64,000 nt of DNA from Zygnema circumcarinatum SAG 698-1b (lineage: Eukaryota; Plantae; Zygnematophyceae): positions 1,798,001-1,862,000 of the forward strand of contig CM074811.1 in NCBI GenBank assembly GCA_037447605.1, in the 5' to 3' direction. Below the pieces are notes generated by a model. It did no database searches. It was given only the letters and a program-made list of their open reading frames with translations, and was not told the origin of the DNA. The first letter of the stretch is position 1, and every line of letters begins with the position of its first letter. The translations under genes and the position numbers were made by a program. This document shows positions 1 to 64,000 of the stretch, in pieces.

Positions 1-170
1 TAGAAAGGCAGAAGGTGTGGAAGACCCAAGAAACCACGTGGAAACGAAGCGAGAAAGAGGACGCAATCCTACTTCTTTATCGGTTGTGTCTTCCAGATTT
101 CCATTTGAAGTTGCATGATGGTGCAGGATGGCCGTGGGAGTGCACAACATGGCGCAATGAGGCCAAAGCG

Positions 171-370
171 AACCAAGCCAAGCCAAGCCAAGCCAAGCCA
201 AGCCAAACCAAGCCAAACCAAGCGAAGCCAAGTCAAGTCAAGTCAATCCAAGCCAGGTCAAGTCAAGTCAAGCCAAGCTAAGTGAAGCCAAAGCAAGCTC
301 TAGACTAGCTCTTGACTAGCCTAGCCTAGCTTAGGATAGCTTAGCTTAGCCTAGCCTAGCCTAGCCTAGC
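171..370. repeat. Degenerate pentamer microsatellite (AAGCC/AAGTC grading into TAGCC/TAGCT) upstream of CCT6
   Basis: Direct reading: aaccaagccaagccaagcc...aagtcaagtc...ctagcctagcctagc; explains the spurious AKPSQ ORF at 15-281. Confidence 0.9.
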
Positions 371-557
371 CTTAGGGCGGACATGCGCCGCGGCGGGCGC
401 CTCTTTTTGACAGCGCTTGCTCCTGGTGGACTGGGCGGGGCTGGGCTGCAGTAAGGGCAGGCGAGGGCAGGGCAAGGGAGAGGCGCGGATTGACTGACTG
501 CAGGCAGGCAGGCAGGCGGGGAGGGAGGGAGCTTGGGACTACCGCGCAGCCGCCGCC

Positions 558-3500
558 ATGGCGCTCCGCGTGGTCAATCCCAATGCAGAGTCCATTGGAA
601 AGTCAGCAGCGCTTTTCATGAACATCAACGCCGCCAAAGGGCTGCAGGATGTTCTCAGGTCGAACTTGGGTCCCCGGGGGACCATTAAGATGTAAGAGTC
701 CATTCTTTTCCACCTTCAGTAGTGCTGGTGCTCCGTCGTCCTGGCGCAATACTGCATCTGGTTACTGTAGATCAAGGCCAGTCCTGCAATCTCTTCCTTC
801 AAAAGTGTGTCGACGGGCCGCGGCTGAAACCGCAATTGCTTTCACTTGAGGTGGATAATTAGGTTTAGCGGGGCACAAGAAATCCGGTTGGCAATTCTGT
901 TGATTTTGCCGCGTTTGCAGGCTTGTTGGAGGCTCAGGGGATATAAAGCTAACGAAAGACGGAAACACCCTCCTTCGAGAAATGGTAGACGAAATCTCTC
1001 TACAATTTCTTATTTGTACCTTTTCCGCATGATTCTGGTTTTGCAGTTTTGATCCTGACCGTTTAAAGTTTCAAAGGGTTTTGGAATTTGTGAATTCAGT
1101 TCAGGAAAGTTACACTTAATGAACAGTTTTGGTTGTGCTGGAAATCCCCAACTTTTATGTGCCATAGCTGATGCACATCTTCTTTATGTTCTAGCGTTTT
1201 TAAAGAAGAACGTAAGCATTCTACAGGATCAGACAGGTTCGTAAGGGTTCTCAGTATCTTCTTTTTATTTTCTCTGAACCTCCCTCCCTCCCCCCCTCCC
1301 TCCCTGCAGCAAATACAAAACCCCACAGCAATCATGATTGCTCGGACTGCCACAGCCCAAGACGACATAGCAGGAGATGGAACAACTTCAACGGTGCTTT
1401 TGATCGGGGAGATTATGAAGCAATCGGACAGGTTTATCAGTGAAGGTACGAGAACAACTTAACTGCAGGTGATTGCCCTCTTCTGTCGAAGAGTTATGCG
1501 TCTTTTTAAGTTGACCAAGTTTCTTTGCTCGTAGTTGCGTAGAGACGACTACTTCTACTACTACTAGTTGGATTAGAGTAACTGTTGGCCCAACCTCAAA
1601 ATATGTGAAGCTATAACTGACTTGCTGCACTTTGTATTGGCTCCAGGAATGCATCCTCGGCTACTTTGTGATGGGTTCGAGGTAGCGAAGAAGGCAACGT
1701 TGCAATTTTTGGAAACCTTCAAAACCCCGGTGGTGATTGCTGACAGCCCAGACAAAGAGATGCTGAGGATGGTGGCAAGAACAACTTTGCGGACTAAGGT
1801 CAGAACCTGGCTCAAAAGGAATGATTTGCGTCCTTAACGCCAAGAGATTGCTTGAACATGTGCCTTATTTTTAATGACCCTCGTTGACAGGAACATGTCA
1901 TACTGTGTGATGAACGTCGCTTGCAGTACGGAACCATACAAACCTAACGTAGACCGGACAACAATCCATTCTTTAGGGGGTACATACCTATGCGACAAAG
2001 ATGTTGAATTTAACCTTGATAGGGATAGTCATCTATTACCCCTGGAACATAACTGTAAGGATGTTTCAATAGTGCAGCGCTGTGGGCCATAAGAGAATGA
2101 GTCGAAGTCTGTGTAAGTTGTTGTGATGAAGTCGTCAGCCATGTCTTGAGATAGTGAAGCCAAGGGATGTGCGGGTGCAGGTGCATGAGGAGCTTGCAGA
2201 TCAGTTGACAGACATTGTGGTGAATGCAGTAAGTTTTACCTTTATGGATGTGCTTGTTTTTTCTTAAAGGTTCTCCAAGTCCAAGGTGTGCCTCATGTTA
2301 CAATCAATAATTTAAGCTGTAGCATACATTCTTGGATGCTCAAATCGTGTGATAACACACTCTATGGCACCTCGGATAAATTGATTTGTGATGGTACTTC
2401 GCTGAGAGTGTCTTTTCATTCGAGGGCATAACGCTGCAGCTGTGAGTATGGCGCTTCTTTGGCTTTCCCATCTGTAGATGTGTTTCTGGTAGTTGTAATG
2501 AGGCACTTGTCCCTGGTGGTTGGATGCAGGTGCTCTGCATCAAACAGCCGGAGGAGGCTATTGATCTCTTCATGGTAGAGATCATGCATATGAAACACAA
2601 GTTTGACACCGACACACGACTCGTGAGTGTTCATCTGCACATGCACCCAGCCTGAATGCGCATGCAAGAGAAGTTTCATTTTAATAAGGATAGAAGGGGG
2701 GGGGCGGGCCGGGGGGTTCGCCAGCGAATGCAACAATGTACTCCCTCTGAGCTCAGTTGTGACCTTTCACGTTGGCATGCAGGTTGAAGGCTTGGTACTA
2801 GACCATGGTGCTCGCCATCCTGACATGAAGAAGCGGGTGGAAAATTGCTACATCCTTACCTGCAACGTTTCGTTGGAGTATGAGAAAAGGTATACATATT
2901 TCATTTTTACCATTCAAGGAAGTAGTCCAATTTAGATCACTGCGTTTCAGTTACCTCTCACGACTATCGTTTATGAAGTAAAGTCTGACATGCAGGTATC
3001 CTCTATTTCATTATGTCCAAGTCTATGTCTCGTGTTGTGATTTTGACACACATTTGTCCCTTTGCATGATTCCTGCCTGTAGCCTTCCGTTGCTTTGCTT
3101 AATTTTGTACGCCTGTGCTGAAAGTGAGGTTGCGCTGCATTTTCACATTAGTTGCTTTCCATTCGTTTTCTAGAGTATTGCTGCTTGAAGTGGTAACTGA
3201 AACGGAAGCATTGCTGCTCTGGCAGCTCTCCTTATACATATCAAGTCAGGCAAGTCTTTGTTAAAGATAATGACATGTTGGAGCTGTGCGGTTTTTGCCG
3301 CTTGTCCAGAGTAGTCAGCATTTGTAACAAATAGTTCCCATATCTAGATTTATAAACAGCCCGTACTCGGACGTACCGTCTGCTCTTTTTTAGCTTTCCT
3401 TGTTCTCTGGCACAGTGAGGTGAATGCAGGCTTTTTCTACAACAACGCAGAGCAGAGAGAGAAGATGGTTGCTGCTGAAAGGAAGTTTGTTGACGAACGT

Positions 3501-6214
3501 GTTCAAATCATCATTGATTTGAAGAGAAAGGTGGGTTCTGTCCTTTCTGAGAAAGATTGAATAGCCATAGCTCTTTCCCCTATTTTTTTTTTTTAGTTGG
3601 CCAGCCACTGGAGCACTGTACCTTTGTCGCCGCGAAGCGACTAGTCTTCATTGGGTGGAAAACAAGTATGGAGCTGATTGGACCTGGAACCTTCTTCCTT
3701 GGTGGGGCCTGAGTGTACTGTGCAGGTCTGTGCTGGGACGGATAAAAACTTTGTTGTGATAAACCAGAAGGGAATCGATCCGCCATCTCTAGACATGCTG
3801 GCAAGGGAAGGGGTAAGGCCCTCCTTTCGGTAGTCTGTGCATGTAGATGGGCATTGCAAGACACATCTGTGCTGCTGTGACGATGAGGGTGCGTTGTGTT
3901 CCTGATATGGGCAATGTCTACCGTATGGAGTCATTCATGCATAATTGCATGCTGCATAATCACCTGACAGTTTTTTGTAACGAAAGCTACTAGTTGAGTC
4001 TGGTTTCAGGAGTTCAACTTCCCTCTATGCCCATGTGTGTCAATGCGAAATGTTCCTCACTGGAAGTTCCGGTCTCCGTTCAATGTGGCAGTTTACAATT
4101 CGTAGAGTAGGCTAATGATGAGCCTCTCTCTCTCTCTCTCTCTCCCCCTCACGCCCTCTCTCTCTCGTTTTTCTGCGCTGTACCTTCTGATAGATCGTAG
4201 CCTTGCGGAGAGCAAAAAGGCGAAACATGGAGCGGTTGGTGTTGGCGTGTGGTGGGGAGGCGGTGAACTCAGTGGACGGCCTGTCAGAGAAGGATCTTGG
4301 CTGGGCTGGTCTTGTCTACGAGCACGTGCTGGGAGAGGAGAAGTACACTTTTGTGGAGGGAGTGAAGAACCCGCGCTCTTGCACCATTCTTATCAAAGGT
4401 GTGCAAAGCTACTCGGCAACCGCCGGTTGTCCTTGTAGTGGACAAAGTTAGTCGACCTAGTTGGACTTCAGTTCGATTGTTGGCTAGCTACAAAAAATCT
4501 GCAAAGTCATGCTGCAAGGGAAGCGTTGCCGTCATATTTGTGCTCAAGCTGGGTCTCCGTTTCTCTCATGACTATGGGTTGCGCATTTGAAGGAAATGTC
4601 AGGTGCTTAAAGTTTCATTTCGACTTTTTTATGAGCCGCCTTTGTGCTCTAAGTGCTGCGGGTGTCCAAACAGTGGCGCTTTCATCTTAAAATTGTTTTG
4701 TTTTGATATAAACTTAAAGATATCACTTTGGATGATGAGTTCTGGCAGGTCCCAACGATCACACCATAGCACAGATCAAGGATGCTGTGCGGGATGGTCT
4801 TCGTTCAGTCAAGAATACAATCGAAGACGAAGCTTTGGTGCTGGTGAGTCTTTTTGTTAATTCGGAACTGTCCTTTCTGGGTAACTCTGCATATGAATAT
4901 AGATGAATGTGGGGAGGGAGGGGGTTGAGTGGACATGTTGGTATTCCTCTGCGAGTGTCTGAACAATGTGTTATAAGACTTCCGACGCAACTCTGCGCTT
5001 CGGTTCCTTCAATCATGCAAAGAATGGTAGGGCTGCTCTTTTCCTGGAAAGGAGGTGGATCTAGAAGTTGGAGTACATGTATCGATGAGGAAAGGGTGGA
5101 CGATGGCTCATAGGATAGAAGCTTTTTGTGTTGGAGAAGGGAACAGTGATCCTTTTGCTGCTATGTCTTGAGTAACAAGATCACTGTTTACCTGTGTGGA
5201 ACAGGGAGCAGGGGCATTTGAGGTTGCAGCTCGTCAACATTTGATGCAAAATGTCAAGAAGACCGTGCAAGGGGTGGGGCGGTTTCTATCCTCCAGTTGA
5301 ATGCCGCTTGACGCCGGCGATGGGCACATGCTTGCACCCTTGAAACTTTACGCAATCAGTTTGTTCTCGCATGGTCCATGCGAAGTAAATTTCGAAGATT
5401 GTCTCACTTTCCTGACATTAATTCCTGGAAGGAATGCAGAGGGCCCAACTGGGTGTCGAGGCTTTTGCGGATGCTCTGCTAGTCATCCCGAAAACTTTAG
5501 CAGAAAACTCAGGACTTGACACACAGGACGTCATCATCTCGTTGCAGGTGAGTTTATTTTCCTCCTCAGAGCCTCCATGTAGTTGGAACGAGGGTTGTAT
5601 GTTGCCAGAACAGACATGAACATGAACACGAACTTTCTTGTGTCCCCCCACCCAGTAAATGGACCTGTTTGTTAGGGCAACAGCCAGAAGGACGTAAGAA
5701 ATAGGGGAAGACATGATGATTTGAACACCGCTTGCTAAGTATCCACAATGTAGTTCCTGATCTGTCTGCTGACGGAGAAATCCTTTTGCAGGGTCTGCAC
5801 AAGATGGTACATCTTGCTCCTGACATCTTCCTCCTGTGATGGTGCGAGTGCAGTCAGAGCACGACAATGGCAACGTGGTGGGTCTGAACATTCACACGGG
5901 AGAGCCCATGGATCCCCAGATGGAGGGTGTGTACGATAACTACTCCGTTAAAAGGCAAATGATAGACTCTGCGTAAGTGCTCGCTCAGGCGCCCTCAACA
6001 ATCATATTTGTCATCTTGAGGGGCCAATACTTTTTGCTGCAGGCGCCTCCTATTGCATGCCTTGTTTTTTAGGCTCTATTTTGATGGTTTATGAGACTTC
6101 ACCTGATCACGATCCATGCATGCGTGTGTGTGTGCGTGCAGGCCCATCATCGCCTCACAATTGCTTCTGGTGGATGAAGTCATGCGAGCGGGTCGCAACA
6201 TGCGGAAAAGTTGA
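558..6214 (+). CDS. CCT6: T-complex protein 1 subunit zeta (CCT6), 15 exons, 534 aa
   Basis: Exons 558-691, 921-984, 1310-1445, 1647-1798, 2181-2228, 2530-2622, 2783-2889, 3416-3530, 3726-3812, 4194-4398, 4749-4843, 5205-5273, 5440-5547, 5854-5972, 6142-6214. All introns GT-AG; total 1605 nt in frame. Motifs [44 protein letters not shown]-terminal [16 protein letters not shown]. Confidence 0.97.
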
Positions 6215-6442
6215 GGGGGGGGGTTGTAGCGGCAGCTTGGTGTGCGGGGGGGGCTGTCTTCTTTCCGGCTTTCGTGTTCCTTGCGGCATTTAGATGTGTA
6301 GAGTGAGAACGCCAAATAAACGAAAGCCGCCTCGTGTCGACTCAGCAAGGTCGCTCTTTTTCTCGCTCCAATTTTGAGTTCATCTTGAATTGGGCGAGGC
6401 TTCATGGTTTGCCATTCACACCTTGTAGTTCTCGATAACACT

Positions 6443-6478
6443 CTGTAGCAGCCGTACCGCCACGGTGGCACACGCGAT
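6443..6478. repeat. Isolated copy of the 38-bp minisatellite unit (left remnant of the interrupted array)
   Basis: ctgtagcagccgtaccgccacggtggcacacgcgat matches the unit of the array at 9826-10080. Confidence 0.85.
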
Positions 6479-6542
6479 GCAGGAGCCCCCTTAATATTTT
6501 CCACCCGAGCATTTTCGCAACTCAAGAAATTCGCCCAGATTA

Positions 6543-6699
6543 GGGGGTGTCAGACTTAACAAAATCTTACGAAAAGCGTTACGAAAAAAAAGGTTACGAA
6601 AGTACTCCGCCGCAGGAGGATCGCGATTATATTGGAGTACTCGTTCTGATGTCAAACTTACGAACACGCGTACTGAAATTTTTTAAGTCTGACACCCCC
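6543..6699. mobile_element. 157-bp MITE with perfect 17-bp TIRs and TA TSD (Tc1/mariner, Stowaway-like)
   Basis: ta|GGGGGTGTCAGACTTAA...TTAAGTCTGACACCCCC|ta; internal ttacgaa repeats; no ORF. Confidence 0.85.
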
Positions 6700-6980
6700 T
6701 ATTAAGGGGAGTCAGACCTTGACCATCGCTTACGGGATTCCCGTACTGTATGAGATGCGAAAGGTACGAGTAACCGTAAATGTATATGTACGGCACCAAT
6801 AAGAGCTCGTGACAGGGTCCGCCGGGCGGCCATGCGTCTCCGTACAGAAAAAAACAGAAACAGTACGGCCACAGGCCAGTCTCGAGAAACCACGACCGCT
6901 CCGTAATAAGACAAAACCGTACAGCTTTGTCCGCTAGTTATTTGTGGTGGTCGGCAGCTAATACCCCCGCCTAAATGTTA

Positions 6981-8793
6981 CACAGTTCGGACCAGTGGAT
7001 CGGCAACCATTGGACAACCATTGGATGGCAATGGTTGGACGTCTACTGGTCGGCAACCAGTCGACTGGTTGCCAACAAGTGGCATCCACTGGTTCCAAAC
7101 CAGTCGACTGGTTCGGAACCAGTGGATGCCACTGGTTGGCAACCAGTCGAATGGTTGTTTCGATCCGGCGGCACTGGTTGGCAACCATTCGACTGGTTGT
7201 GAACCAGTGGCATCCACTGGTTCACAACCAGTCGAATGGTTGTTTCGATCCGGCGGCACTGGTTGGCAACCAGTCGACTGGTTGTGAACCAGTGGCATCC
7301 ACTGGTTGGCAACCAGTCGAATGGTTATATCCATTAAATCAAATGGTTGGCAACCATTGGATCACTGGTTCCGAACCAGTCGAATGGTTGTTTCAGTCCT
7401 GCGCCACTGGTTCGCAACCAGTCGACTGGTTTCCAACCAGTGGATGCCACTGGTTGGCAACCAGTGGATGCCACTGGTTGGCAACCAGTCGAATGGTTGT
7501 TTCGGTCCGCAACCACTGGTTGGCAACCAGTCGACTGGTTTGGAACCAGTGGATGCCACTGGTTGGCAACCAGTCGAATGGTTGTTTTGATTCGCAACCA
7601 CTGGTTGCCAACCAGTCGAATGGTTGTTTCGGTCCGCAACCACTGGTTCCAAACCATTCGACTGGTTGTTTCGGTCCGCAACCACTGGTTGCCAACCAGT
7701 GGCATCCACTGGTTCACAACCAGTCGACTGGTTGCCAACCAGTGCCGCCGGATCGAAACAACCATTCGACTGGTTGCCAACCAGTGGCATCCACTGGTTC
7801 CGAACCAGTCGACTGGTTCGGAACCAGTGGATGCCACTGGTTGGCAACCAGTGGATGCCACTGGTTGGCAACCAGTCGACTGGTTGCCAACCAGTGGCAT
7901 CCACTGGTTCCAAACCAGTCGAATGGTTGTTTCGATCTGGCGGCACTGGTTGGCAACCAGTCGAATGGTTGTTTCGGTCGCAACCACTGGTTGCCAACCA
8001 GTCGAATGGTTGTTTCGATCTGGCGGCACTGGTTGGCAACCAGTCGACTGGTTGTGAACCAGTGGCATCCACTGGTTGGCAACCAGTGGATGCAAATGGT
8101 TGGCAACCATTAAATCACTAGTTGTAGCGAACTGAACGCTACAGTTACCAAAATGCCGTCGGCGTTTCGGAGAAAACTATTACGGTTCGGCCGTACAGAA
8201 TTCCCGTACAACCGTACGACTCGGCTGTACGGATCCGTACACATCTGTACGCATCAGGCTTGTTACACTAGTTGTCAACGGTTGGCAACCCACCAAAAAA
8301 CACATACGACCCATTTTTGCAAAAAGGCATAATTTCAGAAATTCAATGGTTGCCAACCATTGGATCACTGGTTCCGAACCAGTCGAATGGTTGTTTCAGT
8401 CCTGCGCCACTGGTTCGCAACCAGTCGACTGGTTTCCAACCAGTGGCATCCACTGGTTGGCAACCATTGGATCACTGGTTCCGGAACCAGTCGAATGGTT
8501 GTTTCGATCCGGCGGCACTGGTTGGCAACCAGTCGACTGGTTGCCAACCAGTCGAATGGTTGCCAACCAGTGGCATCCACTGGTTCCAAACCAGTCGAAT
8601 GGTTGTTTCGGTCCTGAGCCACTGGTTGGCAACCAGTCGAATGGTTGTTTTGATTCGCAACCACTGGTTGCCAACCAGTCGAATGGTTGTTTCGGTCCGC
8701 AACCACTGGTTCCAAACCATTCGACTGGTTGTTTCGGTCCGCAACCACTGGTTGCCAACCAGTCGACTGGTTTGTCTAATGGTCCGATCTGTG
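6981..8793. mobile_element. Foldback-like non-autonomous DNA element, copy 1 (1813 bp), arms built of palindromic modules
   Basis: TIR CACAGTTCGGACCAGTGGA vs reverse complement of end CACAGATCGGACCATTAGA; AAATGTTA on both sides (6973-6980, 8794-8801); arms of ACCAGTCGACTGGT and ACCAGTGGATGCCACTGGT modules. Confidence 0.8.
8123..8267 (+). mobile_element. 145-bp solo LTR (TG...CA) with 5-bp TSD CTAGT inside foldback copy 1
   Basis: ctagt|TGTAGCGAACTGAACGCTACAGTTACC...CTTGTTACA|ctagt; termini resemble the gypsy LTR at 18739 (TGTAGCAAAACGCTACAGTCACC...GTTGTTACA). Confidence 0.75.
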
Positions 8794-8801
8794 AAATGTT
8801 A

Positions 8802-9732
8802 CACAGTTCGGACCAGTGGATCGGCAACCATTGGACAACCATTGGATGGCAATGGTTGGACGTCTACTGGTTGGCAACCAGTCGACTGGTTGCCAACCAG
8901 TGGCATCCACTGGTTCCAAACCAGTCGAATGGTTGTTTCGATCTGGCGGCACTGGTTGGCAACCAGTCGAATGGTTGTTTCGGTCCGCAACCACTGGTTG
9001 CCAACCAGTCGAATGGTTGTTTCGATCTGGCGGCACTGGTTGGCAACCAGTCGAATGGTTATATCCATTAAATCAAATGGTTGGCAACCATTAAATCACT
9101 AGTTGTAGCGAACTGAACGCTACAGTTACCAAAATGCCGTCGGCGTTTCGGAGAAAACTATTACGGTTCGGCCGTACAGAATTCCCGTACAACCGTACGA
9201 CTCGGCTGTACGGATCCGTACACATCTGTACGCATCAGGCTTGTTACACTAGTTGTCAACGGTTGGCAACCCACCAAAAAACACATACGACCCATTTTTG
9301 CAAAAAGGCATAATTTCAGAAATTCAATGGTTGCCAACCATTGGATCACTGGTTCCGAACCAGTCGAATGGTTGTTTCAGTCCTGCGCCACTGGTTCGCA
9401 ACCAGTCGACTGGTTTCCAACCAGTGGCATCCACTGGTTCCAAACCAGTCGAATGGTTGTTTCGATCCGGCGGCACTGGTTGGCAACCAGTCGAATGGTT
9501 GCCAACCAGTGGCATCCACTGGTTCCAAACCAGTCGAATGGTTGTTTCGGTCCTGAGCCACTGGTTGGCAACCAGTCGAATGGTTGTTTCGGTCCGCAAC
9601 CACTGGTTGCCAACCAGTCGAATGGTTGTTTCGGTCCGCAACCACTGGTTGCCAACCAGTCGAATGGTTGTTTCGGTCCGCAACCACTGGTTGCCAACCA
9701 GTCGACTGGTTTGTCTAATGGTCCGATCTGTG
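8802..9732. mobile_element. Foldback-like element, copy 2 (931 bp), in tandem with copy 1
   Basis: Same termini; separated from copy 1 by a single AAATGTTA and followed by AAATGTTA (9733-9740); same central core offset by 981 bp. Confidence 0.8.
9104..9248 (+). mobile_element. Second copy of the 145-bp solo LTR with CTAGT TSD, inside foldback copy 2
   Basis: Appears identical to 8123-8267 including flanks. Confidence 0.75.
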
Positions 9733-9825
9733 AAATGTTACCACAGACTTCCTTCTACTTTCCAAACCCAAGATTTTCGTCCAATCTCGGCCGAAAACAT
9801 GGCGAAAATATTAGGGGGGGTACTG

Positions 9826-10080
9826 CTGTAGCAAATGTACTCTCAACACGGTGGCACAATCGATGGCTGTAGTAGCCATACCGCCACGGTGGCACACGCG
9901 ATGGCTGTATCAGCCGTACCGCCACGGTGGCGCACGCGATGGCTGTAGCAAATGCGCTCGCCACGGGTGGCACGCTCGATGGCTGTAGCAGCCGTACCGC
10001 CACGGTGGCACACGCGATGGCTGTAGCAGCCATATCGCCACGGTTGCACTCGCGATGGCTGTAGCAGCCGTACCGCCACG
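9826..10080. repeat. 38-bp minisatellite, about 6.5 diverged units (CGATGGCTGTAGCAGCCGTACCGCCACGGTGGCACACG)
   Basis: Units read directly; variants such as gctgtagcaaatgcgctcgccacgggtggcacgctcgat. Confidence 0.9.
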
Positions 10081-10840
10081 GCGAGCACACTCAAGTGCCC
10101 CACTTGCAAGTCCTTCCGTACCATATAGTACAGTACCTTACTGTACGGCAGCCACGGTGGCCAGCTCGCGTCTGTACGCCTTTTATTGCGCTTTCACGAC
10201 ACGCATTTCTGAATTTCTGAAATTTGCTATTTTGTCAGAAATTCAAAGCGTCAGTAGTGCAAAGGATCCGTCAGCAATCATTTTCGTAAATTTTAAACCA
10301 AATGGAGTACTTCGCATAATTTAGAATGCCTTACCAAAGATTATCCATTCTTATATTAGTTGAAGTATCGCTTTTTGTCAAATTTTGCCATCTGACACGC
10401 CCAATTGAACGCTCCCGTTCGTTCTTAAACTTGTGGTACTGACCGACAACGCGACAGAATCCAGATTCTCAGATCTCAAAAAGGACACAGATATTATTCT
10501 CATATATGGTACGGACATAGCCACCCGTACAGTTTCCTATGAAGCGACGCTCCTTGTCTTTATCGAGCAGTTTCGGGGACTCCGCACTTGTGATCTTTGC
10601 ACGTGCGGCCTTCCTCCAATGGCGTCCTCCGATTGGGTCCCGACGGGCGGGAGGCGCCCTCGGCCGTAGGGCACACGTGTCGCGCCACCGCCGCTCCGCG
10701 ACACGGCGGAGGTGCAGGCGGGAGGGGGGGATCCAAGGCCTCCCATTGGCCGGAGCTCCGCGAACGGCGGGCCCTGCACGGCCGAGCTGACGGACAAAGG
10801 CGCGCGGCTGACGGAGAACGCGAGGCAGACTGAGGGACGC

Positions 10841-11228
10841 GGGGGGAGGGAGAGAGAGAAAGAGAGGGAGAGAGAGATAGAGGAGAGGGAGAAAGGAAGC
10901 GAGTGGGAGAAGAGGAAGGGAGAGAGGAAACGAGGGAGAGGGGGAGAGAAAGGGAGAGAGGAAGCGAGGGAGGGGGGAGAGGGAGAGAGGAAAGCGGGGG
11001 GAGAGGATAAGCGGGAGTGGGGGAGGAAGGAGGGAGAGGGGGAGAGAAGGAGAGGAAGGAGAGGTGGGGAGAGAGAAAGAGGGAGAGAGTATAAGTGGGA
11101 GTGGGGGAGAAAGTTGGGAGAGCGGGTGAGAAGGAGAGAGGAGGGAGAGAGGAAGCGAGGGAGAAAGGAAAAGAGAGGGAGGAGAGAAGAAAAGCGGGAG
11201 AGGGGGAGAAAGGGGAAAGAGGGAGAGG
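10841..11228 (+). repeat. About 390-nt polypurine (GA-rich) tract immediately upstream of the MFS copy 1 ATG
   Basis: Almost exclusively G/A; source of the spurious E/R/G and L/S/P ORFs. Confidence 0.9.
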
Positions 11229-11230
11229 CC

Positions 11231-14200
11231 ATGGCGGCGGGAGGGAAGCCGGAGCCCGCCTCTAAGAAGAAGGAGGCGACCCCTCTCCCGTTGGGGCCCT
11301 TCGCGGCGGTTTCGATAATGTACTTCACGAACTCGATGTCGCAGACGCTCCTCTTTCCGTTTGCCGCCATCATGGTGCAGTCGTTCCATGTGACTGAAGA
11401 TCCAGTCAAGCTCGGGTATATATCGTCTCCGCCTTCTCTGTGTTTGCTTTTGTTCAGTGCCTAAATTTGTCGATCGCGGTAGATCAAGTGATCCGTGAGA
11501 GAATAGGCAGTGCTTGGATGGTCAGATGAGGGCCAGTCCTAGTGTCTATTCAAATCCACGCCCTTGGATCTGAGCCCTCATGTTCTGTGAGCGGCTTACC
11601 TATGTATGGCTTCTGCTTGCACCTTAGTTCAAGCTCAGGCGACTCGATCTCCTGCACTTCTCTTTTGTAGCAATTCTCTTTTCCCTTTTTCGGCATACAT
11701 TCAGAGTGGGATAAAAAGAGAAACTGGCATCCTCAGCTTCTCTGCTCCCCCAATTTCCCTCACAGATTTTGTACCATTGTATCCAGCTCACAAAATCCAT
11801 CCTCTCCTCAAAATCCAAATTGACGAATTCAAAGTTTTGCGGATCTCGTCGAATTCGGATGTCGTCGTTGAGGACTTCATATTGAGACTTAGATCTAATA
11901 CTTAATGGAAATGTTGTCACCTCTGGAGCAATATAGATCAGGGCATGGTGGGAGAGGGGAGAGGGGGGAGAGAGAATAGAATCTTAAGTCGATCTTAATC
12001 TGCAGTCCCGTCGCCCCACAAATTTGCCCTTTCGTCTGCTTAGGCGAGCACCTCTGTAACTCTCCACTTTCCTGATTGGAAGTCTATGTTGTTCATCTCA
12101 GTTGACTTGTGCGTGTTGTTCTCGCAGATACTACGCGGGCTTCCTTGCATCCGCGTGCTTCGCTGGCAGCCTCCTCACCAGCTCCCTCTGGGGGTAGGGC
12201 GCCCCACTCCTCTGCCATACACGTGGGGTCTTTCACTGCTCAGTACCGAGCGGACTCGAGCGGATCCATTCTCAGGATGTAGTTCGCTTTGAATCGCCGA
12301 TTTTATTCTTCGTCTGTCAGCTTTCTTTCAGAATGTGTGTCGGAAACTATGGCATTTCCATTGATTGCCCAATGACCCTTGTAAGCGAGTCCAGGGCTTA
12401 TTTTCTTGTATAATGCGTGTCCTTTTGCTGAGACTTGCCAAACAGACCTGTGCATGTGATTCAACCAACACAGATTACTTGTTTGTATTTTTCTAGTCTT
12501 GACGTGTTTCACCGAAAGCTTGAAATTTGACCGGCGAGGTTTTGATTGTTGACCCGCCGAAGGGACGGCTTTAGACCGGATCGGCCTATGGGTGTCAAGT
12601 TTCACTTGCAATAAGTCGAACTCCCTTGTGGCCTTTCCTGCGGATGGAGGGATACAGTGAGCCAGGCCATTCATTACAGATCATAGTGCTTGCTTGATTG
12701 CTTGTGCTTCTAAAGGGTGGCCAACTTGCTTCCGCCCGGTGGGTCGATGGCTGTTTGTTGGATTGCTATCATTTGGGGTTGGTAACTGTGCGCATAAACT
12801 GCATCAACAGTAAGATGTAGGCCGAGGGACTAAGTGAGGCGTTACAAGAGACTGAGTTTCGTCCATTTGCTTGGTGGAGCAGGATCCTCTCTGACAAGAT
12901 AGGGCGCAAGCCGGTGCTCATGGTGGGGCTGTCCTCGAACATCATTTGTGCTCTGCTCTTTGGCTCAAGTCAAAACTTTCCTTCGGCGATCGCAGCGCGC
13001 TTCCTAAGCGGCCTCTTCAGTACAATTCTCGCTACTGGAAGAAGGTCAGCAACATGCGAATGGAGACAGATTGTTCTGCAGTCAAATGAACATGATGCCA
13101 ATCTGCTTGCTTGTCAATGGCTGCCCAATTTAAGTAAGTTGCAGACAGAATAGGTGAGCTAGAACACAGAAGAAGCAATTGTATACGACAAAATTGTGTC
13201 TTGGGACTTGTTCAACAGTGCGCTCACCAATACATTTTTTGGGGTTGGTGTGTTGCAGCTCTGTGGCTGAGCTGTGCGATAAATCGAACCAGGCTCGGGC
13301 GTAAGTATATCTTTGGCTTCCTCATTTTTCCATCCTACAGGGCCGTTTATGGCAGAGAGTCAGCTTTTGAAATTATAGGAAGTCAAAAGCGAAATGTCAA
13401 AAAACCGATCTCCAAGTAGAGCGATGGAACATGACATAGGGGTAGAAGTTAGTGGATTACCACAGTGGTACAGAATGCAACATAATTTGCTCAAATAGCT
13501 CTTTCGTGATGAAGTTAAACTTGCAATGTTGTCCACCTGTAGGCATTCACTGATCTCAGCAAAAGGATTAAAAGAACAATAAAACCTACATTTTTCATTT
13601 TTTTTTTTTACACATTTCGTACATGGGTAGTGCTGACCTTTACTCTGTGCTTCGAAATCAGGTTCTCCCTCATTGGAACCAACTATGGAGCAGGCCTGTT
13701 GCTAGGTGAGTCCGCTGCTTCCTCTGCACTCCTCATGCCCAGTAAAGTCGCACATGGAAGGGCCGTAATTATTCATTTTAAAACATCATCCACATACCTC
13801 AAAGAAAACCTCCTGATCCAAGACGGACTAGCAAATTTAGGCACTGTTTCACCTTTTTTTTGGTTCATAATTCGCTTATTTTGCTGCTGAATGAGGTAAT
13901 TCTTACTTGTATGAGCAATGTCCCTTCGAGTGGCCCGCTGACCATGGGCAGAGGATGTCCCTTCGCAGGACCGGCCCTGGGCGGCTTCTTGAGCGAGCCT
14001 GTGAAGAAGTATCCGATGATCTTCCGCAAAGGCGGTCTCTTCGACCGCCTGCCCTTCTTGCTGCCCTGCTTAGCACTGGCAGGTCTCAGCCTTATCGGCC
14101 TTATTTCAACGCTTGTGCTCCTACCCGAGACACTTGGACGGGCGAAAGCGGACAAAAAATACCGTGTTGTGGAGGATAAGCCACAAAAGAAGACTGTTAG

Positions 14201-16028
14201 ACGAACTAATGGGAGCACCGAAGGGCAAGAAAAGGTTGAAGATGGGCTGATAGAACCCTTGTTGACTGATGAAGAGAAAAGATGTGAACGGTCAACAGCT
14301 GACGGCGCTCTAACTGCTAAAGCAGAAGGCTGTGATGTCAACAATTGCGAACAATGCGTAGATAGGAAACAGGGAGGGGGGTTCGCGGCAGGAAAGCTCG
14401 ATGAGCCGCGCAGCTCATCAAGATTCCTCCGAGTGCTTATGAAAAGGGATACAGGTACATGGGAACCTCTCGCCGGCTGTAGACAGAGTTTATAGACTTG
14501 TTTCAGTGTTTCTTCTACTGCACAGCGTGTTTGCAAATAATGACCGCTAGTCTTTTCCTGTTTCATGGTCGTGTATGCAAAGGTGTGAGCTTAAACCGGA
14601 TACGATGGATACTGTGGGACTGTAGGGTCAATTTCTTGAGTAGGACTTTCCTTTTTTTAAACTTGGAATATTGCTATCATGCTCCGTGGTCAGAAGATTG
14701 CAAAACAACGAATAGATAATCTGACAATCTGTCACTGTGCTGTTGGGGACTCTGGGAAACATCAGTTGTGTCAACCATCATGTTCTGTGCCCTAAGCTAC
14801 ACGTCAGCTGCATTCAACGAGGTATGATCTTTAGCTCTGTTATGCCGTACCCGATGCAACGTCATGCTACACAGACATCTCTAACCAGCGGTGCAGTTGC
14901 AGATGCAGGCGGCAACTGAAAAATTGCACTTGAAAGTTTACATCTGTAGAAAGGAACAAGTTAATTGCAAGGGAAACGTAGAAGGGAAGAGAGAGACTTG
15001 GCACCACACCTGGCCATAAGCGATATCCACCATCTTTGCAGGTTTTCCCTCTGTGGTGCATCACCCCATGGAACTACGGAGGTTTGTCTTTCGATACGAG
15101 TCAGATCGCTGTGGCGCAGACAGCCGGGGGCTTGGCTCTTGTAAGATCTTAACCAACTTTCCTTTCATGGCGGCATCAGCAATCAGCAGTTACTCTCTCG
15201 CTTGCTCTGAGCACGTTGACATTGCCGTCATCCATTTCAGCGATTTTTCTTACGCCGGTCCTTGCAAGATGGTTGCAGGTTCCGCTGCAGTTGTTTGTGT
15301 ACGCTCCTCTCGTGGTCCGCATGGGAGCTGTGAACGCATTGCGCACGGCAACTGCGAGTGGATTTTTTCTGATGCTTTTCCCGCTCGTCAGAAACTTGGG
15401 ACAGGGTACTATGACAATGCAAATCGTCCTTTCTTGTCTTATGACTTTCAGAAGGTACGTGATTTCCTTTTTAAGACAATGCTACGCTGGTCGTTCCTCT
15501 TGCGGCAGTGTCACCTGTTCACTCCTCACCACCATCAGCGCAGGATTCTTTGGTCCTACTTTTTCTGCATTCGTTGACGTTTCAGCAATCCAAGCGACTG
15601 AACTCAGTTTATGATCTACCTTATTCGGTGAACCTTGACGTTTTGCTTTCTGTGGTCATGGCAGCTTTTCGCAAGCTGTGTCCACTTCCATCTTCATGCT
15701 CATCGCCAACAGCATCGAGGACCCGCAGTACATCGGCGCTGTGAATGGCTTCGCGCAGACTATCAATATGGTGTTTCGGGCGATTGCTCCGACTGCTAGT
15801 GGGAGCCTCTATGCGTGGAGTACGAGCCAGCGAGGAGCGGTGCTGAACGCCAGTTTTTGGTTCATGTACATGGCAGCGCTCTACGCACTGATGCTCGTCC
15901 TCACCTGCTTCCTCTCGCCTAGAGCGAACGAGCCCAAGTTCACCACAGTGAAGCAGGAACAGGAGAAGGAGGTGGAGGCGGAGGCTGCCACACAGAGTCC
16001 GCCCAAAAATGAAAGCACAGAGAAGTAG
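11231..16028 (+). CDS. MFS transporter, ZIF/ZIFL (TCR/DHA1-like) family, copy 1; 10 exons, 559 aa
   Basis: Exons 11231-11415, 12128-12193, 12883-13044, 13259-13300, 13662-13705, 13969-14454, 14766-14821, 15042-15140, 15279-15454, 15665-16028 (1680 nt, in frame). Motifs LFPFAAIMVQSF, GYYAGFLAS, MFS motif A WGILSDKIGRKPVL, GPALGGFLSEP, LPFLLPCL, VFPLW, IGAVNG. Confidence 0.9.
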
Positions 16029-16813
16029 TGACGGACTCATACTGGCCGTTGATTGGCTCAATCACCTTTTTGATATTTTATTCTGCGCACAATATTTTTT
16101 TCTGTTAGAAAATGCATTCAGCTGTGAATTCTTAGAACAGCAGCTCAACGATGTTTCCTTCGTGTTAGTGCTCTCCTTGCTAAAGAGAAGCAAGGTGATT
16201 TTGGGTAGATTTTAAATTAAAGTATTGTTCAAAAGTTCAAGATAGATGGTAGCATAGGTAGGGAAGAGGGTTATCTATCTGGTAGCGTGTATGGCATACC
16301 TGTCACCAATAAACGTGTTGGAGTGTTGATAAGAGAGGATGCAGTGTCCTGCGCCTTTTGCCAATATGGTTAGAATTTGGACTCTGTGCGATATTTAGAT
16401 TTCTGCACACGGCAGGGGACTCTCTGGCTGCAGAGGGGTCGACTGCGGAAAGGCAGACGAGCGACGTGGGGCGGGGCGGACGGACAAAGGCGCCGCAACA
16501 ATCTTGCAAGCTCCACGCTTGCACTTTCGCATTGCAAACAAACATGCGAATGGTAAAATCCCAGTTCCCTGGCCGCGTGAACTGCGAGTAGCACCTACAG
16601 CTCAAGCAAAAAAGCAAGAAAACAGTCACTTTTCCTCGAACTGCCACGGCCCGCTGGTCCTCGCCGCCTGCTTGCAGAAGAAGCGCAAGCGCGCAGGCAG
16701 GCCCTCGCCCTCGCCCTTGCCCTGCTCAGCGGTTCCGCCAGCAGCCCTGCCCCCCCCTCCCGGCCCGCCCTGAGCAGCGCAGCGCAGCGAGCCGTTGCAA
16801 GTTGCAAGAGGGA

Positions 16814-17010
16814 GGGAGGGAGCGAGCGGCGGAAGGCCACCGCCACGCACGGCCACCAGCAACCAGCCGCGGCTTCAAGCCGAAGGAGCGTGGAAGCGAG
16901 GAGGGGGGCACCGCTGAAGGGCGGGAAACGAAAAATGCGCTGTCGTTAAAAAGTCACGAGGATCGGCGGAGGAGAGGAGCGCTTCCTTCCTTCCGGGGCC
17001 GCGCGCGCAT
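16814..17010 (+). repeat. About 200-bp dispersed repeat; inverted homolog at 30418-30594
   Basis: Shared blocks with reverse complement of 30418-30594: ggcggaaggccaccg, gccgaaggagcg, gcaccgctgaagggcg, aaatgcgctgtcg, ggagcgcttccttccttccggggcc. Confidence 0.8.
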
Positions 17011-17907
17011 CTCCAAGGACCGATCGATGGGCGCACGCACGCACTGGCGGAGGAAGGACGGGAGGACGGCATCCAAACGGGCGTCGAGGCACCCACAAAT
17101 CGCGACAGCCATAGGACCAAACTCGTCGGCCGCGTCACGTCACTGTGGGCATATGCGCGCTCCCTCCTTCCGTTACATACATTCCGAGAGGGAAGGAGGG
17201 AGGGAGGGAGGGCCGCATCGCGCGCAGCCCCGCCTTCATGGTGCGCTGCACGCGCGAACAAGAAAGTAGTTGCGGGTCGGATCGGGCAACACAACATCTC
17301 CGAACATGCGGCGAGCACCGAGCGGCTTGTGTTTGGATCACGGAAATGACGACGTTTGGTCGAACGCGCGGGTGGGGATACAGTAGGGGGATGGCGGGCA
17401 GGCGGGCGCACATCGCTGCTGGGCGCGTCCACGAGGACAGTGCGTTGTTGGGAGCGCGGTCAGTACTTGGTGAATGCTCGTGCAACGTAAATTTAGGTTT
17501 TTTGTTGTGCATGTTGATGAGTGCCATGTTGTTGCACATTGCATGCAGGATAAGCGATAAGATTCGCATGCAACATAGTTTTCATTATTGTGTACATGTT
17601 GATTGGAATCCATCCACACGTGTGAGCAAACATTGTGAGTTTATGAACTTTTGTTCATATTGTTCAATTTCTCAAACACAACAAAATTCAATACGTACTT
17701 TTCGATGTTCCAAACCTACAGAGGGTGCGTTTTCATGGATTAACTTCATTCAACTTTTGCTGACGTGGTTCAACTTTGCTAATGTGAGTTGAATTATTTG
17801 GAAACGATGGCCGTTGAATGAACCTCTACAAAATTCGAGTCTCACCTTTGTACCCGAGTAGAAAAATGGAGTAAACTAGCAAAATCTAATTGCTAATTAA
17901 CCACTGA

Positions 17908-18167
17908 CACGTGGCATACAAGGTCTCGTACAACTCCAACATTCGTCCTTTGATGGTTCTTCGAGGTGTCACGTGGACACCACGTGGCGCTTTCTCGTTG
18001 GCGTGAGCTCCGCGAGAAACGGCGTGACGGTGCCCCTCCAACTGGTCTCGCAGTTGCGGACGGATTCCATTCAACTGGTTGAAGCGAGTTGAACAGGTTG
18101 TACCGTACCATGCGAACGCGCCTTCAGGACACGTGGTGGATGCTCCGAAAGCGCGTCCTCCACGTGG
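17908..18167. promoter_or_regulatory. Cluster of five CACGTGG (G-box/ABRE-type) motifs
   Basis: CACGTG followed by G at 17908, 17970, 17981, 18130 and 18161; function inferred only. Confidence 0.35.
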
Positions 18168-18738
18168 CGAGTACTGGTTGGCCGGGCCGCCGCACTGGGT
18201 TGTGGGCGGGCTAGCGACTCCCAGAAACTAGGGAGGCACTTTAGGGATGGCCGCAGGTGCGAAAAGGACATTCTAGTTTATAAAGGGTAGTGATAAATCC
18301 ACCCTTTTTTTGGATCGACATTCGACAAACCCCTTTTTTCACCGGGCAGATTTTAAGACAGACAAGAAAGGTTAAAAAAAAAAAGGACCGCCCCACTCCT
18401 TTCGGTTATCCCGCCCCTGTTTTTTTTTGAGATCCCACCCTCCCATTTTGGCTATTCCCCCCCCCCCCTCCCATTTTGGATATTTCGGGAGGAGATAACC
18501 CCCCTGTTTTGAATATTTCGAGAGGGAATCTTTTTTCCGCCCCTCCCGTCCTCTCCCCTCCCCTCCCCTCCCCTCCCCTCCTCTTCCTGGTTTGCAATCT
18601 CCACACAAATGACTGGGTATAAGTGTTGTACAACACTAGAGACTGTACAACGTTTTGGGACATAGACTCTCTAGGGAGGTTAGATGCGCCTTGCAGGCGT
18701 TCGAGGCGCATGTGTACGGACGTCTGAGTATACCGTAC

Positions 18739-19194
18739 TGTAGCAAAACGCTACAGTCACCCCAAGGGGGAAGGGTTACTTAGAGCCCGGCGTGGCTTTA
18801 TGTTTCCATCCAATGCAGTACCTATCGGTTAGGGCATCGGATACCCTATAGGACGACGGAGGTCCTAGGTTCGAACCGTAAGAACTGGTTCACCCGTGGG
18901 GCTGCCACATAATCTCTATGGGCCCCACGTCACCGGCCAAGGTCCCCTCCTCTCAGCGTAGAGGAGGATCACGGACTAACGGCACCACGGGACCAATCCG
19001 GTCTCGCGATTGGATCTCGGGCCGCGGCCCGGATCCCCCTTTTGGACTTCTCCGTTCGTCCGTACAATAACGGTTACCCGTTGGTACGGACGGACTGTCA
19101 GTCGGACCCCGCGCCGCGCGCGTAGGATCCGACCGTGCACCGACGTACGNNNNNNNNNNCGCGCAGACTGAAGAGGCGGTTTTCAGTTGTTACA
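18739..19194 (+). mobile_element. 5' LTR of Ty3/gypsy element A (contains an N gap), followed by tRNA-iMet PBS
   Basis: TGTAGCAAAACGCTACA...GTTACA then TGGTATCAGAGCC at 19196-19208. Confidence 0.85.
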
Positions 19195-19247
19195 TTGGTA
19201 TCAGAGCCGCGTTGCGGCCTTCTTCTTTTGGGAGAACCTAGTGGGTC

Positions 19248-22200
19248 ATGGTGACCACTCGCCGGGCCGGAGGGGACCCGGGGCCCTCGGGGCCGCCACC
19301 TCCACCACCTGTCCCTCGGGACGAGGTGATGGAGGAGAACTCGGAGACTGCGGCCACCCCCATGGAGGGGCCCAGTCCCGAGCCCACGGATGACCAAGGT
19401 CATCCGGTGACTGCTGCCCCTTTCCCCGCGTCACCGGAGCCGCTGGCTCCGGCAGAATCCGCCGATCCCATGATCGGGGCCCACATCACGGTGGGCGCGT
19501 CCCTGAAGATGAAGAAGAGGATCGACGAGCTGGGAGCGGATGTAAGGCAGCAGCGCGTCGCCACCATGGCCTGTACGAGGCAGGTGGACGACATGGAGCT
19601 CACGGTTCGCCGCTTGGTGGACACGCTCTCAACTGAATCGGGCCCTCCGGGACAGACCTCGAACATCGAGGAAGGATGCCCGAACCCCCTCTAAGCCGCA
19701 GAGGAGCTGGATGCAGCAGTCGGCCCGGGGGAAGGGGTGCAGGCACACCACGCGAGCATCGCGTGATCGGCGCCCAAACGTGCCGGTACGGGCAGGAGTC
19801 CGGGCCTCGGCCTTCCACCCGGGGAACAGTCACCCCACGGGGTGGCCGGGCCACGGAGACAGGCCAGGGGACCCCGTCTGGGGAGCTGCCGGGGCGGAGG
19901 GAGGTCCCAGCCCTCGCACCGCTCCCTCACCTGCGAGGATGCCACGGAATCGGGCCAAGGTGGCCCCTCTCCTTCCGGGGCGGCATCACGACGGACTACC
20001 GACGAGCATGGGCCGGGACCAACGAAGGGCTACCTTCTGGCGACCCAACCGCCCCCTTTTAAGCTTAGAGCTTCGTTACCCAGCCCTCACAGGAGCCACA
20101 TACCCGTGTGTATGAGGGCCTCTCGATGAGATTGGGGCATGACGGCATAAGTTCAACAAACTTATCAAACACTTTGGGGCTTGGATCCCGGCTGCAGCCC
20201 GGATAAGTTTCAGAATAGGGTCCAAACCGTAATTGCCAAGCAATTTCTGCCAGCTTGCCAGAAGTAAGGGCCCCAAATCACCATCACAAGCCTGCAGCTG
20301 AGTTCCTTTTTCCACTTCAGGTAATGGTTGAAAGCTACACCTGAGGAAGCACCTAAACTAACCCACGGATCTAAATGCGGATCTCGTTGACTTTGAATGA
20401 CTTTGACGCACCGATTCAGCGACCGCCGTCCCCGCAGTGCGATGGCACCTCCCGACCCCAGCACAGGTCGGGCGACGTGACAGGGTCGTGGAAGGCGGGA
20501 CCCTCAGCTCCTGCCAAACTGGCAGGAAAGAACAAGCGCAAGCAGCCGGAAGTGGCTGCCCGCCCACCCACTGCACGGCCGCAGAAGTTGACTCCAGAGG
20601 AAATGGAGAAGATGCAGCGGGAGAACAAGTGTTTCCGCTGCCGCAAGGAGGGGCACAAGGCCCGTGATTGCCCTCTGAACACCAAGGACAAGAAGGGCAA
20701 GGGGCCGGAAAACCCCAACCCACCAGCAGCTTAGGGGTCGTTGCTGGTGGACATGCTAGGTTAGGGGGAAGGATGGAAACTGCTGCCAGGACTAGGGGAC
20801 ATTTGTTTCTTAGAACCTCGGACATTCTTAAATTGGCTGGCAGACCTTTGGAAATGCACGATCTCTTTGTGTTTGATGCACTCCCTGTTTCCATTTCCCT
20901 CTTCCCTCCCACTGTAGTGACTCCTTCTGGGTTTATGGATGTAGTGATGAATGGTGATTGGCATGTCTTTATCCTCAATGTCATGGGCGATGATGTTCTC
21001 ATGCAATGTGCCATGGATGTTTTGCATGTCATGGGAAACACCTCCCATATCCTTGCGCTGCATGTGCTGGTTCCTCAGCACATGGCAGTTCGCACCTTTC
21101 CCAACGCCACTTGGCGGTTGGTGAAACAGTTGAGGAAAGGGCACACGTTGGTGCAAGAGATGGAAGGATCCACCAGCTTGCTGGTTGGCTCACCCTACAC
21201 ATTGGTGTGGAGGACGGCTCGTCCTCAACCCTCGCATATAGTGCGATCTATGTTCCATCTTGCCCATCGTGCCATGACCTTCATCGGGTCAGCCAATGGC
21301 CACCCAGCAGTTCTGCTGCTAGATACTGGTGCAGATGCTAACTTTGTTAGCTCTGCGTTCACCCAGAGATTAGGGTTGACCACAGTTCCCCATTCAGAAA
21401 GTGTTACTTTCGGGGATGGACGCAAGGGCCACATCTCTGGTAGCGTCACACTCAAGATCACGCTCCAATCCTACTCCGGGGCAGCGAAGTGTCTTCTGAC
21501 ACAACTGGCCCCTAGTACTGATGTTATTTTGGGAAGTGCTTGGTTAACCATGGTCAACGCCCAATTGGACTTTTCCATCCCACACTGCATTCTTCGCAGT
21601 GGTGATCGGCGCATCACACTGCACCCTGGTAAACCACCCACCACTGCTACCACGCAGGATGTTACTCCTTATCTCTGCTCGGCCATGCAATTGGCCAAAG
21701 CCGTAAAGGAGGGTTGCACCTTGTTTATGGTGCATGTCATGGCAGCCACTGAGGATGTTCATGACGAAGACCAGGAATGGCAGATCACATCTACGGATGT
21801 GCTCTCGGCTGTTCCGTCTCAGATCCAACCTCTGTTGGATGAGTTCAGGGATGTCTTCCCTGACGACCTTCCAAGAGGGTTGCCACCATCTAGAGGAGTG
21901 GGGCACACAATCCCTCTTGAGCCTGAGCAAAAGCCGCCTTGGCGGCCGATTTATCGGTTAAGCCCAAAAGAAACAAGACGCCAAGGAGCCTGCAGTCACG
22001 CGAGAAGGCGTATAACCCAGTCAAGCCCTTCGGGGCGCCTATCCTTGCTTTGTCGGGAAAGATGCGTTGGACACGCTATCATTACGCGCACTCAACAAGA
22101 TCACGCAAATAACCGTTTTGTTACCACGCATTTCACGATCTGCTGGGTTCGTCTTCACGGTGCCAAAGTGTTTACATCACTTGATCTGTTGCTGGAAAGG

Positions 22201-23945
22201 ATTAGTCAGGTTTGCTGTCATCAAGTCTTATGTGCCAAAAATGCGGTCCGGACGCGATTGGTCATTTCCAGATAAGGTGTTGCCCTTTGCATCTACCTGG
22301 AATGTTGCGACTTTCCAGGCTTGCGATGACGGGGCAATGTTCAGCAGGCATGGATGAGTTTGTTCCTGGTTTACCTCCAATGACATCCTTGTCTTCAGCA
22401 GATTGGGAGGAGGCACACTTGAACACGTTCAAGTGTTTGAGATTGAGAAATATGAGCTTCATGTGAAGAGGAACAGGTGTCATTCCATGCACGTGAAGCT
22501 TGCTTTATCTTGGGCATATCCTCATGATCAGGGTCTTTGTTGACCTGCCAAAGTTTCAGCGGTAGAAACTTGGGCGCCACCGACTGACTTGCATCAGTTG
22601 CNNTNNNNNNTNNNNNNNNCNNANTATTNNCGTANGTTCNTCCAAGGGTTTAGTAAACTGGTTACCCAATTGACTNATTTGACACGTTCCGGTGTCCCCT
22701 TTACATGGGCCCCTGAATGCCAGGATGCATTCGAAGGTGTGCGCCATGCACTTGTTGCCGCACCCACTCTCCGTTTAGCGGACCCGTCCAAGCCTGATGA
22801 AGTGGTTTGTGATGCTTCGGGATTCGCCTAGGGTGCCGTCTTGTTTCAAGATGGCCAACCTTTGGCGTATGAAAGTCGCAAAATGAATCCCGCTGAGCGC
22901 AACTATTCTGCAACAGAACAGGAACTGCTTGCAGTGGTCCACGCCCTGAGGACATGGCGGTGCTATTTAGAGGGGGCGAAAGCGGTCACGCTGGTCACTG
23001 ACCACCGCCCGCTGACGTTTCTCTCTACCCAACAGACCTTGTCTAGGCGGCAGGCACGCTGGTCTGAGTTCCTCCAAAGGTTTGACTGCCAGTGGGTTTA
23101 TCGGCCCGGAAGGCTGAATGTAGCAGACCCACTGAGTAGGCAGCCTCGGCATCTTGCCTGGATGGTGCGCTCGTCGACTCGAGTGTTGGTGGAACGAGAT
23201 GACAGAGGTGAGGGGCCGGCCAACCCCGAATCTCCGTCTCCAGTATGCTTTGTCATAGATCCCTCCACCAGTGACGCAGTCAACCCTCCTGCTCTCTCTG
23301 ATCTCAGACAGATGATCCAGGAGGGGTATACTGGTGATCCTTTGTTCCTGGATGGCCAAGGTAATGGCTATAAGGACAAAGTGGTGTCTAAGGACGGATT
23401 CTGGTACCACGGCCAGCAGTTGGTCGTGCCCAAGGCCGGGACTGTACGGCAGCTCATTCTGGGTGAGCTACATGATCCTCCGTACCGAGGTCACATGGGA
23501 GTTGCCAAAACCCGTGAGGCACTGCTCCGAGAGTTCTGGTGGCCTGGACTCTCGAGGGATGTGAAAGCGTATGTACTCGCTTGTCCAACTTGNNNNNNNN
23601 NNGATCACAGATCTTCCTGTGACACCTCGGGGGCATGACTCCATCCTCGTCTTTGTCGATAGGCTCAGCAAGATGGTGCATTTTGCACCAACTACTAAGA
23701 CCGCTGGGGCCGACGAGATTGCACGGTTGTATGTTGACAAAGTGTGGAGCCAGCATGGTCTTCAGTCAGAAATTGTGTCTGACCGTGATCCACGATTCAC
23801 CGGCCATTTCTGGACGGAAGTGCTCAAAATCGTTGGGACCAAGCAGGCGTTGAGTACAGCTTTCCACCCGCAAACCGATGGCCAGACGGAACGGGTGAAC
23901 AGGATCCTGGAGGATTACCTCCGGCATTATGTGGGACCTACCCCG
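19248..23945 (+). mobile_element. Ty3/gypsy element A internal region (gag, extra domain, protease, RT, RNase H, integrase), degenerate
   Basis: CCHC knuckle KCFRCRKEGHKARDCP (~20625); protease LLLDTGADANF; RNase H VVCDASGF and ELLAVVHALRTWRCYLEG; integrase ELHDPPYRGHMG...LACP and FHPQTDGQTERVN; frameshifts, stops and N gaps. Confidence 0.9.
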
Positions 23946-23955
23946 NNNNNNNNNN

Positions 23956-24283
23956 GGAGTGGAGATGGGAGATGACCGCTCTACTCGAAACCAGGAAGTT
24001 GCTCCCGTATGTCGATGGTACCATCAAGCCACTCGACAAGAAGACAGCGACTGTAGCCGATTTTGAAGCTTGGACTGAAAAGGATGCCAAATGTAGACAC
24101 TTCTTCGCTGCAAGTATTAAAGGCAAGCCAGCTCACATGCTCATGCATCTGAAATCTGCTCGTGAGATGTGGGAGAAACTAGAGGCCACTTATGATCTAG
24201 TTGACATCACTGGAAGGTCAAATTTATATGATGAATTAGCAACCATTAAAATGACTTCAGATGAGACAACACTAGATTACTTG
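23956..24283 (+). mobile_element. Ty1/copia gag fragment
   Basis: LLPYVDGTIKP...WTEKDAKC...KSAREMWEKLEATY is a typical copia gag (UBN2-like) pattern; bounded by N gaps. Confidence 0.75.
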
Positions 24284-24789
24284 NNNNNNNNNNCCGCTTT
24301 GCCGGATGCAAGGGCTGGCCGTGACGTGACAACTTGTGTCACGTCACATCGCCATGGTTGCTCAAAAGGGAGCAAACTCACTCGCTCAACTTACTCTCTC
24401 TGAATGTTATGCTGCTCAACCTTCGTGTTAGGAAGAGTAGGCAGAGGCTGAGGCCTAGAGGAGTCCGGCCTTGTGTATGAAGGTCGTGAAAGGAACTAGC
24501 TCTCATCATGCTAAGCTTTAGTGAAAGAGTTAGATGGTGTGTCCCTCATGTGTTGAGGTAGAGGAGGAGTTCATGGAGGCAGTTAGTGCTTGGCTACTGC
24601 AGTTGGGGTGTAGGCTATCTATCAGAGGATAGGATAGTGCTCATGTGAGGAGGAGAATCTAGCTTAAGGGATTATGTAGATTTCCTAAAGAGCTTGTATT
24701 ACACTCTTGAAGGTTAAGGAGTTTTATGGCCGTGGGCTTTCTCCTTATTACTGCATCATTTGTCATGTGAGTCCTCGTGNNNNNNNNNN

Positions 24790-26202
24790 TCCTTGACCTT
24801 TTGGGGAGAGGCCATCCTCACAGCAGCCTATCTTCGGAACAGGTGTCCCTCTAACGCCTTGAAAGATGAAGGGCGAGTACCTGAAGAAATGTGGAGCGGC
24901 AGCAAGCCAACAGTTCAACACCTCAAAGTGTGGGGCTCCCAGTGCTGGACTACGATTCCCAAGGTGCAGCAGACTACCAAGTTCAGCCCAAGAGGAGAGT
25001 TTGGTTACTTCCTCGGCTACAATGATGATAGTCTGACCTACCGCGTGTGGAATCCCTCTACGAACAAGGTTATGACTACCCGAGATCTCCTTGTTGAGGA
25101 GACCATCACGGAGGCAGATCAAGCGAGGATGCGGCACTTACCACTCCCAAACATCGAGTTCCTCCCTGTGAGGGACACTCTGGGAGATGAGGCGTTCCCA
25201 CCACCTCCACCTAGCCCTTTGGATGAAGAGTTTGCAGAGCAGTCTTCCATGGCTGAGCAGCCATTGTGGTCCCAACCACTCTCGAATGAGCAGCAGCATA
25301 GCTCATCAGAGCTCCCGGGGGAACTGCCTAATGAGCTTTCTGACGACCCTAATATGGGCCCTATGGAAGATGATGCACCTTTGGCACCGGCACCATCCGA
25401 GGTACTGCCCACGGCTAGCCGTAGATGGGGTCCACACTCGGAGAAGAAGCAACGACCCGTCCGGGATACCAGAACCCCGGATTGGTATGGTGAGTGGAAG
25501 CGCTCCCCGTGGAAGAAGAAGGGCTCCACAAGGCGACCTCCAGAAGAAGTTGAGGAGAGAGTTCCGTTGGACTCTGCTGACTTTGCAGGGATGGCCATTT
25601 GTCTCATGGCCCACGTCGAGGAGCCTCAAACATATTCCGTTGCATTGGAGGGCGCGGATGTAGAGAAGTGGAAGGAAGCCATTGATAGTGAGCTAAACAG
25701 CCTTAAGGAGAATGGAACGTGGCGGTTGGAGCCGCTGCCCCCAGGACGAAAAGCTATCGGCTGCAAGTGGGTATTCAAGGTCAAACTGAAGTCGTGATGG
25801 GAGTGCTGGATGTATTCAAGGCACTGCTAGTACAAAGGGTTCCTCGCCGTATACCAAGATAGACTATTTCCCGGTGACCTTCGTGACCGTGGTCAAGTTT
25901 CTAACTCACCCCTGTTACTTCGATCTCTATCGCACACGAAGAAGGAATGCATGTCCACCAGCTTGGACATCAAGAGACTCGCTTTCCTATGGGGACCTCC
26001 AAGAAGAAATCTACATGCAGCAGCCTGAGGGGACTGTTGACAAAGGGAACAGACATCTTGTGTGCAGACTTGTTAAAAGCCTCTATGGGCTCAAACAAGC
26101 ACCGAGGATCTGGTACCAGAAGATTCATGACCTGTTGGTAGTGAACGGCTTCACTCGGTTCCATGCTGACCATTCAGTGTACAAGAAGGGGAAGGGAGGT
26201 GC
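24790..26202 (+). mobile_element. Ty1/copia pol fragment (integrase C-terminus plus RT), truncated by the gypsy B LTR
   Basis: FWGEAILTAAYLRNRCPS, GYFLGY, EEPQTY, KAIGCKWVFKVK, LQEEIYMQQPEG, KSLYGLKQAPRIW; in-frame stop near 25795; integrase-before-RT order. Confidence 0.9.
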
Positions 26203-26693
26203 TGTAATGGGAGTCCAGGTACCGGTCTGGCGGGTCAGCAAGGAGGCGTGAGGGGTAGAGAGAGAGAGAGAGAAAAGCCGGTTTCCGGGTTGAATGCCGT
26301 TGCATTCGCCCCCGCCCCTATACGCTTCCCCCGTCGAACCCTCTACCAGCATGAGGGACCGGAAGCAGGGCCCACCACTGGCGAGACGCCGCGTGGCTGG
26401 TGTAGCCCGTGGCGGATCGCCACGTGGAATATATGTTAGCGCCGTGCCCGAGCCGCCGCTGTTCGGGCGTAGTCGCGATATACGACACGCGATACGACGC
26501 GCGATATGTGCTATTACACGCGACACACCCGCTGCCGGGCTGGGCGCCGAAGGCGGCACATGGGCCCTGCGACGCTGTCCCCAAAGATGTTGTTCGCAAC
26601 CCGTCTCCACCGACTGATACCAAGACGGATTTGTGCCGCACGGAGATCTCCGCGGTGCATGTAGCGCCCCGGTGGCTGTAGCGTTTCGCTACA
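26203..26693 (-). mobile_element. 3' LTR (491 bp) of Ty3/gypsy element B with polypurine tract
   Basis: Minus strand: PPT AGGGGGGAGCAA (26694-26705), then TGTAGCGAAACGCTACA...CCCATTACA; interrupts the copia RT. Confidence 0.85.
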
Positions 26694-29168
26694 TTGCTCC
26701 CCCCCTAAAAAGATCGTGACGTCCTCGTCACGGGAGAAGACTAAGACAAAGGAAATTCGCAGCCTTCAACGGCTCACCGGTTCCGCCATGGAGGTCGAGG
26801 GCTCCTCGCTACAACCCCTCGGTCAAGTCCTTTCCGAAAGGCGCCGCCGGATCGCGCGGGACGCCCTCGCGGCACCAGGCTCAAGCCACCACGGCCATGC
26901 CTCCCAACAGGTTCACGCAGCTCTTGGCAATGGGTCAAATTGCTTTCCTCCTCCCACGCATATGTTCAACCCCATAGCCCAAAATTCCACTTCACGCAGA
27001 TACTGTGGCTGAGGTCCCACCCTTTCACGTCTCTGGGTCTGAATGGACTCGACCTCGCACTGAAGGCCTTCAATATCCACCGGGTGGAGGTGGTCGGATC
27101 CTCCCCGGGCTACTCAAGTAGCGCTTAGCACTACATGAAACACCGGATGTATCTTCATGTGAGCAGGTAAAGCCAGCTTGTAAGCGACTTCGCCAATGCG
27201 GCTCAAGACACGAATAGCCCGTGCGATGAACCGTGGCCCACAACTTCACGAGGTTCCCCATGACGCCCAGGTTGGCGGTACTGGCCCGACCGTCCGCTTG
27301 GTGGAGCGTGAGGCCCCCGGAATCCGTTTCTGACTCGACATAAGGTCTTACATTAGGAACATCTTTGCCCGGCGGTGCCACACTTACCTTGTTGCACAAC
27401 GGACATGAGTCGAGAACAAAAGATCTAACGGCGGGTGGGTGATCCCCCCCAGCTCCTCTCAAGCCCCAAGGGTCATCGTCCCGGTGGATGCCCACATTCC
27501 ACGAGGACGGTTGCTGATCCCTTGGCTGCAGGGGATTTAGAGGATGCTGACCATAATTCAGAAAGAAGGGGGTCGTACCGATTGATTCCTGATGAGCATT
27601 GTTGATGGCGTACTCCGCCAGTGGGAGTAAGGTATCCCACTCATCCGGCGTGGGTCCCACGTAATGCCGCAGGAAATCCTCCACAATGCGGTTGACCCTC
27701 TCCGTCTGGCCGTCAGTTTGTGGATGGAAAGCTATACTGAGCGCTTGCTTGGTGCCCACGATTTTCAAATTTCGGTCCAAAAGTGACCCATTGTCGAGGA
27801 TCCACAATAGGAAACAATGGTGGTGGCTCGCGCAGGCTCACACCTTTATGCGACGTAGAGCGTAGCCACCTCTTCCGCTGGGACTTAAATTAGGTGCAAG
27901 TGCACCATTTTCTAACGAGGCGATTCGACAAAACACCATAATAGCATCGTGACCCCGTGGGGTTTCTGGTAAATCTGTGATTAGGTCCATACCGATGCTC
28001 TCCCACTTCCGGAAAGGGGGAGTGAGTGGTTGAAGCTGGCCAGGAATCCTGCCAGTGCGGGGCTTATTACGTTGACAGGTTGGACAGGCCAGCACATATG
28101 CCGACACATCCGTGGCTGGAATTAAAGCCACCCAAAACTCTGCAGTCGCACCGAAGGTTTACAGCAACACCCATGCTTGGCCCTATGGGAGAGATGGAAT
28201 GCATCTCACTTAGAATGGCTGCCGATGCAGTGCCACACTTAGAACGACCCCTAGCTGCGTGTAGCGGTACCAAATCCCGTCTGTGGTATGACACTTTGTC
28301 ATATAGCCACTACCTGGCGGAGTCCAAGAACATAGGACCACCAGCATAACCCTCCCGAATCATCTGTCTAAGATCAGAGAGGGTAGGGGGGTCGACCGTG
28401 GCGCTGGTTGGGGTATCTATGGCTAAACACGTTGGGAAGGGAGAAGGTGAGTTGGCCGGCCCACCTTCTCGACCGCTTTGTTCCTCCAACACTCGGGTCG
28501 ACGAGCGCACCATCGGGCAAGATGGCCCGGACTCTGCGCTCAGCGGATGCGGCAACATTCAACCTTCTGGCGATATACCCGTTACTGCGGTCAAACCTGC
28601 GGAGGAACTCCGGACCCACTTGAGCTGTAGCCCACAGATTGAGTATGCATTTGGGGAGGAGGAAGGTCAAAGGGCGATGATGCAGCGTGACGGCGTGGCG
28701 GCCTACGCCCCCTCCAAATAACAGCGCCATGTCCTCAGTGAACAGCTTCGCGAGCAGTTCTGCTGGGATTTGCGAATAGTTCGTTAATTTGGTTTCATCT
28801 TAAAACATAAGCGAGGGGTTGGCCCTCCTGAAACAGGACAGCGCCAAGTGCGAACCCCGACGCATCGCAAACCACCTCATAAGGTTTGGTAGGGTCTGCC
28901 AACACCAACGTAGGTGCGGTGATGAGGGCGTGTTTGGTCCCCTCAAACGCCACCTGACATTCATCTGTCCGGTGTAGCGAACTCCAGATTTTGTGAGATC
29001 TGTAAGTGGAGTAACGAGCTTGCTAAATCCTTGAATGAATTTACGGAAATAATTAGCAAAGCCCAAGAAGGAACGCAACTGATGCAGATCCTTAGGAACG
29101 GTCCAAGTGGCAACCGCCGCAATTTTGCCCGGGTCAGGCTTGAGGCCGTCCGCTCCAAGGATATGTCC
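26694..29168 (-). mobile_element. Ty3/gypsy chromovirus element B internal region (RT end, RNase H, integrase, chromodomain), degenerate
   Basis: RSFLGFANYFRKFIQGFS, LACPTCQRNK, WESIGMDLITDLP, FHPQTDGQTERVN; frameshifted chromodomain EVESI...QYL/VKW.../WEEESNLTHCQEL at about 26900-27060. Confidence 0.85.
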
Positions 29169-30417
29169 NNNNNNNNNNGATATGTGTGGGTTAGTGCAAG
29201 GAGGGACAAGTAGTGTGGCACTGCTTTACATACCTTGTACTCATTCATTGAAAACAAGAGTTTTGGGCCGGCGGGGCTTTTCTCAATCTGTTGAGCTTGT
29301 CTTATGTCTGAAATGTCTGAGACTGGAGATTCAGGAGGAGGAGACACGGCTGGTGGTAAATCCATGGATGGACTTACAACAATAAGACTCGCGATGAGCT
29401 TGTACAAGTCATAACCAAGCACTACAAGCAGGAAGGATTTCACATCAAGATCGGCAAGCATAGCGATAGCCGCTGACTCTACCTGCAATGCTTTAGCGGG
29501 GGGAACTACGAGGATAGAGGTCTCTCTCTCCTCTGCTCTCTCTCCTCTGCTCACTCTCTCTCTCTCCTTTCTCTCTGCGAATGTCTTTACGGACGTTGCG
29601 CTGATGTGTGAGAAGGAGAAAACAGGCGGGGAATATCCAAAATAAGGGGCGGGATATCCCAAAATAGGGGGCGGAATAGCCAAAATGGGAGGGTAGGGTT
29701 TCAAAAAATCAAGGGCGGGGTAACCAAAAAGGGGGGGGGGGTATATAGTTCTCCAAAAAAATGGAAAAAAAAACACGCAACCCACGAGCCAGTTTCGCAA
29801 CCTTGGACTGTTCTTTGGCAGTTTTGTTCTTGTTCCGTAGAGCAGTTCAACTAGAACGCGGGACCATAGAACGGTCGGTAATCGGCTGCACACAATGGTC
29901 AATGCTCGTAAGGATTCGCCGTACAAATCCGCATCCACTTTGTTGACTTTGGTTTGATAAAAAAAAGTGGGTTGATCTGACGCTTGAGAAGTGGATCTAC
30001 ACATGATCGTACTTGTACCGGTCTGTTTCTGAATTTGGTGGAATCAACCGATCCTTTTTCAGTCAAATAGGTTGTCGGGCCTTGACCTCTAGCCAATGGG
30101 AATTCGCCACGTGTACACATTGCATTTTCCTTTTTAGACCTATTTTGTCTATTTTAGAATGTGCCCGGCGAAAAAAGGGGTGTGTCGATCCATAAAAGGG
30201 GTGGATTATCACTACCCTTTATAAATGCTTCATCGATTTTAAACGGGGTATTTTAAACGAATAAAACGCCCAATAATATTGTTATTATTTCAGATATGTA
30301 CGGAATACAAAACACGTACGGCCCGTAGAAGTTGTGACATAAGTCGGCACTCGCCGGACTCGCCGCCAATTGTTGGCCGTACTCACTCATCATGGTGTGA
30401 CGTCATCGTGACATGAC

Positions 30418-30594
30418 ATGCGCGCACGGCCCCGGAAGGAAGGAAGGAAGCGCTCCTCCTCGGAGGCGATCCCCGCTACTTTTTATCGACAGCGCATTTC
30501 CGTCGCCCTTCAGCGGTGCCTCGCTTCTCCGCTCCTTCGGCGTGAGAGCCGCGGTTGACGGGGACTGTGTCGGTGGCCTTCCGCCGCTCCCTCC
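30418..30594 (-). repeat. Inverted homolog of the 16814-17010 repeat
   Basis: See 16814-17010; adjacent 30693-30736 also matches 37015-37058 inverted (38/44). Confidence 0.8.
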
Positions 30595-31334
30595 CAGCGA
30601 TGTGCCGCACATCGATCGGTGACCGAGGGAGGGCTTGACGCGTTGTTGCGCCGCGGCGTAGTTTCTCTTTTGGTCCCTTGGGACCAGTTCCTCGTGGTTC
30701 CACATGCTACTTTTGTCCATGTACATTTGATGGCATCGCCACCGTGAGTTCAATGCTATTTTCCTCTCTCCTTAAATAATAATTTCAAACAAGCCATTAT
30801 TTAAAAATACTCGTTCAAGTTCAATTTAAAAATAATAATTATTTTACGGCCATCTCTATTCGGTCGGCGGAACGGGGGTGACGGCGCCGACAGGCGGCGG
30901 CCAAGGACGGAGGAGAGATTGCCACGTGGCACCAACAAACTTCCGGTGCCCAAAGATCCTGTCACGCGGCAGCACCTCGTTGAGGCACTCGCTTAGTGTC
31001 GGCCACGTGGAAGAAGCTCAGAGCTCTTCAAAAGAACAAAAAAGAGAAAATGACGGTTTTAGCCCATTTTCGGGTGCGAATATGGTCGCGGTCTCCAACT
31101 AAATTCTGCGAACCGTGTGTGCCGGTCTGCTGACGTACGCCAAACGTCAGAAAGTTCTTAGATTTTGCCGACCGTACATGAGAGCGGCCCCTTCCCCTGA
31201 CCCGACAAGGCCACCGTCGAATGCTCCAAATGGGCTCCGCAGCACCTGTAGGAGGGCGGGCGGCGCCGCCCGGGAGGAAGGGAGGGAGAGAGGGAGGGAG
31301 TGAGTGAGTGGGAGAGATGGGAGGAGGAGGGGTC

Positions 31335-34300
31335 ATGGCGGCGGGAGAGGTTCGAGGGGTCGCCGCCAAGAAGAAGATGACACCTCTTCCGGTCGGGCCA
31401 TTCGCAGCGGTCTCGATCATGTACTTCACGAACTCGCTCTCGCAGACGATCCTGTTTCCGTTTGCAGCCGTCATGGTGCAATCGTTCCATGTGACTGATG
31501 ATCCAGCCAAGCTCGGGTATGAATCAGCTTCGCCTTTTGTATGCCTGTTGTTTTAGCGTGGATAATTCTAGATGACGGGTAGTGTAGTTCATCAGGCGAT
31601 TGGCAATGTATGACGCTCAAGGAGGGGTTGGCCTCTTAAGTAATCCATGCCCTCTAATCTGATTTCTGCAAGCGTCTCGCCTTGTTGATCCCTATGCTTT
31701 TTTCTGAGCTCTGGCTACTCGATCTTTATCTTCTTAAGAATACTGCAAATTTTTGAAGACTATAAATTCTTGAGGACTCGGAAATGAGACTTGAATCTCA
31801 TGTTTTCAAAGGAAATTCTGTCACCTCTGCAGCATTACAGATACAAGCACGGGCCTGGTTTTTCTCAGTCAATCACATATGTCGTAACTGAAATGGAGCA
31901 TCCAACAACTTTAAATAGATTCTAGGATTGTTGCATCAGGATTATGTAGCGTATGCCAGTTCCAGTTCCTTTCAAGGAATACACATAGCAATGCTTTTTC
32001 AGAATGTCAGTGCCATCGGAGGCAATCTCTGAATCACTGAGTAGCGGTCTCAGCGTTTTGTTAAGCTGCACCTCCGCAATTCTCCAATATTCTGATTGCG
32101 AGGTCTCAGTTGTTCATCTCAGTTGACTTGTGTGTATTGTTATCGCAGGTACTATGCGGGCTTTCTTGCATCCTCATGTTTTGCTGGCAGCCTCCTGACC
32201 AGTTCACTCTGGGGGTAAGGCACCCCACTTCTGTCATACACGTCTGGTCTTTCAATACTCATTACTGAGCATCCTTGAGCGAATCCATTCTCAGGATGTA
32301 GTTCACTTCTGGATCTGTCGATCCCTTCCTCGTTTAAAGCATTAGAATGTTTGTTGGATCCTTTCCATTACCCCGTGACCTTATAAGGCAGAAAGATATA
32401 GAAAGCGGCGAATTGAGGAACGGCTATAGTTAAACCGTTTTTTGTCTTGCAATTTGAACGAGCTAGTCGTGCCGCTGGATTGGACTGATTTTCCTGCATA
32501 ACGCCTCGCCGGTAAAATTTCACAACCTTTCGGTCAAATCCGTCAAGTCAAAATAAAATAACAAAAATGAACACGATGTCACCACCCTTTGGGACCATCG
32601 ATTACATCGGCCGAATTTCGTAGGGCCAACGGGCCAAGTTTCATCTGTTTAGCTTTTGAATTTCATACCATTGACTGCAATACATTGGCCATGCCTTGCC
32701 GATTTCAGAGAACAGGAATTTTAATTTAGCATACCAGCATGCTACATTTGACGCCCCCCTCCTTCCCCCCCCCCCCCCCTTACCTGAAGGCAAGGAGTAC
32801 GCCTCAGTGACTCTGCTCAGCATCAGTCAATACTGTCGGAGGAATTTCAAACAGAGTCTGGAATGTGCAAAGTGGAAGAAAATTTACATGACCGCAATCC
32901 CATCATATTGTTGTTGTTGCACTTTTTCTTGAAAGTGCTTGCTTGTGCATCATCATCTTGCTTCCGCCCGGTGAGTTGATGGCTGTTTTGTTGGATTGCT
33001 ATCACTTCGGATTGGTGGATGTGCGCATAAACTGCATCAATAGTCTGATGTAGGCCGAGAGACTAAGTGAGGCCTTACAAGAGGCTGAGTTTCACCTATT
33101 TGCTTGGTGGAGCAGGATCCTCTCTGACAGAATTGGTCGCAAGCCGGTGCTCATGGTGGGGCTATCGTCGAACCTCATCTGTGCTTTGCTTTTTGGCTCA
33201 AGTCGAAGCTTTGCTTCGGCGATGGCAGCGCGCTTCCTGAGCGGCCTCTTCAGTACAATTCTTGCTACTGGAAGAAGGTAAGTAACATGCAAATGGAGAC
33301 AGACAGATTGTCCTGCAGTAAAAAAAAACATGAAGCCAATCTGCTTGCTTGTCAACGGCAGCCTATTCTTACGTTTTTTTATGCAGAATAGGGGAGCTAG
33401 AACAGAACATTTAGAACAGAACAGAGAAGTCAACCCACTAGAACAGGGAAGTAGTACATACATACGACAAGTTATGCCGTATGACTTCTTCATCAGTGCG
33501 CTCACCAATTCGATTTGGGGTTGATGTGCTGCAGCTGCGTGGCTGAGCTGTGCGATAAAACGAACCAAGCTCGGGCGTAAGTATATCTTTGATTTCCACA
33601 TTTTTTCATCCTACAGGGCCGTTTATGGCAGAGAGTCAGCTTTTGCAATTACAGGAAGTCAAAAGCAATGAAATGTCAAAATTTAATCCTAAAGTAGAGC
33701 GATGGAACAAGACATAGGAACAGGAGTTAGTGGATTACCACAGTGGTACAGAATGCAACATAATTTGCTCAAATATCTCTTTCGGGATGAAGTTAAACTT
33801 GCAATGTTGTCCACCTGTAGGCATTCACTGATCTCATAAAAGGATTGAAAGAACGATAAAACCTACATTTTGACCTCCATTATCATTCGTACATGGGTAG
33901 TGCTGACCTTTACTATGTGCTTCGAAATCAGGTTCTCCCTCATTGGAACCAACTATGGAGCAGGCCTGTTGCTAGGTGAGTCCGCTGCTTCCTCTGCACT
34001 CCTCATGCCCAGTAAAGGCGCACACTTTGAGTGGCCCGCTGACCATGGGCAAAGGATGTCCCTTCTCAGGACCGGCCCTGGGCGGCTTCTTGAGCGAGCC
34101 GGTGGAGAAGTATCCGATGATCTTCCGCAAAGGCGGTCTCTTCGACCGCCTGCCCTTCTTGCTGCCCTGCTTAGCACTGGCAGGTCTCAGCCTTATCGGC
34201 CTTATTTCAACGCTTGTGCTCCTACCCGAGACACTTGGACGGGCGAAAGCGGACAAGAAATACCATGTCTTGGAGGATAAGCCACAAAAGAAGACTGTTA

Positions 34301-36241
34301 GACGAACTAGTGGGAGCATCGACGGGCAAGAAAAGGTTGAACTCGAGCCAGACCAGGTTCTGAAAGAACCCTTGTTGAATGACTTAAGAAGAAGCTGTGA
34401 ACTGTCAACAGGCGGCGCTCTAACTGCTAAAGCAGAAGGCTGTGAAGTCAGCGATTGCGAAAAATGCGTAGATAGGCAACAGGGAGAAGGGGCCGCGGCA
34501 GGAAAGCTCATTGAGCCGCGCAGCTCATCAAGACTCCTCCGAGTGCTTCTCGCAAGGGATACAGGTACATTGGAACCTCTTGCTGGCTATGGACAGAGTT
34601 TATAGAGTTGTTTCATTGTTCGTTTTGTTGCAGCGTGTTTGCAGATGATGACCGAATGCAAATTGAAGGGTATGATTAACTGCTAGCTTCTCCTGTTCCT
34701 TGGTCGTGTATACTGTTTGAGCATGAACCGTATACGATGGATGCTGGGATTGTAGGGTCAATTTCTTGATTTGGCCTTTCCTATTGCATCTTGAAATGTT
34801 GCTATCGTACTCCGTGGTGAGAAGATTGCAAAATAGCGAAAAGGTGATCTGACAATTTGTCACTGTATTGATGGCGTCTCTGGGATCCATCAGTTGTGTC
34901 AGCTCTCATGTTCTGTGCGTTGGGCTACACGTCAGGTGCATTCAACGAGGTATGTGCCTTTTCGTTGCAGCTTCCCTCGCTCTTAAACTCTGTTGTGCCG
35001 TACCCGGTGCAACGTCATGCTACACATACATCTCTAACCGGCGATGCAGTTGTAGATGCAGGACGCAAACGAAAAAATGCTCTTGGAAGTTGGAAATCTA
35101 TAAGCTCGTTGAGCTTTTGGAAGGAACAAGTTAACTGCAAGGGGAAAGTAAAAGGGAAGAGAAAGATTAAGAACTTCACTTGGCCATGAGCGATAGTCGA
35201 CCATCTTTGCAGGTTTTCCCTCTATGGTGCATCACCCCATGGGACGTCGGAGGTTTGTCGTTCAATACGAGTCAGATCGCTTTGGCGCAGACAGCAGGGG
35301 GCCTGGCTCTTGTAAGATCTTAATCAACTTTCCTTTTGTGGCGGCATCAGCAGTCAGCAGTTACTCTCTCGCTTGCTCTGAGCACGTTGACATTGCCGTC
35401 ATCCATTTCAGCGATTTTTCTTAACGCCGGTCCTTGCAAGATGGTTGCAGGTTCCTCTGCAGTTGTTTGTGTACGCTCCTCTCGTGGTCCGCATGGGAGC
35501 AGTGAACGCATTGCGCATGGCAACTGCGAGTGGATTTTTTCTCATGCTTTTCCCACTCGTCAGAAACTTAGGTCAGGGTACTTTGGCATTGCAAGTCGTC
35601 CTTTCCGCTCTTATGACTTTCAGAAGGTACGTGATTTCCTTTTTAAGACAATGCTGCAGCTGGTCTTTCCTTTTGATGGCAGTGTCATCTGTTCACTCCT
35701 CACCACCATCAGCGTGGGATTCTTTGGTCCTATTTTTTCTGCATTTGTTGACGTTTCAGCAATCCAAGAGACTTGACCAGCGGAACGTTACTAGACCCTG
35801 AACTCAGGTTATGATCTACCTTGTTGTATAGCAATATTCGGTGAACCTTGACGTTTTGTTTTCTGTGGTCATGGCAGCTTTTCGCAAGCTGTGTCCACTT
35901 CCATCTTCATGCTCATCGCCAATAGCATCGAGGACCCGCAGTACATCGGCGCTGTGAATGGCTTCGCTCAGACTCTCAATTTGGCGTTCCGAGTGGTTTC
36001 TCCGACTGCTAGTGGGAGCCTCTATGCGTGGAGTACGAGCCAGCGAGGAGCGGTGCTGAACGCCAGTTTTTGGTTCATGTACATGGCAGCGCTCTACGCA
36101 CTGATGCTCGTCCTCACCTGCTTCCTCTCGCCTAGAGCGAACGAGCCCAAGTTCACCACAGTGAAGCAGGAACAGGAGGAGGAGGTGGAGGCGGAGGCTG
36201 CCACACAGAGTCCGCCCAAAAATGAAAGCACAGAGAAGTAG
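31335..36241 (+). CDS. MFS transporter, ZIF/ZIFL-like, copy 2 (tandem paralog); 10 exons, 561 aa
   Basis: Exons 31335-31516, 32149-32214, 33116-33277, 33535-33576, 33932-33975, 34070-34564, 34894-34949, 35213-35311, 35451-35626, 35878-36241. Same intron phases as copy 1; intact frame; introns partly alignable. Confidence 0.9.
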
Positions 36242-36650
36242 TGACGGACTCATTCTGGCCGTTGATTGGCCAAATCATCTTGTTTTTCGCAGCAAAATTT
36301 ACTCTGCGCACAATTTTTAGGAAATGCATTCAGCTGTGAATTTTTTTGTGAGAGCAGCTCGACGACATTTCCTTCGTGTTAGTGCTCTCCTTCCTAATTT
36401 GTTTATATAGAAGGTGACTGTCGATTTTGTAGATTTCAAATAAAGATTGTGGCAAAAGTTGAAGATAGATGGTAGCATAGGCAAGGGATGGGATTATCTA
36501 TTTGTAACGTGTATAATATAACAGTTACGAATCGATGTAAAGCTTGGATTGCTGATAGGAGAGGGTGCAGTATCTTGCGCTGCTCCTAATATGTTGAAAG
36601 GGTGAACCGTGTGCTGTGTTTGGACTTCGGATTGTACACCAGCCCCTCAG

Positions 36651-36717
36651 TAACCCCAGCCCTAACCCTAGCCCTAGGCCTACCCTAACCCTAAACCTAG
36701 CCTAGCCCTAACCCTAG
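36651..36717. repeat. Degenerate telomere-like tract (CCCTAA/CCCTAG)n
   Basis: taaccccagccctaaccctagccctaggcctaccctaaccctaaacctagcctagccctaaccctag. Confidence 0.7.
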
Positions 36718-39700
36718 ATGCAGAGGGTTTGCTTCTGGATGTGTAGGTGGGCTACGGTATGTGGAAGCCATCCCTTGCTGTAAGACGATTGGAGCTTTTG
36801 TGAAACCCAAAGGCGCCAACTAAACCAACAAACACAAAACGAGCAAACAAAGAAAGTAACGAACCATGAAACTTTGCTCAACTAATCGAACGTAACACAA
36901 ATTTGGTGCCACATTCGAGGCAAGGCGCGTGCGGGTGCCCGTTGTCGCCTCAAGTAGTCCCATGGCTGAATAAGTACATTTGGAAATTGGTTTTGGCGTT
37001 AATCTGAAGATATGATGCCATGAAATGTACATGGACAAAATCAACATGGAGAACCACGGACAAACAGTTACAGTGACCTGAAAAAGGGAGGAAAAGCTGT
37101 GAGCTGAACTCTGCTTATAGCCCAACAACACAACACGGCTCTGGAAGCAGCTGCAAAGGTTGCCAAAGTGGAGCACGTGGCAGAGGGAGGAGGGCGGGAC
37201 GATATAGGTTCATGGTATACTGCGCAGGTGAATTCGAGAATATGCCACGATATGGAACGATACGATATATCCGAGTAAGCAGCGATACGATACTCTATGA
37301 TAATACGTCGGAACTCGCTTGCACCGCCGCGCACACGGCAAGAAGGCGGATGGATGGATATACCCAGCCTGCACATCCTCAAGCAAACCGAAAACAAAGT
37401 AAGGAGAGTCCTTCAAGGGGGGTGGGCCGGCCCGGCAGGGCAGCGCAAAGCGACGACGCACTGCAAACTGGAACCGGCCCAAGGCGAGTCGAAGGGTAGG
37501 AAAGACCGGGGCAGCAAGCAAGCGGCCCCCCAAGCCCATGCCTCGGCCCCTCCCTCCAGGCCAGGCCCTGCCCTGCCCAAGATCGATCGTCCCGCAGTCG
37601 AGCGAGCGCACGATAGGGAGGGAGGGAGGGAGGGAGGAGGGAGGGAGGGAGGGGAGCCGCACTGCGCGCCAGCAGCCGCCTCCGTCACGTCACGTCAACC
37701 AACTCGCCATGATGATGGTGCAACGAGGTCGTTTCATGTTCCGGGGTGTGCCCGGATCGCGTCATAGGCGCCCGCACACCGGAAGCGCCGTTCGCACCAA
37801 TGGTGTACATCGTGGAGTGTGGCCGTACCGTGTCGCCTGTTCAGGAGGGTCGGGACTCGGGAGCTGCGCACAGCGGTACGGAACGGTACGGTAGGTGCGA
37901 CCTCAACAAACATTTCAGCCCCGGGCAGCTCCAGGTGTGCCGCTGGCGACCGCCCATTGGCTGGCCGAGCCTGCCCAATTCGCACGAGCAAAGTTCGTTG
38001 CAGACCGGGATCTGCCTGCAACCTGCAAGCCACTGAGAGTGAGGGACCTTACTTGCTTGCTTGCCCCCTTGCAGACTGCAGATCAAGACCTTGATCTTGA
38101 AGAAGCTGCTGCTCCGGTTGGACAGATTGCCAGCTTCTGCATTGCAACTGGGCTGAAGATCTGCTCACCGGACTGGATGTCGCAGCAGGAACAATAGGCG
38201 ACGGTCGGGCATGAAGGTGACAAGGTGAGGGGAGACTGGAATGAGCAGGACATGCGTAACAGGAGGTTTTGGAAGAATGGATCGGGTTGGCTTGAATCTT
38301 TTGCGTCCCGTTCCGTTGGGAAGAAGGCTTAGTTTTTTTGTGAATTAGGCGGAGTTTGAAAGTTCGATGACTTTTGAGTGGTTGCAAGCTGCAAGAGTGT
38401 GTCAGAGCTCGATAAGCGAGCTGGTTGTCCAGAATTAGTAAGCCTGATTCGTACACATCAGAGATCTTGTTAAGGTGCAAAGCGTTTGGGAACTTTGGAT
38501 AAGTTGACAAGCAAATTCTTCATCTTGGATCTTAAATAACGTAATGTCTGGGGGCCAGCTCTTGTTCACAATGTGATTTGACTTTCACACACGGACATTG
38601 CTTGATTGTCACATTACAAGCTTGGTTTTTTTTTTTTTTTTTTTTTTTCTAATTCGGAGCTTCTGTTTCGCAAAAAGGTATAAGTTTGCCTTTCTAAGCT
38701 ATAGACGTTTCAAGCGTTGGTCTTCGAGGCTACATTTCAGCTATAAGGCTGTCTTCTCTTAATCCGGGAAAAGTTATATGTCGTTTCCGGTCTAACGCGT
38801 CCAATTTCAACTTGTAAGTGCTAGATTAGTCACGACCAGCGCTGACGTTTCCAATCTCTTGCAGTGTTCACAGGATAAAAGGATCTTTCTGAGATTTTTT
38901 TCATGGTCAATACATAGATTCGATTGCAGCTAGATCGCTGTGAAACCGGTGTTTTAGTTGTCATGAGGTAGACTTAGATACGAAATAATTTAAATTTAAG
39001 TTCTCATTTCGTAGTCTACGAGATTATGCTGGAAGTTTTAGACCTCGAATAAGAGTTGAGACGCTGGCAAACTACGGTGATGGATCGTACAATGCACGAG
39101 TGATCGAAGAAGAGTTACTATCTCGCAGTTTGCTAGATTTTTTGTAGTGCTCGCACTTCGAATTGTCAAATATCTCCATTGCATTCTTCAACCTTTTCTA
39201 TGTCATTTTTACTTTTTCTCAATTTCCGATCCAAATAAACAGTTCGCTTACCATGCATCGAGGGATCACGCTATTTTTTTGCATTTTCACGCGTATTTCT
39301 CTCGCAGTTTTTAGGATAGATGTTGTCGCATGGTGGCGTGATTTTCTGCACGCGTGCAATGAACGCCGCAAAAGTGTACACTTTGTCAAAGAGTACACTT
39401 TTTCCTTTGTCATCCAAATGGTTCAATAAAAAAGTTTTCGTCCAGCATTTTTTTAAGTTTCTGCATTTTGTTTTCTCGTTCGTTTTCAGGTTCCTGTTGC
39501 ATTTTACACTATTCAATTGCTTCCGTGTTGGTTGGTCTGTTTTATATAGCAGTCAGCTGTTCTCTGCTAGTAGTTGTGGCTAGTTCCTCCTTGACAACTA
39601 GTCATACTTTATCCTCTCCTAGCTCCTCGAAAAACTTCTTTCCCATCTCAATTAGTTGCTAGTCCAAAATCCTTTCTCAAGCCGGGAAATTCTTCTCAAT

Positions 39701-40650
39701 CCAGTCTGCCTTTCCATGAAGGAGGAATAAGCATCTCTATCCACAAAAATGGATAGTATTCTTGAGTAAAGGTAACCAGGTGGCCAGTATGTGTAGGTTT
39801 CCTTGTTCACGTGTTGGCTGCACCGAAGATCCAAATCTTTTTGGATTGGTTGCACTTTAAGGCCATGCCATTCTTGAAACCGGATTGAGTCCCGCGCTCT
39901 CAGGTTTCTCGGTGCAGCTGCCGTAGAATACAGGACATTTTGCTTTAAGCCAAGCTTATGTGAGAATTTGTCATTGTCAATCCTTGAGCCTGTGTAAGTC
40001 AATAGTTCTTGATTTCTCAAATTATGCAACTTTTCCATGTACGAGGAAGGCGTCCTCGACAGGAATGTGCTCCAACGCATCCCTGCGAGTACACAGCCAT
40101 TGAATGGCTTATGCCTATTAGCGCAGTCATGAGAACTGGCATGTATAATCAAGCCATCAGGTACATGTGAAAAACAAAATTAACTTAGGAGCTGAAGATC
40201 GTGAGAAACACGTCTTTTGCAGGATTTGGTGAAGCTGGAAAAACACCTGGTATCCTTTTTTCCATGTCACTTAAACGATGGGGCTAAGGATGACTGCGAC
40301 AAAGCATGTTTCTGCAAAGTAGAGTAATTGAATCTGTCAAAAGTATTTGCTTTGAGAGGCTAAATTCTGTACTACCTGATGAGTTGATGCTTTTTGAAAT
40401 ACTTCTCTTGAAGTCAGCATCGTATCGGGTTGGTGGCATGCAGGAATTGTGAAAGCGCGCTCTCGAACAGTGCTCCGGAAGCCTGAGGAACACCTCAGTC
40501 GTAGAAGCCTTGTGTGGTATACGGACCAGAACTTTATTCAATCGTTGAAAAATGTCTCCATCGGGGCGAAGCATCAGTTGGTTTCAACATGTGTCACTCT
40601 TTTGTATAGCTACAATTTTGTCGAACGGCTTTGTTTTCATTTCCGTTGAG

Positions 40651-41844
40651 GGTGCATCAGCCCCAAGTCCTGGGCCAGCCCCAGCCCCAGCCCCAGTCCA
40701 TCCAGCTGCAGGTCCAAGTCCAAGGAATCCTCCGGCTCCAAGTCCAGGTCCAAGTAATTCTCCAGCTTCAGCTCCAGGTCCAGCTGCATCTCCCGCTCCA
40801 GTCCCAGCTCAAGGTCCTGCAAATACTCCAACCCCAGCTCCGGCGCCAGGCTATAGCGACTCTCCTCCCGCCCCTGATCTTGGCCAAGGGAACACCAATA
40901 TCGACGGTACATACTCACCCCCTTCACCAGAGGAGAACAAAAAAGATGGTGGACTCAACTCCGGCGGGATCATCGGTATAATCATTGGTAAGGGCATTTG
41001 TTCTTTTAACCACAAAAGCATAGTTCTTGCACTTTGCAAATGTCTGCAACAAGGGCCGCTATCTTGCTATGCCCGTTTTATGAGAGTGAGTCTTGGTATG
41101 TTTGGTTTCGGGAACTTTGGAGAAGCAGTGTCTAGGAACTGGCAGACTCGTGATGTAACTGGCTGAGGATTACAGTCAAACCCTTTATTTTGTTTTGCAA
41201 CTGCGAAGCTACTGTTAAGGCATTGCAGACTTACGTATGTGATTTACATTGTAAGGCACAGAACGAATTTGGCCTTCACTCCGCAGAAGGGGGTGCATCA
41301 GCTGACTGCTGCCTGCCAAGCCTTCACTGTGCAGTTGTCGTCATTGGATTTTTGGTGGTTGCTGGATGCATCTGGGTTTGCCTGAAGCGGCAGAGCAACA
41401 TCAACCGAGCCAAGTATGGAAACACAGGGTGAGTCTTTCTGTGCTTGTCAACACAAGAAGATCGCACTTCCTAGAGCTTCACTTAAAGCTGAAGTTTTTT
41501 TTTACTGTGTCAAAAAGACGTGATTCCTGTCTTGAAGAAGAAAGTGAGAGGAGGGCAGGGAGATTTATGGCTGTGGTGACTCGGATTGATAGGGTTACTC
41601 TGCTTTTATGTTCCCTGTTATGCAATGCATGAGCAGTTTAGAGTTGTTGTAGCCGTGATACAAGTTTGGATTGCGTATTTTCAAACCAAGAGCTATCTAC
41701 CTGAAGATTGTAGACTATTAGCGCACCTTTCTAAAAAATGCTAACGAGGGCCTTCAGCGACCCTCTTGTTAGTTAGCGTAGACTGAGGAGGTTGGGTTGG
41801 GTCGTGTGTGCAGAGCTGGACATGGATCAGTTGAGGTGTTTTAG
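40651..41844 (+). CDS. 3' part of a Pro/Ala-rich (AGP-like) single-pass membrane protein; 5' exons unresolved
   Basis: Exons 40651-40987, 41335-41428, 41814-41844 give AP/SP/GP repeats, then GGLNSGGIIGIIIVVVIGFLVVAGCIWVCL (TM), KRQSNINRAKYG and ...GHGSVEVF*. Resembles plant single-pass proteins ending KKRxxNIxRxxYG. Confidence 0.65.
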
Positions 41845-43102
41845 ATCAAGGCGCTCGCCTGATTCTTCCATGCATTATGGTCCTCCCCTCGTGGACCCAT
41901 ACATACGTGGGGGAGCCAGGTAGAGAAGCAAAGCCTGTCCTACGTCCTCTGCAGCTTCAGTCCGTTCTGGTTAACCCCATTACAGTTGACCACGTTGGCT
42001 CGGCAGCAGACACGGAGCTAATGCACATACAGTTTTGCCGTTGAAAATCCTACCAATTCTTTTTTGAGGTGTAGCTTTTCCGCTGTTGTAGTGTTTCAGC
42101 CTTAACTTCACAGAAGGAATAATCAGGTCGTGTGCAGTCCAGGGATGAGATAACCTCCACAAGTCGAGATTGTTATTCTTTTGTTTTTAAATTTATCTTC
42201 TCCTGCCCGGATTGCCTTCAGTCTGTGACAGATTGTATGCAGTGACAGAGACGCAACTATGTGAGCAGGACGAGCATGTGGGTCAAGACCAGACTGGACG
42301 TAACCGGAACAACTTCGAATTGCTGTTTGACATCGCAGTGCCAATTTGTGCTCTACGGGCACAGGTCGGCTCATAACCTAGTGAGGCCATATGGGCCGTT
42401 CTCCATTAGCGGCTTACCGATTAACGATCCTTACAACAACTGTAATCCTTACTGGCGTTCACAATGAGATGCCTTCCAGTAGCCGGACAACGTCATCCAA
42501 CGAACTCTCCCCCACGACTCTGGTCCCATGTTATCATGTTTCTTCAGATGGGTGCCGCTCATTCGTTAGCGTGAAAATTGCAGCACCCGACATTCCCCCG
42601 AAGGATGGCTGGGCGTTTGTAAACTTGTAAAGTCACATAGGGGACCGAAAACAGTACAACCTTAGCAAAAATAAGGTCAATCGAAACCTCAGATTTGTGA
42701 TGCTCTAGAATACAACGGCCCCATGTGCAAGACAGCACCTACCACTGCAGGGGACTGCCCTGTTTCCAAAATGAGATTCTGCCAGTCGTTAGAGTCTCTC
42801 TAACAAAAGGTTCTATGTGGATACTAGCGTCGCATGTATGTTCTATGTACGCCTCACCAAGTGTGATTCAAAGCCAAAGCTCCAAATAGGACACTGTCAA
42901 GCCCCCAATGCATGCGGCGAGTCGGCCACAGACAGGCAGCCTCCCGTGAAGCAGCGCAGCCCTAGGACAAAGCTGCGCCTGTCCCCAGTTCAAGTGCTGC
43001 CATTCAAACGGGGAACCCGCCCTCGTCCGGGGAACAGCCTGACTGCCGTCCACTTCCTTCCAAAAATGTCCGGAGCATCAAAACGGAACTGTTCCACATG
43101 GG

Positions 43103-46100
43103 CTACTCTAAAGCGGACACTCTCTTGCCGTCTTCGATAAAGAAAATAGCATTTTCTGGTACCTGCAGAGCCCCGCGCGCAGAAAGATTGGAAAGAGTAC
43201 CAGCCAACATCAGTTCGTGCGTATACAGAAGACGGCCTTGAAACGCAGTTCAAGCAGCAAGGCCCTCGTCAGCAGCCGCCATTCCACGGCAAGCTCCAAC
43301 TACTTCAGCTGCAAGAAAGGCAGAAGCAGTCGATCTCTCCTCCCTAAATCCTTTAGTCTTCCAACTAAATTATGTTCATCGATACACACATTAGCGCATG
43401 TATGAAGGCTACCATGGTTGAGAGCCCTCACCTGTGGCCATGTTTGCGTGATGAATTCAGCACAATCATACATGATGTCACCCTGTACGTCAATCTGCTC
43501 CTTCTCAGTGGGACCCTGCGATTGTACAACTCCCAATCCACTAAGTCAGACCACCAATTACCGCAAGCTTGGGTGGACGCGCATTGAAGAGCTCACATAT
43601 TTTACTCTCAACACCTTACGGTGAACTGTTCACTTAACGAAAATGCGGTAAAGTCGACAGCGCCAATCTTGTCCCTTGCAGTCAGGTGGACTTCCTCAGG
43701 AATCAGAGAATAATCAACCCATTTTTCGTAAGTGGGTTCAACAAACACACTATCACAGACAAATCCCAATTTAAAAAAAGTCGTTTCTGAAATCACAGTT
43801 GACTGGGAGAGTTTACACCTTGACGACAGAAGCTCCACTCGCAAATTTTTTGCCAAACTTTTTCGAAGCCTCACTCAGCTTGATATCTGCAAACCGCTCC
43901 TTTAGTAGCTTTACGACTACTACATTCAAATCTACCACAAGTAACAGCTTAGAAGAGAAAGAAGAGCAATCTATACTCTTTGCATAAATTCAAAACTGGA
44001 ACATATTTGATTGCATTTTAGCGTCATACTCAAGACCGTAAACTTCTAAATTAGGTTGATTTTGGGGTGCAGCACTGAAACCTTTACGTGAATTTTCCGT
44101 CGAGAAATTGGCATGTCAAACTCCTAACGGATTTCACAAACTGCTGGGCAAGTTGAGAGCGGCATGCCAAGCTTAGGAAACCTCCTAACAACGAAGACCT
44201 TGAAACTATTACAACTATCTGCTTAAGCTTGATATCTTGCCCAACAGCAGAGTGGACCCACCCATGACAAACGGGCTTCTGATGGTGAGCTTCTTACCGA
44301 AAAGCTCAAGACCTTTGATAATAGTGATGGCTTTCCTCTTATTACGTGTGACTTTCTCGACTAAAACTGCCGGCTTTTCCTGGACGGAGGACAATCCACC
44401 AAACAAGTAAATATTCAGACCACCACAAGGGGGTTATCCCTTCCCTCCCTATTGCTGGCCATTGATTAGAGGCGATTTATTTGTTTTCTCTGCCTTTTGG
44501 CCATACGTTAACCGCTAAGAGTTTCACTACTATTGTTACGTGGCATTGGATTTTCACTACAGGGGCTCCTCAATGGCGCAAACCCATAACTTAATGCTCA
44601 GTGAACCATTTGAGGCCTGAAACAATTAAATACTTTCTATATGTTGATGGTGGAAAAGAAAAGTTACCTTCTTCTTAACTTTGCCCCCAGGAAGCTTCTT
44701 AACCTCGTCAGCTCCTCCACTGGTGCTTGCTGCAGAAGTATTCGCCCCAAAACCCAAGCTACAAAGTTACATTGTCCTAAGGCGGAGGATCGCCAATCCT
44801 CCCAGTACGGAAATCACCACCAAGCAGGCTTGACATGGTTAACAAGGTGAACCTACTACACCTCCACAGCTCTACAAGAAGCACTTCCGACAGAATGCTT
44901 GTACCAATTGGGCTTCCCATTGGCCCATTGGCCAATTGACAAGGACAAGTCTCCATCGGCCAATTGCAAATAACACTCGTTTAAGAGAACATTGTGCCTA
45001 CAGCCATATCTGGAACAAAACACGTACGCGAGAGGAGATGTGCATTCCCATGGTCGTCAGTTACTACATGGCAAAACTATCCTCATGGACGGATGCTAAC
45101 TTGGCTTAATGACAGCTGGCATGTTCCTTGAAAATCCATTTCTTCTCAAAAGGAGTCAAAGGCGATCAGCAATGGCCCTGAGTAAGCTAACCGAATAGTC
45201 AGATGACTGTTGTGAGGAGACCTTGAAATATGCATGTCCACGTAGATTTCAACTCTGTTCCTTTTCCTGTCTGCACTCTAAAAAATGGAGCAGTGTCTGG
45301 AACAGCATCCAGAATTTTGAAATAAAGACCGAAACGTCTGTATATGGAAGGGTTTGAAACAAACTTCATATTATTCTATACGCAGGATTGAGAGGTACGT
45401 CGGTCAGAGGGTGGCACAGTTACATTGCTAAGATCTAACCTGAGGTGCTTATTATACGCTATCCAATCAGTTGCTGGTCTTTCATTGCACACAGTTGCAA
45501 CCAGTACAAGTAAAGCTTCCACAGGTTTCCTGGCTTCCTCCTTCCGCTCACCTTTCGTTTAAATGCTGTCAGTCGCAAGCTTAAAAATGGTCCGTTGTAG
45601 TTATTTGTGGAAGAATGTTGACAATCTGAACTAACATTCCATTCAAGAACAAAGCATTATGCAGTGGTTGCTACCTGACTTTCCGGGAATTTCTGCACCT
45701 GCTGCAGAAACGCCAAGCCCTTCCAGCTGCTCAGCCTTATCAGCCGCCTCTATGAAACTTGCACCAACCCAAAAGCCAGCAAAGCCAATTGTGTACGAAT
45801 CAATAAACGTTCAGAATGCACGATATTGACATAACATGCCGTCAGACACGTCTATGGCAAGTAAAACAGCAGAATTATCTTCCTCGTTCTCTTGTATGCC
45901 ATCCATGGCCTTAGTTCCCCCCGCCCTTACAGATTCGAAGGAATATTGAAGGGGAGAAATAAAAAATACCTCGGTCAAGCTCAGGATACAGTCCGGGAAC
46001 GTTCTCCATCAGCCATGGCTTGCACTTGTTGAAGTCAGGTCCAAACTCGCAGTACTCGGGAGGTAATCCACAGACTGAGAGAAAGGAAGATTGCAGCAAC

Positions 46101-46567
46101 GTAGACTCGTTTCAACAAAACATCCAAAAAGTAAGGATGCAGTCTTTGGTGATCCATATCATACATAATGAGGTCTATGGCATTCTGCAAGAAAGAGGCA
46201 GCATGCTGAGAGCCTGCAGAAGCTCATCTTGCGGCGTGCTTTCACAGGAACGAGGCTATGAACTATTCAGATTGTTCCGACTAAGGCTACGTTCTCTTTC
46301 TGTACTGTGTTCACCACTCCTTCCAAAGCTCCGGGAGCGTCACTTAGACCAACATCCTTTAAAAGGCCAAAAAGAGCTCCGATTGGCAAAAAAAACTTAA
46401 AACAAGTTAGCTAGTCTGTAGGCTGAGCAGCAGCAGTGAACAGTGTAGAAGAAAAACTGTGTGCTTCGAATTCTAAGTAATAGAATGCGACTTTCCAAAG
46501 CGTCCACGACAGAGATGAAAGGCGTACCTTCACAGTAAAGAACAGTTTTGGGCTCAAGTTCCGCCAT
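43103..46567 (-). CDS. DENR: Density-regulated protein / TMA22 (SUI1 domain), 8 exons, 191 aa
   Basis: Exons 46567-46528, 46074-45970, 45749-45675, 44729-44668, 44379-44298, 43886-43819, 43515-43432, 43162-43103 (576 nt). Motifs YCEVCGLPPEYCEFGP, KKLPGGKVKKK, RNKRKAITIIKGL, KFASGASVVK, IDVQGD. Confidence 0.93.
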
Positions 46568-47014
46568 GAACGGTGGTGACTTCTACACGCAGCCTGGCAG
46601 GGAGGCCGCACACAGGTTCCTCCGCCTGAGCCGCCTTGGCCTCGTTCCCATGCGAGGAAAGCTATGCTCAGCGGCGAGCCACGTGGCAGCAGCAGCAGCA
46701 GCAGCAACAGGAGGAGGGAAGAGAAGCAAGACGAGGACGAGGACGAGCCGCTCCGAGACGCGCACGCGCCCGCACACTGCACCCGCTTCCTTCCGGGCTT
46801 TGCAGGACCTCGCCTCGCCTCAGGCCTGCCTGCCTGCGTGCGTGCCTCGTCTGCTTGCTGCTGCTGCTGCCGGGCGGGAGGGCGCGGTGGGGGGGTTCTT
46901 CAGTTGAGGCACGCCCAGGCCCAGGCCTGCACCCTGCACTGCAGCACCAGGCATGGGGCCATGGGGCCATAAGTCCATGGGTCCTGGGACTATCACCATG
47001 TGGCCTGTGCCCTA

Positions 47015-47253
47015 ACATACATACATACAACGCATACATACATACATACAACACATACATACATACATACATACATACATACATACATACATACATACAT
47101 ACAACGCACATACATACATACAACGCGCATACATACATACATACATACATACATACATACATACATACATACATACATACATACATACAACGCACATACA
47201 TACATACAACGCGCATACATACATACAACGCATACATACATACATACATACAT
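47015..47253. repeat. (ACAT)n tetranucleotide microsatellite with ACAACGC interruptions in the DENR/PAP divergent spacer
   Basis: Direct reading. Confidence 0.95.
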
Positions 47254-47803
47254 CCATCGTCGTTGGCTCTCGCGCCTCTCGTCGGCCCAGCCTGCCGGCA
47301 GCAGCAGCCGCCTCCAGTCTCCGAAATTAACTGTGGGAAATCTATGCTGACGTGGCTCGTGCCGATTGGCTGCCTGGCCTGTCTTGGCCCGGCCTGGTTT
47401 GGCCCGCCACGATGGTCGGTCGAGCAGGCCGGCCCCATCCGAATGGGGATATGTCCGCCTGCAAGGTCAAGGCCGGGGTTGGGGCCAATGGGCGCTGCGC
47501 ACGTGGCAGGGCAGGCTCGCGCGAGCCGCCGCGTGGCCACAGTCCGCCAGCGCCAGCGCCGCGCGGTTGCTTGCTGGTTTGCTTGGAGGGGCGGGGACGG
47601 CGAGGGGGGTGAGGGGAGGCGCCATGGCGACTGCGCTGACGGGCCCCGCGGCCGCGCCCGTACTACGGTCCACCGCCCGCCACGTGCCGCCATTGCGCCG
47701 CGCCGCGTGGCTCCCTCTGCGACCCATCCCTGCACGTCCGTTGTGGCCACTGCTTCGTTCCTCCGCGACCAACCTCCGCGCGCCTGAGGAAGAAGGCGGC
47801 GCC

Positions 47804-48751
47804 ATGGCCGCGGGGCCGAGGTGTATGCTGCACGGGGAGAGGCAGCAGAGGGGCGGCGTGGAGGCAGTGGTGAAGGGGATATGTTGCTCACTTCTCATGG
47901 TGGCTCTCGGCCTGCAATCCGCGGCCGCCATGGACTCCGAAAGAGAGCTGGCGGAGCTTTTCAGGGCGCCGGAGGATGTAGCTGAAGTGGAGCTCTTTGT
48001 ACGGGCGGAGCGGCGTCCGGACCTGCCTATGATTAAGGCAGTCACGGACGATGCTTACCCTGATCAAGTCGGCCAACGCTTCTCTTTCCAATAAGCGATG
48101 CTACTTTGATTGTGGATTCATGAATCGATAATGATATTGACAATGGAATGCTCCTGCAAGCACTTCGTTAGGATGTTGTGCTATGTATGAATCAACAGCC
48201 TGACCTTTCCAAAACGTTGAACTTGATTTCAAGCGGGAACTAAAGATTGAGAAGGGAAAGAGAGAGAGCGCGAACGCGAGAGGGAGAAAGGAGTCGGGAG
48301 AGGGCAGTAGAGAGTCAGAGAAGGAGGCTGAAAGCAGTGGTAGTATCGGGTGAATGAGAGTTGCAGGCATAGAAAGGTGCATGCATGCTAGTGAAAGCCT
48401 CGACGATAAAGTCCGATTCATGTCCAGTCTCGTTAACGAAATTGTCCGAAACACATGTTGGAAGAATGTTGGATATTTGAAACCTTAGGCAGAGAGTTCA
48501 TTTGCCCAGTTGGAAAGTTTATCAGCCCAGGTTCCACTACCTGCAGCGGCTATCTCGTTCAACCTAAGACCTCCTTGTTGCCAACCTCACAACCTTCCCT
48601 CAAAGAATAGATGAAAGAGGTCAAGGAAATGGCGATTAGTCAAAGCCTGAGAACAAAATCAGGTTGATTCTTTAGGACGGATGGCTGAGACTGCCAGTCT
48701 TCCTTTATAAAGCTGACATTTTTCCAAATACCAATAGTCCGCACTGCACCT

Positions 48752-48815
<64 letters not shown>

Positions 48816-51800
48816 GCACTTTTTTTTTTCTCTATTAAAATGCTGGTGACCTCGCCTATGCCTACATTTGTCACTTTTGCATAACCATCCTATGGCAAGC
48901 GGCGTTTCAGTTGAGGGGAATGCAGTCGCTGTCTATTTCGATGTTTTGTGTCTGAAAAAGATTATTACAAGGGACATTGATGAGTCGTCGCTTCGTTGCT
49001 TCGCTATTGCAGAAAACTATGTCGAGTCTACAGTATTGTATCTGTTATGGCTGACATCCAACATTTCTCATTTGGCAGGTGCATGTAAGCCTTGCGGGCC
49101 CAAACCGCGTGAGGATATCGTGGGTAACTCAGGACGAGTCAGCTCCCTCCCTTGTGGAGTATGGGACTGCGCCAGATAGCTATGACAGGGAAGCTGTTGG
49201 AGAGAGCTTCTCGTATCGCTATCTGACGTACAGGTTAGCTGCAGCAGCTGATGGGGGAGGGAGAGGGAGTCTCTTTTTGTTTTTGGTGTTGGTAGAAGTG
49301 GGTGGATATACTCGTCAACTTTCGACTAATTACAGACGACACTTTTCTCACGTCTTGTAACTGTGTTTCTAAGGGCTTTCCTGACTTCGTTCCAATTCAT
49401 TTTGGTCGGTTGATATCATTATCTGCTTTGAGTCCATTAGATTCGAAGTATATTAGAAATGCCGATCATACGTCCGATCCCAGGATATCTAGGCACCAAA
49501 GACAAGGCCTGAATGGGTAGTCCTTTGATTATGCATTTTATTTATCTGACTGTATAGACAACTGGTTTAGGTTAACCGTTAAACCCTTTTCCTGCCTATT
49601 GCATTGGCTACTTTCATAAAGCATAATGACTTCCTATTTTATGGGACTGTCCATGTCTTCCCTTGGTTTTACTGTGAGCTAACCTTGCATCATCCAATAA
49701 TTTAAGAGTGATGAAGTTAGGAGTTGAATGACACAGCAAAGTTCACCGGTTAGTGAATATGCTTATTCCATCGTGATTGCGGAGTGTGAGTACATCATTA
49801 CTGTAGTGTATGCCGTCTGTATCAAAAACGGTACGAAAATGCTGTCCCTTGGAAGTCAACGTCCTGTCATTGTCAGGAAAATGAAGAGTCTGACAGCTTA
49901 GTATGTCGTCTGGAACTTTCATTACATCTACCATCACACACCATGACTTAAGTGCCCCTGTCGCCGTTGTGGGTCTTGCTGTGGAAACAGTTCTGGACAA
50001 ATTCATCATGCCGTGTTGGGGAGTGATACTCCACTGGGAAACGACACGGTTTACTACTACCGCTGTGGAGGAACGGGGCCACAATTTTCATTCAAGACTC
50101 CGCCAGCTCTTGGTCCCGACACTCCCATCAAAATCCACCTTGTTGGTATGCAAAGGAAACCACCCTTTGAACACCATAAGCGTTTATTACTGGAAGGCCA
50201 GTCGGAAACAGACCGACACCTGAAACCTGAAAGAACATGAAAGCCGTGTGGGGCTGTGAATCAAGTGTACGCATTCACTCTCACAAGTTAAATTGACGAA
50301 ACCGCAGTCCTCTCCTCAGACTGAGAGTACAGTATTCTGGGAGTTGCAGGCGACCTGGGCCAAACAGGGTGGTCTGTTTCTACTCTGGAACATATGAAGC
50401 AGAGGGAGCACGACCTTGTCATTCTTGCTGGTGACCTTTCATATGCTGACAGGTTAGTCCTTGTAGTGTTCGCTTCCACCCATTGAAGCCATGTCCTATT
50501 GCTCCCTGCCCTTCTCCTAGCGCAGGTTTTGACCGCAGGATGAGAGCTCATGTGCAGGTATCAACCAAGATGGGACACATGGGGGCGTCTGATTGAGCCT
50601 CTAGCAAGCACACGGCCATGGATGGTGGTGGAGGGCAACCATGAGATAGAGAGCGTGTGGGGCTTGGAACCCCCCTTCTTGGCCTACAATACTAGGTGGC
50701 CTATGCCGCACGACGAGAGCGGCTCTTCGTCCAACTTGTTCTACTCCTTTGAGACAGCCAATGCACACTTCATCATGCTTGGCTCTTATGCAGACTACTC
50801 GCCGGGATCGGAGCAGTATAAGTGGCTACAAGTAAGTAGTGAGCTGGACGGAAAGAATGCGTTAAGCATTTGAATGCAATTGGTGGCCCTTTATACGACA
50901 CGTGATTGCTCCTGATTAGTTAAGAAATATGAAGTGGACGATAGGCACTGAAGCACAGTCATATCATCATCAGGAGAATGGAAAATGTCCTTTAAGTGTC
51001 AAAGGGCTTAAAGATTTCTTTTGAGCATAAGGGTTCCGTCTATGGGTGAGGGTCTGCAGACTGACTTAGCGAAGGTGGACCGCAAGCGCACTCCCTGGCT
51101 GATAGCAGTCCAGCATGCTCCGTGGTACAATAGCAACTCTGCACATCAGCATGAAGCCGACGGCATGATGGGAGCGATGGAAGACCTTCTGTATGCAGCG
51201 AAAGTGGACTTCTTATTTTCTGGCCACGTGCATGCATACGAGAGATCGGTGAGCCGCACGCCTTTCATATTTGGAGAAGTATGTATGTAGGCGTTGGTGC
51301 TGGGTCTTCGTCTCAATGCAAAAACGAGAGCTGTTTCCACTAGTTCACCAATCGAAATGACTGAGATAGTGAATTTCTGACCTGAAAGGCAAGAACTCAT
51401 CGTCCTTGTCATCTGTGAAAAGAGGCATCTTTCTTTTCTTCTTCTGGCGAGCTTACACTTAACGCTGTTTGCAGTCGAGAGCATATAAAGGAGCGAGCAA
51501 TCCGTGTGGTATAGTGCACATCACCATTGGCGACGGGGGCAACCGGGAAGGGCTGGCATCGAGGTGAGCACTACTAACAAGCAGCATGCAAGCACGAAAA
51601 TGGTTCGGTGGCGTAGCTTCTACTGCTGAAAGATGCTTGAGCACAGTCTTCTCAATTCCCACATCGCATGATCATTCATTCTCAAGGGGAGCTTTGCTGT
51701 GCTTTAGCGGCCAAGAGGTGCTAAACTCCCTTGGGAGCTTCCGAACGAAGCCTGGGGTTGTTTTTTGGGGGATCGCTGTTTCCTTCAATTCTTAAATGCC

Positions 51801-52041
51801 ATGGGCCTCCCATGGGCCCCCCAGGTACATTGATCCGAAGCCGGAGTGGTCCGTGATGCGAGAAGCGAGTTTTGGACATGGCGAGCTGGAGCTTCTGAAT
51901 GGCACCACAGCCATGTGGTCATGGCACCGCAATCAGGACGACGTGGCAGTCGTCGCGGACGAGACCTGGGTGCAGTCGCTGGGAGATCCCAACCACGTCT
52001 GTTCCAGACCAGACGAGTCTGCCCAGCCGCTTGTGGATTGA
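47804..52041 (+). CDS. Purple acid phosphatase (plant secreted PAP, FN3 plus metallophosphoesterase), 8 exons, 481 aa
   Basis: Exons 47804-48067, 49079-49233, 49991-50145, 50350-50452, 50558-50831, 51060-51248, 51475-51563, 51825-52041 (1446 nt). Ligand motifs GDLG, GDLSY, GNHE, VQHAPWY, GHVHAYER; DGGNREGLA; hydrophobic signal segment. Confidence 0.93.
48754..48811. repeat. (CT)n dinucleotide microsatellite in PAP intron 1
   Basis: About 29 uninterrupted units. Confidence 0.95.
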
Positions 52042-53791
52042 GGTAATTCAGTTATGTACATTACACATTTTCAAATTCTTAAATTACGGGTTGTAATATT
52101 ACTTCTGCTGGGAAATCCTTTGTGTCCGGACTCTCCACGTCTTGTGGGAGTGGCCATGGCATGCGGCATGTAGTGTATATGGGCGAGAGGCCATGGCATG
52201 CTGGTTTGTGAAGGGAATTGTTTGGAAGGGATAACGCCTCGAACAAACGCCAACGCTAACGCCGCTCCATGAATCGTCTCGACGCGCCTCTAAGTTGACT
52301 ACCCAGATAGGATGGTCATGCTTTTTCTGACTAGTTACTGCTCGGAGAGGCCTCAGGTTTAGCTAGAGACACATCGCACTATTTAGATATGAAAGGGCGT
52401 TTGAAAGACATGATCTGCACCTACAAATCAATGTGAGATGTGTACCCAAGAAGCCCTCCCTCGGGATATGCGGCCAAGTACCCTTGCACGCATGCACACT
52501 CGCAAGACCTCGTTTGAGTTCAGCGGTAGCGCGCCATGCCGCTCTGCGACATTCAGTTCGGGGAGTAATCGAACTGTGCCATGCGTTCAGGGGTTCCGTC
52601 GAAACAGGAATTTACGATTTAGAGTCGGCGTATGTGTACGGGGTGAGTCTTTTGGTGGTGAAAAGCCCTTAACTCTGTGCCTTCGACCACTGCTATTTTA
52701 TCGAATATTTATGATAGGGAGAAGTTTAAAGAGCGCTATGAAATCCTTAATAGACAGGCTTCAGATGTGAGGAATAAAAAATTGAACTTTTAACACTCCG
52801 AAGGGGGAGCATTTCCGAGGGCAAAAAACTTCCTCCGGCTAAGACAGAAAACGTGTGTGCACAAAGTTTAGGCTGTAGGAGCATCGAAGCCAGCCCACAT
52901 GAAGAGACTCAACAGGCCAACTTCCTCGGTAGGAAGTGTCGCCGCAAGTGCTGCTAGCTGAAGAAATTTATTTTTGACAAAAAAGCAAGTTTAAACTCAC
53001 GCTCACCACAGGGCGAGAAAGAACTTTCAACCGCACTACAATAGAGACAAACTGTCGCTGCATTCCAATGTTCAGTGGTGCCCTCAATCACCTCCTCCAA
53101 CCAGATCAACCCTCGAGTCACTACAGGCACACTCCTATTCACACACCCTGCTCACACCCTGCCAGGCCCTTCCTGCTCACTGGGAATACCTTCGGCAAAC
53201 GTTTCGTGAAGTCATCTTGTGAAGCATTAACTCATTTCGTTCTTTCCCTGCAAATCTCCATCCCACATCCGATGAGCTTTTCTCTCTTCTCAAATCTGCT
53301 TTATTTCTCATTTTTCATGACCATCATCATGTTGGCGCTCTCACCATTAGGGGGTGTCAAAATTATTATCTTTTCATCCCCCGAAAGTGAAAACATTCAT
53401 AAGCTGGATATGGAAACAGGTTTGTGACGAAGAAACAGATAAACCAATCAATACGGATTCTGATCTCATTTCTGTTTACGGGAGGTTCTTTTCCCGTAAA
53501 GATTTATTTTGAATATTGACAACCCCAGTTGTAATGATCAAGATCGGGGGAATGGCTGCGCAGCCCAAGCTCATGCATGCACTTCATAAGAAAACTTTGC
53601 ACAAAAACCCAAGTCCCCACTTTGACCAACTACAGGAGCAAAACAAGGAGGTCAGCACAAGTCACTGCAGGAGCGATCCCAACTTTCAGACGATCGACGA
53701 GCACAAAATTCTGGTTTCAATTAAGACAAGTGCACCTGATTGACTGGCTTCAGCGTGGATTGAACCCACGTGGTATCTCAAATACAGCGCC

Positions 53792-61135
<7,344 letters not shown>

Positions 61136-61494
61136 GCTGCACACCTCTCTGTCTCCGCTCTCTTCCTCTTTCTTTCTTCCTCCTTCCTCCTCCCTCCTCT
61201 CTGCCACACGAAAGTAGTGAGAACTTGAGGCCTTCCAAGAATGGTCGCCCCAACTTCCGACCGAGGCGGGCAGTTGCAGGCGAGCGAGAGGTGGCGTACT
61301 GGAAAGAGCAGTTCCATGTGGTCACTCAACCGTTATAGCGTTTAACGGTCACAGACAGCGTTCCAAGCATGTTCCCTGTCACACTATTCCGTTAACGTTC
61401 TTGAGTTATGTTGGAACGGAACTGGAGTTTGGTTCTGTGTTGGAAGTGAGGGAGGAGGAGAGATGTGGGAGGGGGGGAAGGAGGAGGAGCGGCC
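61136..61494. promoter_or_regulatory. Compact (~360 bp ATG-to-ATG) divergent promoter region between NSF and the small ORF
   Basis: Head-to-head ATGs at 61135 (-) and 61495 (+), each preceded by a GA-rich leader like other genes in the window. Confidence 0.55.
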
Positions 61495-62600
61495 ATGGCG
61501 AGTGCGAAGTGGATGTGGGTGGGGCTCTCCGCCGCAGCAGGGTGAGGGCTGGCTACACCCTGACAGGAAGAAGTTATAAGCTTTTCCACAGAGATTCTCT
61601 AAAATGAGCGGTCGCAGGCGGTCTGAGAGTACATGTTGTTCCAAGAATGGAGCAGCCACATCAAGCCTGCATTCTGACACATGTTCATGTACGCATGATT
61701 TCGCGGTAAATGAAATCTATGTATCTTTGACTGCGAAGGTATGAGAGTGGCCAAAGGAAGCAAATTCGAAACACTTGTAACGCTCCGACACGCTTGCCAC
61801 TGGTTCTTCCCGCCCTACAGACAAAAAATGTTGGTTTCCGGCTACAACTTCAGCGTGTCTTCAACCGTGTCTGTCTGTCTGAAGCGTGTCTTCATCTCAA
61901 GGAAAGGAACTTGCAAGTTTTTGTTCCTACATTGTTTGCAGACATCAGGATACGGAGAATATTTTTTTTGTGCTAGCAAGAAACATCCACATCTGTACAT
62001 CAGTTGCTGCTACTGACAAACCAACAGCGAATCAAAAAGATACTTCGCCAATCTTTTGCATGGCTGTGCGTGAGTACATTTTTCATTTTTTGTATAAATG
62101 TTGCCGCCATTCTCATGTCAACGTCAACATACAGCGTGTCCAAAGAAGTTCAGAATTGCTAACCATGGCAACACAAAGCGCTTCTGTTCATGTTTAAGCC
62201 ATTGCTTAGCGTTGAAGGCAAGTAGAGAGTGCACTCCACGAAAGCGCTTCATTCTTAGCGCCATTTTGATTCAGTGACATCGTACCCCAGAATGTTTACA
62301 TAAGGTCCGACATTTTTACATTCCCAGGTCCTCCGTGCACCTATTGGAGTCAAAATGGTCTCTTATAAGGGCTTTTTCCCCGTATCCCGCTCACGACAGT
62401 TGTCCTGGTTTTGATTGTGCTCCTGCAGTTTGCTGGTGCTGACTTTGACAACTAGTGATATCCATCGTTCAATAAAGAATAACGAACAGCCCCCCTCAGC
62501 GGAACAGGTGGCTGCTCTTGAAGCTTACTTGGATGACTTGAAACGATCGCGTCTTGAGAGTACATTGGATACCTTTGGTGAAAAGCGTCCACGCCGCTAG
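61495..62600 (+). CDS. Putative 72-aa single-TM small protein, 2 exons
   Basis: Exons 61495-61541 and 62429-62600 (GG|gtgagg...ctgcag|T) give MASAKWMWVGLSAAAGLLVLTLTTSDIHRSIKNNEQPPSAEQVAALEAYLDDLKRSRLESTLDTFGEKRPRR*; ggccATGG context; no family recognised. Confidence 0.6.
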
Positions 62601-62904
62601 CTGTAAGAAGCCCGACGTTTTCCAATCTATGGTTGCGATACACTACAACTAGATTGGCATGGATTGATTGTCAAAGCTTGAGCTTTTGGTTTGGCGAGAT
62701 TTATATTGCAGTTTTATGATGAGAGAGGATCAATTATCATCAGCATGTGCCACGGGCTTAAATGGCTTGAGGAAGATAGAATGGTTCGCAAGTGATTGTA
62801 AAGCAGGTCTATAATAGAGAACCCTGTAAGTGTGGCTTGGTCATATCGTGTTTAACATTCACTCTGCTAATATCCAACAGGGTTTTTTTCTAATGAATTT
62901 GCAG

Positions 62905-64000
62905 ATGGCTGGAGTGAAAGAAACGATTTCACGACAGAAGCAAGCTTCAGAGGATCGCGAAAGTCGAATGGAAATTATCGGGCTTGTTTCTGATACCCAT
63001 GGAGTGTTGGATGAGTTAGCCCTTGCCCTTCTTCAGGAAGCAACAAGTCTTATTATCCACGCTGGTATTTGCATACAAACGGCTATTGCTTGGACATTCC
63101 TACAGCTGCTTTTGTTAAAACTTAATGTACCAGTTATATTGGCACTCTTCCCTGGCTGTTTCCGCCTAATCGATGTTCACATTGGATTCATGCTTGTGTG
63201 ATAGGAGATGTGGGTGATAGCAAGTATAAGAGCCGTCTCGCCGCATCTGAACTCCTTCAGAGGCTGCGGGATGCAACTGGCAAAGCGGTGGTGGCTGTGC
63301 GGGGCAACGTGGACGAGGCCTGTGATGAAGGGTACGACTGTGGACCTCCCTTACTTTGCTCATGCTCAGGCAATGGCTTTTGAGGTGGGGCTCAAGTTAG
63401 TTTCCTTACTGACGCCACATGGCACTCGAGCCACGAGTGAGTGACTGGTCTTGGGAGTCACTGCTGGTTCTCATTCTTGCTGGGTTTTTGCTTGCATGGT
63501 TAAAAAAGGCCGGTTTTTGCGTAGAGTTGCTTCCATGCTAGGTATGATCCTTGCCTGATTTGCGAGTCATGTCCTTGTGCATTGTCTCAGATCCTTCGTG
63601 GGGAGAAGGATGAACTGTTGCACACAAAATAGATGCCACCAAACATGTTAGCAGATATATTTTTGCTTGCGAAGCATCCGCTGAAAAACGTGTTATGGTG
63701 TCTGGACCTTACGCAGGCTTTTGAATCTCCCGGAGACGCAGTTGTTTACGGTGGCAGGGAAGAATGTGCTCGTTCTGTGAGTGCCTCCTTGCTAGATTTT
63801 GTCAGCAGCTGCTGCGAACTTTTTAAAGGTCCAATTCTCGCTTCTTAAATTGCTCAGCTGTGAACTGAGCTTGCATTCATGCATCATGGATGTGCAGACA
63901 CATTTGTGGATTCCCGACCAATCAGGTGTTAGAAGCGAGGCAGTTGGTGGAGGCCCTGAATCCTGATGTGGTTGTGTTTGGCCATTCGCATGTTCCGAAT
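62905..64000 (+). CDS. YfcE/MJ0936-like metallophosphoesterase (calcineurin-like fold), runs off window end
   Basis: Exons 62905-63064, 63205-63331, 63717-63776, 63898-64000+. Motifs IGLVSDTHG, IIHAGDVG, AVRGNVD, VLVLHICGFP, VVVFGHSHVP. Confidence 0.85.

Follow-up and report, generated by a model that had tools for sequence, protein, structure and literature searches.

Results

The window, by which we mean the whole 64,000-nt stretch of Zygnema circumcarinatum DNA, ends in two neighbouring plus-strand genes: one for a 72-residue putative membrane protein and, directly downstream, one for a putative phosphodiesterase. A gene for an NSF-like AAA ATPase lies head-to-head with them on the minus strand; its first coding exon is at 60873-61135, and its ATG is about 360 nt from the ATG at 61495 that opens the small gene. 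Our RNA evidence consists of assembled contigs of two runs, X1 and X2, from two different studies, aligned to the window. We take these contigs to represent RNA because the introns of the minus-strand neighbour are spliced out in both. Contigs do not prove single molecules or show RNA 5′ ends, and the depth figures given below for exon 2 versus upstream sequence are arithmetic on contig depths. Runs X8 and X9, which carry the same species label, had no contigs matching the window.

The small-protein gene has 72 codons plus a stop (47 + 172 nt) in two coding exons, 61495-61541 and 62429-62600. Exon 1 opens with the ATG at 61495-61497, spans 15 codons plus 2 nt and would encode the first half of the membrane helix (MASAKWMWVGLSAAAG); its final Gly codon is split GG/T (a slash marks a splice site), with the donor AGG/GTGAGG at 61542, and a second in-frame ATG lies within it at 61513. 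Among 58 phase-compatible ATG...GT candidates in 61200-62428, this exon has the best donor match, and its variant beginning at ATG 61513 ranks top by hydrophobicity. Its translation is similar to the N-terminus of P0002, a protein of the same layout that is also 72 aa long and shows 53% identity. Intron 1 (61542-62428; 887 nt, phase 2, GT..AG, acceptor ...ctcctgcag ending at 62428) is predicted from homology and is retained in the RNA contigs seen. Exon 2 (62429-62602) is coding to 62597, followed by TAG at 62598-62600 and then CT; it carries the conserved core TTxDIHRSIKNNEQPPSxEQ and, in its frame, no ATG of its own.

No contig of X1 or X2 contains the exon 1-exon 2 joint 61541^62429, and none covers 61401-61513, so that ATG 61495 falls outside the contigs. 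Those of both studies start at 61514/61515, downstream of this ATG; a graph branch at the donor was considered as the cause and rejected, as it predicts a start at 61512. Intron 1 is read through unspliced by X1 contig 5 and X2 contig 10, giving a 1089-nt leader with 18 ATGs (19 with the one at 61513, which begins just before the contigs do). A record look-up for a 91-aa ORF in the leader returned no match. X2 alone also has a minor intron of 124 nt at 62305-62428, which shares its acceptor with intron 1 (joint 62304^62429, depth 7.8); the part upstream of it has no in-frame ATG. We infer that in Zygnema the RNA molecules that run on into the enzyme gene also have exon 1 spliced to exon 2.

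The two genes are separated by a 302-nt GT..AG intron (62603-62904). Its donor, GTAAGA at 62603, follows the small ORF's TAG and the dinucleotide CT, and its acceptor (...aatttgcag, ending at 62904) is followed immediately by the phosphodiesterase ATG at 62905. Removal of the intron leaves a stop-to-ATG spacer of 2 nt, reading ...CGC UAG CU/AUG GCU.... A preliminary description of this DNA had predicted the splice and proposed a search for junction reads; the joint 62602^62905 is present in RNA contigs of both studies, in X1 at a contig depth of 91.7 with a shorter side of 159 nt, and in X2 at a depth of 260.5 with a shorter side of 30 nt. X1 contig 5 (1377 nt) follows the path 61514-62602, 62905-63063 and 63204-63332. 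The other features of that description (ATGs, donors, acceptors, the TAG and a phase-0 GT at 62508) likewise all lie where it had placed them.

Four exons of the phosphodiesterase gene, their boundaries corrected from RNA joints, fall within the window. Exon 1 (62905-63064; MAGVKETISRQ...GLVSDTHG...IIHAG) matches PF12850 positions 3-34 and is joined to exon 2 by 63064^63205; exon 2 (63205-63331; GDVGD...RGNVDEACDEG) was placed by translation, PF12850 and RNA joints, and exon 3 (63717-63776; LLNLPETQLFTVAGKNVLVL) by translation and RNA joints. Exon 4 (63898-64000; HICGFP...VVVFGHSHVPN) was placed by translation, PF12850, RNA joints and tblastn with the L003 enzyme, and is cut by the window end. 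Each exon scores below the PF12850 cut-off (E 0.009-0.16), the exons having been matched singly in a truncated gene, and the matches are in collinear order. Two orthologues, P0041 and P0043, score above the TIGR00040 cut-off (63.7 and 78.8 bits vs 56.25). The metal-binding motifs of the calcineurin-like superfamily are DxH, GD, GNxD/E, H and GHxH, and the exon translations contain SDTHG, HAGDVGD, RGNVDE, LHICG and FGHSHVP. By homology, the downstream ORF is a probable YfcE-type metallophosphodiesterase. It resembles the YfcE family (TIGR00040; PF12850 Metallophos_2) in these collinear matches and metal-binding motifs, and differs from it in being eukaryotic, in containing introns and in its 21-residue N-terminal extension.

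A search of 1.8 billion representatives with small-protein exon 2 returned 26 relatives at E<=1e-3, including proteins of grasses, Canna, Sphagnum, Riccia and Klebsormidium. They belong to a streptophyte-wide family of single-helix proteins of 50-130 aa with the core TTYD[IV]HRSIKxNExPP. Alignment A1 has ten invariant columns (T, D, H, R, S, I, N, P, P, Q), and the window shows every one of them at 62430-62597. A phase-2 intron that splits the N-terminal hydrophobic helix has its acceptor at an identical place, 28 nt ahead of the D codon in DIHRSI, in the window, in a Klebsormidium-like alga (L005), in Sphagnum (L007) and in Riccia (L010); in the window, the predicted donor GG/GTGAGG follows a hydrophobic 15-codon exon. 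Pfam and NCBIfam hold no family for the small protein, a profile search of the PDB gave chance matches only and no solved structure, and a sequence-motif search of the literature for the family found no match. An Atlas feature search returned small mitochondrial inner-membrane proteins (COX6C, SMIM20) with scores of 0.83-0.84, which serve as a lead only. Word-index protein searches with exon 2 or the first enzyme exon came back empty, a blank that says little: P0002 was missed although it has three 5-residue words in common with exon 2.

These relatives bear on whether the small ORF is a gene at all. Our initial reading was that the upstream exons form a non-coding leader with regulatory uORFs for the phosphodiesterase and that the 72-aa frame arose by chance. 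It drew on the unspliced contig 61514-62602, the 16-codon ORF that opens at 61495 when the sequence is left unspliced, and the lack of any ATG that could open the exon-2 frame. Chance alone not uncommonly yields an ORF of 61 sense codons, and the small ORF has no Pfam family. The representatives search overturned this reading: a chance frame is contradicted by the 26 relatives at significant E-values, by the ten residues that never vary and by the shared position of the intron, and members of the family are stand-alone annotated genes in mosses (Sphagnum), liverworts (Riccia), angiosperms (Canna, grasses) and others. We now consider a non-coding leader extremely improbable. The 72-aa ORF, which the preliminary description had named as the first of two ORFs on the mRNA, is, on the strength of these sequence comparisons, a genuine conserved protein gene.

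Sequence comparison shows that several streptophyte algae and a single liverwort keep the order of the two genes, small ORF then phosphodiesterase, and the linkage that the preliminary description had suggested looking for was found. In another alga, represented by four runs (L001-L004), a 72-aa ORF is followed after 37 nt by a 214-aa PF12850 ORF, both complete on spliced contigs; that these are RNA follows from L004, which departs from the others by a 19-nt alternative donor that ends at a conserved exon junction. The pair is also linked in L006 and in the Klebsormidium-like contig L005, where the small ORF's stop is followed by T/GTTAGT and a candidate acceptor lies 8 nt upstream of the enzyme's ATG. 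In Klebsormidium nitens (L011) the genes are separated by at most 110 nt, and the small gene is annotated as an inflated 179-aa model. The small protein of Klebsormidium subtile is listed as 'p2', which we read as one of neighbouring ORFs on a single Trinity transcript. In the liverwort Calypogeia fissa (L017) the stop TGA is followed by G/GTAATT, and the annotated enzyme ATG lies within the last 39 nt of the small ORF, so that the ORFs overlap by 39 nt. A splice donor thus sits 1-2 nt after the small ORF's stop in three genomes (the window, L005 and Calypogeia). The linkage is absent from Sphagnum and Riccia, where the small gene occurs on its own, and from Ceratopteris and Coccomyxa, where the enzyme gene does. 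A moss-like metagenome contig (L019) carries the small ORF with a flank too short to judge its neighbour. No NSF-like sequence adjoins the pair in L001-L006 or L011, which places the head-to-head NSF neighbour outside the conserved unit.

The depth of the X2 contigs is about 246 over exon 2 and 260 over the enzyme exons, against 9-28 on the unspliced upstream path, and this roughly 10-fold rise falls at the acceptor 62429. Such a step fits either the splice from exon 1 or an internal transcription start at or just after 62429. An internal promoter at the TATA-like TTATAAG (62363-62369) was considered and rejected: the unspliced path across 62275-62458 has a depth of about 9 in X2, so the deep coverage starts no earlier than 62429.

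The preliminary description had further proposed that the phase-0 donor CAG/GTGGCT at 62508, spliced to 62905, would fuse the membrane segment in frame to the enzyme, so that the locus could switch between soluble and membrane-anchored forms, with separate or fused products. The phase-0 GT is indeed present. No 62508 joint occurs in X1 or X2, in contigs where a joint of depth 7.8 was detectable elsewhere; use of this donor would cost the small protein its conserved C-terminal half; and the motif of the small protein is missing from the N-termini of all 12 homologous phosphodiesterases examined, ten of them close and two more distant. We regard such a switch as very unlikely, and that proposal is set aside.

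Discussion

We propose that the two genes form one conserved transcription unit that yields a dicistronic mRNA, a reading to which we assign a probability of about 0.6. Gene 1, with its two coding exons, would encode 72 residues with a single membrane helix at the N-terminus, and removal of the 302-nt intron would bring the gene-2 AUG to within 2 nt of the gene-1 stop. Spliced RNA that contains the last coding exon of gene 1 also carries gene 2, and on this ground the mRNA would be dicistronic. Of the two joints that the preliminary description requires for two ORFs on one mRNA, the one from exon 2 to the enzyme ATG is present in X1 and X2; the other, 61541^62429, was not seen in the contigs.

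The depth step invites another arrangement, with two overlapping units. Here most enzyme mRNA would be monocistronic, made from an internal promoter at or just after 62429 with a leader of about 170 nt, and the small protein would come from a rarer exon 1-exon 2 RNA that runs on into the enzyme gene and from which the enzyme is not meaningfully translated. The 10-fold step near 62429 in X2, with a compatible estimate in X1, speaks for this arrangement, as do the missing exon-1 joint and the lack of coverage of 61401-61513 in the contigs of both runs. The short leader would be nearly AUG-free, its sole AUG opening only AUG-ACU-UGA; the gene-1 AUG has a strong context; and RNA contigs of a land-plant enzyme homologue carry only a leader of about 180 nt with no small ORF. 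Against this, the step coincides with a splice acceptor at a position conserved in four genomes, the shallow unspliced path (about 9 deep) just upstream of 62429 argues against a start upstream of that acceptor, and the only TATA-like element would then be too distant. A short 5′ exon is also likely to be lost from contigs through tip-clipping by the assembler or through filtering in the alignment. The tight linkage and the stop-adjacent donor are conserved, and where only 37 nt part the two ORFs, as on the RNA of another alga, a separate promoter would hardly fit outside gene 1. We consider two overlapping units possible, if rather unlikely, and prefer the single dicistronic unit.

How would ribosomes reach the second ORF of a dicistronic RNA? 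Reinitiation downstream of as many as 72 codons is usually inefficient. Leaky scanning past the gene-1 AUG seems to us the likeliest way to the enzyme, with reinitiation as a possible addition in Zygnema because the spacer is only 2 nt. The out-of-frame AUG at 62533 opens AUG-ACU-UGA only and should not block scanning. Simple leaky scanning is disfavoured by the strong context of the gene-1 AUG (G at -3, G at +4) and by the small ORF not being depleted of AUGs. For the bicistrons of chlorophytes, leaky scanning has been demonstrated (PMC11291117). The preliminary description had raised termination-reinitiation on account of the 2-nt spacer; as a conserved mechanism it finds no support in the other loci, where another alga has a spacer of 37 nt, Klebsormidium nitens one of up to 110 nt, and Calypogeia, as annotated, overlapping ORFs.

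Gene order, the gene-1 intron and the stop-adjacent donor are kept from Klebsormidium-type algae to a liverwort, which points to long-standing co-expression of the pair, not to an accident of annotation. One might go further and imagine an ancient streptophyte dicistron, older than the split between Klebsormidium and land plants, in which a microprotein that persists in flowering plants and an enzyme are made from one mRNA and act together, the microprotein being, for example, a membrane partner or regulator. The conserved post-stop donor would then couple termination of ORF 1 to the exon junction, setting the product ratio or, via nonsense-mediated decay, the stability of the mRNA. We offer this larger scenario as a speculation, and a rather unlikely one.

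The pair draws attention to an unnamed single-helix family of mosses, liverworts and flowering plants, and a possible partnership with a YfcE-type phosphodiesterase provides a functional lead for it. With an AUG 2 nt past a stop and directly on an exon junction, the locus is also a clean test case for ribosome access to a second ORF. There is a lesson for annotation as well: a small gene of this kind is easily missed or merged, as the 179-aa model of Klebsormidium nitens and the enzyme start in Calypogeia illustrate.

Bicistronic nuclear mRNAs are, to our knowledge, well documented in chlorophyte algae, with few land-plant cases and hardly any in streptophyte algae. The chlorophyte polycistrons (Gallaher et al. 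2021, PMC7896298; see also the leaky-scanning study PMC11291117) resemble our locus in having two unrelated conserved same-strand ORFs at very short distance, linkage conserved across distant species, and a short first ORF for a small membrane protein, as at the TOM22 and OST4 loci of that work. The Zygnema-type pair differs in belonging to streptophytes (Zygnema, another alga, Klebsormidium and a liverwort), in having an intron between the cistrons, right after the stop codon, in several taxa, and in a first AUG of strong context and a first ORF not depleted of AUGs; it is known here from sequence and RNA contigs. The main text of PMC7896298 does not mention the pair and uses the word 'phosphoesterase' 0 times.

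Among land plants, the passages of PMC11291117 and PMC9768141 that discuss CDC26-TTM3 describe it as a bicistronic plant transcript. As presented there, it too combines, on a single mRNA of the plant lineage, a small conserved protein with a metabolic enzyme of phosphohydrolase type encoded downstream, and its upstream ORF is a true protein gene, more than a regulatory uORF. Compared with that account, the Zygnema proteins are different ones, a single-helix membrane protein of an unnamed family and a phosphodiesterase of YfcE type, and among the loci examined those of a moss, a fern and a thalloid liverwort have lost the linkage or lack it. Conserved-peptide uORFs (CPuORFs) likewise place a conserved frame upstream of the main ORF on the same RNA. 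The Zygnema-type peptide differs from these in being a free-standing gene in many plants, with 72 residues and a membrane helix, so its conservation would be that of a protein and not of a ribosome-stalling peptide. By these features, the small ORF does not class as a regulatory conserved-peptide uORF.

A conserved small membrane protein gene

The small ORF opens at ATG 61495-61497 with MASAKWMWVGLSAAAG, and its first exon (61495-61541, + strand) ends at a donor, AGG/GTGAGG, at 61542. Intron 1 closes with the acceptor ...ctcctgcag/ at 62428, and exon 2 (62429-62602) reads LLVLTLTTSDIHRSIKNNEQPPSAEQVAALEAYLDDLKRSRLESTLDTFGEKRPRR from 62430 to the stop TAG at 62598-62600, giving 47 + 172 nt, or 72 codons and a stop. 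CT and then a second donor, GTAAGA at 62603, follow; the next acceptor, ...aatttgcag/, ends at 62904, with the ATG of the phosphodiesterase directly after it at 62905. A further GT, at 62508 inside exon 2, is in phase 0. All of these + strand elements lie where the preliminary description had placed them. Read without splicing, ATG 61495 yields only 16 codons. Of the 58 possible first exons upstream of 62429 (ATG...GT, phase-compatible), this one shows the best donor match and comes second in hydrophobicity, behind nothing but the variant of the same exon that starts at ATG 61513.

Conservation of the 72-aa ORF, on which the dicistron proposal depended, is borne out. With exon 2 as query, an exhaustive HMMER search found 26 related proteins (E<=1e-3), 23 of them 50-179 residues long with the common core LLVLGxTTYD[IV]HRSIKxNExPPSxEQ. 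One of them, P0002, is 72 residues long and 53% identical; its residues 16-66 align to positions 1-51 of the exon-2 query, the same arrangement as in the spliced model, and its N-terminus, MKPPLWFKIGIAGAV, is similar to exon 1. The named sources are Urochloa, Canna, Sesamum, Artemisia, Sphagnum, Riccia and Klebsormidium subtile, each with the entry "hypothetical protein". The window carries 10/10 of the invariant columns in a 14-sequence alignment. The window, a Klebsormidium-like contig (L005), Sphagnum fallax and Riccia fluitans all have an AG acceptor exactly 28 nt 5' of the codon for the D of DIHRSI. Judged from these four loci, the acceptor belongs to a predicted phase-2 intron within the membrane helix, and the codon that each exon-1 donor completes is for Gly or Ala. 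The family has no Pfam model, NCBIfam model or solved structure, and a literature search returned no match to its motif. On this comparative footing, we regard the small ORF as a real gene.

RNA across the locus

The stretch is present in 7 runs from 3 studies, and contigs of four of them were compared with positions 58001-64000. X1 and X2, which belong to separate studies, represent RNA, as the introns of the minus-strand gene are spliced out in them at seven CT..AC joints. That neighbour, which has CDC48_N, CDC48_2 and AAA domain matches and which we take to resemble NSF, lies head to head with the small gene, its ATG about 360 nt from ATG 61495. The intergenic region is flanked by a pyrimidine-rich (CT) tract (61140-61215, of which 61162-61200 was skipped as a repeat in the read comparison) and a purine-rich tract (GGAGGAGG, 61440-61494). 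One intron of the NSF-like gene (60480-60872, minus strand) is AT...AC and is removed in both RNA runs; with ATATCCTC at its 5' end and CCTTAAC about 10 nt before its 3' end, it resembles an intron of the U12 type (minor spliceosome). Two runs from 2017, X8 and X9 (same species label), contain nothing of these 6 kb, with even the strongly expressed NSF-like gene absent; the label may extend to another strain or species.

The predicted splice between the ORFs, 62602^62905 (GT..AG), is present in both X1 (depth 91.7, shorter side 159 nt) and X2 (depth 260.5, shorter side 30 nt), so that the spliced RNA reads ...CGC UAG CU/AUG GCU..., exactly as foreseen. Whenever spliced RNA includes the last exon of the small gene, it also carries the enzyme ORF. 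The suggested in-frame fusion of the membrane segment to the enzyme failed, as no joint in these contigs uses the internal CAG/GT donor at 62508. The proposal of two ORFs on one mRNA is upheld in part: exon 2 is joined to the enzyme ATG, but the joint between exons 1 and 2, 61541^62429, was not seen in the contigs compared. One X1 contig (contig 5, 1377 nt) runs unbroken over 61514-62602, then 62905-63063 and 63204-63332, and X2 contig 10 runs unbroken over 61515-62304; no RNA contig placed here covers 61401-61513.

Contigs from the two studies thus begin at 61514 and 61515, 19 nt past ATG 61495, and continue through intron 1 (887 nt). This common start is not fully explained by a transcription start, nor by an assembly branch, for which 61512 would be predicted. 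Without splicing, the leader of 1089 nt contains 18 ATGs counted from 61514, or 19 with that at 61513, whose first base is just upstream of the contig start. Our initial reading of this upstream part as a non-coding leader was overturned by the exon-2 HMMER search. A minor 124-nt GT..AG intron (62305-62428, +) also uses the conserved acceptor at 62428/62429; its joint, 62304^62429, occurs in X2 only (depth 7.8), and this form is unable to encode the small protein because the upstream part has no in-frame ATG.

Depths in X2, approximate estimates from bin depths that assume no contig is missing, are 28 for the path over 61515-62304, about 9 for the unspliced path over 62428/62429, about 246 for exon 2 and 260 for the enzyme exons. 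With 7.8 for the 124-nt-spliced path, about nine-tenths of exon-2 RNA would thus enter, at 62429 or shortly beyond it, by a route invisible in the contigs. An internal transcription start, yielding a monocistronic enzyme mRNA, is a serious rival at this point, if the less likely reading. The missing 61541^62429 joint is weak evidence, because contigs drop variants, filters remove records, and a short 5' exon on a node with a second, long incoming path would be the type of branch that assembler clean-up removes. Further filtering loss could come from the purine-rich tract. We favour a complete small ORF that would lie with the enzyme on the same molecules, from which the enzyme would also be translated.

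The phosphodiesterase and its pairing in other species

Translations of the enzyme exons contain SDTHG, HAGDVGD, RGNVDE, LHICG and FGHSHVP and match Pfam PF12850, each below the cut-off but collinearly (profile positions 3-34, 37-59 and 97-119); orthologues pass the YfcE family model TIGR00040. RNA contigs place its + strand joints at 63064^63205, 63331^63717 and 63776^63898.

Linkage of the two genes is conserved, in a subset of lineages. In a GC-rich alga, Logan contigs from four runs (L001-L004) carry P0002; there the 72-aa ORF, 37 nt and a 214-aa PF12850 ORF follow one another, both ORFs uninterrupted. These contigs are RNA, since L004 lacks 19 nt (L003 903-921; L004 about 914) ending exactly at the junction that matches the window intron 63777-63897, a loss accounted for by an alternative donor, AAG/GCAAGA, which is GC-type and shifts the phosphodiesterase frame. 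L005 has exon 1 (MIHPDRLTPFGKVAIFVGG), the conserved intron, exon 2 and then TAG T/GTTAGT, with an acceptor, ...ccttgcag/, 8 nt 5' of the enzyme ATG and four enzyme exons after it. Both genes are annotated in Klebsormidium nitens, 110 nt apart; the small-gene model there (L011 6001-7383) is inflated to 179 residues, the conserved protein starting MIHPDRL. In Klebsormidium subtile the small protein is recorded as ".p2" of a Trinity transcript, which we read as one of at least two ORFs on it. In the liverwort Calypogeia fissa, exon 2 ends TGA G/GTAATT, and the enzyme is annotated from an ATG 39 nt before the small-ORF stop, in another frame and with use of the same donor; the annotation (L017 5867-6041) has no small-gene model and starts the enzyme inside the small ORF's last 39 nt. 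The linkage is absent from the small-gene loci examined in Sphagnum and Riccia and from the enzyme loci of the fern Ceratopteris (within 10 kb) and the chlorophyte Coccomyxa. RNA contigs of one land-plant enzyme homologue have a leader of only about 180 nt and no small ORF. A moss-like metagenome contig (L019 1029-1050) has a donor-like AAG/GTAGGG 9 nt past the small-ORF stop, with no enzyme exon in the remaining 280 nt.

An intron immediately past the stop recurs: its donor lies 2 nt beyond the stop in the window and 1 nt beyond in both L005 and Calypogeia, and K. nitens has a possible donor at 4 nt. Spacers between the ORFs vary by taxon (2 nt in the window, 37 nt in L003, <=110 nt in K. nitens, overlap in the Calypogeia annotation), so the 2-nt spacing is not the conserved element.

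Translation and comparison with known systems

We take leaky scanning past the first AUG, possibly aided by a very short 5' UTR, as the most likely route to the enzyme, with reinitiation a possible addition in this species. Experiments in chlorophytes have shown leaky scanning, which is governed there by the length of the 5' UTR, the context of the AUG and any AUGs in between (PMC11291117). In the window, AUG 61495 and the spliced enzyme AUG alike have G at -3 and G at +4; between them lie one in-frame AUG and one out-of-frame AUG that opens AUG-ACU-UGA. Termination at 62600 would leave at least four exon junctions downstream, so nonsense-mediated decay may act on the putative dicistronic RNA, as it reportedly does on Arabidopsis polycistronic read-through RNAs (PMC9768141).

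A regulatory conserved-peptide uORF does not describe the arrangement, since many plants have the small peptide as a gene standing on its own. The closest parallels known are polycistronic loci of chlorophytes (PMC7896298, PMC11291117) and, in plants, the CDC26-TTM3 transcript; the putative dicistron would work as they do, with both ORFs predicted to be translated from one full-length molecule.
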